DNA of 64,000 bases from Squalus acanthias. Lineage: Eukaryota. This document shows positions 1 through 64,000 of the stretch, one piece after another (position 1 is the first letter of the stretch; each line of letters begins with the position of its first letter). The stretch lies in the NCBI GenBank assembly GCA_030390025.1, contig CM059431.1:110734001-110798000 (forward strand), in the 5' to 3' direction. Made by a program: the position numbers and the translations under genes. The notes under the pieces were generated by a model. The model made no database searches, was not told where the DNA came from, and saw nothing but the letters and a program-made list of their open reading frames with translations.

Positions 1-123
1 CTTCCTGGGACGTTGGCACGGAGGCGGGTTGGGGGCGGGTTGGGCACCCGCCCCCAGATTCTGCCATTTTCCCCGCAGTCCCGCCTCCATACCCACCTCC
101 CCAGGGCTGGCAAGAGCGCGCCC
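1..123. mobile_element. Right end of a Harbinger-type MITE cut by the window edge (same family as 52362-53200)
   Basis: Near-identical to about 53080-53200 (tggcacggaggcgggttgggggcgggttgggcacccgccccca...gggctggcaaga). Confidence 0.75.
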
Positions 124-188
124 AATGTTTCCATTTTCATCTGCTTTTGGTGATCTTTGATGCACAAAACTTATCCAATGTAGTCTAA

Positions 189-851
189 GGGCTGGATTTT
201 CATTGACCCTGTGGAGGTGGGTATTGGAGGCGTGTGGGGGGTTAAAATTGCGAAAACTGGCGGGCGGGCACAAGCCCACCTCCATCACGCCTCCACGCAA
301 TTTTCATTAAATCGTGTCTGCTAGTCCCGACTCCGTCCCACCTCTAAGAGGCGGGATAGTCTGTTAAGGCCCTTAACAAGCACTAAATTGCCTCTATAAT
401 GCCATTTTAAAAGGCCTTTGTGATTTTAACCCTTTTTCTACGTGAAGCACGCCTGTTCTGAACCACGAATGTGAAACCTAGCGGGAGCACATTTGGCTGG
501 CTGGCAAGTATATCTGGGAGTGGTGGTGGATGGGAGACATATCTGGGAGTGGTGGTGCAAAAATATCTGGGAGCAGACTTAGGGCTGCTGCTGCTCATTT
601 TGCATCCAGGTCCTCTCACAGCAAAGGCCAGGCAGTCTTTGCAGACCTTCAATGCAGCAGCAATGATGACATCATCAGAGGTGACTTTCAGACTGAAAAC
701 ACTAATTGGTTCATGGGTTCCCACATGCTGGAACTCAATTGCCTAATTAGGTGAAAATCGCATCAATCTCCCACATCCAATTGGAGTCGGGTGGATAACA
801 CGAAAAGTGGATGACACGACCCCAACCCGCCCCAGTATCAAAATCCAGCCC
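189..851. mobile_element. Non-autonomous PIF/Harbinger element (MITE)
   Basis: Perfect 12-bp TIR GGGCTGGATTTT/AAAATCCAGCCC. TSD TAA at 186-188 and 852-854. Confidence 0.85.
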
Positions 852-1329
852 TAAGTCTTAAATTAAACACAGAGCAACAGAAGTGGTATACAAGGTTGCA
901 TATCAACTGGGAACTGCGATGTAACGTAAATCACTGGAGCAAAGCTCAAGTGGCTCAGCTGAGCTAAGCTATTGTCAGAGCAAAGTTATTAAAGGTGTTG
1001 AGTAAACTGGAGTTGAAGTTTACAGGGAAGAGCAGGGATCAAGCAATGCAGCCAGGCTTACAAAATCTACCACATTCCATTCAAGTCTCATATTATAAGA
1101 TTGCATTCTCTTTCCCCCCAGGTTCTGATATCCCACACGTGGAATATGAAAATCATTCCTAGCATTTCTCTTGCTTTCTCTCTCTAGAGCAGAAGAGAAA
1201 ACAAGAAAGAAAGTACTTACATAGCGCTTTATCCCGTCTTCAAGATGACGCAAAAGCACTCTGCTCCAATTATTTACTTTTGAAGTACAATCATTGTTGT
1301 CATGTAGGAAATATGGCAGCCAATGAGGT

Positions 1330-1705
1330 GTCAGCCGTGGCTCAGTGCCACACCAGATACTTGAGCACATAATCCAGGCTGACACTTCAGTGCAGTACTG
1401 AGGGAGTGTTGTTCAGTTGAGACGTTAAACCGAGGCCCCTTCTGTCCTCTCAGGCTGGACGTAAAAGATTCCTTGACACTATTCGAAGAAGAGCAGTGAG
1501 CTGTCCTGGCTAATATTTATCTCTCAACCAAGATCACGAAAAACAGGTGATCTGGTCATGTCTATCATTTAAGGGGCCTTGCTATCTGTCAATTGGTCGC
1601 CGCACTTCCCTACATTACAATGGTGACTACACTTTAAAAATACTTCATTGACATTTGGAATGACCTGAGGCCATGAAAGGTGCCCAATAAATGCAAGTCC
1701 TTTCC
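1330..1705 (+). mobile_element. Deu-domain tRNA-SINE (SacSINE1-like), diverged and internally deleted
   Basis: Head gtcagccgtggctcagtg, core gacgttaaaccgaggcccc...gtaaaagat, tail taaatgcaagtc, all matching the other copies. Confidence 0.8.
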
Positions 1706-3339
1706 TTTCCAATTTTAACATCTTAAGGACAACCTATAGCTCATCACAACCAATGAATGACTTCTGAACTACAGTCGCTGTTGTTATGTAAGCAAACATG
1801 GCAGAAAATTTGAGCAGACCAAATTCCAAACTTATACTAGGCCCCACGGCGGCCAGGGAAGTGGGAACTCTCAGTGTAGAAAGTCCCCACATCCAGTCAC
1901 ATCTCTTCTGAGCTGGGGGGACTAAATTTGGTTCCGCCACAAAACAAGGCTCGTCTGGAAACTTCTGATGAAGACCAATACCGGGCATATTTTCAGCAAC
2001 TTCTACTGAACTTCCAGTGAGGTTACAACATGGGTTAATGGAAGGCCCACGCATTTTTGGAGCCTATATGCTAAAGGGCTGGAGTGTTTGAACCCATAAT
2101 CTTCTTGTTGAGAGGCAGGAGTGCACAATGACAAGTACTTTCCTTTCCTTTCCAATTTTAGCATCTTAAGGACAACCTAAAGCTCATTACAACCAATGAA
2201 TTACTTCTGAACTACAGTCGCTGTTGTTATGTAAAGAGGCCTGAAAGATTTAACTAAAGGCTTTCACTATTGCTATTGATGGTGGGATTGCCCCCACCCC
2301 CTTCTGATTTCCTTTCCAGAATGAGAAAGCAAGAGAAAATAGGCACAAATCCTACGGCCAGGAGGGTTGCGAGAAAGGAAAAAACAAGCTGAGAAAAGTA
2401 AGAAAAAAAATAGGGTAAAAGGAGACTGGCCATTTCTTGCAGCTCGTGTGATGGATACAGCGTTCCACTTTTAACCATGTTTACATCTTTGGTATGAGTT
2501 GAATTCTTGAGTAGATGTCTCATACCTGGGATTTGCCCAATGCCTACAGCTCTCACTGCAGCAGATCCATTTTCCACCCAGAGTTCACAGTTTTTGCTTA
2601 CACTATTGATTGTTTGATATAAGGCACTCGTTTGGGCAACGAAAAGCTGAACATTACAAGTGTGCAGGGTGGCTGTTTGCCTAGTGACTCTGACTTTGAA
2701 CTGCTAAATGTCATTTTGCAGACTTTCATGTGTTCCCCCCCATGTTAGATCAGTACAGACATAGTTCTAAACTTAACACGCTGATCTTGGGGAATCCTGC
2801 AACCTGAAAAGCTATTGCTGTCATCATTGTATTTTGTAGTTTAAGTGACTTGGGGAAACTTAATAAAGTCCCTACATGCATCTATTAATAAAAGCCCTCC
2901 TGTTGTAATAATAAAATGTTCATATGAGTTACAATTCCCTAGAACATTGATCTGTGGAAATAGATACCATATTAGTCTTTTTAGTGCAAATTTACAGCAT
3001 AGTACACAATACCAACCTTTTTTTTGTTAGAAGAACTAGAACAATCTCTTTCGAGGAGTAAACAAAGATGGGAAAGTGCACAAATTGTTATACAGAGTGA
3101 ATAAATGGAAGAGGATCTTCTCATTGCCAGACAGATGTAGGGCATGAAGTGGGTTTATGATACTGAGCAGGCACAGAAAATAAATGTCACTGGCAAGCAC
3201 AGATTAAAAGGAAATTCAAAAATCAATTACGATAGACGACAACGACTTACATGCAAATAGTGCCTTTAGCGTAGTGACCATTCAAAGACGGAGTACAGAA
3301 GAAAAACAGACACCTAGCACAAGAATAGATAGGAGAGAT

Positions 3340-3797
3340 AGAAAGACTTGCATTTCTATAGCGCCTTTCACAACCACCGGATGTCCCAAAGCACTTTACA
3401 GCCAATGAAAGTACTTCTGAAGTGTAGTCACTGCTGTAATGTAGGAAACGCAGCAGCCAATTTGCGCACAGCAAGCTCCCACAAACAGCAATGTGATAAT
3501 AACCAGATAATCTGTTTTTAGATGTTGATGGAGGGATAAATATTGACTAGGACACCAGGGATTAGCTCCCTGCTCTTCTTCGAAATGGTGACCTTTCACG
3601 GCCACCTGAGAGAGCAGACAGGGGCCTCGGTTTAACATCTCATCCGAAAGACAGCACCTCCAACAGTGCAGCACTCCCTCAGCACTGCACTGGAGTGTCA
3701 GCCTAGATTTCTATGCTCAAGTCTCTGGAGTGGGACTTGAACCCAAAACCATCTGACTCAGAGGCGAGAGTGCTGCCCACTGAGCCACAGCTGACAC
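3340..3797 (-). mobile_element. Deu-domain tRNA-SINE (SacSINE1-like), full length
   Basis: Reverse complement of the 10218-10683 copy, from head to tail. Confidence 0.9.
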
Positions 3798-3809
3798 TTT
3801 ACATAACAG

Positions 3810-4400
3810 AACAGATAGTTTTTGAGGGGACTTTTAAAGATGGGGAGAGAAGCAGCAAAGTGGAAGGGTTTAGGAAGGAGTTTCCAAAAAGTATTTCAAT
3901 ACGTTGGTGGACAGGGTCCAATGAACGTCAACAAGGATAAGACTGATGGGCGGGCAGGACTTAGTACTGCACAGGATTAGGCAGCAGCGCTCTAGAGAGT
4001 TTTGTGTGCTATAGAATGGAGATCAGTGAGGAAGGCATTGGAGAGGTTGAGTATGGAGTTAACAAAAATGTGGATAAAGGTTTCAGCAGCTGTGTGGCTG
4101 AGGTAAGGGCAGAGATAGAAATAAGCGGTCTTGGTGATGGATGTGATCTGGGCTTTGAAGTTCAGCTCAGGGTCAAACAGAACACTGAAGTTTTACAACA
4201 TCTGGTTAAGCTAAGCGAGTAGCCAGGGAGAGGAAGATGGAGATGGGGGCAAGGGCACGGAGCATTTGGCAGAAGTCGAACAAGATTGGCTTTGGTCTTC
4301 CCAATCTTCAGTTGGAGGAAGTTTAGGTTCATCTGTAACTTGACAAGCAGTCTGACAAAAAAGAGCTGGCTGTGGAGTGGGGAGTGGTAGAGGAGAAGTA
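3810..4400 (-). mobile_element. Old degraded L2 LINE fragment(s)
   Basis: Patchy similarity to the L2 3' region (ttttaaagatggggagaga...ggtttaggaaggagtttcc; ttggtcttcccaatcttcagttggaggaa). Confidence 0.5.
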
Positions 4401-6064
4401 CAACAGGATGTCACAAGCATACATTAGAAATCTTGCAAAGGATAACAGTGCTGAGGGGCAACATGTGTACAAAGTAAGGAAGGGACCAAAATCATTTGCA
4501 GGAATGGGAGGAGCAACCATAGCTGGAGATGTGCGAGCTTTAGACATCCAAGAAAAGGTACAGCAGGCTAGAATCTTAATACTAACTGATTTTAGAAGTG
4601 GAAACAATTATTTTCAGCCATGAAGATGTTGCTCAGACAGTATTAAAGTGACGCGTTACTAAAAGTAAATAAACACATTCATCAGAAATTGACCTCACCT
4701 ATTCCACTTACATCCTAACAAATGTGAAGGATTTAATAACTGTTGCTGTGTGGGCATAAATCTTGTAATAAATATCCCTCAGAATTCAAATGGCACTATA
4801 TTTAGAGAGTGGAGTGGCAGCTACCACTGCATGTTGATTTTTAGGCCTCATTACTTTATCTGCCTCTGCCTGGTTTCACCTATTGTGAACAGAATGATTG
4901 ATCAGCAGCTAGTAGGCTTACAAATGAGCAGTTTTGAGAGTTTTCTGGTCCATCTGAACAGTGGAAACAAAGCATCACCTGGGCCATCTCGTTGTGAATT
5001 GAAATCTTAGGCAGTTTGGGATTTCAAATTGGATGGACTGCAATGTTATCATGTGGTCATGTTATTTAGGCCTTCTAAACATGCAGATTTTGAATAAAAT
5101 GTACTTAAGAGCATATCTTAGTTTTCCTACTCCACATCTGAGCTGAACTTTTGCTTCACTGAGCTTATGAAATCTAACACCTAACAACCACAGAAAATGG
5201 TGTCAGACACTGTGGCGAACTGGAATCTTCTGAGGTTTAGTCATAGACATGCAGCATATCTTTCTGTCCAACGTGTTATTCCGTGCGCAAGCTAAAGCTG
5301 TTGTTCTCACGAATTTCCTAGGTGCAAGACAGAACTAGGGACACACTGGTGTCTCACATGGCGGTAGACAGTGAGTGCATCATGATGTTTTTAACAGGAT
5401 TACTTTTGAATGGTTTAGACAGTGTAAGATGAAGAATGCACTGTTTGAACTTTTCCAAAGAGCATGATTGAAAAGACCTGTCTGTCACAGTGTTGAATAG
5501 GGCTGTCACTATTGTTAACAATTTGGGTTGTCTAAGCTGTTACCATAATCATTTATCTCCCCACCCTCCCCAATGGGATAGTTTCCCTTTTAACACACTT
5601 GAGTATCTTTCACTGTTCCCCCACCCTCACCATTTGTCCTCATTTTTCACATAGGCAGAACTCCATGCAGCTTTCAGCCTGGTGGATGGGGTGGGGGAGG
5701 GGGGTGGTGGGGCATTCTTCAGGTTTTCACAACTGATGGACCATGATTTGCCAACAATGGGGAAGGTATTGGAGACTGAGTAATTGATGAATATTGACAG
5801 GTCCATAGCACTGACCTCAAACCTCTGGCCTCTGAGCTGTAAAGCGAGAGCTCTGACCACAGTTGGAAAAACAAGGTATAGCGTGACATCAGTCCCAAAA
5901 TTAAAGTTCTTTTCTAACGGGTACCACAACCTGATAAATTGATTATCTGTGCAGCAGCTTTTGCCAGAAGACATCACCATCCAATATGATAAGAAACTAC
6001 GAGTGATTTGGTGAGTCTATCAATCAGGGCTTCCATCTCTTCCACATTGACCATGGTATTGATG

Positions 6065-6445
6065 TATTGCCTTGAGCTTAGGAGGTTAAGGGGTGATCTA
6101 ATTGAGGTCTTTAAAACGATAAAGGGATTCGATAAGGTAGATACAGAGAAGCTATTCCCTCTGGTTGGGGGAATCCAGAATAAGGGAACATAATCTTAAA
6201 ATTAGAGCTAGGCCATTCAGGGGTGAAACCAGAAAGCACCTTTTCACACAAATGGTAGTGGAATTCTGGAACTCTCTCCCTCACATGGCTCTGGACGCTG
6301 AGTCAATTGACATTTTCAAGACTCAGATCAATAGATTTTTGTCATGGGTTATGGAGCAAAGGTGGGTAAATGTTGAGGTACATAGCAGCCATGATGGGAA
6401 CAGGCTCAAGGGGCTGAACGACCCACTCCTATTCCTTTGTTCCTA
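6065..6445 (+). mobile_element. CR1 LINE 3' end
   Basis: Peptides LELRRLRGDLIEVFK, HNLKIRARPFR and VEFWNSLP (CR1 ORF2 C-terminus), followed by a CR1-type 3' UTR. Confidence 0.9.
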
Positions 6446-7289
6446 TCCCAGAACCATTCTGTACTGCTGAAATCAGCATCTCCATTCAGTGAGTATAATA
6501 AATCTATAGCATGGCTTTTTGGTACAATGATATCAAATTTGCTTTGTAATCAGAATGCTGCACTAATCCAGTGGAACAATTTGAAATGCATTTCTGAACC
6601 ATACCCTAGTCAGCATTCCGAAAAATCTATATCTTATTTAAAATCTTATCTCTATGAGCATTTCCTGTCTAACAAATCTTATTTCCTGTTGTCACTCTTT
6701 CTGTTGCACAACAAACGCTGGCTTAATTGCAATATGGAAATGAGGGTCCCGTGCCCGAGTCAGGACCCTTTTGTGAATTTGGTGTCTGGGAACACCTGAT
6801 TCGTCAGTTCCTAACCCTGCCCAGCAAAACATGACGCTAACAATCGGGAAGCAGGTTGCAGCAGTGATAGTTAAAGGGATTCTCACCAACATTAAAGTAA
6901 GTCTCTGGTTAGTCTTTAGAGCCTGTTGCTGTGCTTTGGGGCCAGTTTTGTAGCTGTTTTGGCTGTTGCTTCCCTATTCACCAGCTTTGAAGAGTGAATT
7001 TTGGGAGGTGCTGGTGTCCTTTTCCTGTGGAGGATCCCACTCTCATGGGCTACGTCTCAGCGTTCTCACGGCTCTGCATGAAAACAGAGTTCAGAAGTGA
7101 TCGGGCGCTCTAGAAGCCTCCACCCACACTCTCCTTCAAGCTTTGAAAGCCTGAGGAGTGGCTGGGCCCCATAGCAAGATGGCAGCAGTCTGAGCTTCCA
7201 TCAGAGCTGTCATCACTGTGGAGCCCCCAGCAGTATTAATAGAGCTGACCACTCGCTCCATGGCAGACTCATAGACCAGCCACAAGTTG

Positions 7290-7712
7290 GAGCTGGACTC
7301 CTCCATGCTCTTATCTCCGACCTCCAATGGCTCCCCATCCTTCAATGCATCAAACTCAATGTCCTCATCTACAAATCCCTGCTTGACGTTGCCCCACCCT
7401 ACCTTTTCAATGTCTTTCAATCTTCTGTTCAGTGCCATGCTCCTCAGTTCTCCAACTCTAGCCTTCTGTGCATTGCCTCCTCATCCCATTCCACCAGAAT
7501 GGCAGAGCCTTCAACCATCAGCCTTCACTCTCTGGAACTTCATCTCAAAACTACTCTGCTTTATTTTAATCTCACTCGCTACCTCCAAAATTCCTCTTAA
7601 AACCTATCAGTTTGATCACCTCTCCAAACTCTCATGATACTGCTCAGCATCAATCTTCTCCGATGTGTAGTTCCTTGGGACATTTTCTACACTTAAAGTC
7701 AGTGTTGTTGTT
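7290..7712 (+). mobile_element. L2 LINE 3' end, diverged
   Basis: Similar to 62400-62849 (ctctggaacttc...cctcttaaaaccta...tttgatcacc). Ends in a (gtt)n tail. Confidence 0.65.
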
Positions 7713-8289
7713 TGAACCCTATTAACAGGATGACTAGATTCTTGCTGAAGAAAGAATAAGCCTCCATGTCAGGATCTGTGTGAACCAAACCATCTACCTC
7801 TGGCTGTATTGTATCCCTTATGATTAGTGTGCTTAAAATAAAATTGGGTCCTCCAATGTCATTGCTTTACACGCACAGGCCCAACTTTAAGGATCTAATG
7901 CAAGACTATGTTGTCATGCAACATGCTGGATCGCCCTCAGATTGTAACATAGGGAAGTAGCAATCTAAATAACTTGAGTGGGTGGGTGGGGGTGGGGGGG
8001 GGGGAAGGAAAGAGACTTCATTTCACTCCAAAAAGTGCAACCAACTACAAGATAGCGTATGCATTTATTATATTTAAAGGAGTATATTAGTGTCTTGTTG
8101 GGGAGGATTAGGACAAGAAACAATTATGACAACAGTTTAGAAATGCATTGGTATATGACACAAGCCCTTTGTCTCCATCAAAGCTTTCAGAAGGCTGACT
8201 CCTCCACATTATTCCGATAGATCACTACCCTTCCCAACCTGTTCTTTCACAGTTACCAACATATATTCTGAGGATTAAAAGTAGGCAAG

Positions 8290-8512
8290 AAATAGGGCCA
8301 TGGGATCTTTTACATCCACCTGAGAGAGCAGACGGGGCCTCGGTTTAACATCTCATCTGAAAGATGGCACCTCCGACAGTGCAGCACTCCCTCAGCACTG
8401 CACTGGAGTGTCAACCTAGATTTATTATGCTCAAGTCCCGGGAGTTGGGACTTGAACCCACAACCTTCTTGACTCAGAAGCGAGAGTGCTACGCACTGAG
8501 ACACGGCTGACA
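8290..8512 (-). mobile_element. Deu-domain SINE, 5' half
   Basis: Head plus Deu core of the same family. Confidence 0.85.
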
Positions 8513-9220
8513 GGTGCACTGTTATTCATGTAGGACGTTGTTGGAGGGATGGACATTTCCACTCCTCAGTATAGGGCGTTGAACTTTGCTAGATGTGAGT
8601 GTAGGTCAGTAGGTCAGAGAATCAGCGCTATTGTGTTGTGGGATGTCTCCAACCCACACTCGCATCCAGTAAGGCTCCACATGGAGTGAAACTTCATAAT
8701 TTGGGTCCTTATGTATCGTAAAATCATTATTTATAGATAGGTTTCCAATTTTGGTATACATTGCACACAGAGTAAATTCTTCCAGCATCATTTTCACAGT
8801 AATATTTCTGAACTGTTTGAAAGGTGTGATCTACGGTGACAATTACGGCCACCATTTCAAATAGCTCTCTATTTGTTTCAGGATTGCACGTGGTAATTTC
8901 TCTTGTCCCCAATAGACATTTTGAAAAACAGTGCTGCTTTAAGCCGAGGGTAATATTTGCAGGTTCAATATGGGGTTTAGTTTCTGCTTTGGGTTCAATC
9001 AACGATCCGAGTGCAAATTGCGCCCATAGTTGCCCTCGTTTTGAGATGTGGGCCTAGAAATTCGATAAGGCTCGAAAACGGGCGGTGCCACCGCGGTGCA
9101 AGATTTGCTCGCGCCGGTAAAAAGGTCACAGGTAGCTCTGTTATTTTGGTGCTGCCTGCTGCTTAGCATTATTGTGGCGTGCAGCCCAGCGCTGAACGAC
9201 TGAACACCCAGCAAGGACTC

Positions 9221-9525
9221 TGGGGGAGGGCCTGGAGGGCGGGGCCTGGATCGGGGCGGGGAGGGCGGGGCCTGGATGAGGGGGGGAGGGTGGGGCCAGG
9301 ATCGGGGGGGAGGGGGCAGGGCCAGGATGAGGGGGAGGGCGGGGCCTGGGTGAGGGGGGGAGGGTGGAGGGCGGGGCCTGGATGAGGGGGAGGGCGGGGC
9401 CAGGGGGAGGGGGGAGGGGGGTCCATGATGAGGGGGGGGAGGGCGGGGCCAGGATGAGTGGGGGAGGGCAGGGCCTGGATCAGGGGGGGGGGGTCAGGAT
9501 CGGGGGAGGAGGGTGGGGCCAGGAG
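9221..9525 (+). repeat. G-rich minisatellite (about 23-24 bp unit, GGGGGAGGGCGGGGCCTGGATGA-like)
   Basis: About a dozen imperfect tandem units are directly visible. Confidence 0.9.
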
Positions 9526-10217
9526 GTCAAAGTCGGTGTTGAGGTCAGGGATGATAATGGTAAGTACTTACCTTTTTTAATTAGCCGCTGTTTATTGTTT
9601 GTTTTCCCGGATTCAGTCAGCGCTGGCACTGGCGCTGGTGCTGGCTGCCTCGGATGGAAGCCAAATTTGTAAGAGGTAGCAGAAGCAGTCATTAGGCCCC
9701 TTATTTGAATATGTTAATGGCCTAATGCCTGCTTCAGATGGAGGTAAACGATGCCTCTTTTTTGCCCTCACCAATATGGCGCCCGGCGCAGCCTGTGCTG
9801 TACGTGGGTGGAAGTGAGGCGGAGGCCAGTTTTTCCACAAAACCAGCTTTAACAGCCGGCGCTAAGGTGCTAAATTTCTCGCCCGTGTTTTTTTCCCTCG
9901 AGTTTCCGCTCAAATGTATTTGCATATCACCGAACATAAAATCTGCCATGAACCAACGCAATCAGGCAGCGTTTCAGAATGTAATTTAAAAAAAATATTT
10001 GCTTTAAAAATATTCCATGATATATTTAAGAGCGGTAACCTGGTGCAGTTTTATTAATACAGCTGAGAATGGGTTTATCACAAAAAATAAGCATTTTTAA
10101 TCAGAGTGTCTAGTCCACCACCTGTGAGTAACCTGATTTTAAATAACTGAAAATGACTTTAAAAAAACTATACAGAACCATTTAGCAGTTATATTGGTGT
10201 ACAGTTTCTTAGTACAG

Positions 10218-10683
10218 TGTCAGCTCTGGCTCAGTGGGTAGCACCCTCGCCTCTGAGTCCAAAGGTTGTGGGTTCAAGTCCCACTCCAAGAGACTTGAGC
10301 ACAAAAATCTAGGCTGACGCTCCAGTGCAGTGCTGAGGGAGTGCTGCACTGTCGGAGGTGCCGTCTTTCGGATGAAACGTAAAACCAAGGCTCTGTCTGC
10401 TCTCTCAGGTTGGACGTTAAAGATCCCGTTGCACTATTTCAAAGAAGAGCAGGGGACTTATCCCCAGTGTCCTGGCCAATATTTATCCCTCAACCAACAT
10501 CACTAAAAACAGATCACCTGGTCATTATCACATGGCTGTTTGTGGGAGCTTGCTGTGCGCAAATTGGCTGCCGCATTTTCTACATTACAACAGTGACTAT
10601 GCTTCAATAAGTGCTTCATCAGTTATAAAGCGCTTTGGGACGTCCGGTGGTCGTGAAAGGCACTATCTAAATGCAAGTCTTTT
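10218..10683 (+). mobile_element. Deu-domain tRNA-SINE (SacSINE1-like), full length
   Basis: Pol III A box TGGCTCAGTGG (10227-10237), B box GGTTCAAGTCC (10271-10281), Deu-like core GGTGCCGTCTTTCGGATGA...AAAGATCCC...GTGTCCTGGCCAA, and an L2-type tail. Confidence 0.92.
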
Positions 10684-11436
10684 AAAAAAATATATTCAAA
10701 TGCTTTTAAAACATACCTGTTATTGCCCTTGCGCCCAAAAGAACCAGCTTAATTTTTTAGAGGCTCCTCGAAGGCCTGCAAACGGGCACAATTAGCGGAA
10801 ACTCCCGATGGTGATTTATTCAATCTGGGGGCGTGGCCAGTTTTGTGGGCGGGGCCTGCATCTAGCGTAATGTTTTTTAAAGATTGCGGAAATTCGACTT
10901 GCACTGGGCGTAATTCACACATGAAATTGTGTGTCCTTTTGTGCTGGTTTGGTCGATTTCGGGTGAATTGTGCTGAAAAAAACAGCGCACCCTAGTGGAA
11001 ACTCCAGGCCACTGAATTATAACCTGTTTCATACAAATGAAGAAAAGTGGAGTTGAAGCTTATTGTTTGACAAACATTGTTGAGGGTTATTTTTATTATG
11101 AATAGGATAAACTGAAGAGTGCTGGTCCTAAAAATTGAAAATTGAATTAAAATGTCACTGGAAGGCAATTATGTCATTACGGTCACCTTGAAAAGCACAG
11201 CTGAGCTGAAGTTTTTTCAAGTTCCATTATTGTCTCTCTTTTGTCACTCTCCCACCCTTCTCCTCTTTTCTTTCCATCGCGTTTCCCTTTTTCTTTTTCT
11301 TCTATCTCCAACTTTCTCCTTCGCTGCTTAATCTCCCTCGCTCGCAAACCATTAGTTGTGACTGATAGTTCTGTCTTTTCAATCCAATCCCGATGGGTGG
11401 CCATGAGGCAAGATCGTGGTGGATGGAAAAGTAATT

Positions 11437-12145
11437 GGCCCTGAACTTGCGGTTGGTATGACGGCGTACTCTGAGAGTACGCCGTCATACCGCCTTTGAA
11501 ATTGACCACAATTTCTGCATGCGATGTGTCAAGTTCCGAATAGACAGACGATCCACTGCGACTTTCAAGTCCTCATTGAAATGATGTGCTAATTGCCCAC
11601 CTACTGCGCATCAATTAAGCTGGAAAATTTTACGGATGTGCAAACAGGCGCAGGAGCCTGTTTGCACAGCATATGGGGGAATGAAAAAATTGTATAATAA
11701 TTAAAAACGAACACGTAAAAGAACCTACCAGGCAACTGTAAAGGCTCGGTTTGAGGGATGAGATTACTTTAATTTTTTTTTATCCTGCAGAGTCTTCCAG
11801 TAAATAACTGCACTTACTCCAAAGTATTCCCTGTGCTTTTTAAAGCCAAGTACTGTACTTGTCAAATAAATACAATTAGTATCACACCGTTTAATTTACA
11901 AGTTCTTTCATGTCGAGTTGAAATGTTTCCTGATTGGCTAGTGAAAGGAGCACCGCCCCACGTGATTCCAGGTACACTTACGCACAAAGGAGCGCCCCCG
12001 GGATCCGTGGGCCACTACACCGCGCACAACTCCGCAGTGTTTCAAAGCAACTTCTCGAAGCGGGGTTCGCAGCAGGTAAGTGCGGATTCCGTTCGGAGGT
12101 CTGCGGCTACTCCTTAGCTATACCACCGACCGCAAATTCAGGGCC
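11437..12145. mobile_element. Harbinger-type MITE
   Basis: 21-bp TIR ggccctgaacttgcggttggt / accgaccgcaaattcagggcc with 2 mismatches. Flanks are ATT and AAT. Confidence 0.8.
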
Positions 12146-12621
12146 AATAATTTAATGCCATCTCCAAGGCTGTCAAACCAATCGCCCACCGTCACCCCCA
12201 CCCCCCCCCCAACCCCAAGCGAATGTGATAATCACCTGCAAGGAATGCAAGATAAGAAAATTCAAATGTGCTTTACAAAGTGATACCTAACCAGTAATAT
12301 TCTTGAGCCTAAAATGTTATAATATGTATGCATATAGAGATTACACTTGTTATTTAGGACTGAAATAAACACGGTACTCTGCAGTTCCTTACCAAGTATC
12401 ATTTTTATTTAATATGATTAATTGCAGGGATGAAGAAAAATTTCTCATCATAAACAAAATAGGATGAGCTTGAGTGAGATTCCAGCTGTTACCAGATGTG
12501 AAAAATGTTAAATGTTTTGAAAATTAGAAATTGACTAGATGTGTGAAATTAAAATATGCCTTTAGCACTTCCGATTGTCCAGTACTTACAGTTTAAAAAA
12601 CTATATTTTTGTCCTTATATT

Positions 12622-13004
12622 GATAAGAACATAAGAAATAGGAGCAGGAGTGGGCCATAAGGCTGATCTTCGACTTCAACTCTAACTTCCCGCCTGATCT
12701 CCATATCCCTTGATTCCAAAATCTATCGATCTCAGCCTTGAATATACTCAAAGACTCAGCATCCACAGCCCTCTGGGACAGAGAATTCCAAAGATTCACA
12801 ACCCTCGGAGTGAAGAAATTCCTCCTCATCTCAGTCTTAAATGGCCGACACCTTATCCTGACACTATGCCCCCTAGTTCTAGACTCTACAGCCAGAGGGA
12901 AACAACCTCTCAGCATCTACCCTGTCAATCTCCTTCAGAACCTTGTATGTTTCAATGAGATCACCTCTCATTCTTCTAAACTCCAGAGACTATAGGCCCA
13001 ATCT
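12622..13004 (-). mobile_element. CR1 LINE 3' end
   Basis: Peptide ESRTRGHSVRI...RRNFFTPRVVNLWNSL. Tail reads taagaacataagaa on the plus strand. Confidence 0.9.
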
Positions 13005-13037
13005 ACACAAGCTTCAGATGAGCAGTGTTTTCAAGAG

Positions 13038-13473
13038 GAAAGAAGAACTTGCATTTATATAGCGCCTTACACGACGTCAGGGCATCCCAAAGTGCTTTAT
13101 CGCCAATGAAGTACTTTTGAAGTGTAGGAAGCGGAAGCTCCCACAAACAGCAATGTGATAATGACCAGATATTCTGTTTTATTAGTGATGTTGATTGAGG
13201 GATAAATATTGGCCAGGACACCGGGGATAACTCCCCTGCTCTTGTTCGAAATAGTGCCGTGGGATCTCTTGCGTCCACCTGAGAGGGCAGACGGGGCCTC
13301 GGTTTAACGTCTCATCCGAAAGACGGCCCCTCCGACGGTGCAGCACTCCCTCCCTCAGTACTGCACTGGAGCATCAGCCTAGATTTATTGGGCTTGAGTC
13401 TCTGGAGTGGGACTTGAACCCACAATCTTCAGACTCAGAGGTTTGAGTGCTACCCACTGAGCCACGGCTGACA
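13038..13473 (-). mobile_element. Deu-domain tRNA-SINE, near full length
   Basis: Head, core and tail match the family, with a small internal deletion. Confidence 0.9.
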
Positions 13474-13860
13474 CATGGTAAGTTTCCAGCTCCGGATTGT
13501 TCATTGACCAACATGTTCTTGCATAGCTTTTTTTTAGGAACCGACGCTGTTCAATTTATCCCATAAAACATTGCCCCCATCTCCAGTTTTGAAATATAAT
13601 TTTGTATTGCAATGCACCCATAGATTTCTGTTGTTGGGAGCAGCTCCAGAAATCATCAAAATTAGTGTATTATCCCATCCAGGAAGTAAGGAGAGAGAAT
13701 ACAAAATCTAAACAATGCATGACATTATGAGGATTGCTACCTAGTATGAAGGCGTAATCTCTTTCCCAGTACTGTATATACTCCAATATTGGTTTTTAAA
13801 TTTAATTTCCTTTGTATTTTCTCTGCAATTTTAGTCTCACTGTTTATACGCTATTCTCTG

Positions 13861-14167
13861 GTCTTTCGGATGAGACGTTAAACCGAGGCCCCGTCTGTTC
13901 TCTATGGTGGATGGAAAAGATCCCAGGGCACCATTTCGAAGAAGCGCAGGGGAGCTCTCCCCGGTGTCCAAGTCAATAATTATCCTTCAACCGACAGGTT
14001 ATCTGGTCAAGATCACAATGCTGTTTGTGAGATCTTGCTGTGCACAAATTGGCTGTCGCGTTTCCCAACATTACAACCGTAATGACATTTAAAAACACTT
14101 AATTGACTGTAAAGCACTTTGGGACATCCTGAACTCGTGAAAGGGGCTATATAAATGCAAGTCTTTC
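13861..14167 (+). mobile_element. Deu-domain SINE, 5'-truncated
   Basis: Starts in the core (gtctttcggatgagacgttaaaccgagg) and ends ctatataaatgcaagtcttt. Confidence 0.85.
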
Positions 14168-15097
14168 AAGCCATTCAATATAGGAGATTCGCTTCCAGGC
14201 ATTTCTCTAATCAACTGCAATACAGAAGAGCAATTCTGAGGCAACTGACCCTCTGATTTTGCCTCCCAACTATCACTGAAGCACACTAAAAGCACAGTCA
14301 ATGGTATCATCAGGGCAAAAAAGGAAACTGAATTGCAGGCCATATACCTGCTGGATCCATGCAGGAAAGCTACCATTAGCCAAACTCTTAAGTGCACACT
14401 ATGGGTGAAACTGTTCCCGTAAATGGATTAAGGGTCCACTTATTTAAATGTCTTAACAAATTCTAACACAAGTACTGCTTACGTTCCCTCACGCATGGTA
14501 AGTTTTAAAGATCATCTTCACCAGGGCAGGTTTCCAGCTCCGAATTGTTCTTTGACCAAAATGTTCCTGCATAGTTTTAAACATATTTCTATGTACACAT
14601 CCTCTGCACTGTCGAGAGCTCAATACAGCCTAAAAATAGGCATGGAAACATTTTGACTGTGGTGCTCTTCTTCTCCATAATATATAAATGTTTCGGAGCT
14701 TGTGATAGGAATATACAGTTTCTATTCATAGTTCATTGACACTTCTAGATTATCTCTAGACCTTGCGTAGCGAACTGCTCCTGAGCTAGACAGTTTGTAT
14801 TTGCTGAGAGAAGATCGGCTGGGAATGGTCGTGGTGGGTGGCTGAGGATATTCGTCTGCAAAGCAAACTTTAACTCAGGATATTTTGCCTGCGCACAGGA
14901 GAGACCCTGTTATATCAGGGAATATTGATAGGGCTGTGAATGAATTTAGCTGAGCAGGCTGCTGCAATTTTTTTCTTAAACCTGCGACCTTCACTGCAAG
15001 ATACAGAGTGCGTAGACGCTAGTTCAATCAAAAAACTTGTTTCATTAACATCCATTAGTGGCAAGATTACCTCACCGTGACCGACTGTTTACCTGGA

Positions 15098-15473
15098 ATC
15101 ACAGGACCATACAGCATTCGACCCATCGTGCCTGTGCTGGCTCTTTGGAAGAGCTATCCAATTAGTCCCATTCCCCTGCAAATGTTTTCCCTTCAAGTAT
15201 TTATCCAATTCCCTTTGAAAGTTATTATTGAATCTGCTTCTCCCATCCTTTATGGGCAGTGCATTCCAGATGTTAACAACTTACTGCATAAAAAGATCTC
15301 CCCTCTGGTTCTTTTGCCAATTACCTTAAATCTGTGTCCTCTGGTTACTGACCCTCCTGCCAGTGGGAACTCTATCAAAACCCCTCATAATTTGAACACC
15401 TCTATTAAATCTCCCTGTAACCTTCTCTGCTCTAAGGAGAACAATCCCAGATTCTCCAGTCGCTCCACATAAC
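15098..15473 (-). mobile_element. CR1 LINE 3' end with deletions
   Basis: Homologous to 54087-54491 and to the reverse complement of about 61500-61915. Confidence 0.85.
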
Positions 15474-17329
15474 CTCTGGGATTATACATAATTTGTGCCG
15501 GCCAATGAATAAGTGTCGTCCATTTCAAATAAGAGCAAATCAAGTAAGATCATTTTCTGTTCCGAACAAATCTGATCCATGGAGAGGATTCCCCTGCTTT
15601 ATTTCTATGGCACTTAAGGGTCGATTTTCCGAATGCCTTGTCTGGCCAGAGCACGTATTGGGAAATTGCAGGCATGCTCCCGATGATCTCCTATCCTCAT
15701 GGATGAAAAATCATGCGGAGTCAAAAATCTACTGACAAAAATCAGTAGAGATTGGGCCTTCTCCATCCAATTCCACTCCCACCTAAGTCTGGTAGCTAAA
15801 TGCACCTCTCTCCTCTCAATGCTGCTCCCAGTACTAATGGCGGCGATTGCAGTCTCCCTATACTGTATACGGAAACTCTTGTGAGAACAGAAATTCCTGC
15901 CTCCAGTATACATTCCCACCTATTAGCGTTGGGCATGGCACTGAGAGGAGAGAGGGGTCTTGTTCCAGTGCATTAGCCACCAGACTTCGTTAAGACTGGG
16001 TGGTTGGGTGGGGCGGGGGGGGGGGGGTAATGAATGGCAGTGAAAGGGGGAATGATTAGCAAAATAAAGGGGGAATGGATGGGGATAAAAAGGGAGGCAA
16101 ATGGATGACAATGAAAGGCGGAAAATAGATGGCAATGAAAGAGGGAGGTGACATGAATCTGTCATTCATGACTTATGAAATAATACTGAGTGGCCTGCGG
16201 GTGGCGCTGTCCAGAGAGAGTATAAATACTCGGGCACGGGCCCAGCTTGCGCAGGACATTCTTAACAGGAACTAGTAAGGACACAACTAGACCTCCATGT
16301 TGCAAAACAGTTGATTAAAGCTTAGACCAAGTGCCTAGTAGTTTTCTTACGTCAGGAGGAAAGGAAGAAAAGAAAAGGAAAAGGAAAGATGAAATGAATT
16401 GCAATGAAGGGAGGGAAATGGACGGCAATAGAGGGCAGGGGAAATGATGGCAATGAAGAGGAGAAGCTGAAAGCCTAGGGGGTGGAGAAGAAAGGAGGGT
16501 GCCAGAAATAGCTGAGTGGGAGTGGGGAGGGAGAGAGCCAACTGGAACTGTGGGGGAGGACAGTATGAGCTTGTGGGTGGTGGTCGGGGGTTGGGGGAGT
16601 TGGGAGAATGCCAGGTGGAACTGGGCATGGGGAATAGGAGAGTACTATCTTAACTGAGTTGGAGGGGAAGAGTACCAGGGTAGAATAGCGCCAATAGGAG
16701 TTGGGAGGGTTGGAGGGAAAGAGAGTGTCTCTTTGAAAGGTTGGGGAGCTGAATGGGTGCTGTGTCTCTGTGAACTAGGTCTGGAGGGTGTTAATGTAGC
16801 TTTGTGAATTAGGACATTAGGAGGGGAGGAGGGGCTGGATGTGGGAGAGTGAGTGTTGAGATAACTTTTGAGGAAGTGATATTCTGGTTAGTCTGTTGAA
16901 AATCCAAATGTCGCTTTACTTTTCCATTTTTTTTAAGATTAAAAAATTCTATCAATTGTGAAATATAAAGGTGCTTGAAATTAACCAGAACATCTCATTA
17001 CTAATGTACAAATTCTAAACATTCCAGGTGAGTATGATGCTAGACCCCACCAGTTTTGCCCGCTCAACATTTGCATTTCCCCATCAGAATTTCATGTACT
17101 TATGTTTTTTTTTCCCCCCTCCGTCAATACAAGTGAAGGAATATTGTGTATACCTACACCGTAAGTAAACAAGCTCACGCAATTAGTTTTCACATCAGGG
17201 CCATTCTTGAAATATCAGCTTTTTTGAAGTATGTATCAGCATTTTTAAAGTTGTTGGTTAGCTTTTGAAGTTTTCTAGCTTGGCATTTAGGGTTTTAACG
17301 TTCTGTTTGACAGCTCTATCTTTTCAATA

Positions 17330-17550
17330 CCAATTCCCCGACTTTTCTCCACATCCCTTAATACCTTCTCTTCCCAAATACATATCCATCTCCCTTTTAA
17401 ACACCTGAATTGATTATGGCTTTCTGGGGCAGTCCATTCCACATTTTCACAACCCTTTTTCTGATGTAATTTTTTTTCCTGAATTCACTTTTAACTTGGT
17501 TAGTGGAATTCTAAGATATGATTCCCTTGTTCAGGATTCCTCTACCACCT
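17330..17550 (-). mobile_element. Old CR1 3' fragment
   Basis: Degenerate motifs ccattccacattttcacaaccct and cccttgttcaggattcc. Confidence 0.45.
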
Positions 17551-18329
17551 GGGGAAGGGAAGCGTTCTTCCCTACCTTAGTCCTGCTGATTCAGAAGGAG
17601 TTGGGACCATCTGAGGTACAACTGTAGCAAAAAATAAATCAATATTTATTTGTAAAATAGGAGCCTTAATTTAAAAAAATGTAATTATTTGGTGGCAAAA
17701 CCACAAGCTCCACTCTGCCAAGTAGAAATTTGTTTTTTTTTAAAGAAGAAAATAACGTTTAAGTAGTTCTGCTATTCCATTTTGGATGCGAATAGCTGGG
17801 CAGACAACAACAGCTGCCTACTCCACCTGAACCAGAGTGTGTTAGAGCACTGACAGACTGTCCCATCTGTCGTTACAGCTTAGCTAGGGGAACGAAGGGC
17901 AGGGTGGAGAGAGGTGGAGCCAGCTGGATTAGGGAATCAATCCTCTCCTTCCGAAAACACAAAGTTTATTCAATATCTATGGAGCAGATGATGATTCAAT
18001 GCCATGAGGAGTGAACTGGGCTGTGGGCTTAGTTTCGGATTACTTTAGCAAAAGCCAGTACAGACAAATTGGGCCAAATGACCTTCTTCTGTGTAAAATC
18101 TATGGTTATATGTTTTATAAAGTATTGATTGTACACAAAAATTGCATTAAAAGCATACAGATCCTTTAATGTCTTTTCCTAAAAAGGTGAAAATAAGCAA
18201 ATGTGTACGTTCTTTAATAATGACTGTCATCCTGGGATTGTCGTTAAACGGCTAATTACTGTAGCAGCCGCCAAATAATGCTTTCTTTGTGGTCAAATAT
18301 TTACCATACTGGAATGCATTACAATAAAA

Positions 18330-18672
18330 GAAAAAGAAAGAATGACTTGCATTTATATAGCGCCTTTCACAACCACCGGACGTCTCAAAGCGCTTTACAG
18401 CCAATGAAGTACTTTTTGAGTGTAGTCACTGTTGTAATGTGGGAAACGCGGCAGCCAATTTGCACTCAGCAAGCTCCCACAAACAGCAATGTGATAATGA
18501 CCAGATAATCTGTTTTAGTGATGTTGATTGAGGGATAAATATTGGCCAGGACACCGGGGATAACTCCCCTGCTCTTCTTCGAAATAGTGCCATGGGATCT
18601 TTTACATCCACCTGAGAGAGCAGACGGGGCCTCGGTTTAGCGTCTCATCCTGAAGATGGCACCTCTGACAGT
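18330..18672 (-). mobile_element. Deu-domain SINE, 5'-truncated
   Basis: Tail and core are nearly identical to the other young copies. Confidence 0.9.
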
Positions 18673-18865
18673 AATGCCCCTATATATGATACAGAGAATG
18701 ATGAATACCCCGAAGTGATTACAGCCATAGAATGATACAGCACAGAAGGAGGCCATTCAGCCCATTGTGCCTGTGCCATTGACAATGAGTTTGGGCAGGA
18801 GTCAGGCCTACCTTATTTAAATGAGGGCTGGCAGCTAAAATGGGTGGGCATGATGCTTGCCCCTC

Positions 18866-19475
18866 TCTTCTTCTTAGGCAGTTCCTCAGAACCGAGGATG
18901 ACTTGCTTCCACATTAAAAATGAGTTTGCAGGTGACTGATGAGTCCAATGCGGGACCTACAGTCTCTGTCACAGGTGGGGCAGATGGTGGTTGAAGGGGC
19001 GGGTGGGTGGGGTGCTTGGGTTGACGTGCGCGCCTTGCGCTGCCTGTGCTTGGCTTCCGCTTGCTCCCGGCGAAGAGACTCGAGGTGTTTGGTGCCTTCC
19101 CGGATGCTTCTCCTCCACTTTGTTCGGTCTTGGTCCAGGGATTCCCAGGTGTCGGTGGGGATGTTACACTTTTTCAAGGAGGCTTTGAGGGTGTCCTTGA
19201 AGCGTTTCCTCTGCCCACCTGGGGCTCTCTTGCCGTGCCGGAGCTCCGAGTAGAGCGCTTGTTTTGGGAGTCTCGTATCGGGCATGCGGACAATGTGACC
19301 CGTCCATCGGAGCTGATCGAGTGTGGTCAAAGCTTCGGTGCTGGGGACGTTGGCCTGAGCAAGAACACTGACGTTGGTACGCCTATCCTGCCAATGGATT
19401 TGCAGGATCTTGCGGAGGCAGCGTTGGTGGTACCTCTCCAGTGCTTTGAGGTGCCTGCTGTACATGGTCCATGTC
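18866..19475 (-). mobile_element. RTE-clade (BovB-like) LINE, 5'-truncated 3' end; open frame 18914-19465
   Basis: Peptides ERYHQRCLRKILQIHWQDR, QLRWTGHIVRMPDTRLPKQALYSEL and GGQRKRFKDTLK, a C-terminal CPTC...SRIGLISH knuckle, a short 3' UTR and a (GAA)n tail. Confidence 0.9.
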
Positions 19476-19713
19476 CTATGTTCATCTAGCCCTATGCTCG
19501 GCGCCAGTTAAAAATCAGGACTTATCTTATTCCTGTTTTCTAATCTAGGATCCATCAGAAGATTGACCATCAAAAGGTCAAATTCTGATAAGAACCATTT
19601 CAATTAAGGGTAATATTTGTGTTTCTAGACATCACTGTGATTTCACTAAACTGTCTTTGAAGAATCTCCACAATGTTGGTCAATATTCTGTACAGGAATA
19701 TGTCAGAGTGCAT

Positions 19714-20205
19714 CAACAACAAGTTGCATTTATATAGCGCCTTTAATGTAGTAAAAACGTCCCAAGGCCAAGGCGCTTCACAGGAGCGTCATCAGACAAC
19801 TATTTTGAAACCGAGCCACATAAAGAGATATTAGGACAAGCGACCAAAAGCTTGGTCAAAGAGGTTGGTTTTAAGAAGTGAATTAAAGGAGGAAAGAGAG
19901 GTAGAGAGGCGGAGAGGTTTAGGGAGGGAATTCCAGAGCTTAGGACCTCAGCAGCTGATGGCACAGCCACCAATGGCGGAGCGATTAAAATCAGGGATGC
20001 GCAAGAAGCCAGAATTGGAGGAGCGCAGAGGTCTCGGAGGTTTGCAAGGCCAGAGGAGGTTACAGAGATAGGGCGGGGTGAGGCCATGGAGGGATTTGAA
20101 CACAAGGGGGAGAATTTTAAAATTGAGGCATTGCCAGACCAGGAGCGAATGTAGGTCAGCGAGCACAGGGGTGATGGGTGAATGGGACTTTGTGCGAGTT
20201 AGGAT
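19714..20205 (-). mobile_element. L2 LINE 3' end
   Basis: Peptide LNFKILPLVFKSLHGLTPPYLCNLL...RPLRSSNSG. Tail ggcgctatataaatgcaacttgttgttg. Confidence 0.9.
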
Positions 20206-21652
20206 GACTCTAAACTTTCAGAGGTAAAATCCAGCCATTACTCAGTGGAATACAGGTTAAGAACTAGGTCAGAGTAAGTCGCAGTTCCCAACTCCCTCCA
20301 AATATGACTTATTATTTTGTATAACATAATACTGAGTGTTACTTTTGTACTCAGTAGTTGTTGCAGTGTTGTATTCTCTCATTACCAGCTTTCCAAAGGA
20401 GAACAACACTAGTTATTACTTCAGATGCATTGCACCGCTTGATACAAAGAGCAAACCCTGATGAAAAATGTTCAATCACAAGTCAGCTGTGTGTCTGAGC
20501 TGTTGTTTCACAGTGTGGTTAAAAGAAACAAGCTGCCTCCATGACCTGGGCCACTGTGGACAGGAAACGCGTCTCCTGCTTGCGTCACTGGCAAAGCAGA
20601 GCCCAGACTATATGGCCCATTGTTTTAATCAGTTCACGTGCACAATAGACGCAGAGTGATCCCACCTTTGCAGCACTTGCTTGTTGCCTCTTGCCCTCAG
20701 TGAGCAAGACAAAGAGAAAACACGTGAGATTGTGATCCCAAACCAGGAATGTTGTCACGTCTGCCGGGCAGGAAGAGGCAGTGAGACACAATCTTTTCAC
20801 TGATCTGTTACTGGAAAATTAAGTATCTGCAGCCATTATTTACATCCATAACCAAATCTCCCGTCAACTTGACAATAATGCAATGATTTTGATTTATATA
20901 CCATTGAGTTAGAATACAAAAAGTGGACCAGAGTCACATTTAAAAAAAAAACAAATTAACAATCCTGCAGCACATTGCAGGAGTAATCACTGTCCTGAAA
21001 GCAAATCCACTGACATGTGGGATGGCAATCTAAAGTGACAACGGTTCATCTATTCTGCGGTTCACTGCAGCAAGTGCACTGCGATGGAACGACACGGTGA
21101 CAAGCGTCTGCACAGGCTGCAGCCGCCACTTAAAATGTAAATACTCCTCCAGATGGGAGTCAGGCGGGCCCGGCTCAAGCCTCCAAGGCCTCTGCCATAT
21201 TCCGAAAGCGCTGCGGAGTGTGGGCAACCGAGCAACAGCAGCAATCTACCATTGTAAGCACCGTGCCTGAATGAGTGCTGGTTAATGGGGTGAGGGTCGG
21301 TGGGGGGGGGCGGCGGGGGGGGGGGGCTCCTCCTGCTGTCTGACAGTAGCATGTATATGCCAAAAAAAAACCCAGTGGTTTTATACAAACAAAACCACTG
21401 CTTATGTAAATCATGAGTGCTACGGGGATTATGAGGAACTTTAATCCTTATTTATTTTGCTGTTGAATGTTTTTATCGACATAGTGAGAGCTGATGCACT
21501 GGCCTGGACACATTATTGGGTATGAGGAACCTGAATACATAAACACAATTGAAGTATCACAACCCAAGGTTAATGTCCAATGCTTTCTTTATCAAGAGCA
21601 CCATCGGAGGTAATCCTGTAGCGTGAATAACATGCCACATATGCTTCCAATC

Positions 21653-22118
21653 AGAAAGAAAGAGCCTGAATTTATATAATGCCTTTCATGTCCTTAGGAC
21701 GCCCCAAAGCGCTTTACAGCCAATCAAGTACTTTTGAAGTGTAGTCACTGTTGTAATGGAAGCGGGCACAGTGGCCAATATGTGCACAGCAAGGTCCCAC
21801 AAACAGCAATGAGATAAATGACCAGATCATCTGTTTCAGTGATGTTGGTTCAGGGATCAATGTTGGCCGGGACATCAGAAGAGCTCCTTGTTCTTCTATT
21901 CGAATAATGCCGTGGCTTCTTTTACGTCCAAACGGCGAAGCAGGAGCGGCTTAGGTTCAACGTCTTGTCCAAAAGACGGCACCTCCAGCAGTGCAGCACC
22001 CTGTCAGCACTGCACTGAAGAGTCAGCATAGGTTGCGTGCCCAAGTCTCTGGAGTGGGGGCTTGAACCCATGACTTTCTAACTCAAGAGTAAGAGAGCTA
22101 CCACTGAGCCAAGGCTAA
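21653..22118 (-). mobile_element. Deu-domain tRNA-SINE, older full-length copy
   Basis: Collinear with the family consensus but carries many substitutions. Confidence 0.85.
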
Positions 22119-22777
22119 TATGATAATAATGATAGCAACAAAACCTATCCTGAGGCCGTAGTTTCACCCATTCTATCCAATGGAAAAGTGTTATCAACGA
22201 CAAAGATAAAAGGCAGTCGCCAGTGACGTGCGTACTGGATCTGCCACCTTGATTCTGATCACAGGCAGAGCTCCCCGCTGACCCAGACAGACCAGCAATG
22301 CACTGTTGTCATTAATGTACGGTACAAGCTCTCCCCAACATCTGGGAGGCCCATGGCCAGAATGAGAAAATCGCAAATGGGAGTTAGCAAAATTGCAAAT
22401 TATTCTGTTGCTGAACACTCTCCGCAAAATGGAACCAGTTTCGAACCAACATAAAGGGCCTAATAAACCGCCCAGTTTCCACCAGGCAGGTGGGGGGGGG
22501 GGGGGGGGGAGTTAAAATCGGGGCCTATGTGACATTTAATAAAGGTCTAGGTTTAATAAAGTGTAAAAAAATATATGTACAATAGTTACGTTTAACACCA
22601 GTGAGCAGATCTTCCTTTCCCTGTTCATGATGTTGCCATAAAAATAAAAACCAACTGGGCAAAAGTGCTTTGGGCAGGGTGCTAGTTCCTGTGGTAGTTT
22701 TAATCTGCTCTGATGAATATGGTGCCTGACAGTCAGCTACAGGGGTTTATAGGGTTTTAAAAATCCTCCAGTTCTAT

Positions 22778-24270
22778 GAACATACGAACGAACATATGAA
22801 CAATGATGGACAGGTAAAGACCCTCTGGTCAATCCAGCCTGTCCCACACAATTGTGATACCTTCTGTATCACAACATATACACTCCCCCACCCCACCCCA
22901 AACCATGTGATCTCCGGGGAGAGGCAAAAACAGTGCTAAAAAACCCAGGCCAATTTGGGGAAAAAAATCTGGGAAATTCCTCTCCGACCCATCTAGGCGA
23001 TCGAAACTAGTCCAGGAGATCACTCTGGCCCTAAATTCCCTGCAGTACCTACCTTCTGTAAGAGGTGATCTCCGCCCCAGCCAGAAACAAATCCAGCTCT
23101 CGCTCGAAGGAATTCAGCAAATCAGCATCCACCGCACGAGACGGCAGCCTGTCCCAGAGGTCCCCTATTCTCTGGGAAAAGAACCACCTCCTGACATCTA
23201 ACCTAGATCTGGCCTTGTATAACTTAAATTTGTGACCCCTGGTCCTGCCTAACCTATTTAATTGAAATAAACTGTTAGCTGGCACAAAAGCTATTCCCTT
23301 CATTATCTTATAAACCTCAATCAGATCCCCCCTAAGTCTACGCTTCTCTAAGGTGTAGAGTCCCACCTCTTTTAGCCTGTCTTGATAACTAAGATGCTTT
23401 AGACTGGGAATTGGTCCAGTGGCTCCTCCTCTGCACCCTTTCCAAAGCCTCAATAACACCCACCATGTGAGGAGACCAAAACTGAACACAGTATTCCAAG
23501 TGCGGCCTGACTAAGGTCTTGTACAAGGACAAAGCAGTCTGCCTCCTCTTGTGCTCAATTGTCCTATGGATACACCACAACACCCTATTTGCTCTCGCTA
23601 TCGCTAGATGACATTGCTCATGTACCTTTAAGGATGTATGCATCAGAATGCCCAAATCTCTTTCTATCTCCACCATCTTTAATGCCTTTCCCTGAAGGGT
23701 GTGTGAATGTTGAGCATTTGCCCTGCCCACATGCATAACACTGCACGTATCGAAGTTATACATCATTTTCCAGTCTTGAGCCCAATCTCTCAAAACATTA
23801 AGATCCGCCTGAAGCAGACGAGCATCATCTACAGTTCTAACACTCACACAGATCTTGGTATCATCGGCAAATTTGCAGATTGTGCCCCCAACACCTACAT
23901 CCAGATCATTAATAAAAATAGTAAAGAGCAACAGTCCCAACACTGATCCCTGCGGGACACCACTGGTGACCGGTCTCCAAACAGATCCAAATCCATCTAT
24001 AATTACTTTTTGCCTACGTCCTGCCAGCCAGTTCTCAATCGCGCTCAATATATTACCACTAATACCAGAGGCTTCGATCTTATAGAGAAGACTCTTAGGC
24101 GGTACCTTATCAAAAGCTTTTTGGAAATCTAAGTAGACAATATCTACTGGACTTCCCTCATCCACCTACTTTGTAACTTCTTCAAAAAATACAATTGGAT
24201 TTGTAAGACATGACCTCCTTTTTATGAAGCCATGTTGGGTGTCCCTAATATATCCCTCTCCATCCAAGTA
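22778..24270 (-). mobile_element. CR1 LINE, 5'-truncated; reverse transcriptase pseudogene plus 3' UTR
   Basis: RT motifs YLDFQKAFDKV, GVPQGSVLG, KFADDTK and RPHLEYCVQFWSP. Frameshift between ORFs 23389-24165 and 23049-23489. Microsatellite tail at about 22778-22802. Confidence 0.95.
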
Positions 24271-24369
24271 TTCTCTTTATTGGTACTGCCTCTCTCTCTA
24301 AACCACCCAAATAGCACCCTCCCCAAGTTTGATATACAAGTCAGCAGCAAAACATGTGGAGGATACCAT

Positions 24370-24815
24370 AAGAAAGAAAGCCTTGCATTTATACAGCGCC
24401 TTTCACGACCACCGGACGTCCCAAAGCGCTTTATGAAGTATAGTCACTGTTGTAATGTAGGAAACGCGGCAGCCAATTTGCGCACAACAAGCTCCCACAA
24501 ACAGCAGTGTGATAATGCCCAGATAATCTGTTTTAGTGATGTTGATTGAGGGATAAATATTGGCCAGGACACCGGGAATAACTCGCCTGCTCTCCTTCGA
24601 AATAGTGCCAGGGGATCTTTTACATCCACCTGAGAGAGCGGACTTGGTTTAACGTCTCATCCTGAAGACGGCACCTCCGACAGTGCAGTACTCCCTCAGC
24701 ACTGCTACTGGAGCGTCAGCCTAGATTTTTGTGCTCAAGTCTCTGGAATGGGACTTGTACCCACAATCCTTCTGACTCAGAGGCGAGGGTGCTACCCACT
24801 GAGCCACAGCTGACA
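24370..24815 (-). mobile_element. Deu-domain tRNA-SINE, full length
   Basis: Head, core and tail match the family. Confidence 0.9.
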
Positions 24816-25484
24816 AGCTGCAAAGATTTTTTTCGATAGGATAATCCCAACACAAAACATGCACGCTCCACGCAGTTAAAAAAAAAATATGAGGAGCCAC
24901 AATCTTTATATTTTCTTCCGATATTAGTTTGTTTGACTGCCTGTGCATTGTCTTGACGGTACAATTAAAGTTGCTTTGATTTCTAATGTTTTTAATATTT
25001 GGCAAGAAGTTACAGTCTGAAGTGTTTGTACATTAAATGGGAAGCTTCACTGACATCTGTTCCGCCTATGCGGGACTGGGCAACAATTCAAGTCAGTTTA
25101 AGGCACACCAAAGTGCTACTAAATAAAAAGTATTCTTTTTTCACTTCCTCTCGTTGCAACTGAGGTTTGCTCTTAGGTCTGCATCTGACTTGCAGTTATT
25201 TGTGGCTGGGGTCAAAGAGAGTGTCACATATGCTGGTGAGCCTATTACATTTGGCACCACCCAAGTGCTCTGAGGGAAGAAAAAAAAGGTTCAGACTGCA
25301 AAGCGCAGAAACGCCCAGCTAGTGGTGCCCTACTCAGAGGGCTGAGGCTGGGAGATAAAAGTGACACAAACTGAAACGCCCACAGGACAAGAGAAAGATG
25401 TGGTGAGAGGAGAATGGAGGGTTTGAAATGTTTGCTGGTGTGTCTTATGCAACATAGATTTACATATGCTCTGAACTGACCAGT

Positions 25485-25927
25485 AAGAGAAAGAAAGACT
25501 TGCATTTATATAACGCCTTTCGTGACCACAGGACATCCCAGAGTGCTTTACATCCAATGAAGTGTAGTCACTGTTGTAATGTAGGAAACGCGGCAACCAA
25601 TTTGCGCACAGCAAGCTCCCACAAACAGCAATGTGATAATCACCAGAAAATCTGTTTTTTTTAGTGATGTTGATTGAGGGATAAATATTGGCCAAGATAC
25701 CGGGGATAACTCCCCTGCTCTTCTTCAAAATAGTGCCATGGGATCTTTTACGTCAATGTGAGAGGGCAGATGGGGCCTCGGTTTAACGTCTCAGGAAGAC
25801 AGCACCTCCGACAGCACTGCACTGGAGTGTCAGCCTAGATTTTTGTGCTCAAGTCTCTGGAGTGGGAATTAAACCCACAACCTTCTGACTCAGAGGCAAG
25901 AGGGCTACCCACTGAGCCACTGGCTGA
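25485..25927 (-). mobile_element. Deu-domain tRNA-SINE, full length
   Basis: Head, core and tail match the family. Confidence 0.9.
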
Positions 25928-26677
25928 AAACGGTGGGAAACTGCAAGTACAAGTCCACTTCTTACTACTCCATGGCCCAGCACCTCCGTGCACGGCCACA
26001 CCGTGTCTTTAGGACCCAATCCTCAGTCCTCTACTCTCGCATGACGTGCCGATGTTAATAAAGCTTTCACGCTCTTGGAAAAGCACAACTGTGGCACAGA
26101 TTGTCCACAAAAAGAACTGTTCGTGGTGACCGGAAGGATCCATTTGTAATTCCTGTTTCTTAACCTGTCTTTCTCCAGGTTACGTCTGGGCAGACAGCCA
26201 CACATTCCCATGCTTTTTTTTATTGTGCGGCATACGTTGCAAATTCGTACATATTAATCTATTACTACAAGGAGCCGAAATGACTTGTGCTACAGGTTCA
26301 ATATGTGCAATCTGGATGCCCTGTGGCTTCACTGAAAATGTTTAATCACAAGAACGGGTTGTGTGCCAGAAGAAAACAGGCGAGAGCCTGCCTGACAGTT
26401 TGGGAAATGTGTCAGCAATCAACAGAAGATACTTTGTGAGGAAAAAAACCACAAAGCAGAAGCGTGCTTAGTGTAAATTTAATTTGCGCAAGGACTTACT
26501 TTTAAGCCTTTGGTAACAGTTCAGACTGATTGCTTGGTAAGTGACTGTCCTGAAAAGCACAGTTTTGGACAGTCACACAACCACTGTAAACAGATCCGTC
26601 CGGTTAGTTCATATAGTTGCCGTGTTGAAGTAAATATCATAATTGTACCTCGTAAGCGCAACAGAATGTTTCTCCTA

Positions 26678-27135
26678 CAAAAGTAAAATACTGCGGATGC
26701 TGGAAATCTGAAATAAAAACAGAAAATGCTGGAAATACTCAGCAGGTCAGGCAGCATCTGTGGAGAGAGAGAAACAGAGTTAACGTTTCATGTCGATGAC
26801 CCTTCGTCAGAACTGTAAAAAGCTGGAGATGGAACAGGTTTTTAAGCAAGTGCAGAGGCAGGGAAAGGGGGCGGGGGAGGAAAGAACAAAAGGGAAGGTC
26901 TGTGATAGGATGGAAGGCAGGAGGGATTAAGAGACAAAAGGGATGATGGTGCAAGGCAAAAGGAGAGGGTAATGGGACAAGTTAAGAAAGAAAAGATGGC
27001 TCTAGATGAAGTGTAAATGGCACTGGCAGAATGAAAGACAGCTGCCATGTGAGAAAGAGAAAAAAAAAATGGAAAAAAAAGATAGGGGCAGAGGTTATGG
27101 TCTGAAATTGTTGAACTCTATGTTGAGTCCAGAAG
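26678..27135 (-). mobile_element. Penelope-like element 3' end (last codons of the ORF plus pLTR)
   Basis: Minus strand 27135-27095 reads SGLNIEFNNFRP*, the GLN motif that ends PLE GIY-YIG domains. A pyrimidine-rich UTR follows, then a hammerhead-containing terminal repeat shared with 32465-32717. Confidence 0.8.
26778..26814 (-). ncRNA. Minimal type I hammerhead ribozyme motif (Penelope type), helix II weakened
   Basis: agtt-CTGACGA-agggtcatcgacat-GAAACGTT-aact. Confidence 0.6.
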
Positions 27136-27867
27136 AATGTTTCTTCTATGGTCTCAGTCCATCAAGATGTAGGATTGGAGCTATCACCCACAGATCACAG
27201 TTCTGCCAGAACTTCCAGTTACAGGTACAAGTCCCAATTGGTACAGGCCATTCGGCCAACATTTGATATATAAAGCTATGAACGAATACACTGGACTAGG
27301 GAAGAGTTGGAAGAAAGTAACTCAGTGCGTGTGAGGAGAAATCGTATGTTAATCTAAACAGTTTTGTTTGTATTGCATTTATAAATCTGGCTGGGGTAAC
27401 TCTTCTTGTTTCTGTGTTGATTTGTTTTGCTGTATAGATGTTTCTGGTTCATTATTTCTTCATTTGGAAACTGCTGGATGTGGGGAGCAGACTGGAAGGA
27501 TTGATGAGCATTTGTTTAGGTTCTGTGGTTCCTGTAACACCGATCAAGCAGTTGTTGCGTGCTACTTGCCTCTGGTTAGAAGTTGTCCTTGTGGAGAAAG
27601 GATTCCTAACTTTGATTTGCACAAAACTGTAGTGCGACGATGAAATGCTAAGCAGGGGATGGCCAGCCATTTTGAAGGGATTCAGTGAGAAACAAGAGAC
27701 TGAAAGGGAATGGGAACAGAGCCGGAGAGCAATGGAAAACAGTACTGAGGACAATGAAGTAGGATTTTCATCGGTGCTCTTTTGCATGAATCACGAGTGA
27801 TAGAGAATGAAAGGCAATGAAATGGAGCCTGGGAGCAGTGGAGAACAATACTGAAACAAAGCTCTAA

Positions 27868-28573
27868 GGGCTAGAAATTCGGTGCATTTGCAGGGGGCGC
27901 TAACGGGGCACAAACGACTTTTCGCCGGGTGCGGCGCCGCTAATGACTCCCGCTATTCAGCGGGAGTTTAGCAGTGGCGGTAACCGGTAGCGCCCCACTC
28001 CGCAGGTGCGTCATCACCGTGCGCAGCGCCCCGTTTTCGCCTCGCCTGCAAAATTGGCCGCGCGCCCCCTGAATCTGCGCCGGACGATGACAGTGACCGA
28101 TTCAGGGGGCGAGAACAGAGCGGCAGGAGGCTCGCGGGGCGCTAAGTAGAGGGGAGGTGGCGGGTGGGGAAAAAAAATCGGCCGACTTACTTATCACGGC
28201 CCGTTGCCTCTTTGAACGCGGGGTCTGTGCCATGATCTGGCAGCCTGGCACTCCTCTTGAGTGCCGGGCTGCTGGCACGGCACCTCGCTCCCCGGTGGTC
28301 CAGGTAGGGCCCAGCAGAGTTGTAGGCTTGGGCCCTCCCCTTTAATGAGGGGAGGAGCCCTTCCATGCGGCAGCGCTTCGTGGCCCAGTGCGTAGTGCTG
28401 CAGAACGCACCGCCCCCGTATTCGGTGTTAGCGCTCTAAGAAGGAAGTAGAGAGCTTGAATTAGCGCTCTACCTCCCTCTTGGGGTGCTAAAACTGAAGT
28501 TAGCGATCACCGGCGCTATTTTCCGCCGGGCGCTAAATTAAGCGCCCAGGCGATGTTAATGAATTATTCCCCC
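27868..28573. mobile_element. Harbinger-type MITE, CpG-rich
   Basis: Ends GGGCTAGAAATTC / GAATTATTCCCCC (imperfect TIR). TSD TAA at 27865-27867 and 28574-28576. Confidence 0.8.
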
Positions 28574-29469
28574 TAAGGCTTTAGTAGGTGTACTGTAACC
28601 TGTTTCACAAATGGTGATGTTACCAATTGGCTTGAACCACCAATGATGGTCTTCGGTGTGTTCATTTGGTGGACTGAGTAATGTACATTTATTATGACTG
28701 TTAAAAAATCATCATGTGCATCTGAGTATACACTAACTAGCAGAATGGAGCCTGATGATCTCATCTCGGACATAGGCAGTGCAATGACATCATCACTGAC
28801 CTTTGAAGTTTTTTTTCACCCAAGCACATCTCCATGTGCCCTGAAACAGCTGGTGAAATGACTGCAGGCAGCCCTGGCACTGTACCCACTCGCAGAGAGA
28901 AACAGAGAGCCACCCTGAAGTGAAGGAACACATTCTGGGATTCTGCAATGTGTCGGAGAATGTGAGAAAGAGTTTCGATGAAATGGGCACTGAGAAACAT
29001 TTACAAAGAACAGGACAGTCGGAGTCGAAGCTGGCTGTGAGTCAGGATTCTGCGTCTTTTCTGCACTCTTTCAATCCTCAATCTATTCATCCCACACACA
29101 CATCTCTTATCAGCTTAAAAGCTTTAGATTATCAACTCTGCTATCTTCATTAGTTTGGTGACTGTACCATTATTATGCTATGGTTCCTCAGAGCCAAATA
29201 TTTTATCATGAATTGTACAGTATAGTAATCCTGTACTACATAAATATACTCTCAGGAACCATGATACACTAACTTTATAGCAGATAATGTTATAAATGAG
29301 AACCTTATACTGAGGGTGGGGTGTGTGTTGATTATTTCTGTTGGCACTCGAATTCCCATATTAGAAATTGCTAACATTAACAACAATGGTTATAAAAGTC
29401 ACTTTAGAACTAAGAAAATCAGTGTCAAAATTGAAGGAGAAAAATAAAGTCACCAAAGGAAGGTTTTAC

Positions 29470-29586
29470 AGAGCTATGGGGAAAGAGCAGGGGAGTGGGA
29501 CTAATTTGGATCGCTCTTTCAAAGAGCCGGCACAGGCACGATGGGCCGAATGGCCTCCTTTTGTGCTATTTAATTCTATGATTCTA
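29470..29586 (+). mobile_element. CR1 3' UTR tail fragment
   Basis: Matches about 61800-61915 (atggggaaagagc...gggccgaatggcctcctt...ctatgattcta). Confidence 0.85.
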
Positions 29587-30094
29587 CATAGATGTGCAAC
29601 TAAAAGGAACTGTCTTTATGCAAAAGTCTTGGACAAAATGTTTTGTTAATGAAACACTTAACGTTGATGGCCTAAACTGCACTGAAACAAGTCACTTTGC
29701 CACAGAAACATCATTGCATTGCTTGTGTGGGATCTCATTCCAGAAATGTATTTTTCTATCCCAGCAATGAAAACATTCTCTTGACAAGAGATTTGATACC
29801 TCTGGTTTCGGACAACCTTTTAACAGACTGGTTTCTTGCCTGTTTAGGAATGTAATCCACTAGTACCACTTGCTGAGCTAATAATACGAAGGGTCCTGCT
29901 TTGCTTATTATAATTGTTTATTATATATTTGTGCTGTAACAAAGATAGGATACCAGTACATAAAAAAACTGCCTTGCCAGAATTCTCTGAAATTGATTCT
30001 TGACACTTTACCAATGCTCTTTTTCATGAAGGTAGGATATTAAACTTATCATTGACAAATACAGGAACATAAGTAAAGCCATTGCAACAATGTG

Positions 30095-30380
30095 ATTTTG
30101 GCACAGTGAGTTAGATCAGTTCCCTTTCACTTCTGGGACTCTGGACTGAATCAAGTTCAGACAGATGGGATGAATAGTTCCTCTCTCTGACAGCCATTAA
30201 TTTTGCTAAGTGATACGGGTTTGGCCATTTTCAACTCTCTTTCCCAGTGGACAACAGTCTACAGCATAAAACTGTCCATAATTCAGCATTAATTAGCACT
30301 AATTGGGCAATCTCACGCAGAAAGGCAACAGAGGTGGCTGCTGTAGGGAATGGAAAATGTCACAATTCTGCAGTAGGAGG
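30095..30380 (+). mobile_element. Old SINE resembling LF-SINE
   Basis: Ordered blocks cctttcacttctggga / ttcccagtggaca / gcactaattgggcaatctcacgcagaaaggc resemble the LF-SINE consensus as recalled. Confidence 0.5.
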
Positions 30381-31654
30381 CACTACAAGCTGGGGTGGAG
30401 ACAGATATTTTGGGCAGAGTAAAAGGACCTTCAAAATACAATTGGCTCTTGCTGCACCTAGCCTGGGAGTGCTGCATGCTGCGACTGAGTGAAAAACAGT
30501 TTCGCTGATATACTGAACCTTCACAGGCACAATGTTAAAAACAGTAACAACCCTCACACGTTAGTGTTGCAGGGTCGTGCTTTTTTGTCATCCTGCATTA
30601 AATAAGGGTAAACTTTTTGCATGTTCTTAGCATGTGCATGTCCCAATCTCGATACCAATTCTGAAATATTGGCTTTGTAAGCAATGTAAATAGGTACAGT
30701 AAGTAATGACAATCACGTTGCCATTTGTGGAATTCACAGCAACTGAATATCGTGGATTTGGCAGCAAAACGTACTGTAGACACAGAACGTTATTAATCAG
30801 CATGCATATAGATTGACACTTGGCAGTCTCATTTGGACCTTGCTTTACATTTGCCAAAAAGCATGAACCCTATTCTTATCCTTGCTTCGTATGGAGTGCG
30901 GAGATCAATAACCTGGTCCTCAGTAGACCAATCTCAGTATCTTTTGCTCCTGTATGTAAATCCAAGAGCGGAGTGTTTTTTTTTCTCTCACCCTCTGTCT
31001 CCGCCCACAGGCACAGTGCCGTCAGTGACAAGTCATACTGTTTGCTGAGAGCAATGCAAAGAGCTTCGGATTTGTCAGAAAAGCACACATGAAATTTTTG
31101 CTTTGTTGAGTAAAAAACCGATCTTAACAGGGAAAAAAACAAACAACCTTGCCAAAGAACTAGGCTGCTTTCTGGCACTGCCTCTGGTATTAGGTATCAG
31201 TTGCTCTCTGGAAAGATCCACCAACTGAATGTAACAACACCCTGAACCTTCCAGAATCAGCAGCATCGTAACATACTCTAGTAAGTAGAGAGCTCTGCAG
31301 TTCACTGCTACTGGGATGCAATTTTAAAGAGGAAAGCAAATGTTGTATCTCAGATTAGCAAGTCCATTTGCAGAAGAATAAAGTCTGTGTTTATTTTCTC
31401 TACTCTCCTGCCCACCCTTCCTCTATTTTTTTTAGGTTTAGATGCCTTTCTGCCTGCACTCTTCCACTGCTAGTCAGGATAAAGCAACATTCTGCCTCAC
31501 TGCGCTTCTTACTGTGCCGTCGCTCACACAAGTCGGACCCACTCCGCGAACAGTCAACTGGAGATGTCTCCCTCAAGGTGGAGCTTGTCCTAACAGTCTT
31601 TCTTCTCCTCCGCCTCCCAGCAAGAAGAAGCACTCTACCGTTGCTCAGAGTTCC

Positions 31655-31887
31655 TGGCTGTGCCTTCAGCTGTCTCAGCCCTTAGCTCTGGAATTCCCTC
31701 CCTAAACCTCCACAGCACTCGCTCCTCCTTTAAGATGCTCCTCAAAACCTACCTCTTCGACCAAGTTTTTAGTCGCCCGTCCTAACATCTCCTTCTTTGG
31801 CTTGGTGTCAATTTTTGTCCTGTGAAGCGCCTTGGGAGGTTTTACTACGTTAAAGGCGCTATATAAATGCAAATTGTTGCTGTTGTT
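31655..31887 (+). mobile_element. L2 LINE 3' end
   Basis: Homologous to about 62600-62849 and to the reverse complement of 19714-19970. Tail ggcgctatataaatgcaaattgttgctgttgtt. Confidence 0.88.
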
Positions 31888-32563
31888 CGATCCAACAACT
31901 TGATCAAAAACTGGTAAAAGTCAGACAATGAGGAGTTGACAAGTTTGAATGTCAATCGACCCACTTAAACTCACGGCCTTCTGGGTCCCCAAATCCAACC
32001 TGTTACTGCTAGAGTTATCAAGCTGACACAATAATGAGTCAGTGAAGCTCCCCATGTGGACCTACAGACAGCTTTTTGTATACCCATGACCTGAAACTAA
32101 AGGGTTATTTTATTCAGCAGTGAGAACTGCTGTTTCTTGTTACTGGATAAATATTAATCAGTAAGCTTACATAAATTTTCAGTGGACTTTTACATTATCT
32201 TACAGGAATCACATTAGGGCAGCAAAGAGCAAGTGACCTCATAGTGCTCAGAGGGAATAATGCAGCCATTTTCTCCATGGGTTGGAGAAACAAGAGTGAA
32301 AAAAAATTAAATAAACAAAACAGCATTAAAGCCATTGAAAAAAAAATACTAGATCAGGCGTAGATCAAAGTCTACTAACTTTGTCACTTGCACACTCCTC
32401 CTAAATGCTGAAAAGAATGAGAAGGGGCTAAAGCCAGTCTGTGTCAAGTTATGAATATAACTTAGCGATAGCAAAATACTGCGGATGCTGGAAATCTGAA
32501 ATAACAACAGAAAACGCTGGAAAAACTCAGCAGGCCAGGCAGCATCCGTGGAGAGAGAAACAG

Positions 32564-32600
32564 AGTTAACGTTTCAGGTCGAAGACCTTTCGTCAGAACT
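32564..32600 (-). ncRNA. Minimal hammerhead ribozyme motif (mirror copy)
   Basis: Exact reverse complement of 32622-32658. Confidence 0.7.
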
Positions 32601-32621
32601 GAAAAAAGTCCTGCTTTTTTC

Positions 32622-32658
32622 AGTTCTGACGAAAGGTCTTCGACCTGAAACGTTAACT
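32622..32658 (+). ncRNA. Minimal type I hammerhead ribozyme motif (Penelope type)
   Basis: Helix I agtt/aact, core CTGACGA(A), helix II aggtc-ttc-gacct, GAAA, and a palindromic loop-less helix III ACGT. Predicted cleavage after GTT (32654). Confidence 0.7.
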
Positions 32659-34177
32659 CTGTTTCTCTCTCCACGGATGCTGCCTGGCCTGCTGAGTTTT
32701 TCCAGCGTTTTCTGTTATTATGAATATAACTTAATTGGCAATGGCCCAGCTCTCTCTGCAAATGGGAAAAAAGTGTGAGAAGATGACATTTAATTTGCTG
32801 AATCAGTTTGTCTTTCAGACTTTCAACTTGATAAAGGTGAAATTGTTCTTGCTTTTGATCAAATCATTCTCTGTTATACATTTTTCCGTTAGATATACAA
32901 AGTACTGAATCCCTTCCGCGCCCTCCAAACATGTGTATTTTGGATAGCCTGATGGCCTCATGCTCTGACATCATAAAATGCCCTCAAATCGAAAGTAAAT
33001 TACAGTAATTTTTCACTTTGCCCATTGTTCTATATAGCAAACTGCTGGTCCCCCTGAGTGAGCCATTTCTCTACTATGGTGTTATTGATACATTTGTTTG
33101 TTGTTCCTAAAGTTTTTCTTCCCCTTCTTCTGCTTTCATGGTTTCCTTTTGGCCCATACCGTCACGAAGTGAAAGGAAGTGGCAGGTGATCAACCTGCCC
33201 CCAACCCTCCACCCACACTGCTCGAAGACTGACCATTTATTCCTTAAGAAAGAAGGTGTGTAAAAATGCTGTCAGCAACCCCAAAGAAAACAGCTGGTCA
33301 GGATGCAATTGTAGTATAAAGGTGTATGCAGTTGCTTGTTTCTCTTAGGTCTGTGCAGCCACAGTAGCCTTCATCCTGCTCAGAACTGCAGATATCCTGC
33401 CACACCTTCCCACGCTTACCTTTCATTAAAAAAAATCTTACTTTAGGTTAGAAAATGTAACTCCATCAATATTAGTGCTTTTTTTATGTAGCACCTTCTC
33501 TGCTCTTGCCTCTCCGCTTAAACCAGTCAACTACCCTAGGCTCCCCAACTGCCCATTAAGGTCGCCCATTAAAAGCAACACTATTTTCAATACATTTCCT
33601 CCTTTTCTGAATGTCCCCTCAATTCCCCACCAAGCTGTTCTATCCTACATTTACATGCACACCAACCAGCTCCCCTTATAGACCTGTTTGACAGCACCTG
33701 CAAATCCTGGTCAATCCCCTTTTTGCTCCAAATGAGCTTATTCTCCAATACTTGTTAATCAGGTTGCCAAAGGTTTTCTGATTACTGTACATACTCTTCT
33801 TTGGTAGACTGACTCATAAGTCTGATTTCCAATCTCACTGTGATATGGATGCCATAAAATGCTTCATTTATTTCTTCCAGTGAAATACAAAGATTATAAA
33901 AGTCAGCAGTTATTCACCCTTCTTTACAGTGTCCGTATTGTTGACTACAATGAAAATATTTTTAATTAATATATACTTTTATGTACAATTCAGCCACAGT
34001 CCTAAAATTGTTAAGTAGCTCCATGATCATCTGTTAAAACAAATCGAGCTGCCTCTGATCTCTTAGGTGCTAACGGTGTCACTAGGTTTGGTCTATACCA
34101 GGCAGAACAGAAGGATCCCTGGGCCAGTGGGAAAAAAAACAATCTGCTCCTGATCACAATATGGCGACCCCACCCCT

Positions 34178-34610
34178 GTTTTTTTTAATTCATTCATGGG
34201 ATGTGGGCGTCACTGGCAAGGGCAGCATTTATTGCCCATCCCTAATTGCCCTCTTGAACCGCTGCAGTCCATGTGGTGATACTTCTGTGTAGCGGTTTGG
34301 TACAACGGAGTGGCTTGCTAGGCCACTTCAGAGGCCACCACATTGCTGTGGGTCTGGAGTCACATATAGGCCAGACCGGGTCAGGACAGCAGATTTCTTT
34401 CCCTAAAGCACATTAGTGAATCAAATGGGTTTTTACAACAATCCGGTAGTTTCACAGTCACTGATACTAGCTTTTTATTCCAGATTTATTTAATTCACTG
34501 AATTTAAATTCCCCAGCTGCCGTGGTGGGATTTGAACTCATGTCGCTGGATCATTAGTCCAGGCCGCTGGATTACTAGTCCAGTAACATAACCACTATGC
34601 TACTGTACCC
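34178..34610 (-). mobile_element. tRNA-derived SINE, second family (tentatively MER131-like)
   Basis: Minus strand has A box TAGCATAGTGG and B box GAGTTCAAATCC. Homologous to 58108-58509. A-rich tail. Confidence 0.8.
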
Positions 34611-34689
34611 GTGGATATTACATGTTTGTAGGTATACAGTGAGAATAGGATATGCTGCCCTCCATTGTGGAACAACATGCCGATACTTA

Positions 34690-34872
34690 GGGGGTGATTT
34701 TAACCTAAATCGTGGGGCGGGAAACCAATGGGTTGGGGTGGAATGCTGGATCTACACCTCGCCCAATATTACTCTCCATTGACTTCAACTTAGAGTAAAA
34801 TTGGGCGGGTTTAAACCAGCGCTGCACCCGATCGCGATTTCCCGACTGGCGGGTCAAATTAAAATCGACCCC
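34690..34872. mobile_element. Short Harbinger-type MITE
   Basis: TIR ggggtgattttaa / ttaaaatcgacccc. Flanks TTA and TTT. Central ccattgacttcaa motif. Confidence 0.7.
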
Positions 34873-35044
34873 TTTCTGTTTGGACTCTCACATGAAGAAT
34901 AACTACATGAGTAGATAACTGACAGTGGCCAGTGCATGTGGAAAAGTACTTCAGCCATGAGTCAGTGCCTTCAGGAGAGGAGGGGGAAAAAAACGGGAAA
35001 AAAACAAGACTAAATTGTTTCACCCCAATTAAAATATACCTCTG

Positions 35045-35163
35045 AAGGGTATTAATGGTTATGGAGCCAGGGCGGGTAGATAGAGTTGAGGTACAGATCA
35101 GCCATGATCTAATTGAATGGCGGAAGAGGCTCGAGGGGCTGAATGGCCTCCTCCTGTTCCTAA
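35045..35163 (+). mobile_element. CR1 3' UTR tail fragment
   Basis: cagatcagccatgatctaattgaatggcgga...gaatggcctcctcctgttccta, like about 38900-39017. Confidence 0.8.
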
Positions 35164-35949
35164 GAGAGGTGAAAGCTGCACCGTATCACTGTGGGACAAA
35201 ATAAATTATTCTTTACACTTATATTAAACATGTATCACGTTGAAAGTAAACTGCAAAAATCAAGCACCAGTGTACCCTAGTTTAGGGACCTCCTCTAAAT
35301 ACTGACATACTCTTAACTTCCTAAAAAAGAGTCAGCTACCCAAAGGAAAACAGTGCTATCATTGCAGAAAATATTTTTTATTATCTCACAGAAACAGAAA
35401 TAATGTGCTTGTAAGTCAACAGATATAGAGACCAAAGATGTACAGAACATCTCACAGACCTCCTGGGATCCTTAGGTTGTGGGCATCCCAATTTCAAAAC
35501 CTAGCCCGGTTTTATTTTTTAAAGTCAACTATTCTGACATACAAAGTATATTCATTTTTTCTTTCATGAGTACTTCCCTGTCTGATGACAGACACCAACG
35601 TTAAATTGAAATCCCATCTCCGTACTTAGTGTCCTTTCACCAGCTTTGGACCATGGGTTTCTTCACCGCTGCCATCAATACTTCTCACTATCAGCCATCC
35701 AAAGGTACAGTTTTGCTGGCGAGATGTTACCCAGTTGATTTTTATTTCTTCCTTCCTTCCTTCTCCTCTCTTCCCAAGATGAACCAATTTGACAGTGAGA
35801 TTAGCCTGTCTGAATCTGACAGGACAGGATAATATTGACTGAAGGGCCTCAGCTAGTATCTTGCCTTTCCAACCCTATGTTGTCCGAATACTGGTTCAGG
35901 TAACCAGATATTACATACTTATACTGCATCATCAGATACATTTATTTCC

Positions 35950-36270
35950 CTCCCCCCAATTTCCTGCCCTTTCTCCCTCTCCTCTCTTGAAGAGACGCGC
36001 TCTTGCTGGAATATATTTCAATGGTACATCAGCAGTCTTCTAGCACTTCAATGAAGTGGATATTCTTCACCTGTGCGCTGAGACAGTGTGGATCAACAAG
36101 ATGTCCGATAGTGGGACATCACACCTGAGCCCAATCCTGACCTCACCTGATGTTCCCACACATGTGCTTTACCAAAACAGGGGTCACTGGACTTCAATCA
36201 GGAGCCCTGGCTGAAATTTCCCTTCTACTACCCAGGGCTACTAAGGCTTACTCAGCAGTATAGCCTGGTG
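35950..36270 (-). mobile_element. Old SINE-like repeat, third family (related pieces at about 34040-34170, 34875-35000, 38540-38640 and 62250-63155)
   Basis: Shared degenerate blocks between these loci. A tRNA-like head is visible on the minus strand at about 63050-63155. Confidence 0.45.
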
Positions 36271-36539
36271 TGCATTGTGTATGCAAATGTGTACATGTTT
36301 TATTCCCTAGGGCAGCAAATCAAACTGCTGAAGCATAGCTTGTGTTGAAATAGCTGCCTCAAGGGATCTCGCCAGGAGATACTGCTGCCCAATCTACTGA
36401 TGTTCTTCTTCCTGCCAGTATTGGCTATAATTAATCCTTGGCACTGCTGCTTTGTTCTGGGACTGCCTCTGGGAATTCCTGCTCTCTCAATAAATCAGGA
36501 ATTCTTCCATCCCACTATGGAGTTCAGCCTGGAATGAAG

Positions 36540-38390
36540 CAGCAACAGTTTTGTGTCATCTGCAAACTTTGAAATTGTGCACCCTAGACACAAGTCCAGG
36601 TCATTAATATATACCTTCTCAAGGGGCAATTAGGGATGGGCAATAAATGCTGGCCTTGCCAGCGACGCCCACATCCCAGGAATGAATAAAATAAAAATAT
36701 CAAAAATTCAGTGGTTCTAATACTGACCCCTGGGGGACACCACTCTATACTTCCCTCCAGTCTGAAAAACAACCCTTCACCACTGCTATCTGCTTTCTGT
36801 CTCTTAGCCAATTTTGTATCCCTGCTGCCACTGTCATTTTAATCCCATGGGCTCCAAGGAGAAAGATTGTGGGTAGAGTCCCCATTATTTCCACTCTTAC
36901 TTCCCTCAGCAACCTAGAATGCATCCCATCTGGACCAGGTGACTTTTCTACTTTGAGTTCTGCCAGCCTTTAAATATCTTCTCTTTATCTATTGTTTTTT
37001 TATCCTATCCAATTTCTCTACCCACTCCTCCTTTACTGTAACAATGGCAGCATCCTCTCTTGTGAAGACAGATGCAACGTACTCATTCAGTACCTCAGCC
37101 ATGCCCTCTGCCTCCACAAGATGATTTACTTAGTGGTCTTCAATCAGTCCAACCCTTCCTTTGACTATCCTTTTACTCTTTATATGTTTATAAAAGACTT
37201 TAGCGTTCCCTTTTATGTTATCTGATAATCTTTTCTCATACACTTTCTTTGCCCCTCTTATTTCCTTTTTCAGTTCTCCTCTGCACTTTCTGTATTCTGC
37301 TTGATCCTCTATTGTATTATGAACCTGAAATTTATCATAAGTGTCCTTTCTCTGTTTCATTTTAATCTCAATTTATTTCGTCATCTAGGAAGCTCTAGCT
37401 TTGGATGTCCTTCCTTTCCCTCTCGTGGGAATCTGTTTAGTCTGTATCCGAACTATCTCCTCCTTGAAGGCCTCCCATTGTTCATTTAATATTTTACCTG
37501 CCAATCTTTGTTTCCAATCTACCTGGGCCAGATCCCTTTTCAATTCACTGAGTATTTTCACCTTTGAATATTTCTTGTCCCTTTCCATAACTAAACCTAA
37601 TGATATTATGATCACTGTTTCCCAGATGCTCCCCCACTGAAACTTGCTCCACTAGTCCCTTCTTCATTCCCCAGAATTAGATTCAGCACTGTTTCCTTCC
37701 TCATTGGACTGGAAACATACTAATTGAGAAAGTTCTCATGTACACATTTCAGGAATTCCTCCCCCACTTTGCCCTTTACACTGTCCCCCCCACCCCCAGT
37801 CTATATTAGGATAATTGAAGTCACCCATTATCACTACTCTATTGTTTCCACATCTTTCTGAAATCTGCTTGCAGATTTGCTCCTCCATCTCCTTCCCATT
37901 ATTTCATGGCCTATGGTATACACCCAGCAGTGTAACAACTCCTATTCTGCTCCTTAACTCTACCCAAATAGATTGTGTCTTTGAATCCTATAGCACATCA
38001 TCCTTTTGCAGGGCTGTAACCGTATCTTTGATCAATACTGCCACCTTCCTCCTTTTTTTGTTCCCTATCCCATCTGAATACATTGTAGCCAGGAATATTA
38101 AGTGCCCATTCCTGCCCTTGTTTGAGCCAGGTCTCCGTTATTGCCACTATATCATAACCCCATGTGGCCACTTGTGCCTGTAGCTCACCAACCTTATTTG
38201 TCACGCGCCGTGCACTTATGCACATGCACACCAAACCTGCTTTAGTCTGCTTTGCATTTCTCCCCTGTCAGATACCTCCTCTTTCTGGACTACTCTTTAT
38301 TCTAATGCTGTTTGACTCCCTCAGTCCTCTATGCACCTTTGTTTCTCTTCTCTGATGCTTCATCCTGGTTCCCCTCCCCTTGCCAAAAAT
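36540..38390 (-). mobile_element. CR1 LINE ORF2 interior (APE endonuclease to RT), decayed with an internal deletion
   Basis: EN motif NKVGELQAQVATWGYDIVAITETWL, linker peptides EQWEAFKEEI and IKGNAKVFYKHIKSKR, and RT KFADDTKL at about 36550-36572. Confidence 0.9.
36613..36697 (+). mobile_element. 3' tail of the second SINE family (or its partner LINE) inserted into the CR1
   Basis: caattagggatgggcaataaatgctggccttgccagcgacgcccacatccc...aataaaa matches about 58425-58509. Confidence 0.8.
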
Positions 38391-38639
38391 CTTACCATCA
38401 AGTGTGAAGAAAAAAAACCCTATTTAAATTTAACCAGGGCACCATTTAGGTGCATGGAGGGATGGCAGCATTGGAAGCATTATGTGCAATTCTAAATGTG
38501 CTGCTGACAACTCCAGGCCTATTATAGTGCACCTCTTCCACCCCTTGGCTCAAGTCAGCTAGCACAGAACAGACTAAGGATCAAACCTGGAACCTTACAG
38601 ATCTGTGTAGCTCATTACCACACTGGTGGTGCATTTCTC

Positions 38640-39017
38640 GTTGAAACATATAAAATTCTTAAGGGTCTTGACAGGGTAGATGCTGGGAGGATGTTTCCCC
38701 TGGCTGGGGAGTCTAGAACACGGGGTCACAGCCTCAGAATAAGGGGTCGCCCATTTAGGACTGAGATGAGGAAAAACATTTTACTCAAAGGGTTGTGAAT
38801 CTTTGGAATTCTCTACCCCAGAGAGCTGTGGCGGCTCAGTCGTTATATATTCAAGACAGAGATCGATAGATTTTTGGATACTAAGGGAATCAAGGGATAT
38901 GGGGATAGTGCGGGAAGGTGGAGGTGAGGTAGAAGATCAGCCATGATCTTATTGAATGGCGGAGCAGGCTCGAATGGCCGAATGGCCTACTCCTGCTCCA
39001 ATTTCTTATGTTCTTAC
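38640..39017 (+). mobile_element. CR1 LINE 3' end
   Basis: Homologous to the reverse complement of 12622-13004. Ends ttcttatgttctta. Confidence 0.9.
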
Positions 39018-42000
39018 ACACTGTGCCATCATGGAAGCTAGCTACACATTTCTAATTGTGTATTATTTTTGGACATGATGTATGATATTGAGGGAAGGGT
39101 TACAATTTTTTTTAGAATATTACATCCCATAGATAATTTCTGTTGATATAAAGTACATAGGCCGCTTATTCAAACTCATTCTCTTTGGGTCTGTGAGTCA
39201 TGCCAGTTCATGGTGGGCCTACTCAATGGAATGCCATAGGCAGATAAGATATTCTCTCTTGGCTCACAGGGATGGGGGGAGGGGAATTCATACAGACCAG
39301 CTCAATCCAGTTGAATTGTTGACTGTACCAGCCGGCCAATAGTGGAGCAACACTGATGACAGCTTTGACCTTAATAACAAATAGAAAAAAGTGCAGGAAG
39401 GGTCAAAATGCTATGTTTGTCATCTAATTAAAAGGCCATATGATTAGAAGCTCGATGTGTGTGCCTGCCATCAACTGAGCACTTTGGCCAAATGGCTCAC
39501 CTTGGGGAGGCTGTGGGAACAAAACGGACCATCTCACCTGGCAGCAGGTGCACCTTCTATTAGAAAAGCACAACGCATTGCTGGTAGTCATGAGTTAATC
39601 AGCATACCTCCTGTGTGGAACAAGATATGTTCAGGTAATGGGCCTTATTTGGCAATCATAAAAAAAAATGAAAAAAACAGAAAACTGGGGATTGTAAATC
39701 TCCTACAAGAGTACAATTATTTCATAGACACAAAAGAACTTTGGTAGCAGAAATGAGTTTGGATTTTTAGCTCGGTTTCACCCAAACTGACCCCGAATAA
39801 TTCAAACTCAAACCCAAACCATGAAAATTGCCACTTCTGTAAAGAGAATCCAGGAGGGAACATCACCATTCAGAGTATTTTATCTGTTTGTGTTTGGATC
39901 TAAGAAAGAGCACTATTTTTGTAATATTTTCTCCTGCCAAATACAAATAACCTTCCAGCCACCCACCGAAATCAGGGCAAAATGGTTCAGCCCACAGATT
40001 TCTTCATGGACTTCCTCACTGGATGTTATTTCAGGAAAAGTGTGAGAGTAGATCCTTCCCCTTCTGGTTCGCCCTCCCTCTACAGAAGCTCCTGCCAAGG
40101 ATGGCAAGCTTATCAAGGGAAAGAGTAATTGTGGAAAATCAGTCACGTTTTTGAGTCAAATTCATATCTCCGATCTGGAAATCTAACACTGTAGCATTGC
40201 TGCTTCCTGGCTTTGCTTTGCAGTTCTTGTAGAACAGAGGAGTCTGTTATTTCACATGGGATCCGAACCCAACCCCAGTTCAACTTAACTGGTCAACTGT
40301 GGGCGTGTTTGACCTGTCATTTCCCTTCCCCTCCCCCAAATGGCAATTCACATCTGTAAAGCGACTGTCAAGCTTTCTGACTGAGTTTATTTCGAAATCC
40401 TCAAACAAAGCAAGATTACGATAACAAAAATAAACTATTGTGTACTTTAGGTTATAATTCTGACCTGTTTTCATTCCAGTCTGTAGAACCTAAGGGCTGT
40501 CTCCTGAATTCAACTTCCTAAAACTTTAGTATCTAACTAATAGCACTTCTTGTCAGTAATGATAGGAAACAGAGATAGACTAGCTGAGACAGCCTTACAC
40601 TATATTTTCAAAATCTTTTTTTTAATACACACTAGACCATAGCTAGTGGATAAAGTTCAGCAAGCTGATAATGTCTGCAACTCCGTCAGTGTTAAGACCA
40701 AATTCTCTCACAGAAGTGTTCTACAAACAGTGGCTGGTTATAGTCTAGTTTCCAGCCCAGCCAAATCCCACCCCCTCCCACTCCCGCACCCCACCCGATA
40801 CATTTCCCTGCCGCCCTCCTGCAAAGCAGAACTACAACCATTCTACAGCACCTAATCCTTCCGAGCCTGAAATTAATGCTGTCTTATTGTATAACAGCTG
40901 CAGCACAAATACATGACTGAACTCACCTATTGACAAAAAATGCCCATTGCTGCATTATCCACATAAAATATTAAAATAAAAGCTGCTAGAGAGCGGAAGT
41001 ATTTATTTTCAGTTTTTTTATTTCTTCTTTAAATCTCTGCCTTGTGCTTTTACCAGGGTAGAGGAATATGTGATAAAACATGTACATTTATAGTCACTCC
41101 CCCCCCCTTATATACTGTATAGCTTTGCTGCAGCCAAAGTCAACATTAACAAACAGTGGTCAAAAGGTGGGAAGGTCAAGGTTTGTACTGAATGTTACAC
41201 TAAAAATGCGCACACACAGAGACATGCATGTTCAAAGGATGATGTTGGGCAGAACAAGGTTATGACTGTGAACAGTAAAGCCGGACAGTTTCTGACAGTA
41301 CTCACATGGCATTAACAGAATCTAATGCCACCAGGGGATAGCACTCCTATTTTCGTTTCAGCAATCCCAGGCTGCAGAGTGGTGTGGTGTCTGGCTGCTT
41401 TTTAAACTGAACAAGCGACCCTCTCTCCGCCAGTCTCTGTAAGTGTCTGCTGTCAACTCTGGCCAAGTCCACCAAAAAATCCAAGATAGCACCTCTCAAG
41501 GCTTCAGCTCTGGCTATGAACTATGAACCAGTATCGAGCGACAGACGCACATCATCGCCACTGATTACGGGATGTAGCACTAAGGCTACTGAAGATGGCA
41601 TGAGCTTGCCTCCCCTTTCACTGACACTCCCACATCTGTAGCCCTTCTGACTCTTATCCTCGCACACCAACAGCTACATTCAAGCCACTGAGATTTCTGA
41701 TCACTGCAAGAACTGTTAGGAAAACAAGCGAGACACGAGTCAAATTCTATCTAGCATGCCTCCTCAACGCAGTACGACTGCCACTGCCTTCAGAAGTGAG
41801 CCAGCACAACACAAAGAATGGGAAGAAAGAAAATAAAGCGCTGACCTGGTGGAAAGCTGCAGAGGAGAAATATTTCCTTCCCTTATACAGTGTCTCTTCT
41901 CTCTCAGCTGCTGTTTTCAGGAAATGAATGGGGGCGCACAGAGGACTGTTGTACTTGCAAATGACTTACCGGAGTCACATGATCCGGTTAATGTAGGGTG

Positions 42001-42169
42001 GGCCAGTGGGTGGAGGCTTCATAAACAACAGAGGACAATATACCCTAAGCCTTACCAGCATGCATCGAATTACACAGGGGCCCCTTTGTAGGAGGTTTCC
42101 GAGCAGCCCAGTCAGTTTACAGCATTAAAATCAGCGTGGACTTGCAGTATGAGCTCCCTGTATGTAGAT

Positions 42170-42275
42170 GTGTATAATATATCTACATATACTGATATAT
42201 ATATATATATATATACATACACATACACAATTATAGGGATACATGTATGTATATATAATATAGATATATACACAT
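42170..42275. repeat. (TA)n/TACA microsatellite
   Basis: Directly visible. Confidence 0.9.
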
Positions 42276-43864
42276 ATTTTTCTCCCAAAAATATTGGAAC
42301 TGCTGATGATCCATTTACTTCTAGGGGCTTATGCTTCAAAGTAGCATTATTTACAGTGTGCTTTAATTTACCGAAATCATCCTGCCTTTATCTTTTTCTA
42401 TAACCCTGTCTAACCTCCTGTCTTGTCAAGAACTACCCACAAACCTATGTGGCTGCAGCACGAAGTCAAAAATACCTCCTGCAGCCTGTGAAGTCTCTGT
42501 TTAGCAGAGCCGTGTGAAAGTATTTAGAATGAGGTTAAAATAAGGTGGCCGTGGACCTAAATAGACTGCACCGTGTCCTGTTATCCTGGCTGTGTTTAAA
42601 ATATACCTGCTTACATACTTAGCCATACCCTTTCTGTGCAACATTAGATTGCCCATCATTTGAAACAGTTCTTCTACACAATATAGTTTTATATTAAATT
42701 GTAAAATAAGCAGAGCCCACTTGAGCAGTCCACTTATGACCAACTGTGTTTTATGAAAATAACAGTTACAAAAACTGTAATAACTAATATAAAAATACTT
42801 TAAAAACAGAATATTGCCTAGAATTGCAGTAGTTATTGAAAGGTATCAATTCTAGCCACAAGTAGAGAATCGAGCTGTTTTTATTTGAGAGAGAACAGAC
42901 TAGAAAAATAGAAGCCTGATGGGGGATGGAGTGTTGCCAGGGATTTGTGCAGTTTCCTGACTCCCTCTCTGCTGCTGTTGAGAGAGAAGAGAAAGGCCAC
43001 TGCTATGCAACCTCTGCATCAGCTCTGACATATTTCCTCCTCCTCCTCCTCCTCTCCGCCTTGAGAAGTGACCTGAGCTCATCGAGCAGGCAGACTGCAC
43101 AGCGAGCGGAGCACTGGTTCCCAGGCTGCCTGAGGTGGCAGTCACTGTGCGCACTGAAACGTGGAGGTGGCAACCTGAGGTTTGGAGATTCTCGCAGCGT
43201 GTCGGTGGGGGTTGCGGGGGGAATTTACCTCAGCCATAGTGGAAACAATGATAGCGCAGTTCCAAATCACTTAATACTGCAGCTTTAATTAATGGCAGAG
43301 CGGTATTATCAAAACCTAAAATTTGACACGGCATTTTGCTAGGCACATTGATCAAAGACGGTGAGAGACCTTGTCTGTACGAACCAAAGCAGGTTTCCTA
43401 GGACATGCACTTGTCAACGCACATTGTTCTGTAGCTGCAGGACTGTCAATATTTCCATGTACTGAAGCAAGGCAGGTTTTTAAAACTGTTTAAGCAGTGC
43501 CAAACAGAAAACTCACCACATTTGACTGTTATTTATGTCTATATACATAAACCATATTTCAATGAAGAAGATAGTCATCAGAGATATTCCTGTGCAGATA
43601 ATAATTAAAATAACCCATTTGTAACCAGGCTTAAAATTATATTTCTGGTTTATGGTTTCCAGGCATTTAGCTAAAACAAGTAGTGACACACATTCACAAT
43701 GGATTATGTACTTTGCACATCCTGGTGCGATGGCCAGGAGACACTGGGTCCTGTCAAGGTCCCTGGATTTTTCCTGGTAGCCCAGTGGCGATTATCCATT
43801 TAGTCTGCTTCGTGGCTTAGCAGTGGGCACGGATGCAGCCATTGGCACTTTTGTATGTGTGTGT

Positions 43865-44520
43865 GGGGGGGGGGCGGGAGGTGGGAGGAGGAGATTCTTT
43901 CATTTCCCTAGTGGCCAGCATGGACCTGATCATTGATGGGGTGGTGGGGGGTTGGAGGTGGGGGTGGGGGGTGGTGGTGGAGGAGGGGCGGTGGCGGGGG
44001 GGTGGTGGCAGAGGAGGGGTGGTGACGGGGGAGGGGTGGGGGTGGGGGGGTGGTGGCAGAGAAGGGGTGGTGGCGGGGGGTGGTGGCGGAGGAGGGGTGG
44101 TGGCGGGGGGAGGGGTGGGGGCGGGGTGTGGTGGTGGAGGAGGGGTGGTGGCGGGGGGAGGGGTGGGGGCGGGGTGGGGGTGGGGGGTGGTGGCGGAGGA
44201 GGGGTGGCGGCGGGGGGGTGGGGGGTTGGTGGCGGAGGAGGAGTGGTGGCGGGGGGAGGGGTGGTGGTGACGGGGAGGGGTGGGTGTGGCGAAGGAGGGG
44301 TGGTGGTGACGGGGGGAGGGGTGGTGGTGACGGGGGGAGGGGTGGGGGTGGCGGAGGAGGGGTGGTGGCGGGGGGAGGGGTGGTGGTGACGGGGGGAGGG
44401 GTGGTGGTGACGGGGGGAGGGGTGGGGGTGGCGGGGGAGGGGTGGTGGTGACGGGGGGAGGGGTGGGTGTGGCGGAGGAGGGGTGGTGGCGGGGGGGAGG
44501 GGTGGTGTGTGGGGGTGGGG
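43865..44520 (+). repeat. G-rich degenerate minisatellite (GGTGGTGGCGGGGGGAGG variants)
   Basis: About 600 bp of near-continuous G runs. It generates spurious Pro- and Gly-rich ORFs. Confidence 0.92.
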
Positions 44521-45079
44521 AATTAGATATATTCAGGTTCTTGGCGGGTATGCACCTGTCATATTTAGGGATTTCTTTTGACCATTTTTCCACTGAAAGG
44601 ATTTGGAAAAGAGTTACATTTAAATGTTGGGGTTTTTAAAGCAGCATATATTCACGCAAGTTGTAAAAAAAAGAAACTGAGATGAAAAGTGGGTAAAATG
44701 CTAAGGAGCTTGGTATTAAAGTTGTTACTCCAAAGGCCAAAAACAAATAGCAATTCATTAACCGTTCTCTGTGATGAAGAAAACTCACTCACTAGGCAAG
44801 GATTTTCTGGCATAGACCTTCCCCTTTTATTTGTGAACTCAGTATGTAAGAATTGAGTCAAAGACACGCACTGACAATCAGGTTTTTGAACAGAAAGCTT
44901 CTTGGGCAGCCTTTCCTCAGGGTCAGAGGTTTAGAAGTTATTTGTTTAAGTCAAGCATGACGACCCTCTGATATGGGTATGCGTAGCATGTTCTTTATTT
45001 TGTATTATTACACAAAGGCAAGTTGCATGGATTGAATTAAGTGAATCAAATCATAACTGTTGCTCTGTATGTTCACTTG

Positions 45080-45902
45080 GGGCTGGATTTCCCCGGGTCC
45101 CCCCCACACGGTGCGGGAGGGGGGGGGGCGCGGGAACCCGGGAGACAGCAGGAAACCTGGAAGGTCGGGTTTCCCGGCACGCTGTGGAGTCAGCGTGCGT
45201 GCGATGTCAGGGGTGCGTTCCCCGCCTGGAAGTCAGCCTGATTGACAGGCTGGCTTCCAGTCGGGCGGGGAACACGGACCAGGTAAGTGCTGGGCCCAGG
45301 ATAGTGGGTGGGGGTGGGGTGTTCCAGGCCCGGGAGGGTCCGATCCCTCGGAGGGGGTTTCGATCCCTCGGGGGTGGGGGTGTTCCAGGCCCCGGGAGGG
45401 TCCGATCCCTGTACCCGGGCGTGGGGGGGGGTGGTGTTGCATACCCCGGGGGTGTTCGATCCCGACCCCGGGGCCGAATCGCGAACCCGGGGTATGTTCC
45501 AGGCCTGGGGGGGGGGGGGGGGGGCGGGGGGAGGGAGGTGGGTATGATCCCAGGGAGGGTCGGATCCATGACCCCGAGGAGGGGCAGGCTGATGGTGGGG
45601 GGCTTGGGGGGCTGGGTGGAAGCACTCCTGCTCCTCCCGGCCCCCCAAGCATTGCTCCTTGAGGCTGAGGCCGCCTCATTGCAGCCACTGGGAATCCCGA
45701 GCCCCTGGATTCCTGACCGCCTGCAGTAAAACCTGCAAAGCAGGTTAAAGTAGAGGCTTCAGGCCTCATTGTAATATGTAAATTTCCAACCCGCCTGAGT
45801 GAAAGGTGAAAGTGGGCAGGTTGGAGGCGGGGTTCACATTTGCACAGCTTTCACTTCCCCCCCCACGCCTCCAACCCGTTCTTACCTCAGAAAATACCAG
45901 CC
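45080..45902. mobile_element. Harbinger-type MITE with internal G-rich repeats
   Basis: Ends GGGCTGGATTT / AAATACCAGCC. TSD TTG at 45077-45079 and 45903-45905. Confidence 0.75.
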
Positions 45903-46021
45903 TTGCTGTCTGTAAAATAAAACAGTTCAATTATTCAAATCTGGCCTTATCTTACTGATGCTTTTGGTCTGCCTTTAAAAACATTGGCAAGGCGCACATG
46001 AGGACATGTGTGAAAAACACA

Positions 46022-46193
46022 GTGGCGGTGAAATTGGTCTTTGCCAGTAGCACGAAACAGGCTCATAGCGAATCGGCAGCCCGTTTGACACCCGGATCAA
46101 TCTTTTCCATTGAAAATGTGGCATGGTGTAAAATGGGCTGGCGATTTGCTGTGAGCCTGTTACATGCTACTGGTATAGACCAACTTCACCCCC
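46022..46193. mobile_element. Short fold-back MITE
   Basis: Imperfectly palindromic over its length (ggtgaaattggtct...ccagtagca / tgctactgg...agaccaacttcacc). Confidence 0.75.
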
Positions 46194-46410
46194 ATGATAT
46201 CTAGTTTGGATCACAAGGGGTCTTATTGTTACATCCTTGCGTTACACTCCTGCGTAATTAGGGTGTGCTCCTAAACGTAAGGTGTTCAGAGCGCTTACAG
46301 CAGTGACCAGCACCACTAGACCCAAGAGAATACCTAAGGCAAGTCCCGAATTTGTAACAGCATCCAATTTCAGGCAGTCTAGCGGGGGGCAAATCTGTCC
46401 AGAGACAACT

Positions 46411-46590
46411 GAGGGTATTTTACTTGGGCAGTAGCACAAAACGAGTGATAGCGAATCGGCAGCCCATTTTGTTATGTTGGGTTTTCTTTACCATTGACTT
46501 CAATGGATAGATAATCAGATGGTATTCACAACAGGCTGCCAATTCGCTGTCGCCCATTTTGCGTTACCAGCCAAGATGAATTTATACCCC
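46411..46590. mobile_element. Short fold-back MITE, sibling of 46022-46193
   Basis: Shares cagtagcac...atagcgaatcggcagccc. Central palindrome ccattgacttcaatgg. Confidence 0.7.
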
Positions 46591-47288
46591 ATAATCTTTT
46601 GGCTAAATTAATACATACTAGGGGAGGGTGGGGTGGGGGGGGGGGGAATGATCAATTTTGCATCGGGAAAGGGTTAGCTCGCACCTCTAACAGTGCGTTG
46701 GCTCCAAAATAAGTGAATCCTTTGAGCACCCAATTTTTTAAACTTTAAATATTAAAATTGAAAAAGAATTGGAAGCCAGCTCGTCTGGTTTTTTTTTCCA
46801 TTCCTATCTCTTTCCTAACTTTTAAAATTTCACCAACACACAAAGGCCAGTGAGCGGGGCGTGAATCCGCCCTGCTTTTCCTAAATGAAGAGTTGTGGAG
46901 TACTGTACAATCATGATTGCTTGCCTGCAGTGCACTCATAAACGCCTCTGATACGGTGACATTAATCAGGGAAGTGGGTGGTACTTTGCATTAGCACAGG
47001 GTCTTTTCACCTTTGGGACACTGATTTGAATTAAGCTTACTTCTCTATGGCGGCTGTTTTTTTTTTAAGAGCTCTCAACTCAGTTCGTAGTGGTGCAAGT
47101 ACAGAATACAAAGCTGCCCACAATTTGGCAGTGAATTGATGATCTGACTCAGAGATGCCTGAGGGATGGCTGGTCCAGGAAATGAGAAAAAGGGCACAAT
47201 CAGTGATAAGGATTAATCAGCTCCTCTGGAATTGGGTCTGAGGTACATTGTAACGATAGGACCCCTTGTGATCTGACCTGCTTATCAT

Positions 47289-47470
47289 GGGGGTGAAATT
47301 TTTTTACGCCAGTATAATAGCAGAATAGGGAAAGGTTTACACCCTAGCATGGATTGTACTGGTGCGTGAAATGGGAAAATGATCCCAGCGCTATTATCCT
47401 TAACCCTGTTTCCTACCACTAATATCCCTCACTCTAAATGAGCCCAAAAATACATTCAACATTTCCCCCC
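47289..47470. mobile_element. Old short MITE
   Basis: Ends gggggtgaaat / atttcccccc. Confidence 0.45.
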
Positions 47471-47846
47471 AAAAATTCACTCCGGAAAACAGATGTATTT
47501 CCGCTTTTACACTGCCAAGGATTGTGATTCACTTCCACTACAAGTGCGCTGGGCCAAATAGCCTCCTTCTGTGCTATAATTTCTATGGGCTGGAGTTTAC
47601 GAACCTCGGCTGGTCCCGACCCCGCTCCATCCCGGACTCTGAAATTAATTTCCCCTGATTGGGCTTGTTAAACCCACCCAGCGATTTTCCCGGCCAATTA
47701 GAGGAAGCGGGTCTGGCGGTGTCATTTGATGACGCATCATCAGCCGGTTTCCTTACAGGGGCCATGGCCAACTTTCTTTTGACATTTGTGCGGTCAGTGT
47801 TCTACAGCATTGAGATGCTGCAAACACTGACAAGCACTGCACAGAG

Positions 47847-48072
47847 GTGCAGCGCTGCACCCAGGCTCTCCCATGACTCCCTCCATATGCTTATGGAGGG
47901 AGTCACTGCACGCAAAGAGGTCCTCTTCCCTTCCCATGGGCGGAAGAGACCTCCCCAGGAGATCAACACCGTCTGGTTGCATGTTGCAGAGGAGGGCACA
48001 AGCAGGGATGTGGTCAGGAGGACCTGGGTGCAGTGCCGCAAACGTTTCAATGATTTCAGTAGATCACGAAAC
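47847..48072 (+). pseudogene. Myb/SANT-like DNA-binding domain exon (Harbinger ORF2; NAIF1/MSANTD-like family)
   Basis: APRLSHDSLHMLMEGVTARKEVLFP...WLHVAEE...RRTWVQCRKRFNDF fits the trihelix Myb/SANT pattern. Followed by a degenerate donor (gttagt). Confidence 0.8.
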
Positions 48073-48696
48073 GTTAGTACAAAAACACACTCAACCTCAT
48101 CCTGCTGTGCCTCTCATCACATCCCCATCACTCTGCCTTCCCTACCCTACTCCTGCACATCCTTACTCACACCAACTTACCTTGCACCTCCACCCATCAC
48201 TCTCTATCTACATTATCACATTCCCATCTCACTGACCACCCCTCACACTCACCCTCATCCTAGTGCAATCATACCAACTAACAACACACAAGGGTAGGCA
48301 CGTGGGTGTTTTATGCAATGTTCATGTAATGTTTCTATTAATATGGTGTCAAACATTGAAACCTTTATTTTCAACACACTGCATACTTGGACAGATTTGT
48401 CTGCACCTTTGGAAGTGGCTTAGTGAGTTGTGGTGAATGGTGAGACATAATGCCCACCCCCCACAATGGTGATGAGTGTGAAAGGCATTGTAGGGATGCT
48501 TTATGGTGTTGGTGTGGCGTGGTGCCAACCTGGCACATCATTGTAGCAGCCAGGGTGTACAGCATCAAGTGAAGTAAATCTGGCCATGGTGAGGCCATCC
48601 TTGGCCTCCTAGCCAGCAATGTGCTCGGGTGCTGATGCCCTCTGTCCTGCGCAGCATCAGTTGATTGCAGAGAAGGTTGGTGTTGTTGTTGGTGCT

Positions 48697-48812
48697 GCTG
48701 GTGTGCCTGGTGATGCTGGTGTGCCTGGTGATGCTGGTGTGCCTGGTGATGCTGGTGTGCCTGGTGATGCTGGTGTGCCTGGTGATGCTGGTGTGCCTGG
48801 TGATGCTGGTGT
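48697..48812. repeat. 18-bp perfect tandem repeat (GCTGGTGTGCCTGGTGAT) x6 plus a partial unit
   Basis: Directly visible. Confidence 0.95.
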
Positions 48813-50099
48813 TGGGGCTGATCGTGGTGGGATTCTGAGGACCAAGGTGAGAGAGTTTCAAGGGCACCCATGCTGATGGAATAGATGGCAGGTGAAGTAG
48901 AGATGACAGAAGTGATCTGTCAATGGTGGGAGAGGTAATGAGGTCAGACTGGATGGAGACTTGTGTAAAGACTTGCAGCATCCTGAATCTGTAGTGGAAA
49001 TGCAGTTTATAGAAGCTAGTGGTTAAGGGAACATTTCTCAATCAGCTGGGAGCTTTGATTTGACATTTGAAGCTGTCAACTCATCAGCTGATTCAATGCT
49101 CAGTGACTTCCCGCCTCAGCTTCACAGTCGAGGTCTAGGCACAGCGGGAAACCGGTGGGCGACCTGTCAAATTCAAAAAGCTGGGAAAAAACCATTGATA
49201 AGTGGCTGCAAACAAGCCACTAATGATTTTAATTGCCTCCCCCACCGCTGCGTGTCGGGTCTGCTCAGCGCTAACCGACCTGACATTTGGTAAAGGCGCG
49301 TAGCGGCGGGTTCACAGTGGGGTCCTGACCCGCTGGTGCAAAAAAACACTTTCCTACCCGACCCACCACCAATCGCACCCACTGACCTCCCGCAAAATGA
49401 TTCTGTGCACTCTCTAAAAATGAGGCTGTCAATGGGCACAAACACTCTGCATAAGTATGCGCCTTCATAGGAGCAAATCCTCCACTTTATTTTAATTTAC
49501 ATCTTGATTTTAAGTACTGATCACAATTTGAAACTTAATAGATCTGTTGAGCCTTGCACCAGAGACCATTGTTTCTATGCTGGCGAACAGAGAAAGACAT
49601 TTTATAAAGAAAAGCAAACCTGAGACACATATGCAGATTTCTAACTGTAAATTATTATTATTGGGATTAATCTATGGCCAAGATTCACTTTCTGCAGGAA
49701 AGGAAGTCAATCCACCCTCACAAAAATGGTAGCGGACAGGAACTTTGGAATAAAGTCTACTCTTAATTCAAAGTCATTTAATTCAAATTCTATGAAAATG
49801 TTACTTTTGTAAGACAATAAATTTCCACTTTGCTGTGTTTTTTAATTCAAATTAATGGAAAAGTTGATTCATTTTCAGTGCAAAAAACTTAGAATTTTCA
49901 ATGGACAGCAACATTTGTAACAGTAAATTGATATTTGTGCTTAGAGTTTGCTATCTTCTCAAAAATATTTCTTCACGTGGTCTCCAGGACCTCGAAGCTT
50001 GCAACCATAGTCATTAGATAATTCAAAAAATACATATACAGATTAAAAATGAACAGCCATTGCCAATCACCAGGGCAGAGAAACCTGCTGTGGGACAAC

Positions 50100-50993
50100 G
50101 AAAATGGCAGCAGACATGGGCAAAGCGACACGGCATGTCTGTGTGTGTGTAAAAGCCCATGCCAAGCCTGCTGCCTGTTATGGAGCACCAGCTTCTTCTG
50201 CAAGAAAGAAGGGAGCGTGTTGGTGGTAGCCTAATGAGATTTTTTGATGATGTGCATGTCAGTGTAGGATAGTGTTGCAGATGTGTAGAAGATGGCGCAG
50301 GAGTGAGGAGGCGAAGGAAGTGATAGTGAGGAGAGCAGCTGGTGCAGCATCTGTCAGTAGCAGCAGAAGGAGGTGGAGTGAAGTGGGCTGCAATGATTGG
50401 AGGAGAGTGGTGGGAAGCAGGGGAGGGAAGGATTATGAGTGATGGGGATATAGGTAATGTAGGGCTAAGCAGTGAGTAATGAGAGATATGGGTTAGGAGA
50501 CTTACCTTAATAGCCCTTGTGAGGTCATTGAATTTTTTTGCATTGTAGCCAGCTCCTTCTGGCACTGACCTGTTTTGCCACCTTTTGCTCTTGTTGGCGG
50601 TAAGCTAGCCGGGATACCTTCTTTCCTTTGGGTGGAAAGATGAGGTCCCTCCTCTTGCCGATCTCCTCCAACAGCACCTCCAAAGCTGCATCTGAAAAGC
50701 AGGGAGACCTTCCAACCTTGCTGCTGTCTGCTATTTCAGTGGTGTTCAGATTGCACCCACCGTGCACCTCCCCTTCAAGAGACACTTGCTGCCTTTAACT
50801 GATGCCAGTGACGTCTGGTTTCCCGCCCCCTCCCCACAACAGGTGAGTTGCCGATGAAGAGCGCCAGGAGTGTTGGCACCTCTCTTATTTCATTCTAAAT
50901 GGGGAAGGGGAGCAATTTAGCCCGGTCCCCGAGCCCACATGAACAGGCGCGTGATTGATCATTCCGCCCGGATTTTCGGGTGATATAGGCCCC
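50100..50993 (-). mobile_element. Harbinger fragment from a different family, with a two-exon Myb/SANT pseudogene
   Basis: Exon 1 (about 50785-50506): PCFSDAALEVLLEEIGKRRDLIFP...RRSWLQCKK / FNDLTRAIK, with a 1-nt frameshift in an A run. GTAAGT...CTTGCAG intron at 50505-50198. Exon 2 begins KKLVLHNRQQ. Left boundary is uncertain. Confidence 0.75.
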
Positions 50994-51578
50994 AGCGGTT
51001 TGGCTGCTCCTCTATTAATATAAATGCTTTCTACATGTTCCAATCAGAAAAATACTATCAAAATAGTCCTCCCAAAAATAAGCCTCAGTTCCTTTAGCAG
51101 CTCCCGTACAGGTGGAACTTCCCTTTACACCCACTACTGAGCATGCTGAGCAATGCCATAAGAAAGAACAGGAAGTCGCACAATGACTCCTTTCAACTTC
51201 ATTTACATAACATACTGTGCTAGAATTTTTTGCCAACTGAAAAACCCACCCTTATTTTCTTGGTTCATTCATTTTCATATAAGGGATTACCTACTTTGTG
51301 ATTTTAAAACAAATCCATGCATAGATACCTAGGATTAAGTGCTTTTAGAATGTACTACCTTCACCCACCTGTTTCGATTTGAGTCCTAATAGCACTATTC
51401 AGCTGTGTGACATCTTTTCCACATCCCAGCTAAGATCTAAGGAGTAATGCATAATTCAGCAGCTGCGCGCACTCTCCGCACACATAGCAAAAAAAAATTG
51501 CCAAATATTTTTAATCAGGCGGTGCAAAAAGGCAACCAGCCCGTTGATTTCTTTTTTAGACCTGCACTTACTTTCTGA

Positions 51579-52301
51579 GGCCGAGAGTTTCCGCTAGGTT
51601 GTCTGCCTGGAATCCGCCAAACCAGCGCAAAAGATCGAGGCATTTTGAGCGCAGGTTACGTCGAGTGTAAATCGAGTTTCGGCAGTTTTAACGCTGGTTT
51701 AATAAACATCGCGCTGGAAGCCCGGCTCCGCCCACAAAACTGGCCACGTCCATAGATCGAATTAACGAGGATGGCGAGTTCCTGCCGATTTGCACCGTTT
51801 GCGGTCCTTCGTGGAGGCTCTTCAAATTAAGCTGTTTTTATTAGGCGTAAAGGCACTATCAGGCACATTTTAAAACTTTTTAAATATTAAAACATATTTA
51901 ATTTACTAAGAACCTGACTACTGTACACCAATATAACAGTAAATGGTTCTGTATAGTTTTTTTTAAGTAATTTTCAACGATTTAAAATCACGTTACTCAC
52001 AGGTGGTGATTAAAAATGCTTATTTTTGTGATAAATCAATTTTTGGCTGTATTAATCAAACTGCGCCAGGTTACCTACCGCTCTTAAATACATCAAGGAA
52101 TATTTATTACTGCAAGAAAAAATAAATAAACAATTTATTCCATTACACTGCCCGATTGCATGGAAGATTTTACGTTTGTGATTATGCAAATGAGTTTGGG
52201 CGGAAATATGAACCATAACTTCACCTCGGAAAACCAGCGCAATTTTTAAGCGCAATTTGCACCCAGATTGCCGATTGTGCCGAAAGCAGAAACTCCACCC
52301 C
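51579..52301. mobile_element. Harbinger-type MITE
   Basis: Imperfect TIR ggccgagagtttccgc / gcagaaactccacccc. TSD TGA at 51576-51578 and 52302-52304. Homologue of about 9900-11010. Confidence 0.8.
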
Positions 52302-52361
52302 TGAGTGTTTAATACGGGGCTGTCTACTGATGGAATAGTTGGATGACTTGCACTAAAGCTT

Positions 52362-53200
52362 GGGGGGTGATTTTGCCAATGGGGGCGCGATGGAGGCGGG
52401 ACTGCTGCTTGGCGGGTCAATGTCCCGCCTCCATCGATTTGTGGCCAACCCACGCTATTTTCCCTTGATTGACCTTGTTAAGCCCGCCCAGCGGGCTTAG
52501 CAGGCCAATTAAGAGAAAGCCGGTTGCAGAGAATGTCAGCGTATGACGTTTCATCTGTCAAAAATTTTGAATTGTCATCGTTTGACAGCTCTGTGAAGCT
52601 GTCAAACAATGACATTCTCTGTAGTTTGATGAGTTTTTGAATTCAAGACCTCATCAAACCTCTTTCTTTTGCAGAAATTAGATGGATGTTGTATTGGAGA
52701 ATGCAACGGCCATCTGTCATCTCTGCCGCGGAGGTGCGAGACTCGTCGCATACCCACCGATTGAAGCCTGCAGGAAGAAACAAAGGTAAGTACACTTTTT
52801 CTAACACTTTCCACTTACCTCAGATACTCACCTCTCCACACTTGCACCCATCACTTACCTTCACAGCGCACTTTTGGACCCCTCCGACCCCCGCAGACCC
52901 ACTGCTCACCTCGGTGACCCTGGCGGGGTTTGGAGCCTTCGGGAAGCCCGCACTTGTGTGGGCAAACTGGGGATAATCCTCTTATCTGCCTGTTAACTAC
53001 CTGTTAACAGGCAGTTAAGTGGCTGTAATCCCTTCCCGCCTCCAAGGAGACGGGACTCGGCGCGGGACGGCTACCTGCCTCCTGGCAAGATGGCACGGAG
53101 GCGGGTTGGGGGCGGGTTGGGCACCCGCCCCCAAATTCTGCCATTTTCCCGGCAGTCCCACCTCCATACCCGCCTCCCCAGGGCTGGCAAGATCGTGCCC
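52362..53200. mobile_element. Harbinger-type MITE
   Basis: Ends gggggtgattttgcca / tggcaagatcgtgccc. Homologous to inverted 60467-61310 and to 1-123. Confidence 0.8.
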
Positions 53201-54086
53201 CACGATCATCTCTTTTCTCCACCTTGGACCACTGGGGATTTCCAAGGGCAGGAAGCTCCAGGAATCAAATCCTGAGTGAATTGATAAGTCATTCTAACTT
53301 GGGCAGGTTGCAAAATAGATGAGATCTCCCACGACATACCTGCCTAATGGAGGTGTGTGATGAGAGACAATAGTTTCTCTAACTTTGCAAGGCACCTTCT
53401 TGGCTGGCGTCCAGATGATTGAGCAACTGAGTCAAACCACTGTAGGTGTTGACAAAACCATCCTCCTGTAGACTTATGAACATCTTGGCTTGCCAGCTGA
53501 AAGAATAGTTCCTGAGTTTTTGACAACTTTGCTCTTCATACCAGATGAGATATGTGAACAAAGAATCTGAAGTACTTATCTATTTGGTTGTGACTAATTC
53601 TGCTTCATTTTCATTCAATACTTAACCATCTTTTGGGCCCCTCATTCTCACCAAAGCTGTCATCCTTCATAACTACATTTAGATAGCATGAAAATGGTTT
53701 GAATAGCCACAACAGGTGCAAAGTCACTGCTCATACTGAAGGATTTAGGGTGGGAGAAGTCATATCTTCAAACTGGTTACTATCAGCTGGAGGAGAGCAC
53801 CAAAAATGTTAGAAATGGACAAAAAGGGTTGAAACATTTTTTAAAGAAAATCATAGCATTCAGTGGAACAGGTTTTCCAGCAGTCTTTTATTTGAATTGT
53901 GGGGATTTGAGGTTAAATAAAGAAATGTGATGTTTCAGCATCAAACCTTGAAAAGACTGTAGAGATGGTAATTCCATTGGTATTACTCGCTACCACGTTA
54001 TTTAAAAAAAAAATATGGCTTTAAGTTATACTTCTTCAAAACTATATACAGTGGTCTATTTTTTCACAAGCACTTAAGAGGAAGAC

Positions 54087-54491
54087 CATGGAATCATACA
54101 GCACAGAAGGAGGCCATTCGGCCCATCCTGCCTGTGCCAGCTCTCTGAAAGAGCTAGCCAATTAGTCCCGCTCCCCCTGCTCTTTCCCCATAGCCCTGCA
54201 AATTTTTTTCCTTTTCAAGTATTTATCCAATTCTCTTTTGAATGCTACTATTGAATCTGCTTCCACCACCCTTTCGGGCAGTGCATTCCAGATCACAATA
54301 ACTCACTGAGTAAAAATAATTCTCCTCATCTCCCCTCTGGTTCTTTTGCCAATTACCTTAAATCTTTGTCCTTTGGCTACTAACCTTCCTGCCAGTAGAA
54401 CCATTTCTCCTTATTTACCCTATCAAAACCCTTCAGAATTTTGAACACCTCTGTTAAATCTCCCTTTAACCTTCTCTGCTCTCAAGGAGAA
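54087..54491 (-). mobile_element. CR1 LINE 3' end
   Basis: Reverse complement of about 61500-61915. Confidence 0.9.
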
Positions 54492-54869
54492 ATGCAGAGC
54501 TCCATTATTCCATCTTTTAAGGAAACCATCACGCTTTAGAAATTACTCCTATGCGTGGAGCAACACTGCGCTATAATGATTTCATCCTGTAGACTAAAAC
54601 AAGGTATCAGGAGTAAATTGAGTCAAAAATAAGCCATTTGGGAATATAGGATTTCACCCATGTTAACATGTATTTCTGTCACTGTCTAATCCAGCTCCTT
54701 TTGCCACCATGTTTGTCCAAGAAGATAAATAGTGGAATGTACAAGTTGTTGTTGTTGTTGTTGGTGTGAAAAATAATGGGATCAAGTATAAAAGGCACAT
54801 AAATCTTTCTAGTTTTATCATGACTTACCTTCAGCCGTTTGTGCTCCTCTGCTCTTGTCACTAACTTTA

Positions 54870-54958
54870 GAAACATAGAAACATAGAAATATAGGAGCAG
54901 GAGTAGGCCATTCGGCCCTTCGAGCCTGCTCCGCCATTCAATATGATCATGGCTGATC
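54870..54958 (-). mobile_element. CR1 extreme 3' tail with (ATAGAAAC)n-like repeats
   Basis: agaaacatagaaacatagaaa...ggagtaggccattcggccc...ccattcaatatgatcatggctgatc. Confidence 0.85.
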
Positions 54959-55533
54959 ACTGACTACCTCTGTGTGAGAAGCTAAGTAGCTGTCTATCCA
55001 CCTGCCCCAGGCTTAGTTGCTTTTGAGTTCTACGATCATCTCCAGCGGACTTGGAGAACTGCTTGGTAGGTTTTTTGTTGGCTCGCCCTTTTTAAGTTAC
55101 TGCAATGCTTAGGGCACTTCCACTCCCTCTTTGCTTCTGACATGCTGTTTTTGTTTTTTTGCCAATGTCCTCCCAAGAGCAACATGACCCTTTGCACAGA
55201 GGAGGCAGTACTTGCCGTTAGAAACAAAAAAATTATCTTGAGGTTTGAAGGTTTCCTTTATTAGGAAGTACACTTACTTTTCAGAAAATTGTTCCTTCCT
55301 TAGGCTATCCTTCCTTTCAATTCTTTATCTGATATTTTTTGTATTTTTATATGTATTAGCATGTCCTTATACTAGAATTTGTTTGTGCTTTATTTTTGGC
55401 TGGTTTGAATTAAACTCTGCATATGTAATTTTTTTCTGAGCAGACAGACTATTGCCATTTTCTACACGCAGTATTGAACAATTTTGAACACAGGTTAGTG
55501 CCTGCACACACTAAAAAGGAGAATAGAGATATA

Positions 55534-56183
55534 GGGGGTAGAAATTAGTCTGGGCCCTTTTTTCAGGCCCAGACTCGGCGCATTGCATGATCAGCAGTGC
55601 CCGAACAGAGAGGCCTGAGGCCCTCCCAAAATTGGGCCTCGGGCCTTATCTACATCTTCAGGGGGAGCTGCCAGCAGCTGTTGGGCCTCCACAGGCAGCT
55701 CACCCCACAAGAAAAATGAAGTTGCTGCTGCTGGTAGTGGCCCTTAGGTAAGTTCCGGGAGGGAGAATTGGATCTGCAAAACTGTGGAGTCGGGGGTGGG
55801 GTGGGGGGAAAGGGGGGAGTACACCTAATCCTCCTGGCTCCACAGAAAGGTTCTTGTTTAAATTTTCCAAATAAAAAAACTTATTTGTTTGGCAACCACA
55901 GGGGCTGCTGAAGAGTCCTGAGCTCGACTCCTGCCCCGCTCATTGGTAACTCATTTTGTAGAGGGCTCCTTCAGTGGGCGTTGGGCCTCTCATTAACATA
56001 CTTAAGGGGCCTAATGCCAGTTTTAGGCGTCTGCCAGGGATGCGTAAAAAATGGTCCCCATGAATTTAGCAGTGGGAGTAATGTCTGCATGGATTGGGCA
56101 CAGGCCTTCCCACTGCTAAACTGGTAGGCTTTGCGCCCGTTTACAACTGAAAAATGGGCACAATGGATACCAATTTTTACCCC
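55534..56183. mobile_element. Harbinger-type MITE
   Basis: TIR ggggtagaaatt / aatttttacccc. TSD ATA at 55531-55533 and 56184-56186. Confidence 0.8.
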
Positions 56184-56986
56184 ATATTGGGCATAAACAT
56201 TATTACTTGTGAGTTTGGAAACTTTGTGTTGTAAGCGTGCTACGGATATGTGAGGAGCAATGGGTATGTTTGATGTTGACAACTATTTGGTTTTAACATT
56301 TATTTTTAGCCTGTTCTCATTCTTGTGTTGTTGGCTAAGAATATCTCATCTCTTTGTTGGTAGTAGTAATTATAAAAGCACTAACTCAAAAAGCATGGCA
56401 CCGAAACAATATAAATGAGTGATCTCATTGCTTAGATGCTCTGCTTTTTGAGTTACTGTTTATTAGTCCCTTATGGTTCATAAAGGCAAACTGATAGTTG
56501 AGAAGTAATTCAGTATGATGGTCACAGAGGATTATTAAAGCTAGTTGTAGTGTAATTACTGCAGGTTGACAGAGAAATGATCTGTAGTTAATTCTAGTGA
56601 AATTGTATGTCCAGCATATATCATACAAATATTGACTACACTAGAGATCTATGGAGGTAGGTTGCTGAAGTGACTAAAAATGTGTTGTAATGCCTAAAGT
56701 TGAGGGCTGCAGATATTATTGTACATTGACAATGAATTCTAACTGTTACATCAATACTTTATCATAGCCTGAAAATTGCGGACAATATTTGATTCATTTT
56801 ATCCTTGAACTGACAATTATTAAAGCATCTTCTTAAAAAAGATCAAAATATTGTACGTCTAGCATGCGCTTCATATTTACATTTGGGTATAAACAAATAT
56901 ATTAGCTGTGTTATCCTGTAAAATCTAGTCCATGACTCTCATTTTAAGATTAAGTAGATAGCGCAGAAAACAACTGGTTGAAATGA

Positions 56987-57085
56987 GAAAGAAAGACTTG
57001 CATTTATATAGCTCAGGGTGTCCCAAAGCTCTTTACAGCCAATGAAGTACTTTTTGAAGTGTAGTCACTATTACAATGTAAGAAA
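56987..57085 (-). mobile_element. Deu-SINE 3' tail only
   Basis: gaaagaaagacttgcatttatatag...cagccaatgaagtacttttt. Confidence 0.8.
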
Positions 57086-58107
57086 TGTTGGATGAATTTC
57101 CTTATCTGAATAAAAAGTTACTTTTACACCTACAAAATAATTGTCAGCCAATCAGAAATATCCTCCGCAGAATATTATAATTAGAATTTTTCCATTAAAC
57201 GGAGGAGAATGATCAGTGAGTACCATCACCAATTTCCACGGTTTGACCCTGAACTACAAATGCTCAGACATCAACTCCACACTCACTTGCACCAAAATAA
57301 CAGTGTCCTTTAACACACTCTTTCAGAAGATCTACTTGTGGCCAAATAGATCCTGTGTATTGAAAGTCCTTCATTTTTTGTTGCTATCACCTAATAGTAT
57401 CGCCAACCTCCCTACTTTCTATGCTAAATACATTCCCATTTAAAAACATTAAAAAATATTTCAAAAAACTTAATAGTAACAAATTTCAAGCTGAAACAAT
57501 GCTGGTGAAGATGATGTTTTGAAAGTTAATTCTAATTCTTGGAAATGGTTTGAAGTTTAAAAAGAGACACTGACATTAAGCCTCACTCTTTAATATGTTT
57601 GACTGTCACGGAAACATCCAAGGAAGCTCCTGAAGGATAGGTAAACAGATTATTCAAACATGCCCCTGCAAGTCTATGTCGAGTGTTCTCTTGTGTATCC
57701 CATAGTAGAATACACTCTTTTGAACAATAGAACAGCATCAGGAATCCTGAATCAGGTCAGACATTTGTCTTCGGGGCATCTGTCATAACTAGGACTAGGA
57801 TCTTTCATATGAATCTCTTCTCATCTGTATCTGTCTTGAATATACTTGGCCATGTCTGCAATAAATCCTTTCTGTGTTAGACACAGAATGATCTCCCTAG
57901 AGTATGTGTAGCTTCAAGTTCTTTGTTACTGACTCAAAGCACGCTCTTATACTGTGCGTAGTGTTCAAAACAAGGTGGCTGAAGCATGGCCCATGCGTCA
58001 AGCTCTGGTAATCTGGCCTGTGAAGCATTGCTTTTCAGCCTATTGAAGTATGGCCAATAACCAGTCAGGCTAATGTATAAGTGGTCACATAGGTTATCAC
58101 ACACGGA

Positions 58108-58509
58108 GGTACAGTAGCACAGTGGCTATGTTACTGGACTAGTAATCCTAGGCCTATATTAATGAACTGCTGACATGAGTTCAAATCCCAACATGGCAGC
58201 TGGGGAATTTAAACTCAGTTAATTAAATAAATCTGGGATTCAAAAGCTAGTATCAATAATAATGACTATGAAACTACTGGATTGTCATAAATGTTCTTTA
58301 GGAAAGGAAATATGGCATCCTTACCTGGTCTGGCCTATATATGACTCCAGACCCACTCAATGTGGTTGACTCTTAACTGCCCTCTGAAATGGCCACTCAG
58401 TTGTATTTAAGAAGATGGCTCATCACCACTTTCTCGAGGGGTTAGGGATGGGCAATAAATGCTGGCCTTGCCGGCGACGTCCACATCCTGTGAATTAATT
58501 AAAAAAAAA
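58108..58509 (+). mobile_element. tRNA-derived SINE, second family, full length
   Basis: A box TAGCACAGTGG and B box GAGTTCAAATCC. Homologous to inverted 34178-34610. Confidence 0.8.
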
Positions 58510-58891
58510 CTGAACCTTTGTGTGATCAGTCAATCGTGCACTTTCTCTCCAATGGTACTTATTGCACAGGGAACAATAGTAACATTGGGAAATGGATGCC
58601 AAAGGTCGGAAGTGGGCTCTTTGATTCCAGGGAGCTGTGAACAGTAACCATGCACTGGGCTTGCTCAAGGGCCTGGCATAGTCACATAGGGGTGAATTTC
58701 CGTGGGGTTTCTCACGACAGTCCTCCATATCTTCGACGGGTGAACAGCCGAAACTCTGGAGAAATGGCACAAACACTATTCTGTGCCCAAAAGCAGGACT
58801 AAACAAAATTTTAGTCCAAGAAATCTTAGGCAATTGAAATAAATTTGTTCTTTTATTTCTGATCACCAGCACTGTCTGTTTTGCACACTTC

Positions 58892-60345
58892 AGGCTGAAT
58901 TTTGCCAGCGCTCAGAGGGCGGGTTTGGAGGCGGGTCCGCTGTCAAAATCAAAAAGATTGACAGCGGGCCGGTATCCCGCTCTGAACCCGCCTCCTTGTC
59001 AGTTTCCCAAGTGCCGGCTCTGCCTGCGCTTTGCAGACACGGCACTAAGTGGCGGGTCATTCAATTGTGCTAGTTAGGAGGGTGTTTAAAGTAATTAAAC
59101 CCCCATTTTCCCAGTTCCAAAGCATTTTCCCAAGTTTTTCACGAGGTTCCTGTTGCTCGGGGATCAGGCCAGGTAAGTATGTCGTGTTCTGAATAACTCT
59201 CCATTTCTTTCACTAGCTGCAAAAGTGGTTTAAAACCTGCCATTTCACAGCTGGTCACTTTCCAATCTCAGAAACTTCAGCCTTCAGTATTTAGAACCCA
59301 CTTTTGAGCTTTATGCACTTTTGAAGTATTTGGAGTAATCTCTCTATCCACTGTCACCTCCTTGGAACAACCTCTCTCACCATTGACAGATAACTTCTGT
59401 CATCTCAACCTCACCTGCCATCTGTTCCATCAGCATCGGTGCCCTTGAAAAAATCTCACCTTGATCCTCAGAATTCCACCACGATCAGCCCCAACACCAG
59501 CATCACCGGGCACACCAGCAGCACCAATATCCACACCAACCTTCTCCCCAATCAACTGATGCTGCTCTGGACACAGGGCATCATCACCCGTGCACATTGC
59601 TGCCCGGGATGCCAGCGATGGCCTCATCATGTCCAGATTAGCTTCATTTAACACTGAACAACCTGGCTGCCACATGATGCACCAGGTTAGCACCACCTCA
59701 CACCAGCACCATAAAGCATCCCTACAATGTCCAAGCCATTCCTTTCACACACATCACCATTGTGGGGGGGGAAGGTGGGGACGATATGTCTCACCATTCA
59801 CTGGAACTCACTAAGACACTTTCAAAGGTGCACACAAATCTGTCCAAGAACGCAAAGTGTTGAAAATAAAGATTTCAATGTTTGACAGCACATTACCAGA
59901 AACTTCACATGAACATTGGCTAAACCACCCAAGTGCCTACCCTTGTCTGTTGTTAGTTGGTATGCTTGCAGTAGGATGAGGGTGAGTGTGAGGGGTGGCT
60001 ACTGAGATGGGGAAATGATAATGTAGATAGAGAGGGATGGGTGGAGGTGCAAGGTAAGTTGGTGTGAATAAAGATGTGCAGGAGTAGGGTAGGGAAGGCA
60101 GAGTGATGGGGATGTGATGAGTGGCACAGCAGGATGAGGTTGAGTGTGACTTTACAGTAACATTTCATGATCTACTGAGATCATTGAAAGGTTTGCATCA
60201 CTGCAGCCAGTGACCCCTGACGACATCCCAGCTTGTGCCCTCCTGTGCAATGAGCAACCAGGCTGCGTTGGTGTCCTGGGGAGGTGTCTTCCGCCCATGG
60301 GAAGGGAAGAGGACCTCCCTGCGTGTTGTGACTCCCTCAATAAGC
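58892..60345. mobile_element. Internally deleted Harbinger (inverted sibling of 47587-49400), truncated within the Myb exon
   Basis: About 59370-60345 is the reverse complement of about 47890-48935. Terminus ggctgaattttgcc. Confidence 0.8.
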
Positions 60346-60392
60346 AGGGAGGTCCTCTTCCCTTCCCCTGGGGGTGCTTGTACAGAAAGCGT

Positions 60393-61915
60393 TGAAGGTG
60401 GCAGGACAGGTTAACAAATCAGTTAAAAATGCATATGGGATCCTGGACTTTATAAATAGAGGCACAGGGCTGGATTTTCATTGACCCATGGAGGCGGGTT
60501 TGGAGGCGTGTTGGGGGTTAAAGTTGCAGATTCGGGGGTCCCGAACCCATCCCGCCCCCAACCCGCCTCCATGCCAGTTTCGCTTGAGGCGGGTACCCAA
60601 CCTGTGCTGTGACCCGCCTCCCCGAGGCGGGAAGGGGATTAGTGCCAATAAACTGCCTGTTAACAGGTAGTTAACAGGCAGTTTTTTGCCTAATCCCTAT
60701 TTTAAAAGCTGAAATGTGGGCTTCCCGACAGGTCCCAACCACGCCAAGTTAGCGAGGTGGACCGTGGGTCTGCAGGGGTTGGAGGGGTCGATATGTCCGG
60801 TGGGCAGGTGAGTGATGAGTGCATGCGTGCAGAAGTAAGTGTGTAGGTAAGTGTAAAGTGTGGGAAAAAGTTTTACTTACCTTAACTTCCTCCTGCAGGT
60901 GTCAGCCCTTCAGGTCTCGGGAGTCAGAAATCTCACTGGCACAGAAAACACAATGGCCGTGGTGCTGTCAAAAACTGCAGCCTTCTGCTTTCTGTGCTGG
61001 AATGATTTCTAACTCAGCCTGAGAGGAAGGACTCAAGTTAGAAGACAGATTGTCAGTGTTTCACAGCTTCACAGAGCTGTCAAACGCTGATATTTCATCT
61101 GTCAAAAGCTCTTGACAGATGAAATGTCAATCTGTGATGTCACCTGTTGCCGGGTGGCCCTTAATTGGCCTGCTGAGCTCGCTGGGCGGGCTCAACAAGG
61201 TCAATCAAGTGAAAATGCAGTGGGTTGGCCACAAGTCGATGGAGGCGGGACTACAACCCAAAAAGTGGGAGTCCCGCCTCCATCACGTCCCCAGTATTAA
61301 AATCCAGCCCATAGAGTACAAAAGCCAGGAAGTTATGCTAAGCCTGTTTAAAACACTAGTTCGACCCCAGCTGGAGTATTGTGTCCAATTCTGGGCACCA
61401 CACTTTAGGAAGGACGTGAAGGCTTTGGAGAGGGTAAAGAAGAGATTTACTAGAATGGTTCCAGGATTGAGGGATTACAGTGGATAGACTGAAGAAGTTG
61501 TGATTGTTCTCCTTAGAGCAGAGAAGGCTAAGCAGAGATTTGATAGAGGTGTTTGAAACCATGAAAGGTTTAGATAGAGTAAATAAAGAGAAGCTGTTTC
61601 CAATGGTTGAAGGGTCGCTAGCCAGAGGGCACAGATTTAAGATGATTGGCAAAAGAACCCAAGGCGACATGAGCAAAAACTTTTTTACGCAGCAAGTGAC
61701 TAGGATTTGGAATGCACTGCCTGATAGGACGGTGGAAACAGATTCAATAGTAGCTTTCAATAGGGATTGGATAAATACTTGAAGGAGAAAAAAATTGCAG
61801 GGATATGGGGAAAGAGCCGGGGAGTGGGATTAACTGGATTGCTCTTCGAAAGAGCCGCCGCAGACTGGATGGGCCGAATGGCCTCCTTCTGTGCTGTACT
61901 ACTCTATGATTCTAT
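60393..61915 (+). mobile_element. CR1 LINE 3' end interrupted by a MITE
   Basis: KVAGQVNKSVKNAYGILDFINRG | IEYKSQEVMLSLFKTLVRPQLEYCVQFWAP reads through once 60467-61310 and one TSD copy are removed. Confidence 0.92.
60467..61310. mobile_element. Harbinger-type MITE nested in CR1
   Basis: Perfect TIR GGGCTGGATTTT/AAAATCCAGCCC, the same as 189-851. Flanks ACA and ATA. Confidence 0.88.
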
Positions 61916-62399
61916 AAGATGTAGCAGAACTGATATACAATTCTGAGATCTTTGTTCCTGACAATTCTGAACACTGTCCTGTTTATACGAGGGTTCGTTT
62001 TTTAAACTGTCAAGTGAAGGGAAAAGACGGTCATTAATTTTATTGACTGCCCCTACACTCCTGGAGCTAGAATGAGCTCCTGTGCACTAGCTTCCTCTGC
62101 TTGTCTTGCATACAAGGTGTTTTCCTCCTTTTGAAAGCAGACTTCTTCAAAAGGTCCTCATTTGGCAAGCAAAGCAGCTATGATAGTTAACTCTGATTGT
62201 CAGCGGTTAGGAATTGTCAAGTCAGCGTTAAAAATCTTTTTCCCATCCATTTCTTTTCACAATTTTCTTCTTCTTCTCTTCTGAAGTTCTGGACTCTTTG
62301 TTGGGGTACAGTTTTACAGGTTCCGGTTACCCTGGAAAATCTCATTCAAATAGACAGTATTCATGTTTAAGGAACACACATCTTTCTCTAGTTTCTCTC

Positions 62400-62849
62400 C
62401 TATCTCCCCTCATGTCCTCTCTAAACTCATCTTGTCCTTGAGAACTCCCTCCTCGATTTTAAAATTCTCTTCCTTATTTTCAAATCACTCCATGGCCTCG
62501 CCCCCTCCCCAGTTCTGTAACCGCCTCCACCCTCCGAGATATCTGCGCTCCTCCAATTCTGACCTCTTGTGCATCCCCGATTTCCTTCGCTCCACCATTG
62601 GCGGCCGTGGCCTTCAGCTGCCGAGGCCCTAAGCTCTGGAATTCCCTCTCTAAACCCCTCCGCCTCTCTACCTCTCTTTCTTCCTTTAAGACACTCCTTA
62701 AAACCTACCTCTCTGACCAAGCTTTTGGTCATCTGCCCTAATATCACCTTAAGTGGCTCGGTACAAATTATTTTGATAACGTTCCTGTGAAGAGCCTTGG
62801 GACGTTTTACTATGTTAAAGGTACTTATATAAATGCAAGTTGTTGTTGT
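62400..62849 (+). mobile_element. L2 LINE 3' end
   Basis: Reverse complement of 19714-20120. Tail tatataaatgcaagttgttgttg. Confidence 0.88.
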
Positions 62850-63239
62850 CAGCTTTGACGATGAGTGGCAGCAAGATGTTTGACTGTAGGGATATCATAT
62901 CCGAGGCCAAACCTCTTCTCACTGGACATCCATACGCACACTCTTTTGGTGGGGATTGCTGGATAGTGATCCAAAGCCAATTTCATCCTTCTTAACCCAA
63001 CACCAAGGTGCTGAGACCAATTGCAGTGTCCTTATTGCCACAACCCTGAAGCTGAGATCAGCTCACTCAGCACAAGCTAGGAGTCAACTTGGGGACTTCT
63101 CTGGCCTGTATGGCTCAACTACTTATTGGATAAATTCACCGAGCCATCAAGGGAACTGTGATTAATTTTTAGCTGTATGGTGTTCAGAAATGAGTGCCTA
63201 TTTGCTGGCCAGTGCTCTGAGTGGGTCTGAGTCTCAGGT

Positions 63240-63992
63240 TGTAAGATTAGGATCACAGATCACACACAGATTACCCAAAGGGTCTTAGGAGTTGTAAGGC
63301 ATTTTATTAAAGAGCTACAGTTTTAAAGCAAAATGAGATATTACATGTGGTTTAAGCCAAGCCTAATAGACATACAACCCGTGACAGTAGAGCGCGAACT
63401 ACGACTCCCAAAGCAGAATGCCATGACCGGACGGATGGTGAGGCAATACGGTGGTCTCAGATTGGGTGGATTCCTGCAGTCTGCTGCAACGGTCACTTCC
63501 ATTGGGTCATCCCTCGAGCTGTTGGAGGTGTTAGGTCGTCAGCCACCTCAGAGGCTAAACTTGACAAAGGTGTTAGGCCGCAGCCACCTCGGGGAAGCCT
63601 TCGCCTCTAACAGCCTGATTTCCTCTCTCGGTGGTCTATATTTATAGTTATTTCGGTGGACTGGTGGATACCTGGTGTCAATCATTTGTTCCCCATCCTA
63701 TTGTACAATTACAAGGGGAGAGGCTACCTATGACAGCCCCCTCCCAGCCTCATGAGGTAATTTTCCTCCTTATCTCTGTTCTAAAGGTCTTATTGCCCTC
63801 TTTGTAGACAGCTTGTTTATCCTAAAGCTCCTTGCTGCATCCCGTATCAGGCCTAGTTATACCCACTCAAAGGCCTGTTTTTTGTGTTCTGACCTTGTAA
63901 TTCAACTTTCTGTGCAGCGATTTTTCTGACGTGACTGGAATCTTTCTGTGTCATCAACTTAGGCAAACTGCTGATCTAGGGAACCCGTAACA
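63240..63992 (-). mobile_element. Candidate solo LTR
   Basis: Bounded by TG...CA. Minus-strand TATAAATATA (about 63638-63647) lies upstream of minus-strand AATAAA (about 63303-63308). No convincing TSD. Confidence 0.3.
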
Positions 63993-64000
63993 GACTATTA

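Follow-up and report, generated by a model that had tools for sequence, protein, structure and literature searches.

A dead inverted Penelope-like element stub in Squalus acanthias and a candidate twin-priming route to its formation

The window analysed here, a 64,000-nt stretch of the Squalus acanthias genome (contig CM059431.1), holds at 32449..32733 a 253-nt insert without an open reading frame, enclosed by two identical 16-nt copies of TTATGAATATAACTTA, its target-site duplication (TSD; Table 1). TCCTG stands between two 103-nt arms (32506-32608, 32614-32716), each the exact reverse complement of the other, and taken beyond this exact stretch the arms match over 108 nt at 99%. The initial annotation had described a non-coding palindrome with a 5-nt loop, perfect 103-bp arms and a perfect 16-bp TSD; the arms, the TSD and the absence of any encoded protein were all borne out, but the symmetry was not. 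On the left, 41 nt (32465-32505), about 36 of them the tail of a Penelope-like element (PLE), have no exact partner in the opposite arm, so the unit is asymmetric, and the apparent loop is templated element sequence, namely the first 5 nt of the right arm. At 32717 the stub has a base other than the family's, and TTAT (32718-32721) is compatible with both the element end and the TSD. We have little doubt that 32449..32733 is a dead inverted PLE stub, and it is an ordinary miniature of an insertion pattern that has already been described. Arm positions below are numbered with the element 3' end as 0 and with the long copy L033 as reference.

Table 1. Features of the insertion, in positions of the 64,000-nt window
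Feature	Position	Strand	Basis
Left TSD, 16 nt	32449..32464		Exact repeat of 32718-32733
Tailed arm: last ~143 nt of a Penelope-like element, made up of the hammerhead-bearing 3' part of the pLTR and the tail	32465..32608	-	98.6% identity to L033 -143..0
PLE tail of ~36 nt, in this arm only	32465..32500	-	Two family 3'-end classes
Minimal type I hammerhead motif in the tailed arm, cut predicted at 32568/32567	32564..32600	-	Mirror of 32622-32658
Tail-less arm, head to head with the tailed arm	32609..32717	+	98.2% identity to L033 -148..-36
Minimal type I hammerhead motif of the tail-less arm, predicted cut after 32654	32622..32658	+	Sequence, family variants
Right TSD, 16 nt	32718..32733		Exact repeat of left TSD; empty sites

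Each arm contains the hammerhead motif proposed for it, and the predicted cut after 32654 is correct by sequence; the description of two mirror-image hammerheads is right in that there is one per arm, but either strand carries only one in sense. The plus-strand motif reads CTGACGA-A-AGGTC(TTC)GACCT-GAAACGTT-AACT at 32626-32658 and is mirrored on the minus strand. With the preceding bases from 32622 it comprises helix I (AGTT/AACT), CTGACGA, one extra A, a 5-bp helix II and GAAA, and a palindromic ACGT stands where helix III would be. The features of a minimal type I hammerhead are present in the core formed by CUGANGA and GAAA, in both helix I and helix II, in the palindromic 15.2-16.2 and in the NUH site; the G10.1-C11.1 pair is replaced by A-U here and by G-U in some family copies. 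An Rfam scan gave no match to a hammerhead model; it returned one tRNA match and sub-threshold miRNA-hairpin matches, which we rejected because any long hairpin would give such matches. Among 189 motif-bearing arms, chosen by the presence of the core, the frequent variant sites were N7, loop II, N17 (U/C) and the A-U to G-U change, and the 45 commonest motif forms included no compensatory double change.

Contigs of two related organisms, B and C, run directly from 32448 to 32718 and keep one TSD copy, with hundreds of bases on each side of the empty site and flanks that are ~3.6% diverged. The orthologous empty site that the initial annotation had called for therefore exists, and its suggestion of a young insertion agrees with it. 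The alternative it offered for the perfect arms, homogenisation, is unneeded: the two arms of one insertion differ little in general, and identical arms likewise occur in 11 of 33 other palindromes, so perfect arms are unremarkable in a young copy. In organism A, contigs coming from each flank overlap the proper arm end, in the orientation that the structure calls for, by 22-25 nt; these overlaps fall below our bridging rule of 31 nt, and the right-hand one is present in two samples. The centre junction is unbridged in two short-read contig sets, in each of which one 31-nt piece extends 2 nt past the arm, into the loop. No RNA sample was listed as containing the region, and an RNA-labelled run gave no sequence over its centre, results that do not bear on expression.

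Searching the shark's own genome (3.7 Gb) at the DNA level, with 40 of 1576 candidates scored, gave at least 18 two-armed loci, this one included, and many single arms; 14 of 18 two-armed loci have a TSD candidate of 12-16 nt. An exact 32-mer core of the family has 5971 matches in the genome and its reversed control none, so the matches are not due to chance, and two other family 32-mers have 20,230 and 20,464 exact matches, again with none for the reversed controls. To find the parent element we took 20 near-identical single-arm loci with 4-kb flanks. Two long copies, L033 and L047, both frameshifted or stop-broken, encode a reverse transcriptase (RT) together with a GIY-YIG domain at the C terminus in one long frame, with DKG and YIDD discernible; Pfam RVT_1 scores 24.3 bits (E 3e-5), under its cut-off of 29.6, and GIY-YIG 22.7 bits (E 1.2e-4) against a cut-off of 22.6. 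In L033, hammerhead-bearing pLTRs flank the ORF in partial tandem, and L084 shows an inverted pLTR followed by pLTR-ORF-pLTR. L047 contains the linker CKRRRCNTC (CX4CxxC) and YCIRCSRCGLLYIG, the internal two-cysteine motif of the C-terminal EN. The CX2-5CxxC linker motif is common to Neptune and Nematis (PMC8557442), and by the definitions given there the family is a C-terminal EN+ PLE of Neptune or Nematis type. Judged by its protein motifs, then, the parent family is an EN+ Penelope-like element, and in view of the vertebrate host its clade is likely Neptune rather than Nematis; in the vertebrates of a 2026 preprint only Neptune and Poseidon were found (bioRxiv 10.64898/2026.07.22.740005). 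The long-copy proteins, the pLTRs, the mapping of the arms and the empty site together support the earlier proposal that this is a Penelope insertion whose 5' truncation is extreme and whose pLTR is inverted. The window also contains an older solo copy of the same PLE family, ~450 nt long, at 26682-27135 (-), with 81% identity to the end of L033.

The family offers a view of how the two arms are combined. All family samples were drawn from the start of one contig, and the young sample consists of the first 69 core matches listed, minus 2 already taken and with close pairs merged, which left 60 consecutive loci. A directly joined inverted partner was present in 19 of them, and in all 19 pairs one arm was tailed and the other tail-less, an outcome with a probability of about 8e-7 if ends were drawn independently. 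The remaining 41 solo copies comprised 12 tailed, 27 tail-less and 2 shorter ones, and across 100 listed arms the 3' ends fell into two classes, 36 at -3..0 and 64 at -45..-27. Within pairs the tail-less arm reached further 5' in 10, the tailed arm in 6 and neither in 3, which argues against either arm being a plain copy of its partner; a strict leader-follower rule in which the tail-less arm is always longer was rejected, since it holds in only 10 of 19 pairs. Arm lengths within pairs correlate (rho 0.68, n=19, partly through ascertainment), and across pairs they form a continuum up to >2 kb. Arm divergence was measured in 33 of 39 junction-selected palindromes, 6 having been dropped for short overlap or failed alignment. 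Outside CpG sites the arms diverged by 1.5% within an insertion as against 5.2% between insertions (0 of 2000 permutations), and the two arms of one insertion belong to the same subfamily. Shared differences numbered 91 and discordant ones 66; 14 of 15 discordances at recurrent sites were at CpG, one non-CpG subfamily site was discordant between the arms of L218, five rare variants were common to both arms of one insertion, and 11 of the 33 palindromes had identical arms. A special fold at the start sites found no support, the stem predicted around -35 having z = 0.01 and -1.68.

The 5' ends are also far from evenly spread. We mapped them for all 100 listed matches of a pattern 3' of the hammerhead, two arms being reassigned for a divergent upstream continuation and arms aligned past -200 (54 of 100) being scored as longer. 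Of these consecutive arms, 31 have their 5' end within -138..-121, the hammerhead's front half, whereas the 38 nt downstream hold 7 ends and the 62 nt upstream another 7. This amounts to a rate ratio of about 11 for a window that was picked after the data had been seen; among solo arms the count is 17 of 80 and the ratio 9.5. In an older subfamily the same window, now fixed, holds 8 of 30 arms (ratio 3.3, p 0.011) within a broader cluster of 18 of 30 at -147..-96, and 3 of 30 end at -106..-104, beside the predicted cut. The junction of 32449..32733 itself (-143/-148) lies 5-10 nt in front of the peak and outside it. Hammerhead cleavage was rejected as the main source of 5' ends, as no more than 2 of 100 young arms have their end within -106..-99, around the cut at -103, and it may account for a minor class. 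Splicing at the pyrimidine tract-CAG was likewise rejected as the cause of the hot spot: the ends span 18 nt, abut the TSD and have no common upstream exon. L236 and L245 of the older subfamily, and also L100 and L025, have arms that start within 1-2 nt of the predicted cut at -103 and are possibly copies of cleaved RNA.

Since 5' ends cluster at the front half of the hammerhead, short double-hammerhead palindromes recur. Head-to-head core pairs with a 0-9-nt spacer occur at 93 loci, and among the first 50 of these 5 have no spacer and 10 a spacer of 1 nt. Junctions predicted at two short internal palindromes, CAG-WW-CTG and helix II, were found at 48 and 44 loci. By contrast, the exact 37-nt centre junction of 32449..32733 has one match in 3.7 Gb, and the check for many copies with its GTCCTGC loop junction and length came out negative: similar copies have differing junctions, the very outcome that the initial annotation had named as speaking against a family. 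Same-junction copies that were sampled come from several subfamilies, their centre can face either way with respect to the tail, and in L217-L221 the tail-less ends vary from -33 to -46. Because recurrent junctions span subfamilies, orientations and ends in this way, they appear to be formed anew each time. Other joins are more complex. In L100 and L102 a short pLTR piece continues into the ORF, over its first 90-130 nt, and then rejoins another pLTR piece, and in L077 several pieces are chained before the rejoining, which suggests template jumps. A cluster at 6.99-7.14 Mb of one contig (L161-L166 and L254-L256) has same-strand copies with near-identical ends, including a variant with a different 3' continuation; it is likely a local segmental repeat, so its members are not independent.

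Overall, we read 32449..32733 as a single recent PLE insertion with two head-to-head 3' ends, which likely arose as the two target strands, each of them nicked, primed reverse transcription on one and the same RNA from sites ~35 nt apart. The GIY-YIG domain would nick both target strands 16 nt apart, which would yield the TSD. One 3'-OH would prime at the end of the tail and the other at about -36, and the RNA would outlast the first pass and be copied twice. Both cDNAs would halt near the front of the hammerhead, at an RT stall or at the RNA 5' end, and end-joining would then seal the two cDNA ends. A related activity is known in vitro from the anole Poseidon protein, which cuts and extends both strands from two internal start sites with the tail between them, and works on uncleaved RNA (PMC11167929). 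Nonetheless, the start site in that assay does not differ between strands, and for this reason the strict one-of-each pairing of ends is not explained by it. That twin-strand priming took place on one RNA, as opposed to fold-back or two RNAs, we judge probable. More tentatively, and with slightly more doubt than belief, we propose for PLEs at large a coupled twin priming on a single RNA, in which a protein dimer sets the nicked strands on sites ~35 nt apart and one stretch is copied twice, a single step that would account for the pLTR's inversion, for the tail on one arm only and for the TSD. The main stop would be the front edge of the hammerhead, not its cut, and such events would mass-produce ~250-nt palindromes sealed at the ribozyme's internal palindromes.

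The strongest competitor of priming on one shared RNA, though an unlikely one, is self-priming, in which a short palindrome lets the cDNA or antisense RNA form a hairpin and serve as its own template, and an endonuclease later trims one tail. Such folding back has been put forward for those inverted repeats of PLEs that have palindromic junctions (PMC3846280), and it would sit well with the rare variants common to both arms, the recurrence of junctions at CAG-WW-CTG and helix II, and the correlated arm lengths. However, the tail-less arm extends further 5' in 10 of 19 pairs and at 32449..32733 as well, by ~2 kb in L069 and L042, and many of the solo loci, 27 of 41, are tail-less. Copying the tailed cDNA could not extend an arm further 5', nor could copying the tail-less cDNA add a tail, so this route needs the extra trimming step. 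Less likely again is priming of the two target strands on two separate RNAs held by a protein dimer, which would accord with the dimer predicted for the anole protein (PMC11167929) and with the discordant site in L218. The excess of shared over discordant differences, the near-confinement of recurrent-site discordances to CpG and the five rare variants found in both arms all count against it, and free RNAs alone do not explain why all 19 pairs have one end of each kind. Variants shared by the two arms would fit one RNA molecule and two RNAs from one source locus alike.

The initial annotation had also raised a non-autonomous, orientation-independent ribozyme cassette. As a self-propagating MITE- or retrozyme-like palindrome functional in either orientation, it would be favoured by the exact recurrence of junctions at 48 and 44 loci, by the zero and 1-nt spacers and by the hundreds of short palindromes, and we nevertheless regard it as most improbable: the junction of this locus occurs once, copies that share a junction differ in subfamily, centre orientation and tail-less ends, arm lengths run on without a break to >2 kb, and non-LTR retrozymes are tandem repeats (bioRxiv 10.64898/2026.07.22.740005). 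Finally, an assembly artefact from a collapsed fold-back read, to which perfect arms could point, has next to no probability given the perfect TSD with its exact empty site in two other organisms, the organism A contigs that enter both arm ends (if under the 31-nt rule) and an asymmetric structure matched by many loci with TSDs of their own.

In L1 twin priming, both target nicks prime on the RNA and an inverted 5' part comes to lie between the TSDs; each of the two cDNAs covers a part of the RNA that the other does not. Priming from both nicks is common to L1 and the route proposed here, whereas in the stub the same part of the RNA is covered twice. Among PLEs themselves the closest parallels are EN+ insertions with an inverted 5'-truncated pLTR, a one-sided tail of 30-40 bp and a TSD, such as Pen2a_Av and Pen2_Av (PMC3846280) and Penelope of D. 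virilis (PMC2377424), for which a general scheme has been given (PMC8557442). The stub resembles them in its inverted end, its tail on one arm, its TSD, 5' truncation and head-to-head polarity, and differs in that it keeps only the two ends (253 nt, no ORF) and belongs to a very high-copy family. Dual minimal hammerheads on opposite strands, ~100-700 bp apart, have been noted in PLEs before (PMC4209133). Those hammerheads share with the stub a 4-bp helix I, an extra base after position 9, a palindromic 15.2-16.2 and the lack of a stable helix III, whereas the stub has a 5-bp helix II and, at 10.1-11.1, A-U (in some copies G-U) instead of G-C. PAc, a Poseidon element of Anolis carolinensis, is like our family in having its hammerhead at the start of the long frame, two 3'-end classes that bracket a tail ~100-130 nt downstream of the hammerhead, and a majority of copies that start away from the hammerhead cut (PMC11167929). 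The CX2-5CxxC linker sets our family apart from Penelope/Poseidon, and the accessible text of PMC11167929 does not report a strict one-of-each pairing of ends for PAc. Non-LTR retrozymes are, like the stub, non-coding, hammerhead-bearing and derived from PLE pLTRs; they consist of same-strand tandem repeats of hammerhead units (bioRxiv 10.64898/2026.07.22.740005, with PMC6155905 a further background source), whereas the stub is dispersed, forms an inverted pair joined at a unique junction and has one sense hammerhead per strand. The literature covered, which took in few subscription journals, held no paper on this shark family or on PLE twin priming.

What becomes of the hammerheads in a transcript can be judged from folding. 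The whole unit has a predicted folding energy of -211 kcal/mol and a single arm -20.6, and whichever strand is transcribed the antisense arm precedes the hammerhead, so that the ribozyme is predicted to be trapped in the hairpin. A single minimal hammerhead from S. mansoni is inactive and its dimer weakly active (PMC4209133). Taken together these points make a working cassette or switch at 32449..32733 unlikely, and with it the proposed alternation between a self-cleaving fold and a double-stranded hairpin. Both hammerheads would instead be passengers of the copied element end, locked by the 103-bp hairpin in any read-through transcript. A pyrimidine tract and CAG directly before helix I, at 32609-32623 (+) or about -150..-135 in the family, resemble a splice acceptor; Penelope of D. 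virilis has an intron that stops where helix I starts (PMC4209133), and the short family copies examined included no spliced one. In L033 the hammerhead lies within the ORF reading frame, at the start of the long frame, and in family copies whose core reads CTGATGA an ATG lies in frame within it, which resembles the anole element.

As a single locus the stub is of little weight, being one among at least hundreds like it. As a set, the stubs bear on how PLEs make their inverted pLTRs and tails, a process that has been called still undefined (PMC8557442). The inverted pLTR, the one-sided tail, the TSD and the opposite-strand hammerhead pairs are already known; the family-level rules merit testing. 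Three of them are testable, that a tailed arm joins a tail-less one, that both arms have the same template and that 5' ends cluster at the hammerhead front, and the existing in vitro system of the anole element (PMC11167929) could serve for all three. If transcribed, the stubs would in addition form a dispersed source of ~100-bp dsRNA.

Around the insertion, stop-to-stop frames of at least 110 aa contained no recognisable gene. A very high-copy repeat with a TTG-rich end, probably a SINE, lies at ~31650-31890, 570 nt to the left, and a weak, below-threshold tRNA-like match at 34555-34609 (-) is possibly a SINE head. Fragments at 23052-24165 (-) and 18917-19507 (-) resemble LINE reverse-transcriptase ends. 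Elsewhere in the genome, at L038, a 424-aa open frame ~2.5-3.8 kb from a family copy resembles an N-acetyltransferase and is presumably a host gene.
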